Shown here: positions 1-51,462 of the stretch, piece after piece
How positions within the stretch are numbered: the stretch's first letter is position 1
Layout: every line of letters begins with the position of its first letter
Source: an uncultured Dehalococcoidia bacterium
Lineage (GTDB): Bacteria > Chloroflexota > Dehalococcoidia > Lucifugimonadales > UBA3495
Reading direction: 5' to 3'
NCBI GenBank assembly: GCA_950072105.1
Contig: CATMOE010000022.1
Location: 1-51,462, forward strand
Length of the DNA: 51,462 nt
Program-made: the position numbers and the translations under genes
The notes under the pieces: model-generated
What the model was told of the DNA's origin: nothing
The model's database searches: none
The model's input: the letters and a program-made list of their open reading frames with translations, nothing else

Positions 1-740
1 TCATGGTGGGGGAATATGTTGTCCACTCCCCCGGTGTGGATGTCGAATTCTTGGCCCAGATATTTTTCGGCCATGGCGGAGCATTCGATGTGCCAGCCGG
101 GAAAACCGTCTCCCCAGGGGCTGGCCCATTTCAGGTCACGGCCCGGTTCGGCGGCCTTCCAAAGGGTGAAATCTCTGGGGTCGCGCTTCAGAGGGTCGGC
201 CTCGGCTCGTACGCCTTCAAGCAGGTCCGCTCCGGTGTTTCTGGACAGCTTGCCGTAGTCTTGGAACTTGGCCACTTCGTAGTAGATGTTACCGCCGTTT
301 TCATAGGCGTATCCGCTGGCCATCAGACGTTCCACGATGGATACCATTTCAGTGATATGTTCGGTTGCCCACGGGAACACGTGAGCTTCCTTGATGTTTA
401 GGCGGGCCTCGTCCCGGTGGAAGATATCGGCGTAATACTTGGTGATGTCTTCAACGGTCCGGCCCTCGGCGAGGGCCGCCAGAATCACTTTGTCGCCACC
501 GGTTTCCACCAACTCCTGACGCATGTGGCCCACGTCGGTTATGTTCTTGATGTGGTAAACCTGGAGGCCGTTGGCCTCAGACACCCGGCGGATCCAGTCG
601 GCCATCAAGTAGGTCCGCAGGTTGCCTATATGGGCGTCCCGGTACACCGTTGGACCGCAGGTGTACATGCTGATGAAGCCGGGCTTGATGGGCTGGATCT
701 CTTCGATCTGTTTGGTCAGGGTATTGAAGACGCTTAACAA
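1..740 (-). CDS. cysS: Cysteinyl-tRNA synthetase, N-terminal part (runs off the left edge)
   Basis: Manual minus-strand translation from TTG at 740: MLSVFNTLTKQIEEIQPIKPGFISMYTCGPTVYRDAHIGNLRTY...PGWHIECSAMAEKYLGQEFDIHTGGVDNIFPHH; YxCGPTVY, HIGN and PGWHIEC are CysRS motifs. Not in the ORF track. Confidence 0.96.
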   Translation of the reverse strand, partial: MLSVFNTLTKQIEEIQPIKPGFISMYTCGPTVYRDAHIGNLRTYLMADWIRRVSEANGLQVYHIKNITDVGHMRQELVETGGDKVILAALAEGRTVEDITKYYADIFHRDEARLNIKEAHVFPWATEHITEMVSIVERLMASGYAYENGGNIYYEVAKFQDYGKLSRNTGADLLEGVRAEADPLKRDPRDFTLWKAAEPGRDLKWASPWGDGFPGWHIECSAMAEKYLGQEFDIHTGGVDNIFPHH

Positions 741-929
741 CCTGGACCCCCCTTGGCAGTGGGACTAAGGGCAGTTTACCACGTCATTGGGCTGGAATGC
801 ATCCAAGATTTATATGTGCAGCGGTCCGAGAAAGGTAGTCCGTTAGAGCTGGTAGGTGGAGATTGCTCCATAGGCGAACAGGCCGATGGATTCCGGGCTT
901 CTCAGGATCGACGAATCTCTTCCCGCACG

Positions 930-1313
930 CTACTCGGTGGCGGCCTCTATCGACACTTGTTCGCCGGCGCTCACCTGTTTCAATGTGGTGACTTCGCCCT
1001 GCACTTTGCCTACGACCGTAACCGCTGAGGCGGGGCGGATCTCGTCACCCTGGCTGGCCGGAGTGGTCCCAAAGAAGATGCAAAACGCCCGTCCGGGAGG
1101 CCAATAGCCCAGGTCGCCCATCTCAACCACCTCTTGGCCGTTCTCCAATTCCAGGGTCATCGGTATCGAGAAATAAATCTCGTCTCCCCAGGTATTGGCC
1201 GCCGCGGTAAGGGGCAGAATATTCCGGATCGCTTGGGCGGTGAAGGTGTCGTTTAACTCGGCCTCAAGGCGTATCGATCCGGCGGTGATCACGATATTGC
1301 TTGGCATTATCAA
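930..1313 (-). CDS. Cyclophilin-like fold protein (TM1367/DUF369 type)
   Basis: WGDEIYFSIP...GDLGYWPPGRAFCIFFGTTP motifs. Confidence 0.85.
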   Translation of the reverse strand: MIMPSNIVITAGSIRLEAELNDTFTAQAIRNILPLTAAANTWGDEIYFSIPMTLELENGQEVVEMGDLGYWPPGRAFCIFFGTTPASQGDEIRPASAVTVVGKVQGEVTTLKQVSAGEQVSIEAATE

Positions 1314-2434
1314 AAACCGTTGGGGGTGAACCGGGATGGGTTAAAAGGGCCGATGGAAAGCGAGGTCTCGCCTTGGGTCATAAGGTCGGCTACCGATTTA
1401 CCGATGCCGGGGCTCAAAAGAATGCCCTTCTTTCCGGCACCGGTAGCCAGGTACACGTTATCCCAACCGGGGACCCGGCCGATTATGGGCAGCCAGTCGG
1501 GGGTGACGGGACGCAAGCATGCGGTCTGCAGCGAAAGCCGGGCCTTGGACATCTCGGGGACCAGGCGGACCGCTCCTTCAAGTATGGACTGGTAGGCCGA
1601 CGTGCTGGTCTCTTTGTCGAATCCCCGCCATTCCTCGGTGGTGCCGCACCAGACCAGCCCGTCGGGCTTGGGGTGCAAGGAGCCGCCACCCCCTGATAGG
1701 TCGTGGTTCAATGGGGCCCCGGGGAGTTCCATCCTCGTTATCTCGCCTTTAAGTGGGTCCACAGGTATGTAGGCGTCCAGCCAGGCCTCGGCCTTCCGGG
1801 ACCAAGGACCCATGGCCAGCACGATTTGCCCGCATGAAATAGTTTCATCGTTTAAACGTACCCCGGTTATCCGGCTGTTGTCCCTCTCCAAACCGGCGAC
1901 CGTTCCGGAACGGATGGATGCCCCCATCTTCTCGGCCGATCGAAGCAGAGCGAGGGTGTATTTGTAGCTGTCCATCGCGGCGTTGCCCCTAGCTACCAGG
2001 CCGCGAATTATTTTGGGAGAGACGCGAGGCTCCAGTTCCAACACTTCCCGAGTGTCCAGCCACCGTGCGTCGAAGCCATCTACGGGGGCGAAGACGTCCT
2101 CGGTTTCCTGAAGATCGGCCAGATCCTCGTCATCGAAAGCGACTTTGAGAAGGGAGATGATGCGGCCATCGTAATCGATACCGGTATCGTCTTGGAGTTG
2201 GCCAAACAGGTCCAGGTGCATCAGGTAGGATTCCATCGCCAGAGGACCCAACGGGCCGGGAATCCCCGTTCCTTGGAGCGGATTCAGTCCTCCCGCCGAG
2301 AACCCTGAAGCCTGGGTGGCCACCCCCTGCCCTTCGATGACGGTTGATTTCACACCGGCCAGGGCCAGGTGATAGGCCACGGAGCAACCGGCGGCGCCAC
2401 CGCCGACGATAATGACATCGCTGGATTCGGGCAT
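1310..2434 (-). CDS. FAD-dependent glycine/D-amino acid oxidase family oxidoreductase (ThiO/DadA-like)
   Basis: DVIIVGGGAAG FAD motif, LRPVTPDWLPIIG, GILLSP; start moved to ATG 2434 behind a GAGGTG RBS. Confidence 0.85.
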   Translation of the reverse strand: MPESSDVIIVGGGAAGCSVAYHLALAGVKSTVIEGQGVATQASGFSAGGLNPLQGTGIPGPLGPLAMESYLMHLDLFGQLQDDTGIDYDGRIISLLKVAFDDEDLADLQETEDVFAPVDGFDARWLDTREVLELEPRVSPKIIRGLVARGNAAMDSYKYTLALLRSAEKMGASIRSGTVAGLERDNSRITGVRLNDETISCGQIVLAMGPWSRKAEAWLDAYIPVDPLKGEITRMELPGAPLNHDLSGGGGSLHPKPDGLVWCGTTEEWRGFDKETSTSAYQSILEGAVRLVPEMSKARLSLQTACLRPVTPDWLPIIGRVPGWDNVYLATGAGKKGILLSPGIGKSVADLMTQGETSLSIGPFNPSRFTPNGF

Positions 2435-2499
2435 ATTGTCACCTCGGAGAGGATTCTGGGGACATTCTACCGCTGATAAGGAGGGGTAGGAAGGGCTGG

Positions 2500-2556
2500 C
2501 CCTCACCCTGGTCCCGATGTCATCGGGTCCGTCCCTCTCCCAATGGGAGAGCGGGA
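2500..2556. repeat. REP-like palindromic element (CCCTCACCC...CCCTCTCCC-nnn-GGGAGAG type)
   Basis: Related copies at ~14185-14241, 15903-15979, 17965-17999 and 44707-44744. Confidence 0.65.
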
Positions 2557-2631
2557 GTTCACTAACTGATAGGTCCCATAGCGGACCGGAGGTAGAGGCG
2601 TTAGAATCAAGAGTACGTTCCAGGAGGGTTT

Positions 2632-2874
2632 ATGCCGATCTACGAATACTACTGCGCTAAATGCGACGAAGAATTCGACCGAATGCTTCCCGTGTCCCAG
2701 ATGGACGAACCGGCGCTTTGCGATACATGCAGCCAGCCGGGGCAGCGGCTTCTTTCCAACTTTTCCTTCAAGTCCAATTCGGTTACCGCGCCGAAACTAA
2801 AGCCGGTCAAGCGGAAGCCTTTTCGCTCCCATAACCAGACCAGCTCCCCAACATCAAAGGAAGACGCCGGATAA
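2632..2874 (+). CDS. FmdB-family zinc-ribbon protein
   Basis: MPIYEYYCAKC...CDTC; AGGAGG RBS. Confidence 0.9.
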   Translation: MPIYEYYCAKCDEEFDRMLPVSQMDEPALCDTCSQPGQRLLSNFSFKSNSVTAPKLKPVKRKPFRSHNQTSSPTSKEDAG

Positions 2875-3106
2875 GAACCGGATGTCAGCCGCTAGGGCCG
2901 GCGTTCGAATCCTCGGTCAAGGCCGCTATTTCCTTGGCGGATGGGATAGAATTGCAATAATCTCTCGGTTCTCATAGGTCATCGGAGTGGGCAATAGGCT
3001 TCAGTGATTCTAGCTGGGAGGAGTCGCCGCCAATGGAGGCGTGTTCCTGCGATGAATATATACGGCGGCGGTTTGACGCGCGTTTGTTCATGAAAGAATC
3101 CGCATC

Positions 3107-4414
3107 GTGACGTTTGCCGGCCTCCTGATTCTGGCCGCCGGCCTTTTCGTCATGGCGGTTGCCAGCTTCCCATTATTGGTGCGGTTCAAGGCGGCGAGAC
3201 ACCTACCCCAGATTTTTAGTGCCCTTCGGTATAGCAACTTCCGCTGGTTCTGGATAAACGGCGCCACTCAGGCCATGGCCCAGGGCATGCAGTTTCTGGT
3301 TCTCGGCTTGTTGGTGCTGGACGTCACCGGCTCATCCATCCAGCTTGGCCTGGTGGCCTTCATCTACGGTGCCCCCAATCTGGTCTTTTCCATGTTGGGC
3401 GGCGTCATCGCCGACCGTTCGGACAGGCTCAGGCTGTTGATATCCACCCGTCTTGGCGTGTCGGTCCTGGTTCTCGTCCTTGCTATCCTGAAGATTGCCG
3501 GCTTGCTGGAGATCTGGCACGTTTACGTCATCATGTTCCTTCTGGGGACGGTTCAGGCTTTGAATAATCCGGCCCGCATGGCCTTGGTGGCAGACTTGGT
3601 TGAGCGGAAGGACATGATGAACGCCGTGGCGTTGCATACCATGGTCAATCAGTCGGGGCAGATCGTAGGACCGGCGTTGGCAGGAGGAATCATCGAGCTG
3701 GCGGGGACGGGTCCCGCGCTGTTGGTGAACGCGGGACTGTACCTGACGGGAATCTTATTCCTGTTCTTGATCAAGGACTTGCCGCCGCAAGAGCCAGCCC
3801 CAAAGGCGACGTTGGTAGGTGATCTCCTGTCCGGACTGCGGCACATACGTTCAGCGCCCGTACTGTACACAATAATAGGGATGGCGGTGGCTTTCACCTT
3901 CTTTGCCATGTCTTACCGTCAGGTTTTGCCCGCCTTCACCAGAGATATGCTGGATGTTGGAGCGGGCGGTACCGGACTGCTTTGGTTGAGCGCGGGCCTG
4001 GGATCCTTGGTGGGAAGTCTCATCGTGGCCTCGCTGGGGGACTTCCGTCACAAAGCCCGGCTGATGGTGGGATCGCTGCTTTTTCTCTGCGTGGTCCTGA
4101 CGTTGTTTGCTTGGTCGCCCTGGTACTGGGTATCCTGGATATTGTTCTTTTTTGTGGGAGTAGCGAGCCTCGGGGGGTTCTGGCCGCTGGCGACCACACT
4201 AGTCCAGCTTAACGTGCCAAATGAGGTACGGGGCCGGGTATTGAGCGTATTGCAACTAGCTCCGGCGGTCCACTTTCTCAGCGGCCTGCTCCTAGCCGTG
4301 GGGGCTGAGGCGGTCGGTTGGCCCGTCGCCATCACCGGTACCGTTGCCATGACACTGCTGGTGACCCTGTGGCTCGGGATCTGGCGGCCGGTGCTTCGCC
4401 GTCTGGAGGAGTGA
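3107..4414 (+). CDS. MFS transporter (EntS/DHA3-like)
   Basis: About 12 hydrophobic segments; GGVIADRSDR motif A; VPNEVRGRV. Confidence 0.9.
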   Translation: MTFAGLLILAAGLFVMAVASFPLLVRFKAARHLPQIFSALRYSNFRWFWINGATQAMAQGMQFLVLGLLVLDVTGSSIQLGLVAFIYGAPNLVFSMLGGVIADRSDRLRLLISTRLGVSVLVLVLAILKIAGLLEIWHVYVIMFLLGTVQALNNPARMALVADLVERKDMMNAVALHTMVNQSGQIVGPALAGGIIELAGTGPALLVNAGLYLTGILFLFLIKDLPPQEPAPKATLVGDLLSGLRHIRSAPVLYTIIGMAVAFTFFAMSYRQVLPAFTRDMLDVGAGGTGLLWLSAGLGSLVGSLIVASLGDFRHKARLMVGSLLFLCVVLTLFAWSPWYWVSWILFFFVGVASLGGFWPLATTLVQLNVPNEVRGRVLSVLQLAPAVHFLSGLLLAVGAEAVGWPVAITGTVAMTLLVTLWLGIWRPVLRRLEE

Positions 4415-4536
4415 TCAGGCTGGCTTGCCTGCTTGGAGAGTCAGTTAAGCCCTCACGCAGGTCGGGGACGTCCGGGAACCGGCAGGCACCGCGTCCATCA
4501 GTCTTGCTGAAGTGGACATGTGCCAGCCAATCGTGT

Positions 4537-4881
4537 TCAGACCGGAGGCCCGCCGGCTTCAGCTCTGGCGGCGTTGCACTGAATGCAGGTGCATATGGAC
4601 CGCAGATACCGGAAGGTGTAGAGCCCGGTGTAATGGGCGTCGCTCCATAGAAACTGGGTGGCGTAGTTGCCCACCGGCATGTGGTCCACGGCTTTGACGT
4701 CTTCAGGAATGGTGTCGGGGTCAAGCCTGGGGTTGCCCGTCATCTCATCGACACAACTGGCGCAAGGGCAGCGAAGCCGAAGGAATCGGTAAGGGTAGGG
4801 GCTCCGGTGGCCGTCATCCCATAGAATGACTATGGCCGAATCTTCCAGGTTTATTTCCTTAGGGAAAATTGGTTTTTCCAT
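4537..4881 (-). CDS. DUF971 / gamma-butyrobetaine hydroxylase N-terminal-like protein
   Basis: WDDGH..Y....LRLRCPCASC...VGNYA...WSDAHYTGLY. Confidence 0.88.
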   Translation of the reverse strand: MEKPIFPKEINLEDSAIVILWDDGHRSPYPYRFLRLRCPCASCVDEMTGNPRLDPDTIPEDVKAVDHMPVGNYATQFLWSDAHYTGLYTFRYLRSICTCIQCNAARAEAGGPPV

Positions 4882-4948
4882 AAAAGCTTTCAGCTATTAG
4901 CGGTCAGCAACGGTAATCACTGATTCCTGACCGCTTTTCATCTCTCTA

Positions 4949-6646
4949 TTAAGATCCTGTTTGAGGGGCTTGGACATCGGATAAGCGGGCCGGGCGGGGC
5001 ATCTCGTCGGGGTCGGTGGGGATCTCGATGATGCTGGGGCCGTCGGTATTAAGGGCCTCTAAGAACGCGTTGCCGATGTCCTCGGGACGCTCCACGTAGA
5101 AACCGGTACCGCCGAACAGCTCGGCGAATTTGTCGTATCGGGGGTTGTTGGTGTCCGCGCCCACGTACCGCTCATTGAAGGCGTAGCGTTGGTACGCTTT
5201 TTCCGACCCCCAACAGTTGTTGTTCATTATCACCGTAACAACTTTTAACCCATAGCGCACCGCAGTGGCGAACTCCTGGGCGTTGAACAGGAATCCACCG
5301 TCGCCGTTGAAATTTATCACCGGCCGATCCGGAGCCGCGAACTTGGCGCCCAAGGACGCCGGGAAACTGAAACCCAGGCCGCCCAAGTCCAGCGAAGTCA
5401 TCAAGCTGCGGGGTTCATAATAGTTCAGCCGGTCCTGCCCGAAGTTGGGCGCTAGACCCGCGTCCAGGGCGACGATGGCGTCCCTGGGCATCACACGGCG
5501 CAACTCGCCGTAGACCCGCTGGGGTTTGATCGGCATGGAGTTGTCCGTTGCCTCGGCATCCAAGCGCCGCTTTCGCCGGGCGGCCAGGTCTCCGATGTCG
5601 TCAACCCATCGCTGATTGGGCCGGGGTTCGGCTTGCTGAACTTGCTCCAGCAGACCCTCCATTACCGCCTTGGCGTCGCCCTCGATACCCACTGCCACCG
5701 GATAGTTGCGGCCCAATTCCTCTGGGTCGATCTCTATCTGAATGATCTGGGCATCGGCCGGGATGTATCGGTGGTCGTAGAAGGTGGTGGACTGGCCTAG
5801 ACGCGTGCCCACGGCCAGGATGACGTCGGCCTGCTTAACGGCTTCAATTCCCTCCTCAGACCCCAATCGTCCCAGATGGCCCAGATACATGGGATGATCG
5901 TTGGGCACTGCGTCGGCGCGCCCGTAGGAAGTCGTGATGGCCGCGCCGATCAAGTCGGCCATGCGGGTAACCTCATCGGCGGCGTTGCTCCACTGCACAC
6001 CGCCCCCGGCGACGATCACCGGACGTTGGGCGGATAACAGCACGCTGGCCGCTTTGTCGATCAAGTTTCTGTCGCCCCGGCTCCGGGTTTGCCCGGAACG
6101 GTAAGTGTCCGGGGGCAGCATTTCCAAGTCTACCTCCCCGCCCGGCAGCAGGTCTCTAGGTATGTCCACCATCACCGGACCCATCTTGCCCGAGGTGGCG
6201 ACCCGGAAGGCATGGCGCAGAGCGTCGGGCAGACGCTCGATCTTGTTTACCGGGAAGCAGGCCTTGGTGATGGGCTTGAACAAGGCTACCTGGTCGAACT
6301 CCTGAGTGGAGTCCCGGTACTGGTGCTCGCGGGAGGCCGAGGGAGCAAGAATGATCATCGGGGAGTGGGCTACATAGGCCGACCCGACGCCGAAGGTGAG
6401 ATTTAATACGCCGGGTCCGTTGGTCACCAGGACGACGCCGGGTTTTCCGGAAATCCGGCCGAAGCCATCGGCCATCAGTGCCGCCCCCTGTTCGTGGCGA
6501 ACGCCGATAAACTCCACGTCGGTACGGTCGTACAGAGGATCTAGGATATCCAAGAAAGACGACCCGACGATGCCGAAGATATGAGAAACTCCTTCCTGAC
6601 GTAGGATCTCAATCACGGCCTCGCCGGCTTTCATTTTCTGTGCCAC
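4949..6646 (-). CDS. Thiamine-diphosphate enzyme, sulfoacetaldehyde acetyltransferase (Xsc)-like
   Basis: FGIVGS, RHEQGAA, GDGG...NN ThDP motif, WGSEK resembling Xsc WGAEK; start GTG 6646 or ATG 6634. Confidence 0.8.
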   Translation of the reverse strand: MAQKMKAGEAVIEILRQEGVSHIFGIVGSSFLDILDPLYDRTDVEFIGVRHEQGAALMADGFGRISGKPGVVLVTNGPGVLNLTFGVGSAYVAHSPMIILAPSASREHQYRDSTQEFDQVALFKPITKACFPVNKIERLPDALRHAFRVATSGKMGPVMVDIPRDLLPGGEVDLEMLPPDTYRSGQTRSRGDRNLIDKAASVLLSAQRPVIVAGGGVQWSNAADEVTRMADLIGAAITTSYGRADAVPNDHPMYLGHLGRLGSEEGIEAVKQADVILAVGTRLGQSTTFYDHRYIPADAQIIQIEIDPEELGRNYPVAVGIEGDAKAVMEGLLEQVQQAEPRPNQRWVDDIGDLAARRKRRLDAEATDNSMPIKPQRVYGELRRVMPRDAIVALDAGLAPNFGQDRLNYYEPRSLMTSLDLGGLGFSFPASLGAKFAAPDRPVINFNGDGGFLFNAQEFATAVRYGLKVVTVIMNNNCWGSEKAYQRYAFNERYVGADTNNPRYDKFAELFGGTGFYVERPEDIGNAFLEALNTDGPSIIEIPTDPDEMPRPARLSDVQAPQTGS

Positions 6647-6649
6647 TGG

Positions 6650-6683
6650 GAAATCCCCCCAACCCCCTTTATTAAAGGGGGGC
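6650..6683. repeat. REP-like palindrome (AAATCCCCCCAACCCCCTTT-ATT-AAAGGGGG)
   Basis: Related inverted copy at ~35381-35413 (TCCCCCTTT-CGT-AAAGGGGGA-TTTAGGGGAATT). Confidence 0.6.
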
Positions 6684-6763
6684 TTTTTGGTGTTTTCGAT
6701 CACTGAAGATTCATGGCCGCAAGCAGTGTAACACAGGGGTTTAGCCGACCGGAATGAGGCAAA

Positions 6764-6792
6764 TTGACTACGTTTGCGCCAGACCATACAAT
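6764..6792 (+). promoter_or_regulatory. Sigma70-type promoter for the enoyl-CoA hydratase gene
   Basis: TTGACT-N17-TACAAT. Confidence 0.6.
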
Positions 6793-6884
6793 TCTAATCG
6801 CCTGTTCCTGGGACGTCTCCAAGAGATTTAGGGTGACAGGCGCCGATACGTTGTCTTCTAATTTGTTGAAAAGTGGAGGGGCAG

Positions 6885-7655
6885 ATGCCTTACGAGCATA
6901 TTTTGTTGGAGAAAGAGGATGGGGTGGCGATCATCACTTTGAATCGCCCGGAAGTTTTGAACGCTATGAACCGGAAGCTGAATACGGAGTTGCACGACGC
7001 CGTGATGACGATGAACGCCGACGATGAGATTGGCTGTCTGGTGGTCACCGGGTCCGGGGAACGGGCGTTTTCCGCCGGTGGGGACATCCACGAACAGCGG
7101 GAGACGGCCCGGAATCTTACCGAAGAGCAGATGAAAGAGCGAGACGCCGAGCGAGGCTACCGGTCATACGAAATCTCGGCCTGTCCCAAGCCGATCATCG
7201 GCATGATGAACGGGCTGGCTTACGGCGGTGCGGCGGTGCTTTCGTCGTCGTTGGACTTCCGCATCGGTTGCGAGAACACCAAATTCCGGTTCTTGGCCGC
7301 CGCCTACGGACGGATCAACTGCAGTTGGACGTTGCCCAATCAAGTTGGTTGGCCAATGGCCAAGGAGTTGTTGTTCAGCGGACGGGTGGTGGAAGCGGAA
7401 GAAGCTCTTCGCATCGGCCTGATCAACCATCTGGTGCCCAAAGAGGAACTGCGGGCCAAGACCATGGAGATTGCCACGACCATCGCCGGTAACCGGCACG
7501 AGACGGTGATTGGCATGAAGAAACTGCTGCTTGATGGCCTGAGCACTAACCTGCTAGAGCAGTTTGAGAACGAGCGCCACTTCACCAGTGAGGTGGTCAA
7601 GGGGTACGGCGTAGAAGACGCCTTCCCGGAGTTCCTGGCTAGGAAGGGCAGGTAG
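6885..7655 (+). CDS. Enoyl-CoA hydratase/isomerase family protein
   Basis: ITLNRPEVLNAM, AFSAGGDI, NGLAYGGA; GGAGG RBS. Confidence 0.9.
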   Translation: MPYEHILLEKEDGVAIITLNRPEVLNAMNRKLNTELHDAVMTMNADDEIGCLVVTGSGERAFSAGGDIHEQRETARNLTEEQMKERDAERGYRSYEISACPKPIIGMMNGLAYGGAAVLSSSLDFRIGCENTKFRFLAAAYGRINCSWTLPNQVGWPMAKELLFSGRVVEAEEALRIGLINHLVPKEELRAKTMEIATTIAGNRHETVIGMKKLLLDGLSTNLLEQFENERHFTSEVVKGYGVEDAFPEFLARKGR

Positions 7656-7696
7656 TAAAGCCTGGCCGAATAGATTTTAAAGTGGTTCAGTATCGT

Positions 7697-7725
7697 GTAG
7701 GGGCGGGTTTTAAACCCGCCCCTAC
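7697..7725. repeat. GTAG-type REP palindrome between convergent genes (may act as terminator)
   Basis: GTAGGGGCGGGTTT-T-AAACCCGCCCCTAC, perfect 14-bp inverted repeat. Confidence 0.75.
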
Positions 7726-7752
7726 GTGCGTTTTAGTCTAGGTAATCGCTCC

Positions 7753-8385
7753 CTACTCGGTAATAGTCCCTTTAGTGCTGGGGACTTGCTGGCCGCCTCT
7801 TGGGTCTGGCTCCACGGCGTCACGGAGGGCGCGGGCTAGGGCTTTGAACAGCGCCTCGGCTTTGTGGTGGGGGCTGACTCCCGCCATCACTTTGGCGTGC
7901 AGGTTTATCTGGGCCTCGATGGCGAAGGATTCCAAAAGGTGGCCGATAAGGTCGCCGGATAGGGTTTCCACCATGGTATTGTCCAGGCCGGTTTCCACCG
8001 AGGCGTAAGCCCGGCCACTGCAGTCGACTACCACCATGGCCAGTGCCTCGTCCAAGGGAACGAAGGAGTGGCCCATGCGCCTGATTCCCCGGGCGTCGCC
8101 TAGGGCCTCACGGAAGGAGCGCCCCAGCAAGATGCCGACGTCCTCTACCAAGTGATGCCAACCGGTGTGAACGTCGCCCTTGGCGTGCAACGTTATGTCA
8201 AACAGGCCGTGACGCGCCAGTTGGTTGACCATGTGGTCCAAAAAACCGTTTCCGGTGTCGACGTCATAGTCGCCTTTACCGTCCAGGTTAAAGGTCACCG
8301 TAATGTCGGTTTCACCGGTTTTGCGAGCTAATGTACCGATGCGAGGCGGGGCGAGCTGATCTTCAGAAGGCGGTTGTGAAGTCAC
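7753..8385 (-). CDS. hisB: Imidazoleglycerol-phosphate dehydratase (monofunctional)
   Basis: RKTGETDI, FLDHM, HHLVED, HHKAEA, VPSTKG; real start GTG 8385 (the track's 5' extension overlaps hisC). Confidence 0.95.
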   Translation of the reverse strand: MTSQPPSEDQLAPPRIGTLARKTGETDITVTFNLDGKGDYDVDTGNGFLDHMVNQLARHGLFDITLHAKGDVHTGWHHLVEDVGILLGRSFREALGDARGIRRMGHSFVPLDEALAMVVVDCSGRAYASVETGLDNTMVETLSGDLIGHLLESFAIEAQINLHAKVMAGVSPHHKAEALFKALARALRDAVEPDPRGGQQVPSTKGTITE

Positions 8386-8390
8386 TTCGT

Positions 8391-9491
8391 TCAGCCCTCC
8401 ACCAGTTCGGTTAGGGCCGCGACCACGGCGTCGGTTTCGTGGGGCAGGCCTACGCTGGACCGTATGTAGTCCTTGAGCTGGGGAGTATCGAAGTAGCGCA
8501 GGAAGATCCCCCGGCTGCAGAGGCCATCGAATATCCGTTGGCCCTGTCCCTCGGGCAGACTGAACAGGATGAAATTGGCTTGAGAAGGCCAAGCTTTTAT
8601 GCCGGGAATCTTCTGCAACAACCCCATCATGCGCTCCCGCTCGGCAACGATGGCCTTTACCCGGTCCAGCAGCACCGACGTATCTTCCAACGAGGCGGTC
8701 AACGCGACTTCGGCTGCGGTATTCACGTTGTATGGAGGCTTCATGCTGATCATGGTCTGGGCCAGTTCTTCTTGCATGACACCCAGTCCGATGCGCAGTC
8801 CGGCCAGTCCGGCCCACTTGCTGAAGGTCCGCAGTATCACCAGGTTGGGGTATTCCTCCATCAAGGGCAAGACGGTCTGGCCGCAAAACTCGTAGTAGGT
8901 CTCATCGACCACTATGAGACGCCCCGTTTCCAACAAAGCCCTGATCTGGCTGGAGGATGCGATATTGCCGCTGGGGTTGTTGGGCGAAGCAAGGAAGACG
9001 GCCTTGGTCTTGTCTGTCATGGCGACGACCATCGCCTCTACGTCGAGCTCGAAGTTCTCGTCACTGGCGACCGAGATGGCTTCCCCACCGCAGATGTCCG
9101 CGGTGAAGGAGTACATGCCGAAGGTGGGGGACGGGATGATGATGTTCTCTCCCGGTCCCAGGAACATGCGCAGTAGCAGGTCGATGAGTTCGTCGCTGCC
9201 GTTGCCAGCGACGATACGCTCTTCCGGCGCGCCCAGATATTTGGACAGCACGCTCCTCAGCTTACGCTGCTCCGGGTCGGTGTAGTGGTTGTAGAACTTG
9301 AAGTTGCCCAGCGCCTCGTTCACCCTGGGCGACGGGCCATAGGGGTTCTCGTTACCGTTAAGGCGAATCACCTGGTCCGCCGGAATGCCGGCCCGTTCCG
9401 CTATCACTTCCATTGGGTCGACCCCGTGGTACGGCTTCAAGCGGCGGATGTGCGGCAACATCATGTCTTTGAGGTCTTCAATACTGTTCAT
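8391..9491 (-). CDS. hisC: Histidinol-phosphate aminotransferase
   Basis: NENPY, GNGSDELI, SPNNPSG, DETYYEF, RTFSKWAGLAGLRIG. Confidence 0.95.
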   Translation of the reverse strand: MNSIEDLKDMMLPHIRRLKPYHGVDPMEVIAERAGIPADQVIRLNGNENPYGPSPRVNEALGNFKFYNHYTDPEQRKLRSVLSKYLGAPEERIVAGNGSDELIDLLLRMFLGPGENIIIPSPTFGMYSFTADICGGEAISVASDENFELDVEAMVVAMTDKTKAVFLASPNNPSGNIASSSQIRALLETGRLIVVDETYYEFCGQTVLPLMEEYPNLVILRTFSKWAGLAGLRIGLGVMQEELAQTMISMKPPYNVNTAAEVALTASLEDTSVLLDRVKAIVAERERMMGLLQKIPGIKAWPSQANFILFSLPEGQGQRIFDGLCSRGIFLRYFDTPQLKDYIRSSVGLPHETDAVVAALTELVEG

Positions 9492-10837
9492 TTTGCGGTA
9501 GCCCCGCTTTCAATGTGATCTAATCTGACTTGGATGGCGCTGGCATGTCCCGCCAACCCCTCGGCGTTGGCGATCTGCACCGCCGAAGGACCGAGGCGCT
9601 GGAAGTCCGATCTACTAAGTCCCACCACGGGCATGCGGCGCAGGAACTGGTGCACGCTGAGGGCCGAACTGTACCGGGCGGTCCCTCCGGTGGGCATTAC
9701 GTGGCTAGGTCCGGCGATGTAGTCGCCCATCACCTCGGGGGAAAACTCGCCCAAGAACAGGCCGCCGGCGTGCCTTATCTTATCCGTCCAGGACCATGGG
9801 TCGGCAACCATCAGGCAAAGGTGCTCGGGGGCGATGTTGTTGACCAGGTCGGCGGCTTGGTCTAATGATTCGACCAGAACTACGCGGCCCCGGCGTTCCA
9901 AAGCGCTGCGGGCCATCTCGCCCCTGGGTTGTGAGGCCAGCATGGTTTCCAGTTCTGTGTTCACCTGATCGACCAGGGATTGGGAGTCGGTCACCAGGAT
10001 GGCCGTGGCCATGGGGTCATGCTCCGCCTGGCCGATGAGGTCGGCGGCGCAGAAGATTGGACTGGCGGTTTCGTCGGCGACGACGATGGTCTCCGTGGGG
10101 CCGAATACGCCGTCGATGCCAACCTGCCCTTGTACCAGGTTCTTGGCCAAGCCGACGAACAGGTTGCCGGGCCCGCAGATCTTGTCTACTTTGGCGATGG
10201 AATCGGTCCCGTAGGCCATGGCTCCGATGGCCGGAACGCCGCCGACCTGGTAGATGGCATCCACCCCGGCGATCTCCGCCGCCACTAATACGGCCGGGTT
10301 AAGCGGCTCTTTACCGCGGCGCGGCGTGGCAAGAATAATCTCTTTGACACCGGCGACCCTGGCGGGGACGGCGGTCATCAGCACGGTGGAGGGATAGGCG
10401 GCGGTCCCTCCGGGAGCGTAGAGGCCCACTCGGTCCAGGGGCCGAATCAGTTCACCCAACCCTTTGGTCTCGTCCAACCAATCCGATGGCATAACCGCTT
10501 CATGAAACTCTTTTACCCGTTGAGCGGCTAGTTCCAACGAACTGCGCAGCTCATCGGAGACAACGGCGCGGGCTTGGTCCATCTGGGCGGGGCTGACCAG
10601 GAAATCTTGCAGGTCGATGTCATCCAGCATCTTGGCGTAATGGCGCACTGCAGCGTCGCCGCTCGCCCGGACATCCCGCAATATGCGGATGACCGACTCC
10701 TCGGGCGTGACACCTTCGCCGAAGATGCGGCGGGTTTGGGCCAGCACCGAATCGGGCAGGCCGCTAAAGTCCAAGGGGTCGAGGCGGGTGAGAATCTCCT
10801 CCGCGCCGTCCACCCCTTTAATCAGCTTAAGTTCCAC
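9488..10837 (-). CDS. hisD: Histidinol dehydrogenase
   Basis: PGGTAAYPS, GPGNLFV, QAEHD, APEHL, GDYIAGPSHVMPT. Confidence 0.96.
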   Translation of the reverse strand: MELKLIKGVDGAEEILTRLDPLDFSGLPDSVLAQTRRIFGEGVTPEESVIRILRDVRASGDAAVRHYAKMLDDIDLQDFLVSPAQMDQARAVVSDELRSSLELAAQRVKEFHEAVMPSDWLDETKGLGELIRPLDRVGLYAPGGTAAYPSTVLMTAVPARVAGVKEIILATPRRGKEPLNPAVLVAAEIAGVDAIYQVGGVPAIGAMAYGTDSIAKVDKICGPGNLFVGLAKNLVQGQVGIDGVFGPTETIVVADETASPIFCAADLIGQAEHDPMATAILVTDSQSLVDQVNTELETMLASQPRGEMARSALERRGRVVLVESLDQAADLVNNIAPEHLCLMVADPWSWTDKIRHAGGLFLGEFSPEVMGDYIAGPSHVMPTGGTARYSSALSVHQFLRRMPVVGLSRSDFQRLGPSAVQIANAEGLAGHASAIQVRLDHIESGATAK

Positions 10838-11596
10838 TTATATACTCCCCATATATTCGCGAGCGTGGGAAACCGTCTGGGCTAGGACTTGGGCCTGGTA
10901 GGTTTCTAGCCGCTCTTCGGGAATCTTCTCATATATCCGTTCCAAACTGTAGGGCATTTCTTGGAGGAACTTGTCCACGGTTTGCTGCACTTCGTCGTTG
11001 TCGCGGTACATGCGGTTCATCGCCCGTTTTAGCCGGTCCCAGGTAAAGTCCCAGCCCATGAACCGTCCTACCCACTCTCGCCATTCCTGGAGAACTTCCG
11101 CTTCCAGAAACTCGACGCCCACGCTTTGGTCGGAGCAAACGATGGCTTCGGCGGCTTGATGCAGTCCGTCCATGGCGGTAAAGGTCTTGCGGTCCAGCTC
11201 CAGTTGCAAGGCCCGGTCCCACATATTGGCCTCCACTTCGTCGCGGGCAACATTGCTTTCGCCGTCGAAGTAAGTCCGGTACATCGTCGTGATCCAAACT
11301 TCGTCGGCCACCAAGTGGCTGATGTAGCCCAAAATAAAGGCCCGGGTAGCCGGCGTTTGGTTGCCGGGATCGGCCAGGTCCGGGTAGCTCTCCAGCATGG
11401 TGTGGATGCCGGTGCCCACCGATTCCACCGATAATGGAGCGAAATGGGTCTGTTCACGAGGCCATCCGGTCATTGCGCGGATGTCCGGGGTCGTGGAACC
11501 GAGGTAGAAGCTCCCGACGTGGTCATAGATGCTACCCCAGTCCAATTGCCGGGCGGACTGATTGGCCAGATATATGTGCATCGGCAGATTGGGCAT
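10838..11596 (-). CDS. Zinc-dependent phospholipase C/P1-nuclease-fold-like protein
   Basis: N-terminal MP....H, GSTTPD, THF, GYISHLVADEVW metal-ligand pattern; abuts hisG and hisD. Confidence 0.65.
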   Translation of the reverse strand: MPNLPMHIYLANQSARQLDWGSIYDHVGSFYLGSTTPDIRAMTGWPREQTHFAPLSVESVGTGIHTMLESYPDLADPGNQTPATRAFILGYISHLVADEVWITTMYRTYFDGESNVARDEVEANMWDRALQLELDRKTFTAMDGLHQAAEAIVCSDQSVGVEFLEAEVLQEWREWVGRFMGWDFTWDRLKRAMNRMYRDNDEVQQTVDKFLQEMPYSLERIYEKIPEERLETYQAQVLAQTVSHAREYMGSI

Positions 11597-11599
11597 ACC

Positions 11600-12628
11600 C
11601 TAGCACTCCCCGCCGGATTGCCCGTTTTCGAACAGGTTGTGGTAGGCCGTCGAGAAACCATTGAACAGATAGGTAACCTGGGAGGCGGCGATGTCTACGG
11701 CGCCGCAGCTCCGTAAGTGATCCACTGCTTCCAAAAGCTGGTTCTTTTTGATGAGCAGGCTGACGCTATACCAGTCCTGTTCCTCAACGTTGTACACCCT
11801 GGCGATGGTCGGTCCCCGCAGCCCCGCCAGGTCCGGGCGCGCCAAGACGGTGCCGCTGACTTCCTGGGGAGAGGTGCCCTGAACGTTGGCCGTGACTCGG
11901 AAAAAGGGCTCGGCCCGGAGATGTGCTTCCATAACTTCCATTATGGAGCGGGCAAGTTTCAAACATGTTTTGGATCGCTTGAGCAGATCAATATTTCCGA
12001 TGAGGCAGGCCTGGGAAACCAATATCGTGCCCTCTTCCAGGATCTTGAGTTGGTTTTCCCGCAAAGTCGTGCCGGTGGCGGTGATGTCGGCGATCAGGTC
12101 GGCATACCCAGCGGCGGGAGCGGCTTCCATAGTGCCGCTGGCCGGAACCAGAGTGAAGTAGTTGATGCCCCGGTCAAACAGGTAATGACGTAGCAAGCGC
12201 GGGTACTTGGTAGCGATCCGCAGTTGTTTCCCTTGCTGACGAAACTCCAAGGCCAGGTCTGCCAAGTCGGCCACCGATGTCACATCCAGCCAAGAGTTTG
12301 GGACGGCCAGAACAAAGTCGCATTGCCCATAGCGAAGATCGTTTATCAGAGCGGCCACGGTGTGATCGTCGTGACGGTATTCCAGCAATCGGTCCAGTCC
12401 GGTGACACCCAACTCGGCGCTGCCCTCCTCGACCTTTTCGGTAATGTCGGCGGTTCTTTGGAACAGAACTTCAACGCCGGAAAGCGCTGGGATGGTGCCG
12501 GTGTAGCGTCGGCTGTTTGGACGCAGGACGGATAGACCGCAAGCGCCGAAAAAATTCAAGGTCGGCTCGTGCAGGGCTCCGTCGCTGGGCAGGACCAGGC
12601 GCAAAGTCGTTTCTTCTTCGGCTGTCAT
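11600..12628 (-). CDS. hisG: ATP phosphoribosyltransferase, long form
   Basis: IATKYP, SGTMEAAP..G.ADLIADITATGTTLRENQL, C-terminal GPTI regulatory domain. Confidence 0.95.
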   Translation of the reverse strand: MTAEEETTLRLVLPSDGALHEPTLNFFGACGLSVLRPNSRRYTGTIPALSGVEVLFQRTADITEKVEEGSAELGVTGLDRLLEYRHDDHTVAALINDLRYGQCDFVLAVPNSWLDVTSVADLADLALEFRQQGKQLRIATKYPRLLRHYLFDRGINYFTLVPASGTMEAAPAAGYADLIADITATGTTLRENQLKILEEGTILVSQACLIGNIDLLKRSKTCLKLARSIMEVMEAHLRAEPFFRVTANVQGTSPQEVSGTVLARPDLAGLRGPTIARVYNVEEQDWYSVSLLIKKNQLLEAVDHLRSCGAVDIAASQVTYLFNGFSTAYHNLFENGQSGGEC

Positions 12629-12631
12629 TGT

Positions 12632-14071
12632 TTACCGCTGTCTCGATCTGGTGTCGTGGGCGGTCTGCTGACCGTCCCGGTTGACGACGATGACTTGGGC
12701 TATGCCCATCTTGCGGGCATAGTCTAAACCTTGGCTTAGGTCCCGGCCGCATACGTCAAGCTCGGTTTGGACGCCCTGTTGGCGCAGGTCAGCGGCGGCT
12801 TGCAGCGCTGGCCGGTAGCTTTCGGAGTCCCATGCCATCACCAGCGCGCCGTCCGCTTCCGATGCGCCGCCTTTCCCGTTGTCCGAACCTTCGGTTACCG
12901 CCAGCAGGGATTCCAGAGTATAAGCGAACCCTAGGGCGGGCAGAGGATCTGGGCTTCCTAAGGCCCGAGCCAACCCGTCGTAACGGCCGCCACCGGCCAA
13001 GGGCGTGGCGCATCGAGGGTGAGTGACCTCAAATACCAGCCCGTTGTAGTAGGCCAGGCCGCGAACCAGCCCTAGGTCTACCACCAAGCTCTGAGCGACG
13101 CCGGGCTCGGATCGGACGAGATTAAGGAACTCCTCAAACCGGTCAACGGCGGCCATGTTGGCGCCGGCTGCGGTTACCACAGCGCGTAGGGCGGCCACCG
13201 ACGCGGCGGGGTCCCCGCTGATTCCGGCCAAGTCGCTGATTAGGTTCAGCGCTTTTTCCAAGACGGCAAGGTCGTCGCCGCCTCTTAGCTTTCGGAGCAA
13301 ACGTTCCACGACTTCATCAGGGTCCCGTTGCCCGAATTGGTCGGCCGCCGTCCAGTTGAGCAGACCATGCAAGACTTTGCGAGATTGCGTGTCGTCCAAT
13401 CCCTGTATCGCTTGGCTCAGAGCATCGTCCGGAGCTTCTTCGACCGCCAGGTGCAGATGCCGGGCCCTTTCCAGAACTCCCGGTACAGCCTTACGGCCTT
13501 CCTTAAGTTGGGGCACGCTTTCGATTATGAAGGTACGGGCTCTCTCCGATACCCCTACCGCGTCCAAAACGCTGTGTACCACGTCCAGGTCGGCGACGCG
13601 TATCTGATAGCCAGACAACCCCAGTTGAAAAGGGACATGGGATGCCAGGCCTAGAAGCTCCACGTCGGACATCACGCTGGAAGAACCCAAAAGCTCGGCG
13701 CCGACTTGGGTGAACTGGCCGCTGCCTTGGCCGCCTTTGTCATAGCGAAACACCGGACCGGCGTATTGCCAGCGGGCGGGAAGGGCTACGTCCTGGGCGT
13801 GTTCTAAGTAATGGCGGACTATCGGTGAGGTAAACTCGGGGCGGAGGCTAACGGAGTTGCTGCCGGCGTCGGTGAAGCTGTACATCCGGGAGGTCAGTTC
13901 ACCGCCGGATTTGCGGAGAAACAGCTCGGTAGATTCTAGGATAGGCGTTTCCAGGTAGCGGTAGCCGTAGCTACCGATCAACTGCACCAGGCGGTCCTGG
14001 AGGTTTCGTTTCCGTAACCAGAAATCCTGGGGAGTGTCGTGCATTCCCCGGAGGCGCGTGACCGATTTCAT
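12632..14071 (-). CDS. hisZ: HisZ / histidyl-tRNA-synthetase-like protein
   Basis: LRPEFT, VFRYD..GQFTQVGAE, RGLAYY, GGGRYDGL; motif-3 region GFAYTLESL lacks the usual HisRS GxER Arg; first gene of the his operon. Confidence 0.7.
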   Translation of the reverse strand: MKSVTRLRGMHDTPQDFWLRKRNLQDRLVQLIGSYGYRYLETPILESTELFLRKSGGELTSRMYSFTDAGSNSVSLRPEFTSPIVRHYLEHAQDVALPARWQYAGPVFRYDKGGQGSGQFTQVGAELLGSSSVMSDVELLGLASHVPFQLGLSGYQIRVADLDVVHSVLDAVGVSERARTFIIESVPQLKEGRKAVPGVLERARHLHLAVEEAPDDALSQAIQGLDDTQSRKVLHGLLNWTAADQFGQRDPDEVVERLLRKLRGGDDLAVLEKALNLISDLAGISGDPAASVAALRAVVTAAGANMAAVDRFEEFLNLVRSEPGVAQSLVVDLGLVRGLAYYNGLVFEVTHPRCATPLAGGGRYDGLARALGSPDPLPALGFAYTLESLLAVTEGSDNGKGGASEADGALVMAWDSESYRPALQAAADLRQQGVQTELDVCGRDLSQGLDYARKMGIAQVIVVNRDGQQTAHDTRSRQR

Positions 14072-14109
14072 CAGAAGATATACTCATCATCAATTGAGGG
14101 CTGGAGGCT

Positions 14110-14138
14110 ATTGTACAGCAGCGCTTTGGGTGGTTCAA
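14110..14138 (-). promoter_or_regulatory. Sigma70-type promoter of the his operon
   Basis: TTGAAC-N17-TACAAT about 40 bp upstream of the ATG. Confidence 0.6.
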
Positions 14139-14184
14139 CTTGAACACGGGTCGTGAATCTGCGGGAATCGCTTACTGCCGGTAG

Positions 14185-14241
14185 TCCCCTCTCCTGCCGG
14201 GAGAGAGGAGGCCTACGATGAAATCGGAGGCGGGGTGAGGG
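14185..14241. repeat. REP-like palindromic element
   Basis: TCCCCTCTCCTGCCGGGAGAGAGG...GGGGTGAGGG, inverted relative of the 2500-2556 element. Confidence 0.6.
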
Positions 14242-14255
14242 TTAGTCAAACTTAG

Positions 14256-15020
14256 CTACGGATGTGCGTTGAGTCCACCGTCCACGTAGACCGCCTGACC
14301 CGTGGTGTAGTCGCAGGATTCGGAGCAAAGGTATACCAGTAGGGGGCCGATATCCCTGGGATGGCCCTTGCGGCGCAATGGGGTGTACCTCACCAGTAGC
14401 TCTTCCCGCTGCTTTTCCAGCGGTATCTCTTCGGCGGTGGTCCAACCGGTGCCTAGGGCGTTGACCCGGATGTTGTGGCGTCCCCACTCCACCGCCAACG
14501 ACCTGGTCAAGGATAATATCCCTGCCTGACTGGCCGCGAAAGCCGAAGTGTTGATCATTCCCCGTTCCGCCAGTCCGGATATCAGATTGACGATTCTGCC
14601 GTACTGCCTTTCTACCATTCGGCGGCCCACTGCTTGGGTGATTAGAAAGGTCCCACGAAGGTTTCGGGATTGGACCTCGTCCCATTCCTCCAAAGTTATT
14701 TCATCGACGGGTTTAGCGAACATGCTCTGGGCATCGTTGACGAGTATGTCCACGGGGCTGCCGTGGTTGTCGAAGGCTTCCATAGCCTGGGCCAATCCGG
14801 GCTGGGTGGCCAGGTTTGCCACCACGCCATCCAGGTTGGCGAAGGACTCTCTCTCCAACGCCGCCAGTACTTTATCCAAATAGGTTTGGCGCCGGGCTAC
14901 GGTAAACACCGACGCTCCGGCTTCGGACAGAGCCATGGCTAGGTAGGGAGCTTGGTCGCCGCCGGAGGTCGCAAGTATGGCCACCTTGCCGGACAGGTCG
15001 TATTCAGGGAGAAGGGGCAT
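14256..15020 (-). CDS. Atypical short-chain dehydrogenase/reductase (degenerate motifs)
   Basis: SDR fold (GRIVN, IRVNAL, TGQAVYVDGG) but ATSGGDQA instead of TGxxxGxG and FAASQ instead of YxxxK. Confidence 0.8.
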   Translation of the reverse strand: MPLLPEYDLSGKVAILATSGGDQAPYLAMALSEAGASVFTVARRQTYLDKVLAALERESFANLDGVVANLATQPGLAQAMEAFDNHGSPVDILVNDAQSMFAKPVDEITLEEWDEVQSRNLRGTFLITQAVGRRMVERQYGRIVNLISGLAERGMINTSAFAASQAGILSLTRSLAVEWGRHNIRVNALGTGWTTAEEIPLEKQREELLVRYTPLRRKGHPRDIGPLLVYLCSESCDYTTGQAVYVDGGLNAHP

Positions 15021-15042
15021 CAGTGTTTCCTGCGGATAATAT

Positions 15043-15852
15043 TCACGGTTCCAGGGCGACTAATGGCGAGTGGCCGGTGGGAGCCAGCCCGGCTGCCAGA
15101 CCGCCGCCGTCGGCGAAGAACATCTCTCCGGTCATGTAGTCCGAGGCTTCCGAGGACAGGAAAACGGCGATCGGGCCCAGATCCTCAGGGCGCCCCAGCT
15201 TTCCGATGGGTAGATAGTCGCCCGACCGGGGTAATGTGCCTCGGATGTCGGATTCGGTTGACGAAGTGGGAATGAATCCAGGGACGATGGTGTTGGCAGT
15301 GATGCCGAACCTGGCTAGATTGAAGGACAGCACGCGGGTCAGTTGGATCAGACCACCTTTGCTGCAGCAGTACATGTAGATATCCCGCCCGGCCCTCAAG
15401 CCAAACCCGGACGCGATGTTGACGATCTTGCCTTTGCCCCGCTCCGACATGGGCCGGGATACCGCTCTTGAGCAATAGAACGGGCCGGTCAGGTTGACGT
15501 CCATCACCAAATGCCATTCGTCATCGGTGATGTCCCACAAGGGTTTGCTGACGTTTTCTTGCACCGCGCCGGCATTGTTGATCAGCACGTCGACCTGTCC
15601 GAAGTGGTCGATGGTAGTAGCGACTAGGCGGTCGACTTGCGCTGAGTCGGTCACGTCGGTAGGTAAGGCGATGGCATCTCTGCCTAACGCCACGACTTCC
15701 GACGCCGCGTCGTCTATCGGGCCCGGGCGGCGGCCGGCAATGGCAAGATTGGCCCCGGCCCGGGCCAGCGCCCGGACCATGGCTAGGCCCAATCCGGTTC
15801 CACCACCGGTGATGATTATTGTTTTTCCATCCAGGCTTAGTCTGTCAAGCAT
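15043..15852 (-). CDS. Short-chain dehydrogenase/reductase
   Basis: TGGGTGLG, NNAG, YCCSK; start ATG 15852. Confidence 0.9.
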   Translation of the reverse strand: MLDRLSLDGKTIIITGGGTGLGLAMVRALARAGANLAIAGRRPGPIDDAASEVVALGRDAIALPTDVTDSAQVDRLVATTIDHFGQVDVLINNAGAVQENVSKPLWDITDDEWHLVMDVNLTGPFYCSRAVSRPMSERGKGKIVNIASGFGLRAGRDIYMYCCSKGGLIQLTRVLSFNLARFGITANTIVPGFIPTSSTESDIRGTLPRSGDYLPIGKLGRPEDLGPIAVFLSSEASDYMTGEMFFADGGGLAAGLAPTGHSPLVALEP

Positions 15853-15902
15853 GGCGTTCCTATTTGTTGTGTACTGCGCCAACCATTGTGTTTGGCTCCG
15901 TT

Positions 15903-15979
15903 TCACCCCCATCCTAACCTTCCCCCGTAAAGGGGGAAGGGACTTATTCTCTCCCCTTGACGGAAGTTAGAGTGGGGGA
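15903..15979. repeat. REP-like palindromic element
   Basis: TCACCCCCATCCTAACCTTCCCCC-GTAAA-GGGGGAAGGGA plus a partial inverted copy. Confidence 0.6.
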
Positions 15980-15992
15980 ATCTCGCTATGGG

Positions 15993-16778
15993 CTAGGCCC
16001 CCGGGCCGTTAAGCGATACGTCGCCGGCAGTCATTGTAACCAGGTTACCGTCGTCCAGACGCAGCAACAAGTTGCCGGTCGAATCCACTCCTTCAGCCCG
16101 GCCCACCCAGGTTTCGTCCCGCCAAGTCACCTGAATCCTTTGGCCCAGTGTTTCCAGTAGAGCTTGCCACTCGGGCTGAGGCGACTTTCCGGCGGCGGAT
16201 TGCAGATACAGCGAGTCCAAGTCCATCAGCAATTGGCGGAGCACGCCGGCCCGGGCAACGGTTCGCCCAGCGGCCTGTTCCAATCCGGTGGCCTGCCCAT
16301 TCAGAGCCGCGATCTGGGCATCACCTAAAGTTATGTTAATCCCGATGCCGACGACAGAATAGCATACCTCTGAACCCTCAGCCACGGTCTCAACCAATAT
16401 GCCGGCGACTTTCTTGCCGCCGACCAATACGTCGTTGGGCCACTTGATTCTGGGGGAGAGGCCGGTGGTTTTTCGGATGGCGCGGACCACGGCAACCCCG
16501 GCAACCACGTTCAATTGGGCCAGCAGAGAAGGAGTGGGGCGGAACACTACCGATAGGTACAGATTGCCCGTTGTTGATACCCAAGTCCGGCCGAATCGGC
16601 CCCGTCCGGCGTGCTGGATCTCGGCCACAACCACGGTCCCTTCTTCGGCCCCGTCTTCTGCCTGACGGGCGGCCTCGTCCATGGTGGAAGATAGCTCTTG
16701 AAAATACAGGATGCGCTTGCCGACCGTCCTGGTAAACAGACCGCTGCGCAAAGCCGCCGACACTGGATTGGTTGACAT
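15993..16778 (-). CDS. birA: Biotin--[acetyl-CoA-carboxylase] ligase (no N-terminal HTH)
   Basis: STMD, QHAGRGRFGRTW, KWPND, KKVAGIL, VGIGIN. Confidence 0.95.
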   Translation of the reverse strand: MSTNPVSAALRSGLFTRTVGKRILYFQELSSTMDEAARQAEDGAEEGTVVVAEIQHAGRGRFGRTWVSTTGNLYLSVVFRPTPSLLAQLNVVAGVAVVRAIRKTTGLSPRIKWPNDVLVGGKKVAGILVETVAEGSEVCYSVVGIGINITLGDAQIAALNGQATGLEQAAGRTVARAGVLRQLLMDLDSLYLQSAAGKSPQPEWQALLETLGQRIQVTWRDETWVGRAEGVDSTGNLLLRLDDGNLVTMTAGDVSLNGPGA

Positions 16779-17065
16779 GGACGGGAAGCGTCCTAATGAT
16801 TGAGGTGGGGGAAGACCGGTCATGGGAACCGATGCGATGATACCCAGCCTCGAACGAGGGTGTCAACTCAGGTGGTATATCCCCTATGGAGAGTGGAGAT
16901 GGGTTTGCCCATTTAGTCAGGGGTGGAGATACCCTGGCGGCTTTGGAGACCCTGACATTACATTGGTAACGGATGCTAGGAATCCGCCTTGTTCCGGATG
17001 GCTGGTTATCGCGTGGGACTGAACCGCGCATACCGGCTGGTTTAGGGACATCGAAGCGGCATGGC

Positions 17066-17920
17066 ATGAGGGAGGAGAAGGTTTTGGACGACGCGAACAA
17101 CAAGGTAGGGAACCCGAGCCACGGACCATTGGCATTGTCCTGGGACACGCTGCCCGAGTTGGCCAAGAACCGCTGGGAAGAAGCGGTCGCCTTCGACGTG
17201 ACGATTGAAAATCAATTGGCCAAGGCCAAGGCCGACCGTTCGCTGGCGGAATCCGAACGCCAAAGGATCGCCAAGGAGATTCTAGACGCCACCAAAGACG
17301 TCTGCAAAGAAATAATCACCGATGGGAAGCGGGCATTGAACCGCGCCAAGACCATGGAGGCCGAGGCGCACAATAAGCACAGCGACAGCCAAGCTGAGTT
17401 GGAGCAGGCGCGGACCATCAGGGCTGAAGCGGAAGGCTACCGGGACAAGATAATAGCCGAAGCGGACCAAGAAGCGAGAGATTTTTTGAACCAGGCTATG
17501 TCGGTCACTGAGAAGGAGTGCTTGGAACTAAGAGAGCAAGCGACTCAAGAGGCCAAGCGGATCTTGGGGCAAGTGGAAATCATGCGGGCAGCGGTTCAAG
17601 AAGAATTGGAAACCCAGAAGATCTACTCCGACGCGGCCCGGATCAAGGCCAGTTCCCATGAATTATTGTCAAAGCTGCGGGAGATGACCAGTGACGACGA
17701 ATCCCTGTTTGAGCACGAAACAGGAGAAGAGCCATCCGGCATCGAAGTGATTGAAGATCAGGGCTCCAGCGCCTCGGAAGAAATCTCGATGGTGGAAATA
17801 GTATCGTCCCAGGAGTACGGGCCGGAATCGGATACCCCGGTTTTGAACAAACCGGCCGTTGGCGCTGGTGAAGGTCGTAACGGAAAGAAGCCGTCCCGTC
17901 GAACCGCCGCGGCAAAGTGA
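17066..17920 (+). CDS. Coiled-coil protein of unknown function (loosely DivIVA-like composition)
   Basis: Long A/E/K/R heptad region and acidic tail; start ATG 17066 or TTG 17084 after GGAGGAG. Confidence 0.65.
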   Translation: MREEKVLDDANNKVGNPSHGPLALSWDTLPELAKNRWEEAVAFDVTIENQLAKAKADRSLAESERQRIAKEILDATKDVCKEIITDGKRALNRAKTMEAEAHNKHSDSQAELEQARTIRAEAEGYRDKIIAEADQEARDFLNQAMSVTEKECLELREQATQEAKRILGQVEIMRAAVQEELETQKIYSDAARIKASSHELLSKLREMTSDDESLFEHETGEEPSGIEVIEDQGSSASEEISMVEIVSSQEYGPESDTPVLNKPAVGAGEGRNGKKPSRRTAAAK

Positions 17921-18449
17921 CCATATCTCCGGCCGGGCGCCGGTGATTCGCTGTTAAATGGGCTACCCTAATCTAACCCTCCCTTTTCCGGGGAGGGTTA
18001 TTTTTTGGCTTAACCTAAACACGCAGCCGACGCTGAATCGAGCGGCGTTTACGGCAGCGAATAGCATGAGTGGGAACCAACCGATGTGGAGTTCACTGAT
18101 AGTGTCCGCATTCGAAACCGCGACGCCAAGGACGGCCACGAAGTAATAGGCGAGCGCCGCGGCACTCAAACCGATCATGATCCAACCCAGTTGGTCTGTA
18201 TCGCCTAAGCCTCTCCCCAAGGGAACCTAGTTTCGACTTACTTTGAGCCTCATCGGGAACTGCTACTCTTGTGGGCAGGTCCAGAAATAGCCGCGCCCGA
18301 CGCTAGAGTAGAGTCGAGACCAGCCGCTGCAGGCACGTTCCCGAAGAATATCCCACAATTCAGCTCTTTGCTAATTTGATGGCGGCCCGCCGATTATTGT
18401 CACCGCCCACGGTAATGGTTAATATGTCTGTCAACGCATAGGCAGGTGA

Positions 18450-19226
18450 TTGAGTTTGACGACATTAGATTGGCTGGACGATGGTAATAAGGAAGGCGGG
18501 GTGGCCGAGCGCCAATTTGTCATTAAAGGTGGCAAAGTTCCGGTCCCAGGGATCATTTGGATCCCGGATCCGGTTGAAGCTCCCGTACCTTTGGTGCTGT
18601 TTGGTCACGGGGGTAACGGCCACAAGCGTAACGACCGGTCGTTGATGTTAGGGCGGAGACTTGCCGGCGTTTCCCGGTTTGCGGTGGTCGCGATCGACGG
18701 GCCAACTCATGGGGACCGGGCGCATCCCCGGTCGGTATCGGAGGGCGTGGACCCAATGGAGGTTCTGGCGGACATCGGTGTGGATACAGCCCTTGATGGC
18801 ATGGTCGAAGACTGGTGCGCCACGCTGGACCATGTTATCGAGTGTGACTTTATCAACCCAGATCAGGTAGCTTACGTAGGGTTCTCGATGGGGACTCGCT
18901 TCGGCATTCCCTTCGTCGCTGCTGCTGGTGATCGGCTTCGCTGCGCGGTCCTGGGCAAAAACGCCCTTGAACCGTCGGATAGATCCCGCATGGCCAATAG
19001 TCCAGGGCATCGGTTCAAGATTGACGCGCCAAAAATCAATATTCCAGTGCTGTTTCATATGCAATGGGACGATGAGTTGTTCTCCCGGGAGTCGCAATGC
19101 GACCTGTTTGACTTGATCGGCTCGGAAGACAAACGTCTGATCGCCTACCCCGGACCACACGGCAGGTCCACACCGGAGGCGGTCGACGCTTGGTGCCGAT
19201 TTGTGGAAGGGCATCTAAAATCTTAA
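18450..19226 (+). CDS. Alpha/beta hydrolase (dienelactone hydrolase-like)
   Basis: GHGG, GFSMG nucleophile elbow, WDDEL, PGPH. Confidence 0.85.
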   Translation: MSLTTLDWLDDGNKEGGVAERQFVIKGGKVPVPGIIWIPDPVEAPVPLVLFGHGGNGHKRNDRSLMLGRRLAGVSRFAVVAIDGPTHGDRAHPRSVSEGVDPMEVLADIGVDTALDGMVEDWCATLDHVIECDFINPDQVAYVGFSMGTRFGIPFVAAAGDRLRCAVLGKNALEPSDRSRMANSPGHRFKIDAPKINIPVLFHMQWDDELFSRESQCDLFDLIGSEDKRLIAYPGPHGRSTPEAVDAWCRFVEGHLKS

Positions 19227-19338
19227 TATGGCGATGCCCAAGCCCGGCTTCTCGGGGTTCGAGGAGTTGAAAACCCCTTCCCAGAGTTGATAAAAAACTT
19301 CGAACCAGCATCCACCAGGGAGCGGTTAAGCGAGATTT

Positions 19339-21393
19339 ATGGACAACTATTCGGTAGCTGTTGACGTTGGCGGTACTTTTACCGACGTCGTTTTATGTAA
19401 CCTGGACACCAATAAACAAAGCGTTTTCAAGACTCCTTCGACACCCGACGACCCAAGCGCAGGGTTTTTGACCGGTCTACAGCAGATACTGGAGGTCAAT
19501 GGGATAAAGCCGGCTCAGGTCAAGCACATATTCCACGGGACAACCATAGCCACCAACGCCATCTTGGAGAACAAAGGGTCCCGGGTTGGGGTATTGGTGC
19601 CAGAGGGTTTCAAATATGTTCTGGAGATCGGCCGCCACGGGACTCCGCGGTTGGTCAATCCCAACTCGTGGATCAAACCCGAGCGTCCGGTGCGTCCCCG
19701 GGATATAGAAGAGATTCCGGAGCGGGTGAGTTTTGACGGGGAGATCCTGATTCCGTTGGACGAAACAGCGGTGCGCAGGGCGGCCCGGAGATTTCGCGAT
19801 GAAGATATTTCATCCATCGCTGTGTCGTTTCTGCACTCTTACGCCAATAGGGACCACGAGTCCCGCGCCCGCGAATTGATACTTGAAGAGTTCCCGAACG
19901 CTCAAGTGTCCCTGTCTTCGGAAGTGTTGGCGGTGTTCCGTGAGTATGAGCGGACCATTACGACCGTTTTGAACGCTTACGTTATGCCCCGTGTCAGCAC
20001 CTACTTAGGCAATCTGGAACGGGCGCTGGGTGGTGAGAAGGTAGACTCCACCCTGTCCATCATGAAGTCCAATGGCGGCATCGTTAGCTCAAGCGTCGCG
20101 GTCCGTCAACCGGTCCACACTGCACTGTCGGGGCCTGCCGCCGGTGTTATGGCGACCTTACAGATCGCCGAAAGCACCGGAGTCTTGAACTGCATCTCCT
20201 TTGATATGGGAGGCACAAGTACCGATGTGTCGCTCATCAAAGATCGGCATCCGACCACCAATCTTGGTGGGAACCTCGGCGACTGGCCGATCCAGTTGCC
20301 GATGCTGGATATAGTGACGATCGGATGTGGCGGCGGAAGCATCGCCGCAGTTTCCGCATCCGGCGTACTGTCCGTTGGCCCCACCAGCGCCGGGGCCGTT
20401 CCGGGTCCGGTCTGCTATGGCAATGGTGGAACGGCCCCCACGGTGACCGACGCCAACCTGGTGCTGGGCCGTATCAATACCCAGATCGCCGGTGGGATAC
20501 TATCCCTGGATGGCCGGGCGGCCGCGGAAGCGATACAGCAGAATATCGCGTCGCCATTAGGCTTGGACCAAAATGCCGCGGCCAACGGGATCCTCAAGAT
20601 TGCCAACAATACGATGGTGGGCGCGATCCGGAATATCAGCGTTGAAAGGGGCCATGACCCCAAAGACTTCGCTCTGGTGGCTTATGGCGGCGCGGGCCCC
20701 ATGCACGCCATCGACGTGGCAGCCTTGCTGGGGATCAACCACGTGGTCGTGCCCTTGAACCCCGGAATCGCTTCCGCTTTCGGTCTTCTGGCCGCGGAGT
20801 TTAAAAACGACTACGCCAGGACTTTCTTGCAGCAGGCGCCCGGCTACGACTTGGATGGCATCGAATCGGTCTACTCGGAACTCGAGGCTGAGGGAAGGGC
20901 GTGGCTTAACGAAGAAGGCGTTCCACAAGAGGTCCACGCCATTTCTCGTTCAGCCGATCTAAGGTATGCCCATCAAGGCTCTGAAGTGACCGTCCCGTTG
21001 AGCGGCAAGCAGGCAACCGGCGAGACTATGGACGCCCTGGTTCAAGAATTCCACGCTCAGCACCAGCAGCTTTACGGGTTTTCCCTGGACCAGCGCGTGG
21101 AGATTGTTACGCTACGGGTGACGGTATCCGGCGACGTTGGGTCGGTGGCATTGCCCCGCCGGGACGGTGTCTCAGACTCCCCTGAGAAGGCGATCCTGGA
21201 TCGCCGCCAGGTGTATTTCGATCAAGGCAACGGTTTCGTCTCTTGCAACATTTATAGCCGTGATCAGCTATCGCCCGGCGCGTCTATCTCAGGTCCGGCG
21301 ATTCTGGAAGGAATGGATTCCACGGTAGTGATCAATCCGGGATGGACATCGTTGGTGGACGACTACGGAAACTGTATCATTCGCCCCGGCTAA
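19339..21393 (+). CDS. Hydantoinase/oxoprolinase A-type subunit
   Basis: VDVGGTFTD, HGTTIATNA, SGPAAG, DMGGTSTD, GGAGPMHA. Confidence 0.95.
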   Translation: MDNYSVAVDVGGTFTDVVLCNLDTNKQSVFKTPSTPDDPSAGFLTGLQQILEVNGIKPAQVKHIFHGTTIATNAILENKGSRVGVLVPEGFKYVLEIGRHGTPRLVNPNSWIKPERPVRPRDIEEIPERVSFDGEILIPLDETAVRRAARRFRDEDISSIAVSFLHSYANRDHESRARELILEEFPNAQVSLSSEVLAVFREYERTITTVLNAYVMPRVSTYLGNLERALGGEKVDSTLSIMKSNGGIVSSSVAVRQPVHTALSGPAAGVMATLQIAESTGVLNCISFDMGGTSTDVSLIKDRHPTTNLGGNLGDWPIQLPMLDIVTIGCGGGSIAAVSASGVLSVGPTSAGAVPGPVCYGNGGTAPTVTDANLVLGRINTQIAGGILSLDGRAAAEAIQQNIASPLGLDQNAAANGILKIANNTMVGAIRNISVERGHDPKDFALVAYGGAGPMHAIDVAALLGINHVVVPLNPGIASAFGLLAAEFKNDYARTFLQQAPGYDLDGIESVYSELEAEGRAWLNEEGVPQEVHAISRSADLRYAHQGSEVTVPLSGKQATGETMDALVQEFHAQHQQLYGFSLDQRVEIVTLRVTVSGDVGSVALPRRDGVSDSPEKAILDRRQVYFDQGNGFVSCNIYSRDQLSPGASISGPAILEGMDSTVVINPGWTSLVDDYGNCIIRPG

Positions 21394-21434
21394 CCAAAAG
21401 CCGCATATTACCGATCCCGAGAGGTGTACGGAGA

Positions 21435-23291
21435 ATGACAACTTTTAGACAAGACGAGCAAGCAACCGGCCGGAGCGACGGGTATGCCGCTGTGGACCCG
21501 GTGACACGCCAGTTGATACGCGGCTCTCTTAGAGCCGCAAAGTTGGAGTGCGAGCTAATTATCGAGCGTACCGCGATGTCGGCGTTCATTCGCGAAAAGA
21601 AAGACTACACCGTCAGCTTTTTAGACGCCAGGGGTCATGAGATATACGGTGACACCATGGGCAGCGACATCATGGGTTGCGTGTGGCAGTACTATCCGGA
21701 AGAGACGATCAATCAAGGGGACGTTTACTGGTACAACGACCCCTATATCTCCCAGGGTAGCATCACCCACACACCGGACATGGTTTTCATCTCGCCGGTC
21801 TTCCATGAGGGAGCCGTGGTGGCTTATTGCCACTCCTTCGCTCATTTTTGGGACCTTGGCGGCTCCCGGCCGGGTAGCATAGGACCGGCCAACACCGAGA
21901 TTTTCCACGACGGTACTTTGGTTCCGCCCATCAAGATTATCGACCGGGGAGAGTTAAACGACGAAGCATATCGGATCATCCTCCGCAACTCCCGGTATCC
22001 CGATCTGCTGGAAGGAGATTCCAAAGCGTTGATGGCGGCGGCCCAGCGGGCCCAAGAACGATTGTTGGAGATGTTTGACCGGTACGGCAACCAGACAATG
22101 CTGGCGGCCATCGAACAAGATCAACGTGATACGGCGGCATTAGTCCGGAGAAAGGCGTTGGAAATTATTCCAGAAGGGGATTACAGCGTCAGGGACTACA
22201 TGGACCACTCGGGAGTAGAAGATCGATGGTACTCTTTCCATCTACAGTTAAGCCGGCGGGGCGACCACATCGTATTGGATACAACCCTAAGCGATGACCA
22301 AGCCGACGGGTCCATAAACTTTGTCGCTAGTCCGGGCACGCTGGGAGCTTACTTCGGACAGCACTTCCACCAATACGACCCGTCCCTTCTGTCCAATAGC
22401 GGTCTCGTTGAATCCATCGACGAGGTGAAGCTTCGTCCCGGTAGCATCCTTCTACCCGAATGGCCAGCGGCCCTGGGTTGCCGTGCCCATACGTTCACCA
22501 AGCTGAAGAGTGCGGTGCGGGCGGTTTTGGCGCAGGCTACGGATGGCCAGGTTATGGCAGGGACCGCGGTTTACGTTATCGTTTATTGGCGTATGAAAGA
22601 CGATACGGGGCAGTGGCTGCTTTGTACCGACGGTATAGCGGTGGGGCATGGCGCAAGACCATTTGCCGACGGGCTGGACGCCATATACCAACGCCACAAC
22701 GAAAACTATCCCGGTGAGTTCATGGAGATGGAGTTCCCCTTGCGTATGGAGCGATACGCCATCGTACCGGACTCAGGGGGGGCCGGAAAATTCCGCGGCG
22801 GGTGCGGTGTCATCAGAGACGTTCGGCTTCTGGCGGACATCGGCACCTTTGGTCTCCGGGTGGAAAATAATAGATTCCCCACGTGGGGGGTTGCCGGAGG
22901 GATGGGCGGCGGCACCTCAAGGGTCGTCATGAATCCAGGGACCGGTCAAGAGAAGGCAATCCGGGCCTTCTCCGACGACAACACCTGGTCTCGAGGGGAT
23001 CTGGTTCGGATCTACACCGCCGGAGGGGGAGGCTGGGGCGACCCGCTGGAACGGGAGCCACATTTGGTCAATGACGATGTAAAAGACGGGTTTGTTACCC
23101 TTGAAGCCGCCCTGCGTGACTACGGCGTCGTTATAAACCCGGTGACCTTAAAGACCGACGAACCGGGAACGGAGGCGAAACGGAAGGACATCAGTTCGTC
23201 CAGAGGACCCACGAAGTTGTTCCACAGATTCAATTACTTCGACACCGCGGACGAGGAATATGAGTGGATCAATGAGCATTTCCCCAGATGA
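21435..23291 (+). CDS. Hydantoinase B/oxoprolinase family subunit
   Basis: IREKKD, NDPY...HTPD, HFWDLGG, DSGGAGKFRGG, GGGGWGDP. Confidence 0.93.
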   Translation: MTTFRQDEQATGRSDGYAAVDPVTRQLIRGSLRAAKLECELIIERTAMSAFIREKKDYTVSFLDARGHEIYGDTMGSDIMGCVWQYYPEETINQGDVYWYNDPYISQGSITHTPDMVFISPVFHEGAVVAYCHSFAHFWDLGGSRPGSIGPANTEIFHDGTLVPPIKIIDRGELNDEAYRIILRNSRYPDLLEGDSKALMAAAQRAQERLLEMFDRYGNQTMLAAIEQDQRDTAALVRRKALEIIPEGDYSVRDYMDHSGVEDRWYSFHLQLSRRGDHIVLDTTLSDDQADGSINFVASPGTLGAYFGQHFHQYDPSLLSNSGLVESIDEVKLRPGSILLPEWPAALGCRAHTFTKLKSAVRAVLAQATDGQVMAGTAVYVIVYWRMKDDTGQWLLCTDGIAVGHGARPFADGLDAIYQRHNENYPGEFMEMEFPLRMERYAIVPDSGGAGKFRGGCGVIRDVRLLADIGTFGLRVENNRFPTWGVAGGMGGGTSRVVMNPGTGQEKAIRAFSDDNTWSRGDLVRIYTAGGGGWGDPLEREPHLVNDDVKDGFVTLEAALRDYGVVINPVTLKTDEPGTEAKRKDISSSRGPTKLFHRFNYFDTADEEYEWINEHFPR

Positions 23292-23314
23292 CCTAAGGCT
23301 GTTTTCGGGCCCGT

Positions 23315-26300
23315 CTAGACCGGCGCCGAGCCGATCGGCAAAGTGAAGCTAAACACGCTTCCCTTACCAGTCTCGCTCTCCACCCAAATCTCGCCCCCGT
23401 GAAGTTCCACCAACGCCTTCGTAATAATCAGTCCAAGACCGGTACCGGTTGTCGACCGGGTCGTTGAGTTATCTATCCGATAGAATCTGTGGAACAGCTT
23501 GTTGATGTCTTCATCAGGAATCCCCAAACCATGATCCCGAACGTTGACTTTCAAATATTCTGACGCTTCGGTGACGGGATCTACATCGACTTCTATCACC
23601 GACATCGCGGGGCTGTATTTCACCGCGTTGCTCAGTAAGTTCGCGACGATCTGGACTACCCTGGGTCTATCGCCTAGGACCCGGACGAGGGCGCTGTCAC
23701 CGTGCCACACGACTTTTAGTTCCTTGCCTTCTATATCTGGCTTCATTTCGCTGAGAACTTGAGTGACAACATCTCCGAACGGGAATTCCGATCGTTCAAG
23801 GATCACAATGCCGCCTTCGAGTCGAGAGAGATCGAGAAGGTCGTTTATTAGAACCTCAAGCCGATCTGTGTTACGCCGCATGGCATCAAGAAACTGTATC
23901 TGGTCCTCATTCAGAGAATCCGTTGACCCTTCCATGATTAGCTCTAGGAACCCTTTTATCGAGGTTATCGGGGTTCTCAACTCGTGAGAAACTATAGCGA
24001 CGAACTCGTCTTTCATGCGGTCCATCGCCTTTCGTTCCGTGATGTCACGCCCATATACGTTGACATAGGCCGCGTCCACGATCGGCGCGAAGACGAAAGC
24101 GAAGGCACGGTCGCCAGATTCGAATTCATCCTCGGCGCTCAAGCCTGAACCCAAAACCTCTTCCACCATTCGAAGCCAATTCGCCGGCGCCACCTCGCCG
24201 ACCGAGAATCCCTGTCGATGTAAGAATCGCTCTCCTTCGGTATTGGCGTACATGACTTTCCCGTCACTTGCGATGCGTAATACCGGGTTGGGGTTCTCCG
24301 ATGGAAATTTGGCTAGGTCTCGAATTTCCTCTTGGGCCTCCCTCTGCTGCGTGTAAAGCTCAGCGTTGGCAATCGCGCCGGCGATTTGGTATGCGACCCG
24401 TTCGAGTAGTTCCAGATGCTCCTGAGAGTAAATACCGGTGTGGCGTGAGCGTACCTGGAGAACCCCCATGGTAGTGTCGTGATAATTCAGTGGCGCCGCC
24501 ATGAAAGACCTCATGCCGACATGGTAATTGGGAAGTAGTCCCGGCAAGAAGTCCAAGTCTGCCGCTGTTTCCGCTTCCACCAGCATGGGCGCATTGACGC
24601 GGATGACTTCGCCGGCCAGGGTTCCAGCTATGGGATTAACGTCGCCTGGTGTCCTACCGGGCACGTAGATTCCGTGGGGGACTCGACTCCACCCTGCTAA
24701 TCAACCAAACTTAGAGACATGCGGTCGAAGGGGATGAGCCCTTTAATTGCCTCTCCCAGGAGGTCGTACACTTCGTTGACGTCCAGGGATGAACTGACGA
24801 CACGACCGATTTCGGCAACCACGGAATTTTCTTCCGCCAAACGTTTCCAGTCAGCGTAAAGCTGTGCGTTGGAGATTGCCCTGGCTATTTGCCGGGCGAT
24901 TCGCTCGGCGAATTCCAAGTGACGCTGGAAGTATACGCCGCGTTCTTTTGATCTCATCTGCATGATGCCGATAATTTCGCCACGGTCGATCAGCGGAACG
25001 GTCAAAAACGAGCGCAAACCTGCTTCGAAGGCAGGCATCAGCAGAGGGAATCGGTCCTCTATGTCTTCCGGAGTTTCCACCTCCAACATGATAGGCGATC
25101 GCGTTTGGACGACCTCCCCGGACAAAGCTCCAGCGAAGGGAACTTGGTCCGTAGCCTCTCGTCCGGGAATGGCGGTACCCATCAACCACGTGGGTGACGT
25201 CGTTTGGTTTTCCTTATTGATTAGGTTCAAACTAAGACGATCGAAGGGGATCGCCTTTTTGATCTGCTCGCCCAGCGTCTGATACACCTCGTTAATGTCC
25301 AAAGATGAACTGATGATTCGGCCCAAATCGGCAAGGATGCGAGTCTCCTGCTCCGATCGTCTGCGTTCCGCGTATTGTTGGGCGTTGGCAATCGCCCCTG
25401 CGATCTGTTGACCAATGGCCATCGCAAGATCCAGATCTTGGGCCGAGTAAGCCTGTGGCAGCGTCGACACCAAATTCAATACTGCGATTACTTCTCCTCT
25501 GGAGAGCAGAGGTACGCCAAGAAACGAGCGGCATTCAGCTTCAAAATATGGCATCAGACCTGGAATAACGCTGGCTTCCCGCTTCAGGTCATCCGGTTGG
25601 AACGTTAATCCTTCTGATGATTGCATCACCCGTTCCGTAAATGTGCCTGCCAATGGAACTAATGTCCCGGTTGCGCGGCCCGGTATTTCAACCCCGGTTA
25701 CATAGTCCAGAGTGGTTGTGCCAGATTGCATATCGACGGTGTTAATAGTGATCCAGTCAAATGGCAGAATCTTTCTGACTAATTCGGCAAACCTCTCGTA
25801 TACCTCCTCGATCTCTAGCGATGAGCTAATTTCCTGGCCGATCTCGGCCATTACCTGGCTCTCTTGGGCCAACCGGCGCTGGGCCCGATCTGATTGCTGG
25901 TTCTCATCGTGAAGCATGGAGTTCTCTAGGAGAGTCCCCAAGCCTCCTCCCACAGCCGTCAACAAGCCTACCAATCGCGGGGTAAAGTAGCGCTTATCCT
26001 TGGATATAACCGTAACCAAGGCCACAGTGCGCCCCTCGACCCTGATCGGCAAGATAACCATTGATTGCATTCCAAGATCGACGAGAGTCTGGGAATGAGA
26101 AGGCGTGGCAACGTAATCGTCGATGACTATTGTCCGGCCCTCGGTGAATGCCGCGGTGCTCAGGGTCTGGGCCTCGGTGAAGACCGGAATCGGAGGGGAT
26201 TCCGCCACCGCCGGTCCGGCCGCGGCCAACAAGTGCAGGCCCGGTTGATCTTCTTTGGGCATTCTGAGGGTTGCCCAGTCTGCTCCTGACGATTGGGCCA

Positions 26301-27183
26301 TCCTCTCCATGACCCTGGTGGTTTTTGATTCAAAATCCCCCAATTGGGAGAAAATTTGCGAAATGTCGTAAAGGACTGTGAGCTCCTCGAAAAGGACTGC
26401 TCGTTCCTCCTCCGCCTGCTGGATCCCAGAGGCCATCTGATTGAATGAATTCGCCAGGCTACCTATTTCATCTTTAGATTCGACATTTGCCCTTATACTA
26501 AGGTTTCCCTCGCCAAGCTCCTCTGCCACATCTCTCAAAATATTGATGGGTATTAAGATGGTCCGGGATAGGAAGAGACCTAAGCCAATCGCTAGAACCA
26601 CAGCGGCCGATACTACGATGAATGTTAGCCTATCCGCATTTGCGATCGTTGCCTGTATATCTTGATTCGCTTGGGCAACTTCTTCAACGCCAATCTCCAA
26701 AAAGCGATCTATTAATGGAATTACGTCATCTATCGCTTCTTCAAAGGAAGCAACATGTGATTGGTTTACCGCCCCATCCCTTTCATAGCTCTCAAACATG
26801 TTGCCGGCAGCTATTTCCAGGACTCCCTTTGCGGTAATTATTTGTTTGTATAATTCAGTTTCTACCTCTTGACCTGGCAGACCAACACGTGCGATGTGCT
26901 CAAACTGGGCAGCCATAGAATCAAATTGATCTAACTTTTCATAAAACTCTGCTTTTTCTTGAGGGTCGTCCAATAGAGGGTAAGCGAACGCTTCCTCGAT
27001 ACCCTCTAGAATCTGTGATTTCATGTCAGTTAATATGACTAGTCTGGCTGACTCCTCTCTTATCACGTCTACCTGTTTTCCGGTTTCTCTCATGTTCGAA
27101 TATCCAATAACTCCGAGGACCCCAACAAGTAGAGCAACTAGCAAGTAGGAAATAGTTAGTTTTCTCCCGATGCTAATTCTCAT
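23315..27183 (-). pseudogene. Disrupted membrane sensor histidine kinase (TM-HAMP-GAFx4-PAS-HisKA-HATPase)
   Basis: HAMP (DEIGSLANSFNQM), repeated GAFs, SHELRTP, NAVKY, GTGLGL; TAG at 24697-24699 plus a frameshift near 24673 split it into two ORFs. Confidence 0.85.
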
Positions 27184-27607
27184 ATATTCCCTTCCTGATT
27201 GGGGTGGTTTCTCGGTTAGAAGCACTCGAGCCGTGAGAAGTTCCGGCCACTTGCGCCTCTGGCTCACTTAAGATTACAGTCTTACCGCGCTGGCCACGGT
27301 CCTTGCACCAAAGACATTGAACCTCGCGTAGAGAAGCCGGTCGGATTTTCTAAGGCTCCCTGGTTAACGGCATTGAATTGAGTATTTGCATCAAGATCCG
27401 CGTCTAAAGTTGCCCTGGCGAGAGCCAGGACAAACCCTCCGGCAGCCCAGGTATGGATAGAAAGATGTCGGGTAAAGATATTGCTACCGCCCGGTTATCA
27501 GCGGATCAAATTAACCGATCGTTCCGAATAGATTTAATCATTTGTTGAGGTAGCTGAATTATAGGACTATTAGTCGACAGGCGAGGGAAATGCAGAGACT
27601 CAATATT

Positions 27608-27781
27608 CTATGTGGCTTTGTCTACTGGATGTGGAACCAATCGAGTTGTTACGGATACGTTGGGTAATCCCAAGTACTTTAGGAGTCCACACTGCAGACA
27701 ACGCATGTAGGAACCGTAATTGTCCCGGTCTATTACCATGTCGCCCGACTTGCATTTTGGGCACGATTTAAACCGCAACAT
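27608..27781 (-). CDS. Small zinc-ribbon protein
   Basis: MLRFKSCPKCKSGDM...RCLQCG; AGGAG upstream of ATG 27781. Confidence 0.7.
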   Translation of the reverse strand: MLRFKSCPKCKSGDMVIDRDNYGSYMRCLQCGLLKYLGLPNVSVTTRLVPHPVDKAT

Positions 27782-28134
27782 TGTCCGGGCGCTCCTATGC
27801 GATATTGCGCGGCCAGGCTGCGCCCCCACTAAAATCGATGACTGACGAGGGTTTGAGTAGGCCATCAACCCTCGTCGATCACCGATGTAAAAATTCTCGA
27901 TCACCTAGTGGTCAAAGTTTTAATGTTTAAGTAGATCTCCGGGCTCCGACCGGCACCGCCATCGCAGGGGATGTCTTATGAGAGGCGAACTGTCGTCCTC
28001 TTTGTGTCCCCGGGCGATCTATGCAGTTGCTTAATGAATAGTTTAGAACGAACATGTGGGCCTATCGTATGTATCTTGTGTGATTCCGGTGAGAATAATT
28101 CAACGGAGCGCCTAATACGGCACTCTAGCTCGAA

Positions 28135-28284
28135 CTATTCAGCACGACGCATCACATCGGTCCGGTTTCGAAATAGATAGTCTCGTTGCTGGGCTCGGCG
28201 CATTCTATTCTTCAATAACCTGGCCCCAATCAAGATTGACGCCGGATAAGCCAACATACTGATAGCAGTCAGAAAGAGCTCCAT
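28135..28284 (-). CDS. Putative 49-aa single-pass membrane microprotein
   Basis: AAGGAG RBS; MELFLTAISMLAYPASILIGARLLKNRMRRAQQRDYLFRNRTDVMRRAE; shorter than anything in the ORF track. Confidence 0.45.
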   Translation of the reverse strand: MELFLTAISMLAYPASILIGARLLKNRMRRAQQRDYLFRNRTDVMRRAE

Positions 28285-28542
28285 CGATTCAACTCCTTGT
28301 TCCGATATCCACCGGCCCAGTCTTCTTCCCGCCCATCAGTCCCAGTTGCTCATATGGCCAAAGGGTTGGGCCCTTTCACATATAGGTTAGAGCTTCATTG
28401 TGAGGGCGCGAGAATAGTTGTGTGAGAAAAGCGTGTTAGATCCGGGGCATCGGAAAGATGGAAAAGGCCGATCCATCACCGCTGCGGCGAGACGTTTGTT
28501 ATAATCCGTACAGACCAGCAATGCTCGTGCGCCGGATGGTAA

Positions 28543-29135
28543 ATGGCTGAAGTCAAGAAAAAGATCCTGGTTATCGACGACGATGACGACATCCGCCTTT
28601 TTGTGTCAACCCGTTTGGAACGAGCCGGGTATAACACTGTCGTCGCGGCCGGGAGATGTCCAACTTGCCGGTTTTGATGTTGACGGCGGCGGCCCTAGAA
28701 AGAGACAAAGTTAGAGGATTGAGGGGAGGCGCGGACGACTATATCACCAAGCCGTTCTCAAGCGAAGAGTTTCTCGCTCGCGTCGAGACATCCCTCCGGC
28801 GAGCCTCGATAACTCCTGAGGGTTCGGAAAGCTTGGTATACCAGGATGCCGAAATAACCATCGACTATCCCAGACACAAAGTGGCCGTGCGAGGGCAGAC
28901 GATTGAACTTACGCCAACGGAGTTCCGCCTTCTGGCTACCCTAACGGAGAACGCGGGCCGGGTGCTGAGCCAAGATCAGTTGCTGGACCGCGTATGGGGA
29001 CAGGATTACGTCGAATCCGCTGATGTAGTCCGCCTGTACGTGGGATATCTTCGCCGGAAGATAGAACTTGACCCCAGCAGTCCCAAACTTATCGAGACTA
29101 GCAGGGGCTTCGGCTACCGGTACCGGAAGCCCTAA
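28543..29135 (+). pseudogene. OmpR-family response regulator with internal deletion/frameshift
   Basis: MAEVKKKILVIDDDDDIRLFVSTRLERAGYNTVVA joins out of frame to REMSNLPVLMLTA...GADDYITKPF...RGFGY; the phospho-acceptor segment is missing. Confidence 0.85.
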
Positions 29136-29270
29136 GAATCTTGAATCACTACGATTCCTGCGGCCCGGTAATTTGCCGCCCACCCATCGGCGTTTCTAAC
29201 TGGAGCGCTCGGTATTCGTCAAAGAGTCCGGGATACCGGGATCCGCTCTCGGAGAATCTGGTTGGCGCAG

Positions 29271-30404
29271 CTAGGAAATCCGCTCCATGTCGAAGCCGTA
29301 CAATCGGGCCGTGGTTGTTCCTACTATCTGCGCTTTTTCGTCTTGGGGGACTCCTTCCAGGATACGGTCCAGAATCTCCCGGGACTTGGGGAAAGTGGAT
29401 TCGGCGTGGGGATAGTCTGATCCCCACATGAGTTGGTCCACGCCGATGACGTCCCGCAGCCTGATTCCGATGTCGTCTTCTTGGAAGCTCAGATACACGT
29501 TGCTGTGGAAGAAATCGCTGGGCAAGACGCCGTTTTTGAACCGGTATGTTGCTTCCTCGTGTCTTTCCCGGTAAGTGTAATCCATGGTGCCGAGCAGGTG
29601 GGGTACCCAGGCAAGCTCGAACTCTACGACGGCCAGCTTTAGCTTTGGATATCGCTCAAATACACCGGCGAATATCATGTCGCACATCGAAGTAGAGGGC
29701 CAGAATACTTTGTTGGCACGACCGCTGGCGTCCCGGATGTTCGTGTTTCCCTCGCCCCGGCTCTTCCCTTCCCTGCGGGTGGCGGTGTGCAGGCTCAGTG
29801 GCATGTTCAGGTCTTGGGCAGCGGCCCAGAAGGGTTCATACTCCGGACTGTCGTAGCGGCGCGCTTCCCACGGGTATTCGGATATCATCCCACCTACCAG
29901 ACCCATTTTCGCGCTGCGTTCCAGCTCCCTCATTCCATCGGCGACATCGTCAAGATTGATCATGGCGATGCCCTTGAGCCGGTCTGGGTTGGTGCCGCAG
30001 AAGTCGGACAGCCAGTCGTTGTAAGCCCGGAATACTGCGGACATCAACTCCGAATCGGCGATCTTGAAGTAGAAAAGGCCCTGGGAAGGGTACAGCACTT
30101 CCCCGGAAACACCGTCGATCTCCATGTCCTTGATATGCTGGTCCGGGTCGTATCCCCCGGTGTGGACATCGTCGAACCGGCCGTGGGCTGAGATGGTCTC
30201 CGGGGCTTCGAAACGGGCGCCGGCGTTAGAGATGAGGCCGATACCGGCGATCAGATGATCGCCTTCCACCACCAACTGATCAACATCGCCGACCCGCTCC
30301 ATGTGGGGGGCCCGATCGCGAAACTTGGCGTCGATCCTCTCGGTCCACAGGTTGGGGGGCTCGAACACGTGGGAGTCGGACGAGATAACGATTTCTCTGG
30401 CCAT
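29271..30404 (-). CDS. Amidohydrolase_2 family protein
   Basis: SSDSH, RAYNDWL, LSLH, WGSDYPHAES; AGGAGGAG RBS. Confidence 0.92.
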   Translation of the reverse strand: MAREIVISSDSHVFEPPNLWTERIDAKFRDRAPHMERVGDVDQLVVEGDHLIAGIGLISNAGARFEAPETISAHGRFDDVHTGGYDPDQHIKDMEIDGVSGEVLYPSQGLFYFKIADSELMSAVFRAYNDWLSDFCGTNPDRLKGIAMINLDDVADGMRELERSAKMGLVGGMISEYPWEARRYDSPEYEPFWAAAQDLNMPLSLHTATRREGKSRGEGNTNIRDASGRANKVFWPSTSMCDMIFAGVFERYPKLKLAVVEFELAWVPHLLGTMDYTYRERHEEATYRFKNGVLPSDFFHSNVYLSFQEDDIGIRLRDVIGVDQLMWGSDYPHAESTFPKSREILDRILEGVPQDEKAQIVGTTTARLYGFDMERIS

Positions 30405-30474
30405 GGCTTAATCTCCTCCTGGTAGCCCGTGGGTAGTGATACGACGAGGGTATTCTACCATCCAGACCTGAACA

Positions 30475-30714
30475 CTAACCCGCCGCGAGTGCCGACAGAC
30501 GCTCACTGCGATGCCGCCGCCAAAAACGCTGCAACGCTACCAACGCCCACAAGGTTTCGATGACCGTGATGGGGTAGGCCGCGACCAGGCCGCTGTAGGC
30601 GGCGGTGAGGGCTGATCCACCGGCGAATATCAGCACCATCCACTTGGACCGGGGCTCCAGCCAGTAAGCCAAAAACATGATGGATACGGCAATGACGCCG
30701 AACACTGTCAGCAT
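30475..30714 (-). CDS. Small three-helix membrane protein
   Basis: 79 aa, hydrophobic; AGGAGG RBS; directly downstream of the UU gene. Confidence 0.75.
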   Translation of the reverse strand: MLTVFGVIAVSIMFLAYWLEPRSKWMVLIFAGGSALTAAYSGLVAAYPITVIETLWALVALQRFWRRHRSERLSALAAG

Positions 30715-30751
30715 CTATACCTCCTAAGCATCGAGCAATTGATCGGGGCGT

Positions 30752-31093
30752 TTAAATGGGGCTCATTCCGAATACGCCGGTGAATCGAAGGGTCCAGAGA
30801 GAAACTGCCAGCGCCGTCGATATCATCAGCATCGTGAAGGAACGGCGGCTCCATGTAGAGCGCCGCCACCTCTTCCAGCTAGCGACTTCAAGATACCAAC
30901 CCCTGCTGAGCATGATCAGTGTGACCGCTAGGAAGGGCCACGTAAGCGCCTGCAACGCAGGCGCCGTGGCCAGCCCGGCCGGGGCGCCGCCCAGGAGGCC
31001 GAGCAAGCCAGGAACCACTCATCACCAGGGTAACGGCAGCAGACCGCTCAACAGGGCGACAAAGGGTTTTTCAACGTGGATGAACTTTTGCAT
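30752..31093 (-). CDS. MerT-like membrane protein, predicted selenoprotein with tandem Sec-Sec (W-U-U)
   Basis: AGGAG RBS, ATG 31093, MQKFIHVEKPFVALLSGLLPLPW-TGA-TGA-VVPGLLGLLGG...WPFLAVTLIMLSRGWYL; the TGA pair (31019-31024) sits where MerT has the TM1 Cys-Cys. Confidence 0.75.
30967..31010 (-). promoter_or_regulatory. Candidate bacterial SECIS for the UU gene
   Basis: TGGC-tt-GCTCGGCC-tcct-GGGC-[GGC]-GCCC-c-GGCCGGGC-tg-GCCA; G-starting loop 30 nt after the second UGA. Confidence 0.55.
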
Positions 31094-31267
31094 ATGGAGT
31101 GCTCCTGAGGTGAGACCAAATTTTGGAACCTATGCTTTACCGGGCCAAACAGGCGTTAGGGAAGTATTCGGTTGTCAGGCAACCAAAGCCACTTGCGAGC
31201 GTTGCATTCTCTTAGGCCCTCGTCATGGATCCTCAGATAGGATTGCCATCTATCGGCCTCGGTTCTA

Positions 31268-31385
31268 TGTCATTCCGACACCAGCCCTTCCGCTGAAGGG
31301 CGGCGAGGAATCTCAGGCCTGGATTTAGCGGTCACTTGAGATTCCTCGCTACGCTCGGAATGACAGAGGGGCGCTCGAAATGACA
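31268..31385. repeat. REP-like/miniature inverted-repeat element (GTCATTCCGA...GCGAGGAATCT type)
   Basis: TGTCATTCCGA/TCGGAATGACA terminal inverted repeats, internal GCGAGGAATCTCA/TGAGATTCCTCGC, extra partial end. Confidence 0.75.
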
Positions 31386-31412
31386 TCGCTGGCGATACTA
31401 GTCGCATAAGTA

Positions 31413-32450
31413 CTATCCGCCGCTCCAGATGATTTCTTTGGTGACCGACTTGGTGTTGCCGCCGAAGGTCGGTATCCATGACGAGTGTTTGCCCGGTCCC
31501 CCAAGTACGATGACGACCAGATCATCTAGGGTGCGGATCATGGGAATCGGACCGTCCGGGATGCGCTGCATCCGTTCCATCAGGGTATCGTGGGTGTAAC
31601 GTTCCAGGGGGATCTTGGCCCGTTGGTGCAGCCATTCGACGACATCTTTCTTGCTTAACCCGTCGCCGCTGATGGTGGCGGCGTGTTCCGGACCAAGGGC
31701 CAATAGGGTTTCACCGCCCGTGTAGGCGTTGTTGGCGCCGGTTACGGATATCGCTCCCGCCACGATGGTGAGGATATCATCGGCCGAACGGCCCGAATGG
31801 TCGTTGATGTTGTGAGGTGGTTCCCCGGCCATCACCGTTACAGCGCTTTGGTCCGGACGGAAACCTCGCTCAACATGTAGAGGTTCCCACGGATTCTCTT
31901 CCTCGTTCTCCGCCACGCAGTAGCTGAATTTGGAAGGAGCGCCTTGGGTGGACATGTCGCCCACCCCGGGGTAAGCCCCACCAACATTTAACAGGACCAA
32001 GCGCATGGCCCGGCCAATGGTCGCGTTGGCTCGCCAACCCGGCCCGAACGACCCAGATGAGTAGTTCATACCCAGGGCCTCCCTGATGGGGCCATTGATT
32101 ATCATAAGGGGGGCGCAGGGATGGGTAGTGGCCTGAATGGCGTAAAGATTGAAGACCGGGTCCGCGATCGCTTCCACGGCGGCGATCAACACCGGCAGGT
32201 ATTCGGGGAGGCATCCGGCCATCACGGCATTGATGGCCAGCTTTTCCACCGTGGCCGCGCCCCAAATGGGAGGAATCTCGGCTACCACGTGGTCTGAGGC
32301 CAGGCTGGTGGCGGCCAACATTGCCTCGACTCGTTGCAGCGTCGGCGGCACTATCGGCAGTCCGTCGGACCAGCCACGGTCCAAGTAAAGGCGCTGTACC
32401 GCCTCGAAATCGTCGGCGATCTCTATCTGCGGCGAAACTAACGATGGCAA
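31413..32450 (-). CDS. Conserved hypothetical protein of the type I recall beside UGSC-family genes
   Basis: GWSDGLPIVPPT, TVEKLAINAVMAGC, NATIGRA, ENEEENPW motifs; GGAGG RBS before TTG. Confidence 0.8.
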   Translation of the reverse strand: MPSLVSPQIEIADDFEAVQRLYLDRGWSDGLPIVPPTLQRVEAMLAATSLASDHVVAEIPPIWGAATVEKLAINAVMAGCLPEYLPVLIAAVEAIADPVFNLYAIQATTHPCAPLMIINGPIREALGMNYSSGSFGPGWRANATIGRAMRLVLLNVGGAYPGVGDMSTQGAPSKFSYCVAENEEENPWEPLHVERGFRPDQSAVTVMAGEPPHNINDHSGRSADDILTIVAGAISVTGANNAYTGGETLLALGPEHAATISGDGLSKKDVVEWLHQRAKIPLERYTHDTLMERMQRIPDGPIPMIRTLDDLVVIVLGGPGKHSSWIPTFGGNTKSVTKEIIWSGG

Positions 32451-32581
32451 TCGACGCCCTCCATCTGCGGGGAAAAATGAGCCGGACTCCCCCGGCGGTT
32501 TGGGACAATATAAAGCTTAGATAGGCGCAGCGTATGGTCCTTAGACAGTATCGGGACGAACGGGTGTTGAGGTTTTCTGCC

Positions 32582-32603
32582 GCTCGTGGTGAGCCTGTCG
32601 AAC
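32582..32603. repeat. Partial REP-like element (GCTCGTGGTGAGCCTGTCGAAC)
   Basis: Recognisable intergenic repeat motif; single copy in this window. Confidence 0.45.
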
Positions 32604-32670
32604 TACCCGTTGCGATCGACTCCCGGACCCTTCAAGCGAAGTTGGCGGGGCCGTGCCGTCTTGAGTTGAG

Positions 32671-33219
32671 TTACTCCTGAGCAGTTAAACCAGCGATCAC
32701 CTGCTCCAAAAGGGCCTCCGCCTTGGCCTCAACCGCATCGGGTTTTAGGCCTCCAAGTGGATGGAGAGCGATGGCCATGGGCAATTCGGGCATTCCCAGG
32801 GCGCGGCGCTCGACTTCGCCCAGGACCTTGAATCGGTGGGTGCAAACTGTAACAGTGGGAACACCGCGACGCTCCAGTTCTACTGAGTCGTGGATACTCC
32901 ACGACGTGCAGGACCCTCAATCACCTAGACCGACGATCGCTACATGGGCTGAGGTGGTCAACTCGTCCATGACCTCCTGCTTGGCCGCGATCGACGCCGA
33001 GGGTTTGCGCTGGTGGACGGCGTTGCTGATCTCATATTTCTGGCGGAGCAACTCCTCCAACCGGGCGAAGAGAATGTCGCCGTTGGGTTTACTGTTCCAA
33101 AGAAAGCCTACGGATCTGCCCCGAAGATCGGGTGGCCGTGGCGCCATGGTGTGCCGCAATTCTCGAGGCGGAGCGGTGGGGTCCAAAACAAAGATGGAGC
33201 CGGTTGCCGTGGTGGTCAT
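32671..33219 (-). CDS. UGSC-family selenoprotein (182 aa, Sec at in-frame TGA 32917-32919)
   Basis: MTTTATGSIFVLDPT...NSKPNGD...[30 protein letters not shown]...HPLGGL...TAQE*; frame stays open across the TGA; GGAG RBS. Confidence 0.92.
32880..32911 (-). promoter_or_regulatory. Bacterial SECIS element of the UGSC gene
   Basis: CTGC-ac-GTCGTGGA-[GTA]-TCCACGAC-tca-GTAG; perfect 8-bp upper stem, G-starting loop 19 nt after the UGA. Confidence 0.75.
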
Positions 33220-33280
33220 TATGTCGCTCCAATCGTTCCGGTGGGCCGGAACCATTTATAGCTGGAACACTTATAGGGAG

Positions 33281-33309
33281 AGGCTATTCCGTAGGCCAAG
33301 CCCTGTCAA
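33281..33309 (-). promoter_or_regulatory. Sigma70-type promoter upstream of the UGSC gene
   Basis: TTGACA-N17-TAGCCT. Confidence 0.6.
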
Positions 33310-33579
33310 GGGCGGGTAGCCGAGGCGCGACGTGGCGTCCGGCCGCTTCGTTATCCATGCTCGGATTCTCTCAATCGAGTTTGTTCCAGGCGGTCGACTC
33401 CGGGACCGTTGAGGGGTTGCGCCTTGCGCCGCACGATTCACATCTTGCCGGATCCAACTGCCCGCGTAACGATTGACGCAGGCCTGCCGATGGGAATCGT
33501 GGCGGTTGTACGGCTAATGATATCTGCTAAACTATCGTAACTCGTGGTCCACTGACGAGATGGACTCCGGTAGACCACG

Positions 33580-34725
33580 TTGGAGCTGTTCAAGATGACC
33601 CGGAAACGGCTGGCTCTGATAATCGGCGGGCTTGCCGTATCGTTGGGTGTGGTATTGTTTGGAGTTGGGTGGTACTACTCCCTGCAGATCGAGGACGGCG
33701 CGCTGCGCGTCAAGCACGACCCTCTGAAGTACGAAGTCGAAGTTGTGGAGTTGGAGGAAGATCGGGTCAAACTCAAGTTCCCAACGGAAGAGGATCTCCG
33801 AAAGCAACCGGAAAATACGGGGATCGAATGGCCCGATGGTTACGCTAGAGTCGGCGAAACCCTCAATGTCGACGGCGCCGAGGCCCTACGCAAGTACACA
33901 TTGCTGGAAGGCGTTTTGGTTGTGGGACAACAAGTGCGTTTCGGCCAGAACGCGTTCCCGGGCGACCCAGATAGGGCCCACGGTATTACGTTTAAGGAGA
34001 TACAGTTTGCGTCGCCGCTGGGAGTCCTCGCCGCCTGGCAAATAGATGGCTCCGGAAACACCTGGGTAATCTTTGTCCACGGGAAAGGGGCAAGCCGGAG
34101 ACAGGCGCTGCGCATGCTACCAGTGGTCGAGGGTAAAAATCTTCCGTCACTGGTTATAACGTACCGGAATGATTCCGGGGCGCCGGAAGATCCAAGTGAC
34201 TACTATTGGTACGGTCTCACCGAGTGGGAGGATCTGGAGGCGGCGGCTGCGTATGCCCTAGACCACGGAGCTACCGGCCTGGTCGTGGTTGGTTACAGTA
34301 TGGGCGGCGGTATAATCGCCAACTTTCTGTACCAGTCTCCACTGGCGGACCGGGTAGTGGGAGTGATTCTCGACTCACCTATGTTAGATCTGGATGCGAC
34401 GGTGGATATGGCTGCTGAAATCCGAAACGTCCCCGCATTTCTGACTACCATCGCGAAAGTAATCTCTGGCTCCAGATTCGGCATCGACTGGGACGCTTTG
34501 GACTATCTGGATCGGGCGGACGAAATCTCGGTCCCCGTGTTGCTATTCCACGGCGACGCAGACAAAAGGGTACCGGTGTCAATAAGCGAGAGGTTCGCGG
34601 AGAGCCGTCCAGACTTGGTGACTTATGAGTTTTTTGCTGGCGCTCCTCACGGCGGGGCTTGGAACGTCGACTCGGAGAGATACGAAGCGGTGGTCGGCGA
34701 GTTCGTTGACCGCGTGGCGCGCTAG
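33580..34725 (+). CDS. Membrane-anchored/secreted alpha/beta hydrolase
   Basis: N-terminal TM, VHGKG, GYSMG, HGDAD, GAPH. Confidence 0.88.
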   Translation: MELFKMTRKRLALIIGGLAVSLGVVLFGVGWYYSLQIEDGALRVKHDPLKYEVEVVELEEDRVKLKFPTEEDLRKQPENTGIEWPDGYARVGETLNVDGAEALRKYTLLEGVLVVGQQVRFGQNAFPGDPDRAHGITFKEIQFASPLGVLAAWQIDGSGNTWVIFVHGKGASRRQALRMLPVVEGKNLPSLVITYRNDSGAPEDPSDYYWYGLTEWEDLEAAAAYALDHGATGLVVVGYSMGGGIIANFLYQSPLADRVVGVILDSPMLDLDATVDMAAEIRNVPAFLTTIAKVISGSRFGIDWDALDYLDRADEISVPVLLFHGDADKRVPVSISERFAESRPDLVTYEFFAGAPHGGAWNVDSERYEAVVGEFVDRVAR

Positions 34726-34769
34726 CCCATTGGGCTCGTCCAATATGCTGGGGGACGCAGTAGAATCTG

Positions 34770-35318
34770 TTAGAGGTCCAGGGTCATGGATGTTGTGGGA
34801 TTGGGGCGCCCGGGCGTGTGTCCCAATGCTATTATTTCCGCGTGGAGCTTGTTGGGCGCTAATTCCAAAAGCCCTACCGGCCCCAAGCGCAGTTCTTTGT
34901 GGTGGGGGAAGGTGATGCTGCCGCAGTTCATGATGACCACGCCATCTCGAAGTTCCAATTGCTCAAGGTGGGTATGGCCGGCAACCATTATGTCTACCGG
35001 CTCCGGGAAAAGTTCTTGCAGTTCGGATACAGGCCTGAATTGGCGGTCCAGGCTGTGAACCATCCCGATGCGCCAACCTTCTACTTCCAGGGTCTGAACT
35101 TCCTTGGAGCGGGGGTCGGCGATGGAGTCATTGTTTCCGGTAGCGCAAATGACTGGAGCGAACTGCTCCAGCCAGTCCAGGACCTTGGGAGAAGTCAGGT
35201 CTCCCCCGTGAAAAATCAGATCGACTGTAGAGAAGAAATTGGCCGGTTCGGGTCCCAATTCGTCCAAGCTTTGAATCATGCCCGGCAGATGGGTGTCGGA
35301 TAGCAGACCGATGCGCAT
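34770..35318 (-). CDS. YfcE-family metallophosphoesterase
   Basis: SDTH, GD, GNND, GHTH. Confidence 0.9.
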   Translation of the reverse strand: MRIGLLSDTHLPGMIQSLDELGPEPANFFSTVDLIFHGGDLTSPKVLDWLEQFAPVICATGNNDSIADPRSKEVQTLEVEGWRIGMVHSLDRQFRPVSELQELFPEPVDIMVAGHTHLEQLELRDGVVIMNCGSITFPHHKELRLGPVGLLELAPNKLHAEIIALGHTPGRPNPTTSMTLDL

Positions 35319-35457
35319 TCAACAAATTTAACGAGCCCAGATGGTAAAGTCAAACAACCCCGCGGCCAAGCCGGACAACGTCCCCCTTTCGTAAAGGGGG
35401 ATTTAGGGGAATTTCCCCCACAAATATGATTCCTAACCAAAGGAGCAGAGATAAAAT

Positions 35458-36651
35458 ATGCCTCAGGATAGAACCGCAGCCATCGTTGGGATCCACGAAT
35501 ACCCGTTGCGGGTGGTCGGCTCGGATATCAGCGCACTTCAGATCAAAGCCGCCTCAGCCGCCAAGGCCTTGGAAGATGCCGGCTTTGCTTGGAAAGACGT
35601 GGATGCCGTGTACGACACCGGCAGCGACCAGGGAATCGGGGGTCTGGGAATATCCGAGTATTTCGGATTCAAACCCAGCATCATAGACAACACCTCGGTA
35701 GGTGGATCGTCCTTCGAGTTCCACGCCAATCATGCGCGCCGGATGATCGAGGCGGGCAAGTGCAATCTGGCGCTGATCACTTACGGCTCCACATCCCACT
35801 CCGACCGGAGGGCCATCGGCACCGCGGGCGCCACCGGCGGCGGACCATCTAACCTGTTCCGAAATATGGAAGACCCTTGGGGACTCACCCTCATCGGCAA
35901 CTACGCCATGGTGAAGATGCGCCATAAGTTTCAATATGGCACGACCGACGAGCAGTTCGCCGCCATCTCCGTGGCGACCCGACGCCATGCCATGCGCAAC
36001 CCCGAGGCGGTCAAGGCCATGACCGACCTGGAATTTGTCGGCGTCAATGAGATCAGCGTCGCAGACGTTCTGGACTCCCGGACCGTCGCTTACCCGCTGC
36101 ACCTGCTGGAATGTTGCATGGTGTCGGATGGCGGCGGGGCAGTCCTGGTGGCCTCCGCCGAGATGGCCCGCAACGCCAGGAAGAAGCCGGTGTGGATAAT
36201 CGGCGGCGGTGAAGCCACCAAGTACCGGGAGAACGGCGGCGATATCACCGTCAGCGCCGGTGCCCAGTCGGGCCCAGTTGCCTTCCAAGATGCCGGAGTC
36301 TCTCCATCTGAGATTGACATCTTGATGGCATACGACTCGTTCACCATCACCGTCATGTGCATGATCGAGGACCTGGGGTTCTGCCAAAAGGGAGAAGGGG
36401 GCGCCTTTGTCAGCGATGGCCGATTGGATTATGACAACCCGGGGAAACCGGCGATCAATACCGATGGCGGGGGCCTGTCGTCCAACCACCCCGGCGCCAG
36501 GGGCATCTTTCTGTTGATGGAAGCAACCCGTCAATTGCGGGGTGAGTCTACGTCCCAAGTAGCCAACGCCAAACTGGCGGTGGCCGTGGGCAACGGCGGA
36601 CAGCTCGGCTCGCGCCATGCCACCGGGGCAACCATACTGGCCGCCGATTAA
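35458..36651 (+). CDS. SCP2/Ltp-type thiolase-superfamily protein
   Basis: PLHLLECC..SDGG, YDSFT, NTDGGGLS; VGGSS at the usual catalytic Cys position. Confidence 0.88.
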   Translation: MPQDRTAAIVGIHEYPLRVVGSDISALQIKAASAAKALEDAGFAWKDVDAVYDTGSDQGIGGLGISEYFGFKPSIIDNTSVGGSSFEFHANHARRMIEAGKCNLALITYGSTSHSDRRAIGTAGATGGGPSNLFRNMEDPWGLTLIGNYAMVKMRHKFQYGTTDEQFAAISVATRRHAMRNPEAVKAMTDLEFVGVNEISVADVLDSRTVAYPLHLLECCMVSDGGGAVLVASAEMARNARKKPVWIIGGGEATKYRENGGDITVSAGAQSGPVAFQDAGVSPSEIDILMAYDSFTITVMCMIEDLGFCQKGEGGAFVSDGRLDYDNPGKPAINTDGGGLSSNHPGARGIFLLMEATRQLRGESTSQVANAKLAVAVGNGGQLGSRHATGATILAAD

Positions 36652-36684
36652 TCCCGAATCAACCACATTTAGGAGAATAAATAG

Positions 36685-37101
36685 ATGGCACCGCTACGAC
36701 CGCAACCCGCCTTCCCGGAAAACGACACCCAGCCCTTCTGGGACGCTACCAAGAAACACGAGCTTACGTACCAGACCTGCGATCGGTGCAATGAGGTGAT
36801 CTTTTATCCGCGCCGCCATTGCACTAGCTGCGGCTCGGACCAAAATACTTGGCATGTTTCCCAAGGATTGGGCTCCGTCTACACCTTCAGCGTCATCATG
36901 CAGAGCCGCCATCCGGCTTTCAAAGACCTGGGGGCCTATGCCGTGGCCTACGTTGATCTGGACGAGGGCTTCCGCATCATGACCAATATCGTCGGGATTC
37001 AGGACCCCACCACCGACATCCAATGCGGTATGAGAGTAAAGTTGCGCTGGGAAGACCAGGGCGACGGCGAGGTATCGCTTCCCATGTTCGAGCCGGCCTA
37101 A
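36685..37101 (+). CDS. DUF35/OB-fold zinc-ribbon protein
   Basis: PFW, CxxC...YPR..CxxC, LDEG. Confidence 0.9.
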   Translation: MAPLRPQPAFPENDTQPFWDATKKHELTYQTCDRCNEVIFYPRRHCTSCGSDQNTWHVSQGLGSVYTFSVIMQSRHPAFKDLGAYAVAYVDLDEGFRIMTNIVGIQDPTTDIQCGMRVKLRWEDQGDGEVSLPMFEPA

Positions 37102-37125
37102 ACAGAAATTATTTGAGGTAACGCC

Positions 37126-38043
37126 ATGGGAGTTCTTTACGAGAAAAGAGGACACGTCGCTTACGTCACCATCAATAACCCCGACAAAGCAAACATCTTA
37201 GATCGGACGACGTCGGACGAATTGGCCGAGGCTTGGAAAAACATCTGGGACGATCTTGACGTTCGGGTAGCCATCTTGACCGGCGCGGGGGAGCGGCATT
37301 TTTGCGCCGGGCACAATCTGGAGCTCCCGGAAGGAATCACCGTTGAAGAGCGGGAGAGGTTAAGGACCGAGAATATCTTCTGGCCGTCTTCTGGGACGGT
37401 AAATGGGTCCAAGTTCGGCACCGACGGCAGCCTGGGCGACCACTACGCCCAGATCTGGAAGCCGGTTATCGGCGCGATAAACGGGTGGGCGGCGGGCGCC
37501 GGATTTTACTTGATGCTAACTTCGACGGATATCAGGATAGCTTGCGAAGATCACGCCCGGTTCAAGTTCGCTTTGTTGAGCCAGGGGTGGGTGGGTCACG
37601 GACCCGGGGCCACTTACCTCACCCGGCAAGTGGCTTACGCCGACGCGATGAAGATACTGCTTACCGACGAACCTTTCGACGCCAAAGAGGCGCTCCGGAT
37701 GAATCTGATCAACGAAGTAGTCGCCCACGATAGTTTGATGGAACGGGCGGAGGAGCTGGCCGCTCAGATAGCGTCGATGCCGCCGGTGGCGGTGCGGATG
37801 ATGAAGGAATTCATAATTCGGTTCCGCGACGTTCCGGTGGGCGAGGCGTGGCGGGTGCAGACGCTGATGAATTCACTTTTGACCCAGATCACCACCGATG
37901 GTACAGAGGGCAGGAACGCGTTCAATGAAAAGCGCCCGCCCAACTTTACGGGAGGGATCCGGGACAAGGGCGAAGTATTCCCGGAGCTAGACGAGGCGGA
38001 ACGAGAACGTCTAAAGGCGGTTCGGAGAGACCTGCTGGGTTAG
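37126..38043 (+). CDS. Enoyl-CoA hydratase/isomerase family protein
   Basis: FCAG, KPVIGAINGWAAGAG, AFNEKRPPNF. Confidence 0.9.
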   Translation: MGVLYEKRGHVAYVTINNPDKANILDRTTSDELAEAWKNIWDDLDVRVAILTGAGERHFCAGHNLELPEGITVEERERLRTENIFWPSSGTVNGSKFGTDGSLGDHYAQIWKPVIGAINGWAAGAGFYLMLTSTDIRIACEDHARFKFALLSQGWVGHGPGATYLTRQVAYADAMKILLTDEPFDAKEALRMNLINEVVAHDSLMERAEELAAQIASMPPVAVRMMKEFIIRFRDVPVGEAWRVQTLMNSLLTQITTDGTEGRNAFNEKRPPNFTGGIRDKGEVFPELDEAERERLKAVRRDLLG

Positions 38044-38159
38044 TGGCCGGCTTGGCATAGACGTTGCCGTTGTCTATTCTGGTTTCAAGCGCGTCCGTGG
38101 CGCCGATGACGACTGGCTCGTATTTATTGCACCTCGGCAGATTGGCATAGGGAGCCGCC

Positions 38160-40229
38160 ATGAGATACAACCTGGCCATCGCGATCCTCGCCATACTGGT
38201 TACGGGCATCGTTTCGTGCTCCCAATCCGAACCAACCCCGACCCCTGACGCCGTTGCTACATCTGAACCAACACCAGTACCTGTGGAACCATCCGTGGCA
38301 GCCCCAGCGTCCCCAGCGATCTCTCCAGGAGCAACCCCCATTCGGGAATCGCCGGCTGTTACGCCATCGGTAGATAAAGTACCGCTTCAAGATACCCCGG
38401 CACCGCCGGTGTCTGATTCCACTACCGTTCCAACACTAGGGCCTTCGAGCCAGGAGCCAGCACCCACCGGGCCGAGGTTGTCGGGGAAAGTGGTTCTAGC
38501 TGAAGCGCAAGAATTGTTTTCCCAGCGCGGGTTGGTATTGGAATCGGAGTTGGCAAAGGTGTCGGTTTTTGGACTGGATGGGTCCCCCATGGCAGATGGG
38601 GGTCATGGCGATTCCTTTTCCTTCAACCTTCCAGCGGGCGCCGCTTATCTGTTGAAAGCAAAAACCGTGGATGGCGCCGTCCTGTGGGCGCTGACACCGG
38701 TCTTAAGCGGCGACACCACCATGGACATCAGCCTTGAAACCACCTACCAGACGGGTCTGATTTACGCGGCTGAAGGCAAAGGCACAATCTCCGGGCGATC
38801 TGTTTCGGATCTCAAAGGGAAGGCAAAAGGGGCTCTGGACGTGGGCGCAGACCGGCTGGTGAACACGGTAAAAAGGGTGGTCAATAACGGGCTGCTATGG
38901 CGGGTGGACTACTTGATCTTCACCGAAATGAATGAGGTGACCCTCCGGGCATTTGGCGGAGGGTTGTCTCCGGTGAGGTCCCTGGTTTCGGTGCTGGATG
39001 ACCCCCAACCGGATTATGTGCCCCATGTCTATATGCTAAACACCGCCGCCGGCGACCCTTTCCTGGACCGCATATTAATGTCGGAGATGAAGGCCGATCG
39101 TTGGGCCGCCATCGTCGTAGCGGAGGATATTCCTCCCAGGGTGTACCAGGGCCTGGGCGGACTGCACGTGATCCATGGAGGAAAGACGTTGGTCTACGGT
39201 GAAGACAAATGTTTTGATTGGAAAGTTCAAGACACAGAGCGGGAATGCCGGGTGTTCCGTCAGGTCTTGGTCACATATCCACTGGACGCCCCTCCCGGCG
39301 TATCTCCTACGGTGGTGACTGAGGTGGGAGACTTCCACGGAGCGAACCGTCCCCAGTGGTCCTGGGACGAAAAGAATATCGCCTTCGACGCTTTTCCCGA
39401 AGGCAGACAAGGGCGGACTCAGATATATGTTATGGACCGCGACGGCGGAAGTGTACGGCAGCTTACGGCGGAATCTGAGGGCCAAAACGGCGCCAGGGCG
39501 GCCAGTTGGTCTCCGGACAATTCCCAGATCGTATATTTCTCGGACCGGGAGTCATTTTCCTGGGATATCTGGCTGATGAACGCCGACGGTTCGGGAACGC
39601 AAAATCTAACCAAGGGCCAGGTCAAATTTCCCAGCGGTCCCAAGTTCTCTCCCGATGGACGGCGAATCCTGTTCTACGCCAACGATGATGAGCCGGCTGC
39701 CGGACGCCGGGGAGGTCCCGATTCCGAGTTGTGGATCATGGACCGGGATGGGGCCAATTTGACCAAGATTACCGACGACGACGTTGACGACGAAAACGCG
39801 GTGTGGGGCTTAAATGGGATAGACGTTGTCTACAGCGTGAAGGAACGGACATGGGAAGCAGCCGACGCGCTTACCGGGAAGAAACTGTTCGAATTCCCCG
39901 GCGTTGCCCGTGGCAAATACGTCAGTCCGGTTTTAGCGGCAACCGGTCACGTGCTGATACCGACCCAGGCGGCTATAGAGGAAAAGAAGGTCGACGAAAG
40001 GGGGTATGTGGACCAGGACTGGTTAAAAGCTAGGCTGGAAGACAAACCGGGCAGCGGCACGGCATCAAGCATAACTGGGGCCCAATCTCGAAGTGGCTAT
40101 CGAGTGACAACCCCCTCGAAAGACCCGATAGCAGGGATCCGCTACGAAATCTACAATGCGTTCTCTCAGACCGGGATATACAATTCCTACATCGGGGGCT
40201 ATTTGCCCCCGATAATTAGCTGGCCCTAG
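38160..40229 (+). CDS. Putative lipoprotein with Pro/Thr linker and TolB-like (PD40) propeller
   Basis: Lipobox-like IVSC, PT-rich linker, WSPD/FSPDG repeats. Confidence 0.8.
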   Translation: MRYNLAIAILAILVTGIVSCSQSEPTPTPDAVATSEPTPVPVEPSVAAPASPAISPGATPIRESPAVTPSVDKVPLQDTPAPPVSDSTTVPTLGPSSQEPAPTGPRLSGKVVLAEAQELFSQRGLVLESELAKVSVFGLDGSPMADGGHGDSFSFNLPAGAAYLLKAKTVDGAVLWALTPVLSGDTTMDISLETTYQTGLIYAAEGKGTISGRSVSDLKGKAKGALDVGADRLVNTVKRVVNNGLLWRVDYLIFTEMNEVTLRAFGGGLSPVRSLVSVLDDPQPDYVPHVYMLNTAAGDPFLDRILMSEMKADRWAAIVVAEDIPPRVYQGLGGLHVIHGGKTLVYGEDKCFDWKVQDTERECRVFRQVLVTYPLDAPPGVSPTVVTEVGDFHGANRPQWSWDEKNIAFDAFPEGRQGRTQIYVMDRDGGSVRQLTAESEGQNGARAASWSPDNSQIVYFSDRESFSWDIWLMNADGSGTQNLTKGQVKFPSGPKFSPDGRRILFYANDDEPAAGRRGGPDSELWIMDRDGANLTKITDDDVDDENAVWGLNGIDVVYSVKERTWEAADALTGKKLFEFPGVARGKYVSPVLAATGHVLIPTQAAIEEKKVDERGYVDQDWLKARLEDKPGSGTASSITGAQSRSGYRVTTPSKDPIAGIRYEIYNAFSQTGIYNSYIGGYLPPIISWP

Positions 40230-40371
40230 AAGAGAAGCTGGACCTCCATAAACATGTCCAAGATATGCCCATGAAGGTCTACCACTCATACGGACCAAGT
40301 TGTCCGGGTTGTCTTGTGCGGCCAGCTTGAGTTTTAACCAACCTGATGTTTTTCAATAAGGATTGCTCTCC

Positions 40372-40940
40372 CTACTCTCTCGCCCTCAAGGTCAAATGGT
40401 ACATGGGGTGGAGACTATCCATCTGATCACCACGTGGTCTCCCTGAAAGAATGTAAAGGTTGCCTGCAAGGTCTTGCCCGAAGGACGAGATATTGAGTTC
40501 CGTGTCAATTAGGAACTGGTGGTACGGGTCAGAATAGCCATCGTACCAAACGGCATATATCGCCCCGGTGCAAAAATCAGCATACACGTATGGGCCTACC
40601 AGAGGTGGGATGCCACGTCCTTGGAAGGCATACCCTCTAATGATTGCGCAATATTGAGGGCCCTCCTCGTCGAGCTCAACCAAGGGCGTTTCCAAGCTGT
40701 CTACGTCGCAGCCGTTCGGCTCGTAACAAATTGTGCCTTCCATGATGTTCCAACCATAGTTGCGGCCTATTTGGATCAGATTGATCTCTTCCTGCTGGCT
40801 GCTGCCTAAGCCGCCTAACCATAGTCCGGTCTCACGATCGAACGAGAATCTCCAGGGATTGCGAAACCCATAAGGCCAAATTTCCGGGCTGGCCCCGGGA
40901 AGCCCCACGAATGGGTTATCCTCCGCCAGCCGTTCCTCCG
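40372..40940 (-). pseudogene. C-terminal fragment of a PQQ-dependent (glucose/sorbosone) sugar dehydrogenase
   Basis: DNPFVG...EIW.YGFRNPWRFSFD, EEINLI..G.NYGW, ISSFGQD; N-terminal half absent. Confidence 0.8.
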
Positions 40941-40988
40941 GACAAGTCAAATGAAGTAACGAGCCCCGCAAAGTGGATCTATGTTTGC

Positions 40989-41125
40989 GGTGGCTATCGC
41001 GTGGCAACCCGTCCAAGAATCTGCTCCCGGGAATTCACCACAAAATCTACATCGCGTTTGCTCAGAGCCCGATCTACCATTCCAACATCGGGGGCTATTT
41101 GCCCCCGATTATTAGCTGGCCTTAA
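40989..41125 (+). pseudogene. Remnant 3' end of a paralog of the 38160-40229 gene
   Basis: Diverged copy of 40092-40229 ending ...IGGYLPPIISWP*; contains a 1-nt deletion. Confidence 0.85.
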
Positions 41126-41142
41126 GGGCGGACCAGTGGCGG

Positions 41143-41463
41143 TTAGGACTCTTTGGGAACGTATTGCAGAGGCATGGCGCCCAGCTCGAACCTGGGATCA
41201 TATTCCATGTGGGAGCGGATACGTTCCAGATAGTTGTCCCGGTTGACCCCGAACATTTCGTAGCGCCCAAGGTGGTTCAGAAAGAAGGTGTGGACGCCCA
41301 TCTGGTAAAGGGTACCCACGTCTCCCAGGATCAAAGCCTCTATCTCGTCGCCGGTCAATGGAAAGCTCTTGACCGTGCCCTCAGGGTCCTCTTTGATGCG
41401 CTTGCGGAAGTCGGCGTCGTTATCCAACAGGTAGAGAATCTTGTTCAGCAGATAAACGCTCAT
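41143..41463 (-). CDS. LigA-like small subunit of an extradiol ring-cleavage dioxygenase
   Basis: FRKRIKEDPE...LTGDEIEALILGDVGTLYQMGVH; ATG overlaps the stop of the ligB-like gene. Confidence 0.8.
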   Translation of the reverse strand: MSVYLLNKILYLLDNDADFRKRIKEDPEGTVKSFPLTGDEIEALILGDVGTLYQMGVHTFFLNHLGRYEMFGVNRDNYLERIRSHMEYDPRFELGAMPLQYVPKES

Positions 41464-42275
41464 TTTCGTCCCCCCTCCAGGTCCCACACCGCGTAACCGC
41501 TGCCTCCGTCGTTCTCCACGAAGAGCGGTTTGGTATCGCCCACCGCTCCGGTGAGGCCGATCCAGTTAAGCAATTCGGTGCTGTTGTTCCCGGCATCGGC
41601 CATGCGCTGTGCCGTGGCTCGCCGGGCCAGGGTTTCGTACTTGCCGTTTTCTAGCAGATCGGTCACCGTCCCCACCCAGTTGTCGTCGGTCCACCCTCTA
41701 AGCGGACCGCCAACATCCATGGCGAAGCACCCGCTGGCCAGAATGGCTACGCGCTGATCTCCCTCCCATTGCTCAACGAACTTTCGGACCATGCGCCCCA
41801 GGGAAAAAGTCCGCCGGGCCGTGGGTGTAGGAGCCGCGAAGCCGTTGACGTATAGAGGGATAACCGGGATCTCCATGTTAGGGTTCAGGAAGTGCAGGGG
41901 AACCATCATAGAATGGTCCAGGCGCAGTTCCTCGGCGGCAGCCAAGTCGAAGTTGGACTTTAGCCCGTAACCTAACAGCCCTTTACCCATCTTGACGTCG
42001 CCTTTAACCACGTAGTGGGGCATGGGGACCCATATCTCCTCAGGCCCCTCGGATTCCTCGGCTATACCTACACAAAAGGCCGGAACGTTGGCGTAGAAAA
42101 AATTGACGAAGTGGTCTGAGTCTAGTTCGATTATGACGTCGGGAGCCGCCGCCTCAAAATATCCGGCTACCTGCTTAAACAGGGCTTCTCCCCGCAATTG
42201 CCCTGGAGCATCTTGCATCTCCCGAACCAATCTTGGCGGGTGCGGGACACCGGCTGCTAGAACTAGTTTGGCCAT
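41460..42275 (-). CDS. LigB-like (type II extradiol) dioxygenase large subunit
   Basis: VPHPP, SDHFVNFF, LDHSM.VPL, ELLNW. Confidence 0.85.
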   Translation of the reverse strand: MAKLVLAAGVPHPPRLVREMQDAPGQLRGEALFKQVAGYFEAAAPDVIIELDSDHFVNFFYANVPAFCVGIAEESEGPEEIWVPMPHYVVKGDVKMGKGLLGYGLKSNFDLAAAEELRLDHSMMVPLHFLNPNMEIPVIPLYVNGFAAPTPTARRTFSLGRMVRKFVEQWEGDQRVAILASGCFAMDVGGPLRGWTDDNWVGTVTDLLENGKYETLARRATAQRMADAGNNSTELLNWIGLTGAVGDTKPLFVENDGGSGYAVWDLEGGRK

Positions 42276-42590
42276 GCTCCCCCCTTACTTGAGAAACCGG
42301 TCAATCTTCGCGGCGAGCGCTAATTTCAAAGTGGTCCAAATGGCGCTCTACTTGTCTCTGGAATCGGCCTCTGACCATATGGGGCATATTACGTCGGAGT
42401 AGGACTAATGTCTACCGGCAGGTTTGGGTGGAGTGGGAACGATCCAACAGCATCACCCTTCGAAGTAGCCATTTTTTCATCCTGTAATCACTACTTTGAG
42501 TGATTCCTAGTTAAGTCTAGGCGGTTAAGGTAACCACGGGGTTCCCTGATTGCCGACCTGACCCGGCAGCAGGTCCCAAGGATTGATCAC

Positions 42591-44519
42591 ATGCGACGAC
42601 AAACAGGTTTTACCTTAGTCGAGCTATTGGCCGTGATGGCCATCATAGGCATCTTGGCTGGAATCACCGCCGGTGCTGTTACCGGTCTGGGTGGACAAGG
42701 TATAAACGCACAGATCGCCAGCGACACAAACGCGATCGAAACTGCCGCCGACCGTTTCTTGAACGACACATTTCCCGAAACGTTTCCGGTGGAGGCTCTA
42801 GCCAGCGGAGAAGAGGATCTGGGCGTAAGAACCATCGACTTCGATGCGGCGTTGCCTCAGGATCCAACGAAGACGTTTGTTCCCGACTTTCTTAAGAAAA
42901 TCCCCGACTCTGCGGCCCTGGTGAGCTACCGAATCGACACCGTGACAGGAAGAGTATTCACTGCGGATGACGGAGCGGCACTAGTTCCTCCTCCGGACAG
43001 CCGGTTAGACGCCTCGTTCAGCGATCTGTCGCCTTCCGGCAATCCGGTGGTGACGTTTGAGTTGAACATGGGCAAAAATAGGGCTGCCGTGGAGGAGCTT
43101 CGAATCCAGGGACCGGGAGGCTTTGTCCTCGGCGGTAGGGCCCTTCCAGCAGGAAGTAAGGTTGGCAAACTAGAGATTACATTTGGCAACGACAACCCCT
43201 GGAGGTCCGGCCACGAGATCAGTGTTGACACCGATCTCATCGCCACTGGTAGGGCTCATGAATGGGAAATGACAGTGGACTATACCTCCGCCACCAGCGA
43301 CTCCGACAACAGTAGTGTTACGGGTGTGAGGGAAGGCGTCGGAACCCTTACCCATAGTTTTACCATTTCGGCATCCGGAGATCTTGGAGTCCCCGGAAAG
43401 ATCTTCCTGGTGATGGACCGAACCGGTCTCACAAAATTTCAGAATGAAGCAACTGAGACTTGGGTTTTGACCATCTTTGACAAGGCTCAAGACTCCGCCG
43501 GAGTAGTCATAGTCCCAGAGGAGAGATTAATCACCAACCCATCGGTCAGCAAGGTCTACCGGTGGCTTACCGAAGAGCATTCGACGGTCCAAGTCGAAGA
43601 TATTTTCGTGCCCGTGGCCGGACGGCTATCGATTGTGATCAAGGTCGTGGTGTCTCCCACGGCAACCCCGTCTCCGTCGCCCACACCGGCGCCTACGCCC
43701 ACAGCAACCCCGCCACCGACGCCTACACCAGCGCCCTTGACTCTAGTGCAGACTATCGACGGCACCCAGGGCGGCGGGATCGCCTTTCTAAATGTTGTTG
43801 ACGTGGCGGTTGACGCGGGTAACAACATTCGGGTGATTGAAACAGATATAGTCACATTTGACGGCCGGCTTAGATCGTTCGATACAAACGGCGATCCGAT
43901 CTCGCCTACAGTTACGTTAGACCAACCCAAGTCGGTCGCGATCGATTCCTCTGGTAAAAGCGTCGTCGTCGAGGGTTTCACTTTTACGATCGCAACCCGT
44001 AATCTCGACGGTGCATTGGATTCCTCGTTCCCGACTACCGGGAATTCTTTGAGCGTGGCCGTGGGCCAGGACGGTAACTACCTTGTGGGCCAAAGCCCCG
44101 TGCGAGTCCGCCAATTCTCACCACCAGCAGGCACTTTGCTTCAGACCATTGGAGCGTCGGATTTTACCGGCTCCTCGGTTGATGCAGTCGCGGTGGACCC
44201 CACCACCGGACGGTTCTACGCAGCCGATTCAACAGGCGGCGCAGATCGGGTTCTCCTTTTCAACGCCAATGGGACGTTCAATTCGGTCTTCGTCACGGGA
44301 ATCCCTCAGCCTTTGGGCCTGGCGGTTGATGCTAGCGGCAACGTTTACGTGTCACAAACGATTACCGGCCCACGGATCCGTATTTTCCAGCCTAATAAGT
44401 TTGAATTAGATTCCATCGTCACAGACATTAGTAACCCCAGGGGTATTGCGATCGATAACGATGGCCGCATCATCGTGGCCGACGGGCCGGTTGTGAAGAT
44501 TTTCTCAAAACTGCCGTAG
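42591..44519 (+). CDS. Type IV pilin-like (class III signal) protein with C-terminal NHL beta-propeller
   Basis: MRRQTG|FTLVELLAVMAIIGILAG, Pro-Thr linker, PLGLAVD/PRGIAID repeats. Confidence 0.85.
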   Translation: MRRQTGFTLVELLAVMAIIGILAGITAGAVTGLGGQGINAQIASDTNAIETAADRFLNDTFPETFPVEALASGEEDLGVRTIDFDAALPQDPTKTFVPDFLKKIPDSAALVSYRIDTVTGRVFTADDGAALVPPPDSRLDASFSDLSPSGNPVVTFELNMGKNRAAVEELRIQGPGGFVLGGRALPAGSKVGKLEITFGNDNPWRSGHEISVDTDLIATGRAHEWEMTVDYTSATSDSDNSSVTGVREGVGTLTHSFTISASGDLGVPGKIFLVMDRTGLTKFQNEATETWVLTIFDKAQDSAGVVIVPEERLITNPSVSKVYRWLTEEHSTVQVEDIFVPVAGRLSIVIKVVVSPTATPSPSPTPAPTPTATPPPTPTPAPLTLVQTIDGTQGGGIAFLNVVDVAVDAGNNIRVIETDIVTFDGRLRSFDTNGDPISPTVTLDQPKSVAIDSSGKSVVVEGFTFTIATRNLDGALDSSFPTTGNSLSVAVGQDGNYLVGQSPVRVRQFSPPAGTLLQTIGASDFTGSSVDAVAVDPTTGRFYAADSTGGADRVLLFNANGTFNSVFVTGIPQPLGLAVDASGNVYVSQTITGPRIRIFQPNKFELDSIVTDISNPRGIAIDNDGRIIVADGPVVKIFSKLP

Positions 44520-44706
44520 CGAGGACCTTGGTCTGGAAGTACGATACGCACGGCAGCGAAGATTGGACACGCCCGTATATTAGAATGTCAACGTTGGCTT
44601 CCCGAAATCGAGTCTAAGCAGACGAGGCTGCCGGTAGCCGATCAACGTGGCTTTAATCGTACCGGCTAGATCAAGTCCCGCATCTCGATCCTGTTAGCAA
44701 TGGCGT

Positions 44707-44744
44707 CACCCCTCTCCCAGTGGGAGAGGGGCCAGGGTTGAGGG
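44707..44744. repeat. REP-like palindrome
   Basis: CCCCTCTCCC-AGT-GGGAGAGGGG-CCAGGGTTGAGGG. Confidence 0.65.
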
Positions 44745-44757
44745 CTACCCTCCCCAA

Positions 44758-45057
44758 CTATAGTCCCAATCTCCAGGCATACAGGACCGCGGAGACAGCT
44801 GTGGCTAAGTTTGTGCTGGAAACTCCGGGAGCTATGGGAATGGAGACACAGTGGGCGGCTCTGGCCATTAAATTCCGGCTGAGCCCTTCCCGGTCCGCGC
44901 CGAAAGCAAGCATGGCATCGGATGGTAACAACCCCTGCCGCAACGGCTCACCGCCGGGGGCGATAACCACCAAAGGCCGGCGACAAGCAGGGAGGGAATC
45001 GATCCAGGCTACCGGTATCGCGTACGGCAACCCCGTTGCGGCGATGACTGCTGCCGG
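44758..45057 (-). pseudogene. C-terminal fragment of a TrmH/SpoU-family RNA methyltransferase
   Basis: PAAVIAATGL...LAFGADREGLS...SIPIAPGVSSTNLATAVSAVLY; in-frame stop upstream and no N-terminal half. Confidence 0.75.
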
Positions 45058-45254
45058 TTATATTGGCCGGCTTCCTGCACTGTTTGGTCAAGCAGCATTT
45101 CGATGCGTTTTCGCCCACGCTCGCCGGTCAAGATGGAGGAGTGTCACGCGGTTTGTTGTCCTCTGGGTCGGTTGATGCAGTGCGGCGGGATCAACTGGTA
45201 CGATGCATTTAGATAACTGAACGCAGGTCTGGGACCAACAGAAAGGAGAAAGCC

Positions 45255-46361
45255 ATGCCTTGGGAATGTGCGGCCTACAAGTTCATGATGGCGTCCCCGG
45301 AAGACGTAAGCGGCCTGGAATCCCTGATCGAACAGGGCGATCTCGCTGCGGATGAAGTCTTGTGCATCATTGCCAAGACCGAAGGAAACGGGCGTGTGAA
45401 CGACTTCTCGCGCCCCCTGGCGCACCGAGCCTTCCGAGATTGCCTGGCGGCGCATACCGGTTGGACCGGAGCGCAAGTTGATGACCGGGTCATGTTCTGC
45501 ATGTCCGGTGGTTGCGAAGGTGTAATCACTCCACACGCCACCGTGTTCACGCGCCGTCAAGCTAATGCCATAAGTGGCAAAGGTGAACCCAGGTTGACTC
45601 TGGGTATCAGCTTTACTCGTGACCTGCTGCCAGAGGAATTGGGAACCGTCGTGCAGGTCGAACTGGTAAGCGAAGCGGTTCGTTCCGCTCTGGCAAACGC
45701 AGAGATCACCAACGTTGACGACGTTCATTACGTGCAGGTCAAGTGCCCGCTTCTGACCAGCGACCGCATCGCTGAAGCCCGCGCCCGCAACGAGCGGACC
45801 GTGACGGAAGACACATTACGTTCCATGGGGTATTCCAACGGCTCCTCCGCCCTGGGAATCGCGCTGGGCCTTGGTGAGCTGTCCGGGCCGATCGACCCGG
45901 CGTCCATCTGTACCGATCCTGATCTATACACCAACCTCGGCGGATCCTCGTCCGGCATCGAACTCATGCGATGCCAGGTTTTAGTTGTCGGCAACGTCGA
46001 AGGCGCGGCAAGTGTCTACGTGAGCGGGCACCATATACTGACCGACTTGATCGACGCGGATGGTGTGCGTGCCGCCTTGCGTAGCGTGGGCGTTACTGTC
46101 GAGGGCACGGTGTCGGACGCCCAACGTGATCGTATAGTCAATGTGTTTGGCAAGGGTCAAGTATCGCTCGATGGCCGGGTGCGCGGGCACAGGAGCACTC
46201 TTCTTACAGATTCGGACCTCAACACGCGGCCAGCTCGTGCCGTGCTGGGTGCCGTGATAGCTTCCGTCGTCGGAGACCCAGCCATTTATGCTTCAGCTGG
46301 TTGGGGATACCATCAAGGACCGGCCGGCGGCGGCATGGTGGCGGTAATAGCCAAAGTGTAG
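45255..46361 (+). CDS. Cyanuric acid hydrolase/barbiturase (AtzD/Toblerone-fold) family ring-opening amidohydrolase
   Basis: AKTEGNG.VNDFSR, MSGG.EG, HYVQVKCPLLT, SSSGIE, HQGP.GGG; AAGGAG RBS. Confidence 0.92.
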   Translation: MPWECAAYKFMMASPEDVSGLESLIEQGDLAADEVLCIIAKTEGNGRVNDFSRPLAHRAFRDCLAAHTGWTGAQVDDRVMFCMSGGCEGVITPHATVFTRRQANAISGKGEPRLTLGISFTRDLLPEELGTVVQVELVSEAVRSALANAEITNVDDVHYVQVKCPLLTSDRIAEARARNERTVTEDTLRSMGYSNGSSALGIALGLGELSGPIDPASICTDPDLYTNLGGSSSGIELMRCQVLVVGNVEGAASVYVSGHHILTDLIDADGVRAALRSVGVTVEGTVSDAQRDRIVNVFGKGQVSLDGRVRGHRSTLLTDSDLNTRPARAVLGAVIASVVGDPAIYASAGWGYHQGPAGGGMVAVIAKV

Positions 46362-46363
46362 AG

Positions 46364-46418
46364 GCCCACCGGGATCTAGGCCGGCGAGTGGATCATTGTG
46401 GAAGGTTCTAGCCACAGC
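46364..46418 (+). repeat. 55-bp direct repeat, copy 1
   Basis: Core GAGTGGATCATTGTG identical in 3 copies; fills the gap between two convergent genes. Confidence 0.85.
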
Positions 46419-47162
46419 TTAGCGGATTGTTCCAGCTATCTTTAGCAAAATGTCCGCCACCTCCCTGGGTTTGGTTATCATCGGGTCGTGGCCGGTATCC
46501 AATTGATACAAGCCCCAGCCCGATTGCCGGACGCGCTTGGCGATCGGGTCAAACCCCGATTCGCTGGACAGAATGAAAGACCGGGATATTTCTTGCGCTT
46601 CGAAACTACCCAACCTCAGCGGTTGGGCAAAGGCGGCGACCGACTGAGGGCATAGGCGGGGCAATACCCAGGATTGGTCCTCCGGATCGGCGATGCCCCA
46701 CCGCCGGCGGATCTCCTCGACGGTGGTGGGCGGGGGCAGGAATTCCTCGCGGTTGTTGATGGCCGCTCGGACCTGGGCGGTGAATTCAGGGCCTCGCACG
46801 GCATCAAGCTGGTCAACCATAGACTCACCGTCCCGGGGCACCACGCCGTTCACGTAAACCAGGTGCTCCAGCAATTGAGGACAGACCTCTGCCACGCCGG
46901 AAATGACCATTCCTGCGTAGGCGTGGCCCACCAAAATCACCCTCTCCAATCCCTCGCTTTCCAGAAGCTCCGTAACGTCTTTAATGTGAAGGTCCAGGTT
47001 AATGACCGCGGGGTCTATGTATCGGGCGAGGTGAGAACGCTCGCCCATGCCCGTAAGGCTGAGAGCGTAGACTGAGCTGCCGTATCGTCGCAAAAGAGGT
47101 TCCACCTTCCACCAACACCAGCCGCCGTGCCAAGCCCCGTGCACCAAAACGAAAGTTGCCAT
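46419..47162 (-). CDS. Alpha/beta hydrolase (esterase-like)
   Basis: VLVHGAWHGGWCW, GHAYAG, TGHDPM. Confidence 0.88.
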   Translation of the reverse strand: MATFVLVHGAWHGGWCWWKVEPLLRRYGSSVYALSLTGMGERSHLARYIDPAVINLDLHIKDVTELLESEGLERVILVGHAYAGMVISGVAEVCPQLLEHLVYVNGVVPRDGESMVDQLDAVRGPEFTAQVRAAINNREEFLPPPTTVEEIRRRWGIADPEDQSWVLPRLCPQSVAAFAQPLRLGSFEAQEISRSFILSSESGFDPIAKRVRQSGWGLYQLDTGHDPMITKPREVADILLKIAGTIR

Positions 47163-47249
47163 TAAAAGTCCTTGTTAGCTCAAAATTCCCAAGCATAGAC
47201 AGATTGGATATTGGGAGAGCGCGCAATGGGGAACGCGACGCCGCAGAAC

Positions 47250-48599
47250 CTATGACGGGGGATTGAAGAAGCCTAAGTTTTCACGAAGAGTACCGGGAAT
47301 GTAATCCTTGCGGAACAGTCCTCGGTGTTGCAATTCGGGGACCACCCCCTGGACAAAATCGACATAGGCTCCCGGCATGTGGGTGGCGGCAATCACAAAA
47401 CCATCACAAGACTCGCTCAGGTACCAACTCTCCATCTGGTCTACTATCTGCTCGGGAGTGCCGGCGAACACAGGAAGTTCGCTTAGAGTACCCCTGCCGG
47501 AATAACGTATAAAATCATCTACACTAGGGTTCTTGGTGCCGCTCAGTTCCACCACGCGGTCTAGGAATCCTCTTAGGCCTGTCATGGACTCTAGTGTTTC
47601 GTCAGACAGCGGCTCATCTGTGGGGTGATGGGCGAAATCATAGTTAAAAACTTCAGATAAAAGTACCAAAGAATCGGTCTGGTTGGCCAAACTATCTATG
47701 AAAGCCAACTTTTCCTGCGCTATCTCTTCAGTCTCACCCACCACGACGTAGACCGCTGGCGCCACCTTAAGAGAGTCCGGGTCGCGGCCTGACGCTTCCC
47801 TTCGTCGACGCAAGTCTTCCCTGTAGGCCCTGCAACCATCGGCTGTAGGGTAGATGACAAAGAGAAGTTCCCCCCAACGGGCTGCAAACCGTCTACCTCT
47901 ATCGCTTTGGCCAGCTTGGATAATCACTGGATGGCCTTGAGGCGTCTGTGGGACCGTAAAAGCGCCCTGCTACTGAAAATAGAGACCCGAATGGTCGACT
48001 CTATGCACCTTGGTTGAATCAGCGAATCTTCCGGTTTCTCTGTCTGCCACCATAGCTTCGGGTTCCCATGAGTCCCAAAGCTTGCATACCACGCTCATGA
48101 ATTCATCTGCAACGTCGTATCTGGTGTCGTGAGGCAGATGCTCAGAAACCCCGAAATTCTGGGCCTCTGAATCGTTCAAAGAAGTCACCACGTTCCAAAC
48201 TGCTCTACCTTTGGTGAAGTGATCTATGGACGCGAAAAGCCGGGCTACATGAAAAGGGGAGTAGTAGGTTGTTGAATACGTCGCACCTAAGCCTAGGTGG
48301 CTTGTAGCCAGGCCCATTGCGGTGATTATCGGCACCAAGTCTAGTTTGACAGTGCGAATCCCATGTTCGACAGCGGTCTCATGGGTGTTCCCAAACCGGC
48401 TGGGCATGGCCAACCGGTCATCGAGAAAAGCTAGGTGGAACTTCCCCTCTTCCAAGATAGTGGCGATATTTTGGTAGAAAGCCAGATCCAGGAAGTTGGA
48501 CTCGGTTTCTGGGTGCCGCCAAGACCCGGTGTAATTTGAACAATTGGATGCCTGGAGAAAAGCTACCAAGATCATCTCTTTGTTGTCGTGGCTGGCCAT
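47250..48599 (-). pseudogene. NtaA/DmoA-family flavin-dependent (luciferase-like) monooxygenase with one in-frame TAG
   Basis: ...HRVDHSGLYFQ-TAG(47970-47972)-QGAFTVPQTPQGHPVIIQAG...; the two track ORFs share a frame. Confidence 0.85.
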
Positions 48600-48753
48600 A
48601 TCAGTCAGTAAATGCGAGAGGTCCCTAAATGAGTAAAGACTTAGGTTTAGTCTATCTTGGTGCCAAATATAGTATCACCACATCAGGAGTAAAATCGACG
48701 GCCACTAAGAGGACTTGGCATTGTGTCATTTTCGTCGGATCATCGCGTACAAC

Positions 48754-48808
48754 GCCCGCCATAAATCAGGCCAGTGAGTGGATCATTGTGTAGAGTATTG
48801 GTCACCGC
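48754..48808 (+). repeat. 55-bp direct repeat, copy 2
   Basis: GCCCGCCATAAATCAGGCCAGTGAGTGGATCATTGTGTAG... Confidence 0.85.
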
Positions 48809-48937
48809 ACGCCCCGGAGCCTAGTCTCCTGAACGGTTATCCCTGCTCCTTGTGGATGCACGGTCTTCACGGTAAACCGCCACTCGGACAAGAATCCCGC
48901 CCAAGGGACTTCAACTGGGAGGAGGGGCAGCATCGCC

Positions 48938-51139
48938 GTGACCCCAAAGTTGCTAAATATCTTGGCTTCGTTGAAGCCTTACCTGATCGTTTTCGTGGCC
49001 AGCGCCTGCGGGCTTATTCTCGAGATTGTGGCCGCCAGGATTCTGGCTCCCAGCATCGGAGTGTCCCTCTATACCTGGACTAGCATCATCGGGGTGGTGC
49101 TCGCCGGTATAAGTATCGGCAACTACGTGGGCGGCCGCGTGGCCGACCGGTTTCCTTCCCCCACAACCCTGGGCATCATCCTGCTGGCCGGGGGGCTCAC
49201 CTGCCTGAGCGTGCTGCCCTTGTTGGGCGTTGTCTCCGCCGTCTTCTAGGCGTTGCCTATATTGCCTCGCATCGTTTTCCTCACGGCTGCCCTTTTCTTC
49301 GTGCCTAGCGCGGTTTTGGGCATGGTGACTCCTCTGGTGGTCAAGCTGAACCTGCGTAACTTGGATCACACCGGCGATGTTGTCGGGAAGATCAATGCAA
49401 TTTCCACTGCTGGCGCCATCTTCGGCGTGTTCATAACGGGTTTCGTCCTGGTTCAATGGCTTGGCACAAGACAAACTATTTTGCTGGTAGCCCTGATTCT
49501 GGTCGGGATGTCGCTGGCCTTCGGCGGCCTTTGGCGGGTGAGGATGCCCACCATGCCGATGATCGTCCTGTTTGTCGGGATAGGCGGCTTCAGTTCAATC
49601 AGCGGTGACCTGAACAGCGGATGTTTAAAGGAGAGCAACTACTTCTGTATCCAGGTGACCGACGATATCGTAGACGGGCGGCATAAAGTAAAAGCGCTAC
49701 ACCTGGATAAGCTGCTCCACAGCTATGTGTCTCTGGAAGACCCCACCCTCTTGGCCTACAACTATGAGAAAGTTTTCTCGGAACTGATTACTCTCGTTGC
49801 GCAGCGAGATCCGGGATTTAGGACCTTGATCATCGGCGGCGGCGGATACACAGTTCCACGCTACCTGGAGACGTTGTACCCGGAGAGTACTGTGGTAGTC
49901 ATCGAGATCGATCCCGCGGTAACTCGCGTGGCGTTCGACCACTTGGGGCTGCCCCGTGACACCCGAATCGTGACCTACAACGAAGACGCGAGGATGACCG
50001 TCCCTAAGCTGAATTCCGGGCAATACGCGCTGGTCATTGGCGACGCCTTCAACGACCTGTCTGTGCCCTACCATCTCACTACTAGGGAGTTCAACGAGCA
50101 GATAGCGGGACTTCTGACGCCGGACGGTATCTACGCGGTCAATGTGGTAGACAAATTCCAGAGCGGCCGTTTCGCTCGAGCCTTCGTGCATACCCTTAAA
50201 GAGACCTTCCCAAATGTCTATGTCATTCGAGAAGACGATAACTGGCCGGATGATGGTCAGAAAACCCACGTGGTTGCCGCGTCGGTGCGTCCGCTATCAT
50301 ATGAGTCTCTTAGAAATGCCAATATTCAGGCTGGCCGAGGAGCGCTCATCAGCCATTTCATGCCGGATGAATCCATGGAACGTTGGCTGAACGCCCGAAA
50401 GAGGGTGCTGCTCACCGATGATCGAGCACCGGTGGACAACATGCTAGCGGCCCTACATCTCGAAGGAACCGGTCCCAGCAGGGCATCTACTCATTATAAC
50501 TACGGCGTAGAACTAGAAGCCCAAGGCCGCACTGAGGACGCCATAGCCGCTTACAGCGAGGCGATTCGACTGGACCCCGGGCTGTCGCAGGCCTACAACA
50601 ACCGGGGTTTATCCTACATTAAACTCGGTGAATACCTGCGGGCCAATCAGGAATCCGATCAAGCCATACGTATAGACCCCCGGCTTGCACAGGCCTACAA
50701 CAACCGAGGTTTTTCCTACTCGAATCTAGGACAGTACCAAAAAGCAATTCTGGACTACGACGAAGCCATTCGCCTAAACCCCCGGTTCGCTTTGGCGTAC
50801 AGTAACCGGGGCAGCGCCCACGACGAAATGAGCAAGCCACAAAAGGCTATTGATGACTTCGACCGAGCAATATTGTTCGATCCGAGGCTCGACGGCGCCT
50901 ACGTCAATCGGGGCTACGTGTATCTCAACACTGGCGATCTTGAGAAAGCGATCGATGATTTCGACAATGCCATTGGGCTCGACCCTAGACTCGTGTTGGC
51001 CTACGTAAATAGGGCGTTGGCTTACACTCTGCAGGGAAATGATGCCAAATCTCGTGATGACGCCGCGATAGCGATCGAGTTGGGGTTCGACGTCGTCGAA
51101 ATAGATGGCGCCATTGAGCGAGCTAGGAGCCGAAGATAG
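48938..51139 (+). pseudogene. Fused membrane/spermidine synthase-like protein with C-terminal TPRs, one in-frame TAG
   Basis: LEIVAARILAP..G.SLYTWTSIIG, IIGGGGY, VIEIDP, GDAF, LTDDRAPV, TPRs; TAG at 49247-49249 with the frame continuing. Confidence 0.85.
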
Positions 51140-51164
51140 TTATTGCCCGGTTCCTGGTCAAACG

Positions 51165-51300
51165 CGAAGTCGGAGTTTCTGGAATCGATCGCAAAGACTG
51201 CCTGTGCGCACTGCCGTACCCTTTCCCAATCGCAGCGGGGAATCGCCTCGTCTGCCTCGTTAACAAGGTGTTGTATTAGACGCTGAAATCGCTCACGGGC
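51165..51300 (-). pseudogene. Short gene remnant (ERFQRLIQHLVNEADEAI...WERVRQCAQAVFAIDS)
   Basis: Protein-like helical segment without a clear start; resembles an N-terminal module I recall from SAR202 proteins (not verified). Confidence 0.35.
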
Positions 51301-51392
51301 CGTCTTAGGGGAATATGGCCGGAGACAGGACCATATACGAACAAGGGCGGAACTTACAAATTACCCTATAGGAAGACCAAAAAACGTCCACC

Positions 51393-51447
51393 GCCCACGG
51401 TAGATCAGGCCGGTGAGTGGATCATTGTGGAATTTACTAACCGCGGC
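51393..51447 (+). repeat. 55-bp direct repeat, copy 3
   Basis: GCCCACGGTAGATCAGGCCGGTGAGTGGATCATTGTGGAA... Confidence 0.85.
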
Positions 51448-51462
51448 ATAAATGCTTGGTTC

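Follow-up and report, generated by a model that had tools for sequence, protein, structure and literature searches.

Gene 3 of a five-gene run in an uncultured Dehalococcoidia bacterium is probably a MerT-type gene whose product has two adjacent selenocysteines (Sec-Sec) in place of a Cys-Cys pair, with a predicted role in Hg(II) or soft-metal capture; in this explanation, which we favour, the gene is a metal-cassette remnant behind a UGSC selenoprotein pair. The run lies within the 51,462-nt stretch of DNA that was analysed as a whole (hereafter, the window). We also propose, at a chance that we put a little below even, that a natural bacterial Sec-Sec is here decoded by a relay SECIS, in which a 44-nt spacer helix (H1) is followed by a distant G-U-U hairpin (H2) that serves both UGAs, and that the result is a vicinal diselenol metal site in a membrane helix. 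Bacterial Sec insertion is thought to require that a hairpin follow each UGA at a short, fixed distance, and two adjacent UGAs therefore look hard to decode.

The tandem TGA of gene 3

As shown in Table 1, the locus is a minus-strand run of five open reading frames, as the first-pass annotation had claimed: UGSC, its partner, gene 3, a 79-aa membrane protein and an amidohydrolase. The count of three in-frame TGA codons across two genes (one in UGSC, two in gene 3) was also as annotated, the TTGACA-N17-TAGCCT promoter was located, and the two repeat-bearing gaps were measured at 220 and 319 bp, both with dispersed repeats (41 and 19 blastn matches within the genome, respectively). The hairpins that had been noted behind the TGA codons are real and beyond chance, but gene 3 has two in tandem and not one.

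Table 1. Features of the five-gene run, in window coordinates
Feature	Position	Strand	Remarks
Promoter TTGACA-N17-TAGCCT	33281..33309	-	kept before UGSC orthologues regardless of the downstream gene
UGSC-family selenoprotein (gene 1)	32671..33219	-	182 aa, U101; PF24696 176.6 bits, NF041046 142.4
UGSC in-frame TGA	32919-32917	-	GD-U-GSC context
UGSC canonical SECIS	32887..32905	-	8-bp stem, GUA triloop, G at position 23 (U of UGA = 1)
Second dispersed repeat	32536..32611	.	in the 220-bp gap
UGSC partner, unnamed	31413..32450	-	345 aa, start codon uncertain
REP-like palindromic repeat	31265..31386	.	in the 319-bp gap, partner to gene 3
Gene 3, probable divergent MerT/MerF-type membrane protein	30752..31093	-	113 codons, ~3 helices, PW-UU-xxP motif
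Gene 3 tandem TGA-TGA, likely Sec-Sec	31019..31024	-	codons 24-25, LPW-UU-VVP
Hairpin H1	30967..31010	-	44 nt; starts 14 nt past first U of first UGA; spacer or first SECIS
Hairpin H2, candidate SelB-binding SECIS loop	30945..30965	-	9-bp stem, GUU triloop 30956-30954
79-aa membrane protein	30475..30714	-	no Pfam/NCBIfam family
Amidohydro_2 protein	29271..30404	-	ordinary multi-copy family, local neighbour

The TGA-TGA was kept in all 42 gene 3 copies examined across Dehalococcoidia (47-96% identity), with conserved residues on either side, and in 13 of 13 strong matches, which came from 12 of 60 relatives. At the same columns, 19 full-length distant homologues have Cys-Cys (PWCC), and these scored 26.6-46.5 bits against a gene 3 profile in which both residues were masked; within the Dehalococcoidia subfamily, none of the 38 loci had the Cys-Cys form ([LM]PLPWCC pattern). 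The start codon lies 22-23 codons upstream of the TGA-TGA in 38 of the 42 copies, an RBS-like motif precedes the gene in 34, and a dN/dS of 0.17-0.19 within the genus shows purifying selection. Broken copies were found as well, with internal stops in loci L004 and L033 and a frameshift in L016/L057. The selenocysteine machinery named in the first-pass annotation as a check is complete in this genome, where selA, selB and selD score above cut-offs and tRNA-Sec (selC) is present; selA was found in 36 of the 39 genomes carrying gene 3, and selB in 2 of the 3 carriers without a selA match. Taken together, homologues, conserved flanks and machinery uphold the selenocysteine reading for all three TGAs, and from sequence the TGA-TGA of gene 3 likely encodes two neighbouring selenocysteines. 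A code in which TGA is read as Trp was rejected as unlikely: the homologues carry Cys at these positions, and the search for a tRNA-Trp(TCA) gave none.

Database entries for the family are either an 86-88-residue downstream piece or a Trp-Trp misreading, and the family is therefore invisible to annotation. The downstream pieces would fit a reading in which the UGAs are true stops, with a 23-codon leader followed by an 87-residue restart protein or a selenium-sensing switch, and codon 26 is indeed GTG in 23 of 43 genes. However, codon 26 is no common start codon in the remaining 20, neither TAA nor TAG ever takes the place of these codons, the reading frame is uninterrupted in the Cys-Cys homologues and the overlapping ATG frame ranges from 10 to 200 codons. 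We regard true stops as very improbable, and the stop-restart form was rejected on codon 26, the continuous homologues and the variable frame. The gene 3 family is present in marine metatranscriptomes, and among the RNA-library contigs listed, the double TGA was covered in 7 of 8 runs.

Two hairpins behind adjacent UGAs

RNAalifold recovered both stems behind the TGA-TGA, with a covariation score reached by 0 of 500 shuffles and a pairing of 84.3%, compared to at most 50.5% in slid controls. Synonymous recoding of the 43 genes gave a median z of -2.6 for H1 and -3.2 for H2, compared to -0.6, -0.07 and +0.11 for three downstream control windows. For the hairpin region, the median z was -3.31 in the 43 UU genes and -0.03 in 38 Cys-Cys genes; the hairpins are absent from the Cys-Cys homologue genes and conserved at synonymous sites in the UU genes. 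Part of the amino-acid conservation at H2 is circular, because the peptide pattern used to collect the 38 loci overlaps it; codon choice is free of this.

H2 carries the G-U-N SECIS loop of this lineage, and G-U is found at positions 23-24 in 10 of the 12 UGSC paralogues. Its triloop formed in 43 of 43 local folds (with UUU or CUU as the loop sequence in 5 of the 43 genes), the codon for Leu47 is TTG in all 43, and a compensatory C-G/U-A pair is found in 38; on the tree the swap required about 9 changes, and well-supported branches force at least 3-4 of them. In H1, the lower stem is conserved; the apical helix is 59% paired, and the apex varies in both its sequence and its position. In 30 of 43 genes, the window's included, the H1 apex matches the SECIS consensus, and the proposed spacer role of H1 is therefore not unique.

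In the consensus bacterial SECIS, the apical loop contains a G and lies 16-37 nt from the UGA (PMC13188914 section 5), as with G23/U24 in E. coli fdhF (PMC8659212), and the UGSC gene fits it exactly. H2 is like the consensus in its stem and small G-U loop downstream of the UGA, but differs in spacing, with its loop at 65 and 62 nt from the first and second UGA, respectively, beyond the 16-37 nt rule, and a conserved 44-nt hairpin in between. We propose that H1 would form at the mRNA entrance of the ribosome and loop out 44 nt, which would leave the G-U-U loop of H2 at effective distances of 24 and 21 nt from the first and second UGA, on either side of the 22 nt at which the ordinary SECIS of this genome lies. 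An intact H2 could then keep SelB bound as the ribosome moves one codon and nibbles H1 alone.

Given Sec-Sec, there is a considerable chance, although one clearly short of even, that H1 is also a SECIS (one per UGA), or that decoding falls to H1 alone, with H2 serving only to pause the ribosome. The G-rich apex of H1 lies 30-34 nt from the first UGA, inside the 16-37 nt range, and fits the consensus in the genes counted above; against this, the apex varies, its G's coincide with Gly codons, and the strict triloop, the invariant codons and the compensatory pair all belong to H2. With 43 natural alleles, matched Cys-Cys controls and a two-hairpin signal, adjacent-UGA decoding can be tested with reporters. 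If true, the relay SECIS would break the 16-37 nt rule and give a template for adjacent selenocysteines in recombinant proteins, and ocean Chloroflexota would have a vicinal diselenol metal site within a membrane helix.

A eukaryotic SECIS lies in the 3'UTR, while in bacteria the element has to be part of the coding region, beside the UGA; UGA spacing is therefore no obstacle for the algal protein PDI_e. PDI_e, which has a GUGUU motif with consecutive Sec-Sec and is without a bacterial homologue (PMC7539508), was the only case among the literature matches listed for bacterial Sec-Sec or tandem UGA, and BSepDB or supplements could hold the family. As in gene 3, its Sec-Sec is predicted from sequence; unlike gene 3, it is eukaryotic and thioredoxin-fold. 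The 119-family catalogue of prokaryotic selenoproteins lists no UU motif, but includes a predicted MerT-family selenoprotein with 1 Sec ('putative mercuric transport protein', PF02411; PMC13188914 Table 1), and a CU motif is described for this family, e.g. in WP_250634603.1 (bioRxiv 10.1101/2022.07.06.499078). These MerT-family selenoproteins, including NF045683 (MerT_CopZ_Se), share with gene 3 a Sec at the membrane Cys pair, but have one there, compared to two adjacent in gene 3. The window protein did not match NF045683, and two Cys homologues matched it weakly (E 3e-4 and 8e-3).

Kinship and neighbours of gene 3

The MerT-like, soft-metal role first assigned to gene 3 agrees, as a prediction, with both profile kinship and metal-gene neighbours. 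A joint profile scored 37.8 bits against a true merT_RC607 protein, 16.2 bits against MerF and 13.3 bits against one MerT (shuffle maxima 11.1, 8.3 and 10.0, respectively), in each case above 500 shuffles with the Cys pair in register; S. aureus MerT and MerC were not above 500 shuffles, and CcdA scored -6.4 bits. With the UU-only profile, two Gram-negative MerTs were inseparable from shuffles, of which 174 and 492 out of ~500 had scores as high, and the hhalign probability was 23%, falling to 4% when the pair was masked. NF033560 was matched by 14 of the 19 Cys homologues (E 3e-9 to 9e-3), the best scoring 37 compared to the MerT cut-off of 130, and NF033556 by the window protein at E 0.01 (15.5 compared to a cut-off of 180); gene 3 reached none of the curated MerT cut-offs (PF02411, NF033560, NF010314, NF033556). 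Searches in Pfam, PDB sequences and plasmids gave no direct family assignment for gene 3, and a PF02411 search of 401 genomes of the phylum gave 3 weak matches, none in the gene 3 family. Two AlphaFold models were low-confidence helical bundles (pLDDT 61 and 67), for which Foldseek found no match.

Gene 3 is like these MerT/MerF families in size, in its approximately three hydrophobic segments and in the first of these segments having a vicinal pair with xxP behind it; in some loci its position beside merA, MerR or HMA genes also matches, and it is often without merA. It differs in having UU for CC, in forming its own PWCC/PWUU family and in lacking the second, cytoplasmic Cys pair, with no other Cys in the protein. 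Judged by its sequence, the product of gene 3 is probably a divergent MerT/MerF-type relative, below the family cut-offs, and a probable mercury or soft-metal transporter.

A metal gene (merA, MerR, CsoR/CopA or GDCCVxC) was found within 5 kb of gene 3 in 22 of 38 loci, and the available flank of the other 16 had no recognised metal gene. merA was above cut-off in 6 of these 22 loci, plus L028; merA-like genes (at least 65%) were found in 7 of the 38 loci and MerR in 11. Near the Cys-Cys homologues (46 loci), we found MerR in 19, HMA in 12, CsoR in 9, CopA in 6 and MerB in 4. The gene 3 family ties selenium to mercury/copper cassettes in Dehalococcoidia, SAR202 included. Selenolates bind Hg(II), Cu(I) and Ag(I) more tightly than thiols do, and two of them where the first membrane helix begins may bind these metals, which could be handed to MerA or a chaperone where present. 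No merA above cut-off was found in three genomes of this genus (completeness 85-95%), and here the gene 3 protein may therefore act as a scavenger or for another metal pathway.

It is unlikely that the Sec-Sec is instead a membrane redox centre, a vicinal diselenide passing electrons to a TlpA-like partner in the manner of CcdA without metal transport. In 7 of 38 loci, gene 3 does have a TlpA-like protein with an in-frame TGA nearby, the second Cys pair for metal hand-over is absent and gene 3 persists without merA; however, the profile matches MerT/MerF and not CcdA, merA and metal sensors directly adjoin the family, and an annotated mer operon also contains TlpA and CcdA.

The UGSC pair and the five-gene run

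UGSC is a plain member of its family (NF041046 cut-off 125, U-G-S-C present) that shows no difference from NF041046 / PF24696, and its link with gene 3 is local. The UGSC-partner pair has 12 copies in this genome; the partner had no match in Pfam, NCBIfam or PDB, its Atlas look-alikes are unnamed, and no solved structural relative was found for either protein. A consensus promoter scanner did not call the TTGACA-N17-TAGCCT element at 33309-33281, but upstream of the UGSC orthologue TTGAC-N17/19-TA...T is present in 21 of the 27 loci showing the gene among the best 30 orthologous loci. Among the RNA-library contigs listed, those of four runs end at 33255-33271, and 33306-33486 is uncovered. The UGSC pair stands apart as a multi-copy unit that has a promoter of its own, from which read-through into gene 3 is possible; gene 3 would have come to lie behind it as the remnant of a metal-resistance cassette.

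The first-pass annotation had proposed a single selenium system that joins UGSC and its partner with gene 3 and the amidohydrolase, and this did not hold up, as the gene set does not recur across genera. Gene 3 follows the orthologous UGSC pair in 2 of the best 30 loci (3 of which had less than 700 nt downstream), namely in this genome and in one of the same genus. UGSC lies within 5 kb of gene 3 in 5 of 38 loci, from two lineages: one repeats the window order and four are one clade, and the two clade loci inspected have a different UGSC paralogue, with three unrelated genes between it and gene 3. UGSC was found at 0 of the 46 Cys-Cys loci. Outside the genus, the UGSC pair and gene 3 come close to never being linked.

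We consider it decidedly unlikely that a single selenium-dependent operon, directed at a soft metal(loid) or organometal, takes in all five genes. The same order and strand do occur in a second genome (92% DNA identity), a third genome of the genus is consistent though split between contigs, and in locus L023 of another genus gene 3 and the small gene lie 6.4 kb from an amidohydrolase orthologue. No internal promoter or terminator was called ahead of gene 3, and RNA-library contigs, from which strand and single transcripts are not discernible, span UGSC-partner, gene 3-small gene and small gene-amidohydrolase; among those listed none bridges partner and gene 3, which carries no weight as the repeat breaks assemblies. 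Against this, besides the 12 UGSC pairs in this genome and the UGSC counts given above, the amidohydrolase is within 5 kb of gene 3 in 2 of 38 loci. A conserved five-gene system of the SAO/Tso-like selenoprotein operon kind was rejected on these neighbourhoods, and the arrangement looks local rather than a conserved unit; the five-gene system as such adds little.

The amidohydrolase has 16 tblastn matches in the genome. An Rfam search gave no match at gathering level, and the Atlas look-alikes of the 79-aa membrane protein are all unnamed; this protein accompanies gene 3, from one side or the other, in 7 of 38 loci.

The double TGA of gene 3

The first-pass annotation had described five consecutive minus-strand ORFs with three in-frame TGA codons, a promoter-like site and repeat-filled gaps, and all of these were found in place. 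In the table, U stands for selenocysteine (Sec), and L-numbers denote loci with gene 3 or its Cys-Cys homologues.

Coordinates of the five genes and of other features observed
Feature	Position (strand)	Description
Gene 1	33219-32671 (-)	UGSC-family member, score over cut-off
Gene 2	32450-31413 (-)	Partner; no family match
Gene 3	31093-30752 (-)	Reads LPLPW-UU-VVPG with TGA as U
Gene 4	30714-30475 (-)	79-aa membrane protein without a name
Gene 5	30404-29271 (-)	Amidohydro_2 enzyme
Response-regulator gene	28543-29135 (+)	Apparently split: N-terminal piece at 28543, remainder in another frame from 28656
selD	G000:C60:2148-3071	Own in-frame TGA; GUC-loop hairpin about 30 nt downstream
UGSC paralogue (also in L069)	L065:1165-2832	Part after the TGA continues into the partner domain; single 446-residue frame
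TlpA-like membrane-anchored protein	L028:4497-5036 (+)	In-frame TGA (FSFPG-U-PTC)
Rhodanese-CBS gene (also in L048)	L021:8234-8980 (-)	TGA in frame twice, at a distance of five codons (VY-U-HDSA-U-DMSP); GUG-loop hairpin, second UGA about 23 nt away

Relatives of gene 3 occur in Chloroflexota/Dehalococcoidia, SAR202 among them, and marine metatranscriptomes contain near-identical sequence. Among 60 relatives searched, 13 strong matches were found in 12 genomes (this genome counted), all 13 with two TGAs; three more weak matches in the same set are not members of the family. A class-wide sample of 400 added three matches, and a species-genome scan gave 38 loci, partly in genomes already among the 60; these loci were selected with a peptide pattern that coincides in part with the downstream hairpin H2, a choice that biases amino acids and not codons. 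When copies were read without presupposing these codons, TGA-TGA was present in 42 of 42 (37 + 5), with a start codon 22-23 codons upstream in 38 of them, and the N-terminal 23 residues are likewise conserved. The dN/dS ratio was 0.17 and 0.19 against two same-genus genomes and had a family-wide median of 0.30 (128 pairs, region beyond the hairpins), and the gene is broken in a few copies (L004, L033, L016/L057). Selection acts on the double TGA.

Across 1.84 billion proteins, a profile search gave 44 matches, 19 of which are full-length homologues with PWCC at the same columns; with the two residues masked, these 19 still scored 26.6-46.5 bits. Conservation of the in-frame TGA, Cys homologues and Sec machinery are the standard criteria for Sec. 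The machinery check proposed in the first-pass annotation found selA, selB and selD over their own cut-offs and one tRNA-Sec in the genome; across the genomes carrying gene 3, selA was present in 36 of 39 and selB in two of the remaining three. The double TGA of gene 3 is very probably read as Sec-Sec. In 7 of 8 runs, RNA-library contigs extend over the double TGA, and the complete variant table holds no variant there. Databases list gene 3 either with a Trp-Trp misreading or as no more than the 86-88 residues behind the double TGA. One database protein, P0033, reads LPLPWCWVIPG and may be a Cys-Sec intermediate with its TGA misread as Trp.

The 2026 prokaryotic catalogue comprises 119 families with no UU motif among them, and the mercuric transport protein listed there carries a single Sec (PMC13188914), whereas gene 3 would have two adjacent ones. 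Another source speaks of a CU MerT group (bioRxiv 10.1101/2022.07.06.499078), and consecutive Sec-Sec was first reported in algal PDI_e (PMC7539508). Passages of further papers (PMC2398784, PMC9312934, PMC13326102, PMC12195606, PMC10778597) added no bacterial case, and none was found in the main-text literature searched. The predicted Sec-Sec MerT-like gene and its two-hairpin signal are directly testable.

Two tandem hairpins behind UGAUGA

In the window, the RNA behind UGAUGA folds into two hairpins, H1 and H2; counted from the first U they occupy offsets 14-57 and 59-79, and H2 has a GUU triloop. RNAalifold recovered both from 32 copies. Their covariation scored higher than in any of 500 shuffles or any slid control, a score that related sequences can inflate. 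Upon synonymous recoding, the median z was -2.6 for H1 and -3.2 for H2 and near 0 for three control windows, which shows that the hairpins are not explained by the protein sequence. Leu47 is TTG in 43 of 43 genes (genome share of TTG, 0.25) and Arg48 is CGG in 26 of 26, while at one H2 pair 23 of 43 genes have C-G and 15 have U-A, with about nine switches on the tree. The 38 distinct Cys-Cys genes lack such structure (z of -0.03 versus -3.31 for the Sec-Sec genes), and a G-U-N triloop hairpin was found in 2 of these 38 versus 33 of 43 Sec-Sec genes.

In the ordinary Sec insertion hairpin (SECIS) of this genome, 10 of 12 UGSC paralogues carry G-U at positions 23-24, like the G23/U24 of E. coli fdhF (PMC8659212). 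H2 shares this G-U loop, but at distances of 65 and 62 nt from the UGAs, beyond the bacterial consensus spacing of 16-37 nt (PMC13188914, section 5). When the 44 nt of H1 are taken out, offsets of 24 and 21 result, on either side of the usual 22. We infer a relay in which H1 would be a spacer where the mRNA enters the ribosome, and H2 would hold SelB for both UGA codons; in 5 of 43 genes, U or C is the first base of the H2 loop. That H1 is itself the SECIS is still a live alternative, as its apex matches the consensus in 30 of 43, but this apex is variable.

Kinship with MerT/MerF and metal-related neighbours

Against curated MerT families, every gene 3 score fell below cut-off, and a profile of Sec-Sec sequences alone was weak against Gram-negative MerT. 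Unlike MerT/MerF, the protein has no second Cys pair. A joint Sec-Sec and Cys-Cys profile scored a true merT_RC607 protein at 37.8 bits, MerF at 16.2 and one MerT at 13.3, each above 500 shuffles; it did not separate MerC, CcdA and S. aureus MerT from shuffles. Judged from sequence profiles, gene 3 joins the MerT/MerF group via its Cys-Cys relatives and is a member of no curated MerT family. Structure models were too weak to inform on function.

Within 5 kb of the 38 gene 3 loci we found MerR (11), merA-like genes (9), GDCCVxC (7), ArsR (4), CsoR with CopA (4), TlpA-like genes with TGA (7) and the 79-aa gene (7); one or more metal genes are present in 22 loci, none in the other 16. The nine merA-like neighbours comprise seven at 65% or more, one fragment and one non-MerA paralogue. 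Six of these MerAs, like the MerA of L028, pass TIGR02053 and have Cys-Cys-Val-Glu at the C-terminus, and gene 3 lies directly 3' of merA in 5 of the 38 loci and in L028. Counts for the 46 Cys-Cys loci, of which many are short and some nearly identical to one another, are MerR (19), HMA (12), CsoR (9), CopA (6) and MerB (4). MerT and MerP bring Hg(II) to MerA, according to bioRxiv 10.1101/2022.07.06.499078. Gene 3 would capture a soft metal by two selenolates, with Hg the likeliest predicted metal and Cu(I)/Ag(I) possible. Since no merA over cut-off was found in genomes of this genus, the protein may serve there in scavenging or another pathway.

The Cys-Cys PWCC family (L084-L127) has no Pfam model. 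Behind MerR or CsoR it recurs together with genes for HMA proteins, an NHL-repeat protein and a protein of the Phenol_MetA_deg type (PF13557), apparently an unnamed metal module. The TlpA-like TGA protein stands in mer cassettes and had no NCBIfam match at 1e-25. The rhodanese-CBS gene lies directly upstream of gene 3. In L038, L039, L042, L065 and L069, gene 3 or its cassette sits just 3' of one and the same cinA-like gene, and ArsR and merA are lost step by step, a picture that resembles a decaying insertion site.

Local character of the five-gene order

The first-pass interpretation held in part: the Sec-Sec MerT-like gene stood, but a single selenium-dependent five-gene system was not supported, as the neighbourhood check shows the cluster to be local. 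UGSC and its partner form 12 pairs in this genome, and close relatives of the partner occur in 75 of 150 genomes of the family. Among the best 30 UGSC-pair loci, gene 3 is downstream in only two and the downstream gene is highly varied; the promoter is kept in 21 of the 27 of these loci showing UGSC. Four other gene 3 loci with UGSC belong to one clade, and in the two inspected a UGSC paralogue of fused architecture is parted from gene 3 by intervening genes, which we take to be tlyA, a rhomboid protease and cinA. Some observations speak for the first-pass reading: the five-gene order is kept within the genus, in one other genus genes 3-4 lie near the amidohydrolase, and RNA-library contigs run across three of its four junctions and end near the promoter. 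Read-through from the UGSC promoter into gene 3 is possible. The gene 4 protein family is widespread and unnamed (Atlas score 0.94, 28 matches), and accompanies gene 3 on either side.

Follow-up and report, generated by a model that had tools for sequence, protein, structure and literature searches.

A predicted MerT-like membrane selenoprotein with two adjacent selenocysteines in marine Dehalococcoidia

A gene on the minus strand at positions 30752 to 31093 of the window (the whole 51,462-nucleotide stretch analyzed here, from an uncultured Dehalococcoidia bacterium) very probably encodes a genuine protein of the MerT superfamily in which two adjacent selenocysteine (Sec) residues stand where MerT has a vicinal cysteine pair. 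The reading frame, taken from the sequence, starts at ATG 31093-31091, continues through 22 further codons to W23 (TGG, 31027-25), and then meets a tandem in-frame TGA at 31019 to 31024 (TGA 31024-22 and TGA 31021-19, minus strand), the candidate Sec24-Sec25. After the tandem TGA there are 88 sense codons and a TAA stop at 30754-52, giving a predicted product of 113 residues (M1 to I113, with W23-U24-U25) with zero Cys codons. An AGGAG ribosome-binding site (31102 to 31106, minus strand) lies 8 nt 5′ of the ATG. Re-reading the sequence bore out the earlier note on this DNA in its coordinates, AGGAG, ATG, 23 codons, TGA TGA, 88 codons, and 113 Cys-free residues. The position given there is to be read on the minus strand; a plus-strand reading of the same interval was rejected because it yields nonsense. 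In most homologs, the start codon is preceded by purine-rich stretches. The gene is present as a single copy in its own genome, where a paralog search found no second one. AlphaFold2 placed helices at residues 10-18/26-35, 44-71, and 80-107, although these models are weak (pLDDT of 59.8 with 31 sequences and 64.2 with 44). Judged from the sequence, the seven Arg/Lys residues in the loop spanning residues 69 to 85 would be compatible with a cytoplasmic loop.

We propose that the gene gives rise to one three-helix inner-membrane protein of 113 residues with the helix-1 Cys-Cys replaced by Sec-Sec. The ribosome would decode UGA-UGA as Sec-Sec with SelB and Sec-tRNA(Sec), and SelB would be recruited by a conserved RNA structure within 80 nt after the UGAs, formed by two hairpins (H1, then H2). 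By analogy with MerT, the diselenol at the helix-1 break may accept a thiophilic metal ion on the outer side, with Hg(II) the most likely one, and pass it inward.

The recoding of the tandem TGA is supported by comparison of 34 copies of the gene, which comprise the window and 33 Chloroflexota/Dehalococcoidia/SAR202 loci that are 47 to 96% identical. The gene is conserved over its full length in the 33 loci, and TGG-TGA-TGA occupies the same site in all 34 copies. Synonymous sites around the tandem TGA are near saturation (pS, 0.57 to 0.70), and the invariance of the motif is therefore more than would be expected by chance. This agrees with the argument in the earlier note that two chance nonsense changes at exactly these codons are unlikely. 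Residues 1 to 23 are in the same frame in every copy and are conserved as protein, with a pN/pS of 0.39 before the UGAs versus 0.38 after them; the values for the other two frames are 0.68 and 2.6. Homology is thus not confined to the region after the TGAs, a pattern named beforehand as evidence against a selenoprotein, and purifying selection is equal on the two sides. A pseudogene or a sequencing or assembly artefact, in which two nonsense changes had struck a dead Cys-Cys gene, is practically negligible as an explanation. One locus (L047) does appear frameshifted after residue 75, but the same TGA TGA recurs in 34 independent assemblies of 47 to 96% identity and in 4 RNA-library assemblies, and both sides of the TGAs are under purifying selection. 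We regard this reading as already refuted by the conservation data.

The 23 codons ahead of the TGAs could also be a leader peptide that ends in a tandem stop, with a separate 88-residue protein starting at the next GTG. This is how most databases present the family, since 15 of the 17 database relatives are annotated as proteins of 83 to 100 residues that begin just past the site, and the codon 3′ of the UGAs is indeed GTG in 18/34 copies. In the remaining 16, however, that codon is not ATG, GTG, or TTG, which would leave a separate downstream gene without a start codon in many cases, and there is no ribosome-binding site at this place. Moreover, the upstream codons are in frame and protein-conserved in all 34 copies with a pN/pS equal to that downstream, homology to the Cys-Cys relatives and to MerT crosses the site, and the shorter product would miss half of helix 1 together with the metal site. 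We consider two genes very improbable. The same 15 entries agree with the claim that gene callers miss the Sec-Sec form; among the 17 they are the truncated ones, and the other 2 are mistranslated with Trp.

The genome that carries the window is equipped for Sec insertion. It encodes SelB (352 bits), SelA (550 bits), and SelD (385 bits, its gene carrying an in-frame TGA of its own) as well as a tRNA-Sec with the anticodon tca, so the lack of selB or selC, named earlier as a finding that would speak against the gene, does not apply. At least 16 other genes of this genome contain an in-frame TGA, including twelve UGSC genes and three SelW-like genes with one TGA each. One of the UGSC-family genes lies in the window itself (32671 to 33255, minus strand; GDUGSC), and its product scores 176 bits against Pfam PF24696 and 135 bits against NCBIfam NF041046 (cut-off, 125), which identifies the clear selenoprotein that the first reading had placed upstream of the MerT-like gene. 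The SECIS of this UGSC gene has an 8-bp stem and a GUA loop and begins 14 nt from the U of its UGA. Among five other genomes with the Sec-Sec gene, selB is above the cut-off in four, and none is above the cut-off in the fifth.

Reassignment of TGA was rejected. The Sec-Sec gene itself ends in TGA in 8 of the 33 loci, so the codon is a genuine stop in these orthologs. This use of TGA as a terminator also counts against the idea that the UGAs are read through as something other than, or not only, Sec, such as Cys (supplied through the Sec machinery under selenium shortage), Trp (through near-cognate reading), or a Sec/Cys mixture. The sequence cannot distinguish Sec from Cys at a UGA, and a distant relative (P0032) reads PLPWCW, perhaps a Cys-Sec form that was translated with TGA as Trp. 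Against this stand the full Sec pathway and the many other genes with in-frame TGA in the genome, the conserved hairpins that are specific to the UGA-bearing family, and the complete absence of TGC or TGT at either TGA position in the 34 copies, a surprising pattern if Cys were an equal substitute. Overall, we find decoding as other than Sec improbable, and insertion of Sec at both codons is the reading we follow below.

The earlier note had also reported a SECIS-like hairpin after the TGAs. Conserved RNA structure is present there, in the form of two hairpins rather than one, both established by comparative pairing across homologs. H1 (30968 to 31009, minus strand) begins 9 nt past the second TGA; its lower stem has 11 pairs and one U.U, and its upper part varies but is paired in every homolog. 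H2 (30946 to 30964, minus strand) has an 8-bp stem and a GUU triloop, replaced by UUU in 4 of the 34 copies and by CUU in one, and is constructed like the SECIS hairpins of the UGSC genes in its own genome. Pair 69:77 of H2 is C-G in 18 rows, U-A in 12, U-G in 1, and unpaired in 2. Together, the two hairpins are 95.1% paired over 627 cells in the Sec family, compared with 34 to 50% for slid masks, and none of 500 shuffles reached this value. When the same mask was applied to 31 distinct sequences of the Cys-Cys family, 44.7% of the positions were paired (45.5% for the H1 columns). Synonymous choice is restricted in codons +6 to +9 and +16 to +19 after the UGAs, and in the H2 region Leu is encoded by TTG in 34/34 copies and Arg by CGG in 20/20. 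The fold energy of the single sequence downstream of the UGAs is not unusual versus shuffles (z = -0.66) in this G+C-rich stretch, and the case for RNA structure therefore rests on the comparison of homologs. An Rfam scan returned no SECIS-type match and gave only a chance-level hit to CcsR1 (19 bits versus a gathering score of 65). H2 sits 57 nt from the second UGA, a distance that far exceeds the usual bacterial SECIS spacing. H1 could be either a candidate SECIS or a structured spacer, and at least one of the two hairpins would be expected to bind SelB.

Profile comparisons relate the Sec-Sec protein to MerT, both directly and through homologs that have cysteines at the site. A profile search retrieved 13 distant full-length relatives that read PWCC, and PWCC is also found at the site in 36 metagenome loci, which hhalign aligned to UU; this supports the proposal that both TGAs map onto a vicinal Cys-Cys. 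The Sec-Sec and Cys-Cys families align with a probability of 99.5% (E value of 2e-22, 35% identity), and similarity extends over both sides of the site, as the HMM-type search suggested in the earlier note was meant to reveal. This alignment opens at residue 12, ahead of the TGAs. Direct alignment of the Sec-Sec family with annotated plasmid MerT/MerTP proteins gave 95.7% (E value of 9.4e-9 over 78 columns, 18% identity) and placed U24-U25 on the invariant Cys24-Cys25 of plasmid MerT, and the path through the Cys-Cys family links the two at 99.5% and 96.6%. Across 44 sequences, P-W-[C/U]-[C/U] is the sole invariant block; in P0028, a relative from the library, the site reads PWPAW. The second, cytoplasmic Cys pair of MerT (the C76/C82 loop between helices 2 and 3) is a gap in the hhalign alignment. 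It is also missing in the Cys-Cys family, and the Sec-Sec protein cannot have it because it contains no Cys.

Curated models give a more distant relationship. The family profile recovers one MerTP fusion among 1.84 billion proteins (E value of 5.5e-4). The NCBIfam MerTP model weakly matches 28 of 31 Sec-Sec members (best E value, 2.1e-4), and the window protein scores 15.5 bits (cut-off, 180). Model merT_RC607 (NF033560) matches 2 of the 31, as well as 12 of the 15 Cys homologs scanned, over nearly the whole model length (best E value, 3.4e-9). None of the 31 members matches Pfam MerT (PF02411), and the family stays below all curated MerT thresholds (PF02411, NF010314, NF033560, and NF033556). 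The window protein alone retrieves nothing from Pfam or NCBIfam, or E values of 0.01 at best, and a profile search of PDB sequences gave no matches at E values up to 10. The description as MerT-like thus holds in the sense of profile-profile homology (95.7%), for a distant relative that falls short of the curated definition of MerT. Apart from sporadic hits, the only named families that match the Sec-Sec proteins and their Cys homologs are mercury transporters, including a MerT/CopZ selenoprotein model.

In the window, the surroundings of the gene are not those of a mer operon. A 79-residue two-helix membrane protein without a Pfam or NCBIfam match is encoded 37 nt downstream (30475 to 30714, minus strand) behind its own GGAGG. 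The two genes are probably cotranscribed, and one RNA contig (X14 record 2) spans both. A tblastn search found a relative of this protein in 6/33 loci, beside the Sec-Sec gene in five and approximately 2.4 kb upstream of it in the sixth (L029). On the other side lies a 345-residue protein (31413 to 32450, minus strand) that has no Pfam or NCBIfam family and is paired with the UGSC protein. This pair is found upstream of the Sec-Sec gene in 5/33 loci; its two members are fused in some relatives, and in one locus (L053) they form a single 544-residue frame on TGA read-through. The neighbors in the window, scanned against Pfam and NCBIfam, are the UGSC pair and two enzymes, an amidohydrolase and a hydrolase, with no mer genes among them, and merP does not adjoin the gene. 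No MerA above the cut-off was found in the genome, which is 92% complete (best score, 387 bits versus 454).

The link to mercury rests on the gene neighborhoods of relatives, not on that of the window. In 4 of the 33 loci, merA is directly upstream of the Sec-Sec gene. Three of these (L029, L032, and L054) encode, on the same strand, a MerA above the TIGR02053 equivalog cut-off, and the fourth (L041) has a cut-short frame that scores 427 bits and is below it. A MerR-type regulator is present in 5/33 loci. The operon of L032 has the order merR, glutaredoxin (UHFC), merA, Sec-Sec gene, and redoxin (UPTC), in which the glutaredoxin and the redoxin are both Sec forms. Genes of the Cys-Cys family are located behind MerR-type regulators, together with genes for HMA-domain proteins and a P-type ATPase, and also neighbor genes for NHL-repeat proteins and MetA-like outer-membrane proteins.

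These data suggest that the protein transports Hg(II) or another soft metal, and we favor Hg(II) as the substrate with somewhat better than even confidence. The competing possibility concerns the substrate only and otherwise overlaps with our explanation: the protein may serve a different soft metal or a metalloid (Cu, Ag, Cd, or selenide) or carry reducing equivalents across the membrane. It would fit the want of a merA above the cut-off in the genome and of mer neighbors in the window, regulators beside relatives that score about equally as ZntR, CadR, CueR, or MerR, the generic metal genes (HMA proteins and P-type ATPase) near the Cys-Cys family, and the redoxin and glutaredoxin selenoproteins found as neighbors. 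On the other hand, MerA lies directly upstream in three loci and its cut-short frame at the same place in a fourth, and the recurrent named matches (MerTP, merT_RC607, and the MerT/CopZ selenoprotein model) are all mercury transporters. We judge a substrate other than mercury possible, although the less likely choice.

Hg(II) transport by a Sec-Sec protein can be combined with the RNA structure in a bolder proposal, in which a composite SECIS of two hairpins serves both UGAs and the diselenol is the Hg(II) entry site of a largely selenium-based mer pathway. We offer this combination tentatively and think it rather unlikely to be correct in full. The 42-nt H1 would be a folded spacer, so that H2, which is 57 nt away, would in effect lie 15 nt from the second UGA, the SECIS spacing of the single-Sec genes of this genome. 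Alternatively, H1 and H2 might each load a separate SelB complex for the successive delivery of two Sec residues. The pathway would comprise a Sec glutaredoxin, MerA, the Sec-Sec MerT, and an extracytoplasmic Sec redoxin that keeps the diselenol reduced.

The Sec-Sec gene was found in only 4 of 401 sampled genomes of the class, its own included, and thus has a patchy distribution rather than being a core gene of the lineage. The carriers are metagenome-assembled genomes of SAR202 and other Dehalococcoidia, and runs labelled marine or seawater metagenomes contain the stretch of the window. In 4 marine RNA libraries, contigs run across the gene, with no variant listed at the two TGAs; they lend weak support to its transcription, since DNA carry-over is possible and the contigs have neither strand nor level. 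Adjacent Sec residues demand that a bacterial ribosome with SelB recode two successive stop codons. With 34 naturally occurring members whose RNA structure is conserved, the family makes it testable whether one SECIS can serve two codons and what UGA-SECIS spacing SelB tolerates. It also allows metal capture by a vicinal diselenol to be compared with that by the classical MerT dithiol. The composite proposal, if true, would imply a very high-affinity Hg(II) entry site in deep-ocean Chloroflexota. Through its marine SAR202/Dehalococcoidia carriers, the family bears on mercury cycling, and it is relevant to annotation through its truncated or Trp-mistranslated entries.

Selenoproteins related to MerT have been described previously. 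They include a PF02411 "putative mercuric transport protein" with C/SxxU and one Sec (ABB16073.1), a small group of MerT proteins with a CU motif, whose vicinal pair has Sec as its second residue (e.g., WP_250634603.1), and the MerT/CopZ fusion-like selenoprotein NF045683 (bioRxiv 10.1101/2022.07.06.499078; PMC13188914). The last model matches only 3 of 31 Sec-Sec members, with E values of 0.055 or worse. Bacterial metal-binding or redox proteins with two Sec residues are also on record, namely the UxxU HMA-type protein (NF041115), MbdU, and TsoB (UxxxxU) (PMC13188914). Their Sec residues are 2 to 4 residues apart in soluble domains of a different fold, whereas those of the Sec-Sec family are adjacent. 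Table 1 of the 2026 selenoprotein inventory lists no UU motif among 119 families (PMC13188914). Full-text literature searches returned no description of adjacent, consecutive, or vicinal selenocysteines in a bacterial protein and no paper on SAR202 selenoproteins.

MerT of Tn21/Tn501-type mer operons (PF02411 and NF010314) is likewise approximately 115 residues long and has three membrane helices, the number predicted for the Sec-Sec protein. In helix 1 of both, two vicinal soft-metal ligands precede x-x-Pro, and an Arg-rich loop leads into helix 3. The Sec-Sec protein differs from it in having Sec-Sec for Cys-Cys and no second Cys pair. The Gram-positive-type MerT (NF033560, merT_RC607) and the MerTP fusion (NF033556) are the best-scoring named models; scores are far below their cut-offs (130 and 180 bits), and the Sec-Sec protein has no fused HMA domain. 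The closest relatives are the "LPWCC" family of approximately 100-residue membrane proteins (P0035-P0057 and L062-L097), which has the same predicted three-helix layout and also no second Cys pair but carries Cys-Cys and has neither H1 nor H2. The MerT-type selenoproteins in print are single-Sec forms, and the family described here, with two adjacent Sec and no Cys, is set apart from them as a new form of MerT-like selenoprotein.

The Sec-Sec gene is encoded on the minus strand at positions 30752 to 31093 of the window. Read directly from the sequence, an AGGAG motif (31106 to 31102) is followed after 8 nt by the start codon ATG at 31093 and 22 further codons, the last of which is TGG (W23, 31027 to 31025), immediately 5′ of the first TGA (31024 to 31022). 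The second TGA (31021 to 31019) precedes 88 sense codons and the stop codon TAA (30754 to 30752). With TGA read as selenocysteine (Sec, U), the product has 113 residues, including U24-U25, and no Cys. The earlier note, which had proposed a MerT-like protein with two adjacent Sec residues, gave the correct positions, but the reading strand is minus; a plus-strand reading was rejected because its translation is nonsense. Our analysis confirmed the observation and supports its interpretation: the product is a genuine, conserved membrane protein of the MerT superfamily with a Sec-Sec pair, and database entries cut it short.

Word matching against 5.8 billion proteins identified 17 relatives. Fifteen are entries of 83 to 100 residues whose first residue corresponds to the codon next to the second TGA or lies just beyond it. 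The remaining two cover the full length and contain "PLPWWWVVPG," meaning that a gene caller took TGA as Trp. A DNA scan of one genome per species found the gene at 33 loci, every one of them in a metagenome-assembled genome (MAG) of Chloroflexota, Dehalococcoidia, or SAR202. TGG TGA TGA occupies the same site in all 34 copies (the window and the 33 loci), and their proteins are 47 to 96% identical, indicating that the TGA codons are conserved across wide divergence. Approximately 23 residues 5′ of the site are also conserved (consensus xEKPFVALLSGLLPLPW), with freely varying synonymous positions in their codons. Without correction, pN/pS comes to 0.39 over the 16 codons 5′ of the site and 0.38 over the 50 codons 3′ of it; in the two alternative frames of the upstream part, it is 0.68 and 2.6. 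A single frame is thus maintained by selection on the protein through both TGAs, and homology is not confined to the part after them. Reassignment of TGA was rejected, since TGA is the genuine stop of the same gene in 8 of the 33 loci (TAA in 11 and TAG in 14). A separate downstream gene beginning after the TGAs is unlikely because only 18 of the 34 copies have GTG as the next codon, the others having GTC, GTA, GTT, ATC, or ATT. Four MAGs carry two copies each (L031/L039, L037/L049, L046/L047, and L051/L052). The L047 copy (3998 to 4329) keeps TGG TGA TGA and leaves the frame beyond residue ∼75, owing to either a frameshift or faulty assembly.

Six marine metatranscriptome runs contain 26 to 63% of the words sampled from the stretch. 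In the four of them that were compared with the window, contigs span the whole gene (e.g., 30634 to 31298 in run X14 and 30607 to 31147 in run X15), with no variant listed at 31019 to 31024. These contigs, from which strand and level are not readable and in which DNA may be present, lend weak support to transcription of the gene.

Two side observations concern other parts of the window. A dispersed repeat of ∼46 to 50 nt with an internal palindrome (CCCTTCCGCTGAAGGG) lies at 31263 to 31317, between the gene of a 345-residue protein and the Sec-Sec gene. It has 28 blastn matches in its own genome (88 to 100% identity) and a depth of 84 to 394 against ∼6 to 10 in the flanks in four marine RNA libraries, where numerous contigs connect it with unrelated sequence. 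It may be a REP-like element or else an abundant small RNA. In addition, an OmpR/PhoB-type response regulator is split at 28543 to 29135 (plus strand). The first part (28543 to 28677, plus strand) holds the first 44 receiver residues (MAEVKKKILVIDDDDD...), and the second, in another frame (28635 to 29135, plus strand), continues from receiver position 70 into the DNA-binding domain. Some 30 receiver residues are apparently missing between them, making this a frameshift, a deletion, or an assembly error.

The genome of the window (4.08 Mb, 164 contigs, 92% complete) encodes both selB (352 bits; cut-off, 242) and tRNA-Sec (anticodon tca), on which the proposal depends, together with selA (550 bits) and a selD with its own in-frame TGA. 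Twelve UGSC-family and three SelW-like matches contain exactly one TGA each, and the genome is selenoprotein rich. The UGSC-family genes occupy 12 places (e.g., C73:11840-12274 and C1:157809-158243). One of the family, at 32671 to 33255 on the minus strand of the window, with one in-frame TGA (GDUGSC), is the "clear selenoprotein" that had been noticed 1.6 kb upstream, and it matches Pfam PF24696 (176 bits) and NCBIfam NF041046 (135 bits; cut-off, 125). Among five other genomes carrying the Sec-Sec gene, selB exceeds the cut-off in four, and the fifth has a 182-bit match only. At locus L053 (204 to 1835; also L055 and L057), reading through TGA joins the UGSC domain and a 345-residue protein of no family in a single 544-residue frame; in the window, the same two parts lie side by side as distinct genes (31413 to 32450 and 32671 to 33255). 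This fusion may be the "UGSC + Unknown_1" fusion of PMC2398784.

The window protein has no Pfam match, and the Pfam MerT model matches none of the 31 full-length family members. NCBIfam matches are weak but consistent, all far under the cut-offs: 28 of the 31 match the MerTP fusion model (NF033556; best E value, 2.1e-4), 3 match the MerT/CopZ selenoprotein model, and 2 match merT_RC607. A profile of these members, searched against 1.84 billion representative proteins, gave 39 matches (E values up to 0.001), of which 21 were fetched. Of these 21, 13 are ∼100-residue proteins with the motif (S/A)(L/I/V)PWCC, and P0028 reads PWPAW at the site, without Cys or Sec. Two proteins read WWW, which is UU called as Trp, and one reads PLPWCW and is possibly a Cys-Sec form. 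P0049 reads CHYCGDE, from which we infer the TGG-TGA-TGA stretch one base out of frame; two more are fragments that lack the site. The last, P0053, is a MerT-HMA fusion above the Pfam MerT threshold, with 162 bits on MerTP. When 15 library proteins (the 13 PWCC proteins, P0053, and P0032) were scanned with merT_RC607, 12 PWCC proteins matched over nearly the full length of the model (best E value, 3.4e-9), as did P0053.

Profile-profile comparison linked the Sec-Sec family to the PWCC family (99.5%; E value, 2e-22), the PWCC family to MerT (96.6%), and the Sec-Sec family to annotated plasmid MerT/MerTP (95.7%; E value, 9.4e-9) over 78 columns and all three helices. The last alignment puts U24-U25 on the invariant Cys24-Cys25, in keeping with the proposed correspondence to the vicinal Cys pair of MerT. 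Across 44 Sec-Sec and Cys-Cys sequences, just four columns are invariant: P22, W23, and both positions of Cys or Sec. AlphaFold2 predicted, at low confidence (pLDDT, 59.8 and 64.2), helices at residues 10 to 18, 26 to 35, 44 to 71, and 80 to 107 with a nonhelical break around LPLPWUU; sequence search found no solved structure of a relative.

The hairpin reported to follow the TGAs was recovered as two. RNAalifold on an ungapped 93-nt alignment of 34 sequences, from the Trp codon on, predicts H1 (31009 to 30968, minus strand; columns 19 to 30 with 49 to 60), beginning 9 nt past the second TGA, and H2 (30964 to 30946, minus strand; columns 64 to 71 with 75 to 82), an 8-bp stem with a GUU triloop. 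Standard pairs fill 95.1% of the 627 cells, versus 34 to 50% when the 3′ partners are slid by 1 to 3 columns, and none of 500 column shuffles reached 95.1%. Pair 69:77, which joins position 3 of a Pro codon to position 2 of an Arg/Gln codon, covaries (C-G in 18 rows, U-A in 12, U-G in 1, and unpaired in 2). Synonymous choice has collapsed in stem codons (Leu TTG, 34/34; Arg CGG, 20/20; Val GTG, 29/30), and Gly/Ala codons of H1 use only pair-keeping third bases; Gly, Leu, and Arg elsewhere use 4 to 6 codons each. The upper part of H1, variable in amino acids, still pairs in each sequence folded singly. The same pairing mask applied to Cys-Cys homologs (36 loci, 31 distinct sequences) gave only 44.7% paired, so the hairpins track the UGAs and not the protein sequence. 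The single-sequence fold energy of the window copy is unremarkable for G+C-rich DNA (z = −0.66), and no Rfam family matches the region.

Bacterial SECIS elements follow loose rules, with an apical loop 16 to 37 nt from the UGA and a G at the loop start. Three readings of the hairpins can be given. In the first, H1 is the SECIS; H1 alone fits these rules, and its apical loops often begin with G. The second reading takes H2 as the SECIS and H1 as a spacer. A script found a perfect 6- to 9-bp stem with a G-U-N triloop (GUG, GUA, GUU, or GUC), starting 13 to 16 nt from the U of UGA, in 7 of the 12 UGSC genes of the genome, and the same motif is visible in 3 more. H2 is built in precisely this way, although 57 nt separate its start from the second UGA; with H1 (42 nt) folded, the path shortens to 15 nt, the normal spacing. 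The loop sequence speaks against SelB binding by H2, being UUU in 4 of the 34 copies and CUU in 1. In the third reading, both hairpins are used. SECIS elements of the other selenoprotein genes in this genome are compact. The UGSC SECIS type is unusually uniform, and in selD, the stem (8 bp, GGU loop) begins at 22 nt.

The Sec-Sec gene is patchily distributed: a sample of 401 genomes from the class contained it in 4, its own included; three of these matches have exactly the two TGAs, and the fourth (G332) has other stops too. Its same-strand neighbors in the window are an amidohydrolase gene, the upstream 345-residue/UGSC pair, which is also upstream in 5 of the 33 loci, and, 37 nt downstream, a gene for a 79-residue membrane protein of no family. 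Relatives of the latter (tblastn) occur in 6 of the 33 loci, adjoining the Sec-Sec gene in 5 and lying ∼2.4 kb upstream in L029. No mer genes are among these neighbors. Elsewhere, MerA is encoded directly upstream on the same strand in L029, L032, and L054 (494, 517, and 532 bits; TIGR02053 cut-off, 454), and L041 has a cut-short frame of 427 bits in that position. MerR-family metal regulators, with similar scores on the ZntR, CadR, CueR, and MerR models, lie upstream in L031, L032, L037, L050, and L054. The SAR202 contig of L032 (1802 to 5231) reads merR-type regulator, glutaredoxin (U-H-F-C), merA, Sec-Sec gene, and Redoxin/AhpC-type protein (U-P-T-C). This mer-like operon holds three selenoprotein genes, its U-P-T-C protein is lipoprotein-like, and L029 is arranged similarly. 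Among the 34 sequences compared, the two halves of the L032 redoxin form separate neighbor families, present in 5 and 4 of them. The PWCC family has a MerR-type regulator in 18 of 36 loci (tblastn), mostly just upstream, with HMA-domain, NHL-repeat, and MetA-like proteins and, in one case, a heavy-metal P-type ATPase as further neighbors. Hg(II) transport is the most likely function of the Sec-Sec protein, and we consider it moderately probable. A role with another soft metal or in redox chemistry is less probable, but it is made more plausible by the lack of merA in the genome of the window, where the best MerA match reaches 387 bits against the cut-off of 454.

By curated thresholds, the Sec-Sec protein is not a MerT member, and nothing in it corresponds to the second Cys pair of MerT, located in the loop that connects helices 2 and 3. 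It is best described as a new Sec-Sec variant of MerT-like selenoproteins, nested beside the unnamed PWCC family. In openly accessible article texts, phrase searches on selenocysteines described as adjacent, consecutive, or vicinal, and on UGAs described as tandem or consecutive, retrieved no relevant work. A 2026 review (PMC13188914) lists 119 families in its Table 1, where multi-Sec entries are UxxU, UxxxxU, or two separate motifs and UU is absent. Three MerT-type selenoprotein forms are known, the third being the MerT/CopZ fusion-like form of the NCBIfam model. The "putative mercuric transport protein" of PMC1976440, PMC2398784, and PMC13188914 has one Sec in a C/SxxU motif, whereas the window protein has two adjacent Sec residues. 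The small group in bioRxiv 10.1101/2022.07.06.499078 carries a CU motif, that is, Cys-Sec at the vicinal site, where the window protein has Sec-Sec.
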